Positions 1-7,215 of a stretch of DNA of 7,215 nt are shown here, in pieces. Each line of letters begins with the position of its first letter. Positions within the stretch are counted from its first letter, which is position 1. The DNA lies in contig JACAFS010000047.1 of assembly GCA_013378385.1 (NCBI GenBank), positions 1 to 7,215 on the forward strand, read 5' to 3'. The translations under genes were made by a program, and so were the position numbers. This stretch comes from Nitrososphaerota archaeon (GTDB lineage Archaea > Thermoproteota > Nitrososphaeria > Nitrososphaerales > UBA57). Below the pieces are notes generated by a model. The model did not search any database. It was not told where the DNA came from and saw nothing but the letters and a program-made list of their open reading frames with translations.

Positions 1-60
1 ACTATTTAAAACAAGAATCGGTTACAGAATAGATTTCAATAAACGAGAATTTACACAATA

Positions 61-69
61 TTTATTATA
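61..69 (+). promoter_or_regulatory. Putative archaeal-type TATA box (TTTATTATA) for the Hsp70 gene
   Basis: TTTATTATA ends 26 nt before the only plausible start codon (TTG at 96). The TATA-like boxes upstream of rbcL and tal have the same geometry. No Shine-Dalgarno motif lies between it and the start, consistent with a leaderless or near-leaderless transcript. Confidence 0.4.
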
Positions 70-95
70 GATAACTAAAAAAAATATAGTATATA

Positions 96-1904
96 TTGGA
101 AAAAAATAACAAAGAAATTGAGAATAAAGACGGATATATACTTGGAATAGATTTAGGTACAACAAATTCCGCCGCTGCGGTATATCACAATGATGAAATA
201 AAGGTGATAAAAAGTTCAGACAATAAAATGTCTGATTCGGTAGAGAAAATGTTTCCTTCAATTGTCTATATTAATAAAAAATCGGATGAGATTCTAGTAG
301 GAATAGAAGCGAAAAAGAAGTATGTAAGCAATCCTCAAAATACAATTCTTGAGATAAAAAGAAAGATGGGAACCAAGGAAACAGTAGAAGTTGATGGTGA
401 TAAATATACACCAGAACAAATTTCTTCATACATACTTAAAAAAATAAAAACTGAATCTGAAGAATTCTTGAATGAAAAAGAGATAACTGATGCGATAATA
501 ACAGTTCCAGCATATTTTAATGATGCACAAAGACAATCAACAATAGATGCTGGTAGATTAGCAGGATTAAACGTAATACGAATTGTTAATGAACCAACTG
601 CAGCTTGTTTGGCTTATGGATTAGACAAGATTACACATAAAGACAAAATGAATATCATGGTCTTTACATTTGGTGGAGGAACGCACGATGTAACTACTAT
701 GCTATTAGAAAATGATAAATTCAAAGTAATTGCGACAAGTGGAGATACAAATACAGGAGGAACGGATATTGATCAAGTAATTGTAAATCGACTTAAAGAA
801 TTGATAAAAGAAAAATACAACAAAGATGTTGATGATCCTTCTGTAGAAGCAAGATTGAAACTTGCTGCAGAAGAAGCAAAGATTCATTTATCATATCATT
901 TAGCAGCAGATATTGAAATGGGAAATATATTTCCCGATGATAATTCAACTTTTGAATATACGTTATCTCAGGAAGAATTGGAACAACTATCCATGTCAGT
1001 AGTCAAACGTGTTGAAGGCACAATAAAAACAGTATTATTTGATTCAAGGTTAGGAACTAAAGATATTGATAGATTAATATTGATTGGAGGACAAACGCGT
1101 ATGCCACTTGTAAGAAGAACAGTAGAAGACTACATGCAAACTGCTGCGGAAGAAGGATTAGATCCAATGGCTTGTGTTGCAAATGGTGCTGCAATCAATG
1201 CTGCAATACTACAAGGAAAAATATCATATGAAATGGTAGACGTAACTCCATTGACTTTAGGCGTGGGTACAGCTCCAGGAACTGTACAGAGATTAATTAG
1301 ACGAAATAGTCCTATTCCAATTTCCAGGCAACAGATTTTCACTACGTCAAAAGATAATCAAAAATCAGTAGCTGTAAAAATAGTTCAAGGAGAAAGAATA
1401 ATGACAGCAGACAATACTTTGATAGGAAATTTTACGTTATCAGGAATACCAGAGAGAGAAAGAGGAGTTCCTCAGATAATGGTAAACTTTGATATGGATG
1501 AAAATGGAGTTCTTAATGTTTCTGCAAGAGAGACTTCAAGTGGCGTATCGAAAGAAATAACGATAGAAAACCGCCTGGATGTAAAAGAAACATCGGTTCA
1601 AGAAGCTATGGATGATGCAGACAAATATGCGTATGACGATAGTAAGAAAAAGAATACAATAGAGTTACTTAAGACTGCAGATATGGCAGTCTATCGAGGA
1701 CACAAGGTACAAAAACAATTAATTATACCCAAGATGGATTCGCGAAAACTCAATGTAAAGATGGAGGAAGTTACGAAACTTGCAAAAATGGAGATAATTG
1801 AGAATAATGACAAGAAATTCGCGGAATTACGTAGATTGATTATTGATATTAATGATATTGTAGATCAATTAAAAGAAATATATTCAGTAACAGAAGGATT
1901 ATAG
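96..1904 (+). CDS. dnaK: Hsp70/DnaK-family molecular chaperone (divergent, stand-alone)
   Basis: 602-aa ORF with Hsp70 signatures along its full length: ILGIDLGTTNS (phosphate-1), ITVPAYFNDAQRQSTIDAGRLAGL, RIVNEPTAACLAYGLDK, GGGTHDV (phosphate-2), LIGGQTRMPLV, DVTPLTLG and a conserved beta-sandwich substrate-binding region (IVQGER...GVPQIMVNFDMDENGVLNVSA). An in-frame TAG at 87-89 closes the frame upstream, and there is no in-frame ATG before the ILGIDLG motif. TTG at 96 is therefore the only conventional start, and the start is uncertain. Confidence 0.9.
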   Translation: MEKNNKEIENKDGYILGIDLGTTNSAAAVYHNDEIKVIKSSDNKMSDSVEKMFPSIVYINKKSDEILVGIEAKKKYVSNPQNTILEIKRKMGTKETVEVDGDKYTPEQISSYILKKIKTESEEFLNEKEITDAIITVPAYFNDAQRQSTIDAGRLAGLNVIRIVNEPTAACLAYGLDKITHKDKMNIMVFTFGGGTHDVTTMLLENDKFKVIATSGDTNTGGTDIDQVIVNRLKELIKEKYNKDVDDPSVEARLKLAAEEAKIHLSYHLAADIEMGNIFPDDNSTFEYTLSQEELEQLSMSVVKRVEGTIKTVLFDSRLGTKDIDRLILIGGQTRMPLVRRTVEDYMQTAAEEGLDPMACVANGAAINAAILQGKISYEMVDVTPLTLGVGTAPGTVQRLIRRNSPIPISRQQIFTTSKDNQKSVAVKIVQGERIMTADNTLIGNFTLSGIPERERGVPQIMVNFDMDENGVLNVSARETSSGVSKEITIENRLDVKETSVQEAMDDADKYAYDDSKKKNTIELLKTADMAVYRGHKVQKQLIIPKMDSRKLNVKMEEVTKLAKMEIIENNDKKFAELRRLIIDINDIVDQLKEIYSVTEGL

Positions 1905-1909
1905 TTTTT

Positions 1910-1945
1910 AAAAAAAAATTACTGGGTGAGTTTTATACTCACCAG
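1910..1945 (-). terminator. Hairpin plus T9 tract, putative terminator of the rbcL-orf175 unit
   Basis: Arms 1922-1931 (CTGGGTGAGT) and 1937-1945 (ACTCACCAG) form a 9-bp stem with one bulged G on the + strand and a 5-nt loop. It is GC-rich relative to its surroundings. Read on the minus strand the hairpin is followed by TAA and then T9 (A9 at 1910-1918 on the + strand). It lies 45 nt downstream of the orf175 stop. Confidence 0.5.
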
Positions 1946-1946
1946 C

Positions 1947-1966
1947 AACATTGTTAAAATGTTTTT
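1947..1966 (+). terminator. Weak hairpin plus T5 tract, putative terminator of the Hsp70 gene
   Basis: AACATT (1947-1952) and AATGTT (1958-1963) form a 6-bp AT-rich stem with a 5-nt loop that runs into TTTTT (1962-1966) on the + strand. A second T5 (1905-1909) directly follows the dnaK stop codon. Oligo-T alone is sufficient for archaeal termination. Confidence 0.3.
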
Positions 1967-1989
1967 CGAGTAGAATTAATAGAATATAA

Positions 1990-2517
1990 TTACTTTAATT
2001 CGTTAATTATATCTTTAACTCGACTTGCTTCCCATTTTACTAGTTCGATGTCTTGTTTTGTATAGTAATTACTGTTGTTTCTTAAACCAGCAGTAATCGA
2101 TACATAACGATCATAATAATGCTTTGATGCAACATCTTGATTACTTTTCTCAAGTTTGATTAAAGCGAGCTTACGATCATAATGACCAAGAATTGGGCGT
2201 TCTGGCATTTCTCTGTCATGTTCATTTCTTCCACCATGTTGGGACTTGACGTTGTTGTTATGTAACAAAACATCAATTGCCTGATACAGAGCAGTCCATG
2301 CTTTTTCAGCTGCGTTCTTATAGTCTAACCAGCCAGTAGGTCCTCCACGAGAATATGTGTATGATCTACCTTCATATTCTGTTTTAGAAACATCTGCTTT
2401 GTCTAGTAATGAATCGACTTCTTTAAGAATTTCTTCTGAATTACTCAAAAGTTGATCATACGGAATGGAATAATCCTGCGTATTTTCAACTTTATTTGGA
2501 TGTGTTAGAAAAGTCAT
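1990..2517 (-). CDS. Hypothetical protein, 175 aa, translationally coupled to rbcL; family not recognised (possibly a HEPN/PaREP1-like helical fold)
   Basis: ATG-initiated ORF that fills the whole space between rbcL and the terminator. Its ATG (2517-2515) lies 2 nt after the rbcL stop (TAG, 2522-2520). AAGGAG (2533-2528) has 10 nt of spacing to the ATG. Composition matches the neighbouring genes and the sequence looks predominantly helical. I cannot assign a family with confidence. Confidence 0.7.
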   Translation of the reverse strand: MTFLTHPNKVENTQDYSIPYDQLLSNSEEILKEVDSLLDKADVSKTEYEGRSYTYSRGGPTGWLDYKNAAEKAWTALYQAIDVLLHNNNVKSQHGGRNEHDREMPERPILGHYDRKLALIKLEKSNQDVASKHYYDRYVSITAGLRNNSNYYTKQDIELVKWEASRVKDIINELK

Positions 2518-2519
2518 TT

Positions 2520-3911
2520 CTATTTCTCTCCTTCACCTAATTCAGGAACGACAGATTCTTCAGATGCAACCGCGTATTTGTTACCAAATGCTTGAATAGT
2601 ACCTGCAAGTTCTTCGTGTGTCTTAGCATATTCTTCGACTGGAATTGATTGCATGTAAGCATCAACAGCTTGTCGTGCGCCAATTGCGCCTCCTTTGGTT
2701 CCCCAAGGATGGCCATGAATTCCTCCTCCATTCTGAAGTTGGATATCATTACCCATTAAATCGATTGAGAAATGGTAATTTTGAGGTGTTAATCCACCTG
2801 AACAGATTCCCATCATTGGTTTAATGTGTTCTAATGGATCCTGGATCTTATTCATAATCTGAGGAATTTCAGTGAATTTATTCGCATCACCGAGTTTACC
2901 CCGTGCAGTTCCAACATGAACCATATCACCACCTGCAATTCTTGCAATGAAGTCAGTGACTGGAAGATTAATTCCATGTCTTGGATGACGTGTAAGTGCT
3001 GCATGTGATGCACGATGTAAGTGAATTGGAACATTGATACTAGCATCTTCTGCAAGAGCACGAAGTGCAGGGTACCATGTACACATAAAGTTTAACATCA
3101 TTCCTCGAGCGCCATGTGCAATCATTCGATCTGCAGTTTCCAAGGTAGTTTCCAAGTCAGTAGTGACTTGTGGAACATAAAACATCTCACCTTCAGGATG
3201 ATGTCCTTCAGATTTAGCTTTATCAAGTGCTTCATAAATCTTTGTAATTCGATCCATTAAAGGAGAACACCATTGATTATGATAAGTCTCATCATCTTTG
3301 TAAGTGTCAAAATCACCACAAGCTGCATCATAGAATTGATCAGCTGCGCCTTGATCTGTAACACCCATTTTAGGTTTCAATGTAGCACCAAGATGAGGTC
3401 TTCTTGTCTCTGTTGTACCACAGATTTTTCTCATACCTTCAGTACCAAATTGAGGGCCTTTGAAGAGTTTGAGAATACTCTTAGGTAATTCTAGGTCAAC
3501 CCATTTACAATTAGGAATTGGAGTGAATCCCATCCAATTTCCTGTAATAAATGTAAAGAGGTCAGGGATACCACGATTATCTATATCTAGTAGATAAAGC
3601 GGGTATGCAACTTTGACTAAACCTGAATGTTTAGCAGATCCACTTGGATCTTCATACTCCCAGGAGAATACTTTAGCAGCAGTTTTGTGTGCTAAATCAG
3701 TTGCTGTAGAAACGTCAGTAAAAGTACCTACGGATTGTTCGGCAGCAATAATTACACCGGCGTGATCGATAGTCATTCTAGGATCACAAGTGATGAAATA
3801 TGTTGCGACAACGTACTTGTCTGGATCTATTTGATCAGGGGTTGTTTGAAATACACTACTTTCACTGTGTTCAACAGTTGGTGTATTCCATTGTCTTTTA
3901 ATTTCTGGCAT
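2520..3911 (-). CDS. rbcL: Ribulose-1,5-bisphosphate carboxylase/oxygenase large subunit, archaeal form III-type (bona fide carboxylase type, not a RuBisCO-like protein)
   Basis: All diagnostic RuBisCO motifs are present: AAEQSVGTFT (E60/T65 region), ITGNWMGF (N123), TLKPKMG (K175/K177), GDFDTYKDDE (carbamylated K201, D203, E204), IHLHRASHAA (H294/R295/H298), VHVGTARGKLG (H327/K334), CSGGL (S379-G381), GGGIHGHPWG (G403/G404). The C-terminal IPVEEYAKTHEELA closely resembles my recollection of Thermococcus form III RbcL (IPLDEYAKTHKELA). The ORF track starts at TTG 3920 (MIKM...). I prefer ATG at 3911 (MPEIK...) because the TTG lies inside a T9 tract only 19 nt from the TATA box. Confidence 0.93.
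   Translation of the reverse strand: MPEIKRQWNTPTVEHSESSVFQTTPDQIDPDKYVVATYFITCDPRMTIDHAGVIIAAEQSVGTFTDVSTATDLAHKTAAKVFSWEYEDPSGSAKHSGLVKVAYPLYLLDIDNRGIPDLFTFITGNWMGFTPIPNCKWVDLELPKSILKLFKGPQFGTEGMRKICGTTETRRPHLGATLKPKMGVTDQGAADQFYDAACGDFDTYKDDETYHNQWCSPLMDRITKIYEALDKAKSEGHHPEGEMFYVPQVTTDLETTLETADRMIAHGARGMMLNFMCTWYPALRALAEDASINVPIHLHRASHAALTRHPRHGINLPVTDFIARIAGGDMVHVGTARGKLGDANKFTEIPQIMNKIQDPLEHIKPMMGICSGGLTPQNYHFSIDLMGNDIQLQNGGGIHGHPWGTKGGAIGARQAVDAYMQSIPVEEYAKTHEELAGTIQAFGNKYAVASEESVVPELGEGEK
2528..2533 (-). promoter_or_regulatory. Shine-Dalgarno-like ribosome-binding site (AAGGAG) for orf175, embedded in the last codons of rbcL
   Basis: The minus strand reads GGTGAAGGAGAGAAATAGAAATG: AAGGAG, 10 nt of spacing, then ATG. 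The spacing is the same as for the GAGGA motif upstream of the second ATG of the SDR gene. Confidence 0.55.
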
Positions 3912-3939
3912 CTTAATCAAAAAAAAATGTGCTTTGGGA

Positions 3940-3947
3940 TATTTATA
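3940..3947 (-). promoter_or_regulatory. Putative archaeal-type TATA box (TATAAATA on the minus strand) for rbcL
   Basis: The minus strand reads ...AACGTATAAATATCCCAAAGCACATTTTTTTTTGATTAAGATG. The box ends 28 nt before ATG 3911, which predicts a transcript start a few nt upstream of the ATG. No SD motif is present. Confidence 0.45.
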
Positions 3948-3981
3948 CGTTTATGGAATTCATATTATAGATAATTAGAGA

Positions 3982-4941
3982 TTATTTTTTTGAATAATAA
4001 CTAATAAGGTTTTCGACGCCGGCTTCCAAATCATATTTATTTTTGAAATTTAATTTGTCTTCTGCGGCACTCATATCGAATGGGAACTTCTTTGAACCAG
4101 GTTTAGAAGTATCAACATGAATTTTTGATACGTCGCCTTTTTTACCTAAAATATCTCTTACATCAGATAATCCGGATATTGTTCCGGAACCTGCATTAAA
4201 TATTTCGTGTTTGAGATTTGGAGAAGTTAAAGCTGCATAATGCTCTTCTGCTAAATCATAAAGGTAAGTCCATTGTGCGACTTGTTCTTCAACAGTGATT
4301 TCTTGGTCATTAAGAAAAGCATCTACCATTTCGCCAACTGATCTACCTCTTCCCATTTCTCCAGGCCAAGGTCCGTAAACATGTGCCATTCGGATAGAAG
4401 CAAATTCTATTCCGTAAGCTTTTGCATAATTAAATCCTTGATACTCACAAGCGACTTTACCAGAGGCATAAATGTCACTGCTATCAAAAGGTACTACAGC
4501 ATCTGTTTCTTTAATGAATGTTCCGTCAGGAGGATGAACTTTGTTTGCAAGATATACAGAACCAGTACTAGTGTAAATAACTCTTTTAACGCCGAGTTTA
4601 CGTGCAGCTTCTAGAACATTAGAGGTACCCATGGTATGAACACGAATTCCTGTTTCAGAGTTATTTGCATAATCATGATTTCTACATTGAGTGGCACGAG
4701 GTCCAGCAGTATGAATGATATGATCGATATTATTATCTTTGATAACAGATTCGAGTTTTGCAGAATCTAATATATCGCCTTTGTGCATCTCGACTTTATC
4801 AATATCCACAATTTTAGAAATAGCGTCAGTTTGACGGCATGTACCGTATAATGAGGTATCAACATTTTTATCAATCAGAACTTTTGAGATATGTGCACCC
4901 ATTCCGCCTGTACCAGTTATAAGAACTTTCATTTTCAACAT
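3982..4941 (-). CDS. NAD(P)-dependent epimerase/dehydratase, extended short-chain dehydrogenase/reductase (SDR) family; substrate unknown
   Basis: Rossmann motif VLITGTGGMGAH (TGxxGxxG), HTAG, NVLEAARKLGVKRVIYTSTGSVY (catalytic Ser region), catalytic YASGK (YxxxK) and HVYGPW. ATG 4941 lies 5 nt after the tal stop. The GAGGA motif (4947-4943) is only 1 nt from that ATG but 10 nt from the second ATG at 4932 (MKVLITG...), so 4932 may be the true start. Confidence 0.85.
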   Translation of the reverse strand: MLKMKVLITGTGGMGAHISKVLIDKNVDTSLYGTCRQTDAISKIVDIDKVEMHKGDILDSAKLESVIKDNNIDHIIHTAGPRATQCRNHDYANNSETGIRVHTMGTSNVLEAARKLGVKRVIYTSTGSVYLANKVHPPDGTFIKETDAVVPFDSSDIYASGKVACEYQGFNYAKAYGIEFASIRMAHVYGPWPGEMGRGRSVGEMVDAFLNDQEITVEEQVAQWTYLYDLAEEHYAALTSPNLKHEIFNAGSGTISGLSDVRDILGKKGDVSKIHVDTSKPGSKKFPFDMSAAEDKLNFKNKYDLEAGVENLISYYSKK

Positions 4942-4942
4942 A

Positions 4943-4947
4943 TCCTC
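4943..4947 (-). promoter_or_regulatory. Shine-Dalgarno-like site (GAGGA) overlapping the tal stop codon, serving the SDR gene
   Basis: The minus strand reads TAGAGGATATGTTGAAAATG. GAGGA overlaps the TAG stop of tal and has 10 nt of spacing to ATG 4932. Confidence 0.45.
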
Positions 4948-5639
4948 TATTGTTGTAGTGTTTCGTCAGAACCTAAGTCAGACATGAATTGATCAAATCC
5001 AATCTTGGTTAATGGATGTTTAAACATCATATCTAGTACTTTGAATGGCATTGTAGCTAGAGGAGCCCCCATCATGGCAGCTTGCACTACATGAACAGGA
5101 TGTCGAATACTAGAAACTAGTGTGTCTGCTTTATTTGGAATGTGTTCCTCGTTATCTTTATAATTATTTCGAATTTGTTCAATTTCCTCTATAAGATGTA
5201 AATTACCATCAAGGCCAATATCATCTAGTCTTCCTATAAACGGACTAACAACTCGTGCTCCTGCTTTTGCAGCCAATAGATATTGAGTGGCAGAGAAAGT
5301 GAGAGTGACGTTACAATCAATTCCAGAGTCAAACAATTGTCGAACTGCTTTTAGTCCTGCCTTTGTATTTGCAACTTTAACATAGATTTTACTACTGTTT
5401 TTACCGTATGTGTTAACTAGGTCTTGACCTTCTTTAACAATCTTTGCGGTATCGTTCGTGGTAGTTTCTAAACTAACAGGTTTACCGTTACAGATTTCTA
5501 CGATTTCTGAATATAATTCATGGGTATCTTTACTTTCTTTTGCAACCAGAGTAGGGTTAGTTGTAACTCCGTCCAACATTCCCATATCTTTTGCTTCTTT
5601 GATTTGCTCAACATTTGCGGTATCTAAGAAAAATTTCAT
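4947..5639 (-). CDS. tal: Transaldolase, short TalB/Fsa-type (class I aldolase; fructose-6-phosphate aldolase activity not excluded)
   Basis: 230 aa. Family hallmarks of the ~220-aa transaldolase/FSA subfamily are present: MKFFLDTANVEQIKEA...GVTTNPTL, the Schiff-base lysine context IYVKVANT, NVTLTFS, VSPFIGRLDD, and SSIRHPVHVVQAAMMGAPLATMPFKVLDMMFKHPLT. Confidence 0.9.
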   Translation of the reverse strand: MKFFLDTANVEQIKEAKDMGMLDGVTTNPTLVAKESKDTHELYSEIVEICNGKPVSLETTTNDTAKIVKEGQDLVNTYGKNSSKIYVKVANTKAGLKAVRQLFDSGIDCNVTLTFSATQYLLAAKAGARVVSPFIGRLDDIGLDGNLHLIEEIEQIRNNYKDNEEHIPNKADTLVSSIRHPVHVVQAAMMGAPLATMPFKVLDMMFKHPLTKIGFDQFMSDLGSDETLQQ

Positions 5640-5668
5640 TTATTATCAATATTATAGAATTTGTTGCC

Positions 5669-5677
5669 ATAATAAAA
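5669..5677 (-). promoter_or_regulatory. Putative TATA-like box (TTTTATTAT on the minus strand) for the tal-SDR unit
   Basis: Located at -38..-30 relative to the tal ATG (5639), the same geometry as the rbcL and dnaK boxes. No SD motif precedes tal. Confidence 0.3.
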
Positions 5678-5690
5678 TCTTTCTTTTCGA

Positions 5691-5698
5691 TTTATATA
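5691..5698 (+). promoter_or_regulatory. Putative TATA box (TTTATATA) for transketolase
   Basis: TTTATATA ends 39 nt before the tkt ATG (5738). This predicts a short leader that would contain the purine-rich GAGAAAGGG (5721-5729), with 8 nt between it and the ATG. The box is nearly palindromic and sits in a 98-nt divergent intergenic region. Confidence 0.35.
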
Positions 5699-5737
5699 TG
5701 GCCAGATTTCAATATAACGTGAGAAAGGGCAATTATA

Positions 5738-7215
5738 ATGACAGGCGAGAGATTAGAGGAGTTATGTATCAATACAATTAGATTTTTGTCGGTTGATGCT
5801 GTAGAAGCGGCAAATTCAGGCCATCCGGGTCAGCCAATGGAAGCAGCGGCAATGGGATACAAATTATTTACGCAAATTTTAAAACATAATCCAAGCAATC
5901 CAAAATGGGTTAATCGAGATCGATTCATTTTATCATCAGGTCATGGATCAATGATACTATATGCATTGTTACATCTGTCAGGATATGATTTAGCTCTAGA
6001 CGAGATTAAGAAGTTTAGAAAACTGGGAAGTAAGGCTCCAGGTCATCCTGAATTTGGAGAGACTCCAGGTGTTGAAACAACTACCGGTCCATTAGGACAA
6101 GGTTTTAGTGCTGGTGTCGGTATGGCGTTTGCACAAAGGTATCTAGCTAACAGATTCAATACGAACGATCATAAAATAATCGATCACAAGATTTACGCAT
6201 TTTGCAGTGATGGAGACTTGATGGAAGGAATTTCTTCAGAAGCGGCTGCTGTTGCAGGTCACCAAAAATTCAATAATTTAATCTATGTTCACTTAGACAA
6301 TCACATTAGTATTGATGGAAATACTGAATTAACTACAAATGAAGACATAAAGAAGAGATTTGAAGCACATGGATGGTTTGTCCAGAATATTGAAGGAAAT
6401 GATTTATCGAGTTTTAGTGAAGCAATAAAGAATAGTCAAGAACAGGAGGAAAAACCTTCGTTAATTATTGCTAGAACGCATATTGGCTTCGGAAGTCCAA
6501 ATAAACAAGATAGTGAAGCTGCACACGGAGCTCCATTAGGAGCAGAAGAAACGAAGCTTACGAAAGAGAATTTAGGTTGGCCTTTAGAACCGACATTTTA
6601 TATTCCCGATGAAGTAAAGCAGGAATTTCAAAAAGTTGTGACTAACGGAGATGGTTATGAGAACAACTGGAATAAGATTTATGACGCGTATAAGAATGCA
6701 AATAAAGAACTAGCTGAAGAATTTGAAGATACAATAAATGGCAACCTTCCAAGTAATTGGGATAGCAATATGCCTACATTCAAAGAAGATGAGTCTCTTG
6801 CTACAAGGCAAGCGTCTGGAAAGACATTAAATGCATTGGCTGAGAATATTCCGGCCATAATTGGTGGATCAGCAGATTTGATGGATTCCACAAATGTACG
6901 AATTAAGAATTCAGTAGATTCTTTACCCGATGCCCCTCATGGACGAAATATCCATTTCGGTATAAGAGAACATGCAATGGGTGCAATAGTACATGGAATG
7001 GCTGCTTATGGAGGAGTAATTCCGTTTGGAAGTACATTCCTAATTTTTTCAGACTATATGAGAGGTTCGGTTAGATTGGCGTCTTTGATGGGATTACGTG
7101 TTGTTTTTGTCTATACTCACGATAGCATAGGAGTGGGTGAAGATGGCCCTACACATCAACCGATTGAACAAGTATCTAATTTACGTGCAGTGCCAAATCT
7201 TACTGTAATACGACC
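5738..7215 (+). CDS. tkt: Transketolase, full-length fused type (3' end beyond the window)
   Basis: My own translation from ATG 5738 is open to the window end (492 full codons). It gives MTGERLEELCINTIRFLSVDAVEAANSGHPGQPM..., SSGHGSMILYALLHLSGY, FRKLGSKAPGHPE, TTTGPLGQG, CSDGDLMEGISSEAA (ThDP/metal motif), LDNHISIDG and HGAPLG. It then continues without interruption into the Pyr domain: ATRQASGKTLNAL, GGSADL, HFGIREHAMGAI, THDSIGVGEDGPTHQPIEQ. The gene is absent from the supplied ORF track, presumably because it is open-ended. Confidence 0.93.
   Translation, partial: MTGERLEELCINTIRFLSVDAVEAANSGHPGQPMEAAAMGYKLFTQILKHNPSNPKWVNRDRFILSSGHGSMILYALLHLSGYDLALDEIKKFRKLGSKAPGHPEFGETPGVETTTGPLGQGFSAGVGMAFAQRYLANRFNTNDHKIIDHKIYAFCSDGDLMEGISSEAAAVAGHQKFNNLIYVHLDNHISIDGNTELTTNEDIKKRFEAHGWFVQNIEGNDLSSFSEAIKNSQEQEEKPSLIIARTHIGFGSPNKQDSEAAHGAPLGAEETKLTKENLGWPLEPTFYIPDEVKQEFQKVVTNGDGYENNWNKIYDAYKNANKELAEEFEDTINGNLPSNWDSNMPTFKEDESLATRQASGKTLNALAENIPAIIGGSADLMDSTNVRIKNSVDSLPDAPHGRNIHFGIREHAMGAIVHGMAAYGGVIPFGSTFLIFSDYMRGSVRLASLMGLRVVFVYTHDSIGVGEDGPTHQPIEQVSNLRAVPNLTVIR

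Follow-up and report, generated by a model that had tools for sequence, protein, structure and literature searches.

The gene for the RuBisCO large subunit (rbcL) of a heterotrophic marine Thaumarchaeota (HMT) lineage and the open reading frame lying immediately downstream of it, orf175, appear from their sequence features to constitute a two-gene unit, which runs from a TATA-like box through rbcL, with its conserved internal GAAGGAG, and across a 2-nt gap to orf175 and a hairpin followed by T9. The junction between the two genes exceeds chance, and purifying selection on orf175 marks it as a genuine gene. According to these data, we tentatively propose that orf175 would be a non-catalytic binding protein, functionally part of the RuBisCO module, and that the inversion of an orf-Hsp70 gene pair in the streamlined marine lineage would have put it directly after rbcL; for the unit, the binding protein, and the inversion taken together, our confidence comes close to an even chance without reaching it.

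To our knowledge, form II and form III RuBisCOs are held to need no dedicated partners, and all the known accessory factors are those of form I or form II enzymes. The dark ocean harbors HMT archaea in abundance, and their divergent form III-a RuBisCO is highly expressed and works in an oxic setting. The clade-restricted set of genes always found with this RuBisCO, that is, a HEPN-like helical bundle, a divergent Hsp70 and, in the relatives, a Cys-rich mini-protein, thus offers concrete and cheap candidates for factors that assemble, protect, or regulate an archaeal RuBisCO. If the association were mere inherited synteny, it would caution against taking a 2-nt gap between genes of a streamlined genome, by itself, as proof of partnership.

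The RuBisCO gene and its surroundings

The window (the whole stretch of DNA analysed, 7,215 nucleotides long) harbors the following features:

96..1904, plus strand: divergent DnaK-like Hsp70, 602 aa, convergent with orf175 (Pfam HSP70, E 5e-152)
1910..1943, minus strand: likely terminator of the rbcL-orf175 unit, a hairpin (1943-1925) with T9 (1918-1910), in the gap where orf175 and Hsp70 converge
1990..2517, minus strand: orf175, 175 aa, 20 kDa, predicted helical, of a lineage-restricted and tentatively PaREP1/HEPN-like family
2209..2256, minus strand: HMT-specific insertion of orf175, residues about 88-103, NNVKSQHGGRNEHDRE, predicted disordered
[quoted passage not shown]
2523..2570, minus strand: YAVASEESVVPELGEGEK, the acidic C-terminal tail specific to this RbcL clade; form III alignments stop short of it
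2528..2533, minus strand: Shine-Dalgarno-like AAGGAG, 10 nt before the orf175 ATG and within the final codons of rbcL (G-E-G-E-K)
3940..3947, minus strand: candidate archaeal promoter for rbcL-orf175, with the TATA-like sequence TATAAATA 28 nt ahead of the rbcL ATG
3982..4941, minus strand: SDR gene of the NAD-dependent epimerase/dehydratase family, preceding rbcL (Pfam Epimerase, E 6e-36)
4947..5639, minus strand: transaldolase/fructose-6-phosphate aldolase (TAL) gene (Pfam TAL_FSA, E 2e-49; TIGR00875, 226 bits)

The first-pass annotation had recognised a form III RuBisCO, and several lines of evidence agree with it: the Pfam domains RuBisCO_large_N (PF02788, E 1.4e-16) and RuBisCO_large (PF00016, E 2.9e-49), the closest solved structures (the form III enzymes 2cwx and 1geh, with 8dht and 6hun also among the best matches), the catalytic motifs, and the lack of rbcS, as no RbcS domain was retrieved by Pfam in the window, nor was rbcS found in the 20-kb flanks of relatives. 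The motifs LKPKMG, YKDDET, HLHRASH, HVGT, GKL, SGG, and GGGIHGHP are present and invariant in the clade alignment, and the motif alignment revealed that the catalytic K175, K177, carbamylated K201, D203, E204, H294, H327, K334, S379, and G403/404 are retained; for the HMT RuBisCO, the conservation of 17 out of 19 catalytic residues has been reported (PMC7300363). The variant GDFDTYKDDE agrees with the D223/Y226 substitutions known for the same enzyme (PMC7300363). The best NCBIfam model was TIGR03326 (rubisco_III), with a score of 279.5 bits versus a cutoff of 497 bits, hence under the equivalog threshold, and relative to this type III model RbcL appears to be a divergent branch. As for the start codon, the in-frame TTG at 3920 that had been chosen at first is less likely than the ATG at 3911, which gives 463 aa and matches the relatives.

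The RbcL of the window shares 95-99% identity with those of HMT-group MAGs, and the lineage is that of the HMT, pSL12-like Nitrososphaerales. Judging from its sequence, the enzyme had already been published in 2020, as the divergent form III-a RuBisCO of the HMT (PMC7300363; bioRxiv 10.1101/2019.12.22.886556), and the same enzyme, gene cluster, and D223/Y226 substitutions have been described (Aylward & Santoro 2020, PMC7300363; Reji & Francis 2019/2020), with published trees placing it in III-a, on long branches (PMC7300363; Reji & Francis 2019/2020). The gene sits in a pentose-phosphate/PRPP/ribose-1,5-bisphosphate isomerase/PGK gene cluster, whose neighbours PGK, PRPP synthase, R15P isomerase, RPE, TKT, and TAL are common to the published cluster and to ours. 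Within it, the TAL stop and the SDR start are separated by 2 nt in the window and by 3 nt in the relatives L001 and L005. The Hsp70 falls below the NCBIfam DnaK cutoff (538 versus 648 bits), its best PDB match being the Geobacillus DnaK (408 bits). No tRNA genes or Rfam families were found in the window.

The C-terminal extension of RbcL, which had been suspected by comparison with the Thermococcus RbcL, is real. The form III alignments with Pyrococcus and Thermococcus stop at residue 447 of the 466-aa ORF starting from TTG, that is, residue 444 of 463 aa, and the residues beyond are acidic (computed pI 4.3). The alignment showed that the motif YA(V/I)AS..VPELG is conserved across the RbcL clade of at least 72% identity; in non-marine relatives the tail is longer (..DYRKMFxSE), and in the clades of 52% and 44% identity it is shorter or missing. 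A joint loss of the distal tail (DYRKMFxSE) and of cys56, a Cys-rich 56-aa ORF unrelated to orf175, was considered and rejected, since L045, a locus of the B type (see below), has the tail without cys56.

The junction with rbcL and the orf175 protein

On the minus strand, the rbcL stop (TAG, 2522-2520) and the orf175 ATG (2517-2515) are separated by two nucleotides (AA), and both these coordinates and the spacing of AAGGAG from the ATG were borne out. The arrangement GAAGGAG-N10-ATG with the 2-nt gap is kept in 10 out of 11 related marine loci, which include several species-level MAGs, the exception (L018) having GAAGGAA and a 1-nt gap; moreover, in the HMT the nucleotide motif is kept although the encoded residues vary (GEGEK, EEGDK, DEGGK, and GEGEQ). 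In two 20-kb relatives, a strong Shine-Dalgarno-like motif was found at orf175 alone among 35 gene starts, and AAGGAG occurs eight times in 41 kb, considering both strands. In all marine relatives the two genes lie on the same strand, a few nucleotides apart, with an internal ribosome-binding motif, no intergenic terminator, and one terminator following the pair. The single hairpin plus T9 reported after orf175 was likewise recovered as the sole terminator-like site between 1800 and 4100 on either strand; shuffled sequence yields 1.2 ± 1.1 such sites, so this count by itself is not significant. At the other end, the position of the TATA-like box before the rbcL ATG makes rbcL-orf175 look like a two-gene unit of its own.

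The dN/dS values of orf175, ranging from 0.13 to 0.34, indicate a real gene. A single-sequence scan of 1.84 billion representatives had returned a family of just nine representatives, a misleading figure because the profile search gave 144 clusters at 90% identity. The family spans host genomes from 33% to 63% GC, with an orf identity of 37-45% across deep divergence. Its median pI is 9.0 (basic) versus 6.1 (not basic) for the HMT orf175. The HMT insertion is missing from all non-marine homologs, and AlphaFold gave residues 95-104 a pLDDT below 50. According to the family alignment, the invariant or near-invariant residues are R51, R57, R115, R146, N147, Y55, Y135, Y138, and Y151, together with an invariant loop E-x-R...Y-x-R-G-G, and there is no conserved His anywhere and no conserved Cys; R146-x4-Y151, in the loop ahead of the last helix, takes the place of the catalytic Rx4-6H.

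The profile and structure searches that had been recommended for orf175 returned PaREP1/HEPN-like matches, all of them below significance. Against Pfam PaREP1, orf175 gave an E value of 5e-4 and 20.4 bits versus a cutoff of 24.4 bits, covering profile positions 21-114 of 115, and PaREP1 was the only recurrent Pfam family, retrieved by 13 out of 87 family members (best E 2.5e-4, sub-threshold). The AlphaFold model, built on an 87-sequence alignment, is a helical bundle with a pLDDT of 79.5; it supersedes an earlier one built on nine sequences (pLDDT 73), which had weaker fold matches. Its best Foldseek matches were 3mfn, the HEPN protein 2hsb, the PaREP1 chain 2q00_B, and several HEPN toxins, all with E of at least 0.05; for 2q00_B the probability was 0.99, with an E value of 0.2 and a TM score of 0.62 normalised on the target. 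These results converge, weakly, on a PaREP1/HEPN-like fold. The PDB chain searches with 9-, 12-, and 87-member profiles retrieved only chance annexin and viral fusion matches (E above 0.3), and no significant match to orf175 came from NCBIfam, PADLOC, or BFVD. The comparison by hhalign of the family with one HEPN (PF05168) protein of locus L028 gave a probability of 7%, which is uninformative because the target is a single sequence of a different HEPN family. The suggestion of a small-subunit- or RbcX-like protein is not supported, no resemblance to RbcX, RbcS, or Raf having emerged from Pfam or fold searches.

Gene arrangements across the Nitrososphaerales

The orf175 homologs are all in Nitrososphaerales genomes carrying this RbcL clade, and neither the single-sequence scan nor the profile search found any family member outside it. 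Homologs away from rbcL, which would have spoken against a partnership, were thus not retrieved, and in 14 out of 14 orf-anchored species genomes an RbcL of 73-99% identity lies within 6 kb. In every locus with enough flank, the homolog is at most about 6 kb from both rbcL and the divergent Hsp70, the latter being within about 4 kb of it in all informative loci. A search for rbcL orthologs lacking the orf led to a similar picture, since 26 out of 44 rbcL-anchored metagenome loci have it and the rest lack the flank where it would be. In the sister RbcL clade (52% identity), neither the orf nor Hsp70 was found in the flanks.

Four gene arrangements (A-D) can be depicted, through which proximity persists despite at least three rearrangements:

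i. Arrangement A, that of the marine HMT, is the only one with orf175 coupled to rbcL.

ii. In arrangements B-D the homolog forms a separate transcription unit and is found on the other strand, behind Hsp70, or at a distance of 4.7 kb; these non-marine homologs are monocistronic and either convergent with rbcL or distant from it. In arrangement C the orf and Hsp70 point away from each other across about 85-160 bp, and in D the two are 4 kb apart.

The SDR gene keeps its position in A-C, and the orf adjoins Hsp70 in three arrangements out of four (A, B, and C) and rbcL in only two, so that the context fails to single out RbcL as the partner; the orf and Hsp70 are never co-directional. In C and D, which represent most non-marine loci, the gene coupled to rbcL is cys56. 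The translational coupling proposed at first therefore stands for the marine HMT, where the 2-nt junction and GAAGGAG are conserved, but is missing in arrangements B-D. This, in turn, would imply that, if the orf-Hsp70 pair was inverted in the marine lineage, the coupling is a derived trait of one clade and not ancestral for the family; after the inversion, orf175 would be co-transcribed with rbcL and translated from the internal ribosome-binding site.

Possible roles of orf175

As an accessory or adaptor protein, orf175 would bind RbcL, plausibly via the conserved acidic C-terminal tail, and/or pass it to Hsp70. The observations in favor of this role are the junction conserved in marine species, where Shine-Dalgarno motifs are otherwise rare, the co-occurrence with the RbcL clade, the proximity kept through arrangements A-D, and the clade-specific tail, whose acidity contrasts with the basic character of the family. 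Against it stand the marine-only coupling, the coupling of cys56 to rbcL in C and D, the HMT protein that is not itself basic, and fold assignments below significance. The RuBisCO accessory protein postulated by the first-pass annotation thus finds partial support in its genomic context, namely linkage and junction, and is weakened by the limits of the coupling, by an Hsp70 that is equally linked, and by a fold unlike RbcX, RbcS, and Raf. A link to Hsp70 or inherited synteny fits the data almost as well. In its full version, the proposal sees orf175 as a HEPN-derived, non-catalytic helical bundle that binds the acidic tail and works with Hsp70 (and with cys56 in non-marine organisms) in folding, assembly, or regulation of the enzyme in aerobic Thaumarchaeota; it would be the first factor dedicated to an archaeal form III RuBisCO, an enzyme made of large subunits only. 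We consider this version unlikely.

The comparison with known systems points in several directions. The form I assembly chaperone RbcX, small and entirely helical, has its gene immediately after rbcL and acts on the RbcL C-terminal tail; in the HMT, orf175 occupies the corresponding position and RbcL has a conserved tail, but no Pfam RbcX match was obtained at E up to 1, no RbcX was present in the top 50 Foldseek PDB matches of either model, the VPELG tail has no relation to EIKFEFD, the orf is placed elsewhere outside the HMT, and rbcS is lacking. With PaREP1/PaREP8 (PF05942, HEPN-T clade; PDB 2q00) the family shares the archaeal origin and, in 13 out of 87 members, a near-full though sub-threshold profile match, and its helical-bundle model can be aligned to 2q00_B; it differs in having the Arg, and Tyr for His, PaREP1 having a conserved His and lacking the Arg of Rx4-6H (PMC3710099), and in its extra N-terminal helix and invariant loop. 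In the four arrangements, orf175 is also single-copy, with neither tandem arrays nor MNT/REase partners. The Methanococcoides burtonii RuBisCO assembly domain, a small-subunit mimic that stabilises higher oligomers through an extra helical element (PMC5399129, PDB 5mac), is a precedent for an archaeal form II/III-type RuBisCO gaining a helical element, although this is an insertion in RbcL rather than a separate gene and has no sequence or fold relation to orf175.

A different explanation is that orf175 is a lineage-specific PaREP1/HEPN-like gene without any RuBisCO function, kept near rbcL by inherited synteny, the junction being a by-product of streamlining after a local inversion; we regard this as possible, if somewhat doubtful. 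It would account for the restriction of the coupling to the marine clade and for the fact that every carrier belongs to the Nitrososphaerales, since within one order-level lineage co-occurrence and synteny may mirror shared ancestry and not function. HMT genomes are reduced, about 1 Mb (PMC7300363), equally tight junctions occur in the same cluster, as for TAL-SDR, and PaREP1/HEPN proteins are seldom metabolic accessories (PMC3710099). It is harder to reconcile with the persistence of the gene within 6 kb of rbcL and Hsp70 despite the rearrangements and the divergence in identity and GC content reported above, with the absence of family members outside the RbcL clade, and with the conservation of a strong internal ribosome-binding motif that is rare in these genomes. 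An HEPN-type RNase toxin or defence gene inserted beside rbcL, to which the weak PaREP1/HEPN similarity might lead, is largely refuted and extremely improbable, given the invariant Tyr in place of the His of Rx4-6H, the lack of MNT or antitoxin neighbours in any arrangement, the PADLOC result (0 families for four members), and a single-copy, vertically inherited gene of conserved position.

Two further roles would involve other partners. Some HEPN-type domains bind nucleotides, and sacsin joins a J domain and a C-terminal HEPN domain, so that a non-catalytic HEPN-type bundle is tied to the Hsp70 system, although in a eukaryotic multidomain protein whose homology to orf175 is at most at the superfamily level. 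As a cofactor of the clade-specific Hsp70, e.g., a nucleotide-exchange factor or substrate adaptor, orf175 would have either no tie to RuBisCO or an indirect one, with RbcL as a possible client; its place beside Hsp70 in A, B, and C, the absence of grpE or dnaJ beside Hsp70 in the loci examined, the divergence of Hsp70 itself, and the grouping of this Hsp70 in the HMT study as a separate small cluster, with the same '6 6' label as RbcL, are consistent with this. Nevertheless, no GrpE, BAG, HspBP1, or other exchange-factor match was found (Pfam with 87 members; fold searches), and the distance in arrangement D and the never co-directional genes make this role decidedly unlikely. Less probable still, and by a long way from likely, is a pathway enzyme or metabolite sensor binding a phosphorylated sugar or nucleotide and supplying or regulating a step that the RuBisCO pathway of the HMT lacks. 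The conserved Arg and Tyr residues and the loop suggest a putative binding site, and the gene lies within the PRPP synthase/R15P isomerase/RuBisCO/PGK cluster; moreover, the R15P-forming step of the HMT is without an assigned enzyme (PMC7300363; Reji & Francis 2019/2020), the candidate being ribose-1,5-bisphosphate formation from PRPP, since no AMP phosphorylase was found in the HMT. On the other side, conserved His/Cys are absent and the conserved acidic residues typical of a phosphohydrolase are few, no enzyme-family match came from Pfam, NCBIfam, or PDB sequence searches, and a bare helical bundle would be an unusual catalytic scaffold.

In the HMT_ATL MAG, rbcL is gene 3_29 and the downstream ORF is 3_30 (PMC7300363). 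No mention of ORF 3_30 or its family, of a link with Hsp70, or of the RbcL tail was found in the main texts and supplements of the HMT studies searched here; the row '3_30' of the count table, presumably the orf175 ortholog, has apparent low non-zero counts (PMC7300363 supplements).

Gene content of the locus and the rbcL-orf175 junction

The 175-aa ORF under study (orf175) follows rbcL, the gene of the form III-a RuBisCO large subunit, on the minus strand.

Genes and signals in the window
96-1904, + strand: divergent DnaK-like Hsp70
1943-1925, then 1918-1910: hairpin followed by T9, terminator-like, downstream of orf175
2517-1990, - strand: orf175
2517-2515, - strand: orf175 start codon, ATG
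2522-2520, - strand: rbcL stop codon, TAG
2533-2528, - strand: AAGGAG, exactly 10 nt 5' of the orf175 ATG
2523-2570, - strand: RbcL C-terminal tail, tail peptide YAVASEESVVPELGEGEK
3911-2520, - strand: rbcL
28 nt upstream of the rbcL ATG: TATA-like box TATAAATA, read from the sequence
4941-3982, - strand: SDR-type epimerase/dehydratase
5639-4947, - strand: transaldolase / fructose-6-phosphate aldolase (TAL)
about 5738-7215, + strand: transketolase gene, 5' part

Transcribed away from TAL, the transketolase gene continues past the window end; a search of the window for tRNA genes and Rfam families retrieved none. Exact or near-exact copies of orf175 sit on marine contigs of one gene order (HMG-CoA reductase, PGK, PRPP synthase, ribose-1,5-bisphosphate isomerase of the IF-2B family, RPE, transketolase, TAL, SDR, rbcL, orf175, Hsp70, and geranylgeranyl reductase), and the same locus recurs in species-representative genomes, namely Nitrososphaerales/Thaumarchaeota MAGs, including the bins ASW2, ATL, and ALOHA of the heterotrophic marine Thaumarchaeota (HMT). 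Both this group and the "divergent form III-a RuBisCO" that it carries have been described previously, with two unusual substitutions in the active-site region and with AMP phosphorylase reported absent (PMC7300363; bioRxiv 10.1101/2019.12.22.886556). The RbcL of the window shows both substitutions, as GDFDTYKDDE; it retains the catalytic motifs, its best matches among solved structures are form III enzymes, and its score lies below the curated type III threshold. Since the published descriptions cover the organism group, the enzyme, and the substitutions, the RuBisCO part of the finding was known before; the downstream ORF (gene 3_30 of the HMT_ATL MAG) is not discussed in the searched text and supplements of these two sources.

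The first-pass annotation had argued that rbcL and orf175 are translationally coupled on one transcript. The rbcL stop, the orf175 ATG, the AAGGAG 10 nt upstream, and the hairpin with T9, which is the sole terminator-like site in 1800-4100, were all confirmed when their coordinates were re-read, and the rbcL start is better set at the ATG at 3911 (463 aa), matching all relatives. Directly 5' of this ATG, and downstream of the TATA-like box, is a T9 run (3919-3927, - strand). In 10 of 11 marine relatives, the spacing GAAGGAG-N10-ATG is preserved together with the 2-nt gap, while the encoded C-terminal residues vary; in the exception (L018), the motif reads GAAGGAA and the gap is 1 nt. The coupling argument does not extend beyond the marine clade. 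Archaeal first cistrons tend to be leaderless, with ribosome-binding sites on internal cistrons, and orf175 fits this pattern, being the only one of 35 starts, taken from two 20-kb relatives, with a strong Shine-Dalgarno-like motif. As judged from these sequence comparisons, the junction is no chance feature, and rbcL and orf175 form a two-gene unit in HMT.

In the same window, the TAL stop (4947-4949) lies 2 nt ahead of the SDR ATG (4941-4939); two relatives (L001 and L005) read TAG-AAA-ATG here, with a gap of 3 nt. Both lack a Shine-Dalgarno motif, so junctions of the termination-reinitiation type are frequent in this cluster.

The orf175 family and its gene context

A scan of 1.84 billion representatives with the single orf175 sequence retrieved only 9 clusters; a profile search raised the family to 144 clusters at 90% identity, most of them of ~156 aa and from genomes of 43-63% GC. 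Compared with orthologs, dN/dS is 0.13-0.34 for orf175 and 0.06-0.14 for rbcL. When 87 members are aligned, 22 positions are invariant: N12, Y16, L38, A41, E49, R51, Y55, R57, G58, G59, G62, W74, Q79, D82, R115, L119, Y135, Y138, R146, Y151, D156, and E163. The orf175 product is a real, conserved, clade-restricted helical protein. The marine proteins have a 16-residue insertion (residues about 88-103), predicted to be disordered.

Two orthologs, at L017:10001-10699 (HMT_ATL MAG) and L061:3779-4453, are lengthened to 232 aa by an in-frame tandem duplication of 57 residues (LYQAIDVLL...DVASKH) that takes in helix 2, the insertion, and helix 3; this may be a genuine variant or an artefact of assembly. 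In another contig (L012, contig_102965, 96 kb), frameshifts typical of long-read assembly errors split many genes, among them those for Hsp70, RbcL, transketolase, an aminotransferase, and even the orf175 homolog; the 133-aa protein P0016 has a spurious C-terminus.

Homologs of orf175 might have been expected away from rbcL, or related rbcL genes without them, if the partnership proposed in the first-pass annotation were wrong. Neither was observed: an RbcL of 73-99% identity lies within 6 kb of the homolog in all 14 species genomes that have one, and of 44 metagenome loci retrieved by searching with the RbcL clade, 26 contain the homolog (orf), the remaining loci being truncated where it would lie. 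The next RbcL clade (52% identity) is represented by two loci, whose contigs start just upstream of rbcL; neither orf nor Hsp70 occurs in the ~10 kb downstream.

Gene orders around rbcL, orf, and Hsp70 (cys56, Cys-rich ORF of non-marine relatives)
A, marine HMT, 32-36% GC: rbcL> orf> <hsp70, 2-nt junction
B, L021 and L045, 46-47% GC: rbcL> hsp70> <orf
C, e.g., L023, L029, L030, L042-L044, L057, L058: rbcL> cys56> <orf hsp70>
D, about 60% GC, e.g., L022, L024-L026, L031, L032: <hsp70, about 4 kb, orf> <TAL <TKT <RPE <TKT <PfkB rbcL> cys56> <PRPP synthase <IF-2B

Arrangements A and B differ by a single inversion of the orf-hsp70 pair. RbcL, orf, and the divergent Hsp70 strictly co-occur, and their proximity persists through several rearrangements. 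From a comparison of the four arrangements, the coupling of orf175 to rbcL is best read as derived, a feature of the streamlined marine clade.

Fold and possible role of orf175

Two weak lines converge on a PaREP1/HEPN-like reading. Pfam PaREP1 (PF05942), the sole recurrent Pfam family (13 of 87 members), aligns its profile positions 21-114 (of 115) with orf175 residues 65-170, at an E of 5e-4 and below the gathering score. Modelled by AlphaFold from the alignment of 87 sequences (pLDDT 79.5), the protein is a bundle of long helices. The best PDB matches of this model are 3mfn (function unknown), the HEPN protein 2hsb, 2q00_B (probability 0.99, target-normalised TM 0.62), TM0613, and several HEPN toxins, with no E below 0.001 among them. 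The structure 2q00_B is the PaREP1 structure named in a HEPN survey (PMC3710099). Profile and model together indicate that orf175 is probably a PaREP1/HEPN-like bundle. A confident match to an unrelated, well-characterised family did not clearly emerge, the match being weak and PaREP1 itself uncharacterised.

It is most improbable that orf175 is a HEPN toxin: the catalytic Rx4-6H signature is missing from the family, the equivalent loop carrying the invariant R146 and Y151; no conserved histidine occurs anywhere in the 87-member alignment; and neither a nucleotidyltransferase partner, nor tandem PaREP copies, nor a defence-system match was found for the family. A canonical pair of MNT (NTP_transf_2) and HEPN (PF05168) does occur at L028:10118-11004, 8 kb from a 52%-identity rbcL; compared by hhalign, the orf175 family shows no sign of relation to this single HEPN protein (probability 7%). 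The orf175 family may instead consist of non-catalytic binding proteins belonging to the RuBisCO module, a reading that we favour tentatively from gene context. Its position might also be explained by inherited synteny and genome compaction, which is quite possible. The orf adjoins rbcL (or rbcL-cys56) in A and C and Hsp70 in A, B, and C.

More specifically, orf175 might act on RbcL directly, possibly together with Hsp70; a direct partnership is rather doubtful. The C-terminal extension of RbcL, noticed in the first-pass annotation as a possible handle for such a factor, is real and clade-specific, with YA.AS..VPELG in all members at >=72% identity (at least 72%), a short version only in the 52% clade, and none in the more distant form III enzymes aligned. 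In most non-marine relatives ..DYRKMFxSE comes after VPELG. The tail is acidic (pI 4.3) and the orf family mostly basic (median pI 9.0), the marine protein itself having a pI of 6.1; this is compatible with a binding handle, and no more. Pfam and fold searches gave no signal of RbcX, RbcS, Raf, GrpE, or BAG for orf175. A role as Hsp70 cofactor is unlikely. Still less probable is a metabolite-binding or enzymatic role in R15P supply. Overall, orf175 represents a divergent HEPN/PaREP1-like family that had not been described; its link to a divergent archaeal RuBisCO and an Hsp70 is striking but purely one of gene context, and it makes a worthwhile and inexpensive subject for experiments.

Non-marine RbcL tails run on for another 9-10 residues and finish in a conserved D-Y-R-K-M-F-x-S-E; the HMT RbcL is truncated just past VPELG, at the very place that encodes the internal ribosome-binding motif of orf175.

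Neighbouring genes

In C and D, a conserved ORF rich in Cys and 55-57 aa long (cys56; MKNHTKGDIFCSCGACPHDNSLQCADYGCTCC...YELHYLKSVGPPATNF) begins 5-16 nt after rbcL on the same strand, e.g., at L031:16601-16768, L032:16515-16685, L029:6131-6292, and L030:10779-10621. It has no Pfam family, is unrelated to orf175, and is absent from the window, the marine HMT loci, and the B-type loci; as a candidate RuBisCO partner it is at least as good as orf175.

The Hsp70 of the window is divergent, DnaK models scoring under cutoff and the best PDB match reaching 408 bits. It accompanies rbcL and orf in every arrangement, and neither grpE nor dnaJ neighbours it in the window or related loci. The HMT study (PMC7300363) places it in a small cluster of its own, with the annotation "6 6" that RbcL also has.

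In high-GC D-type loci (e.g., L031:13873-14907 and L032:13835-14869), a PfkB-family sugar kinase divergently adjoins rbcL where HMT loci carry the SDR gene; it could perform a ribose-1-phosphate or phosphoribulokinase-like step feeding RuBisCO.
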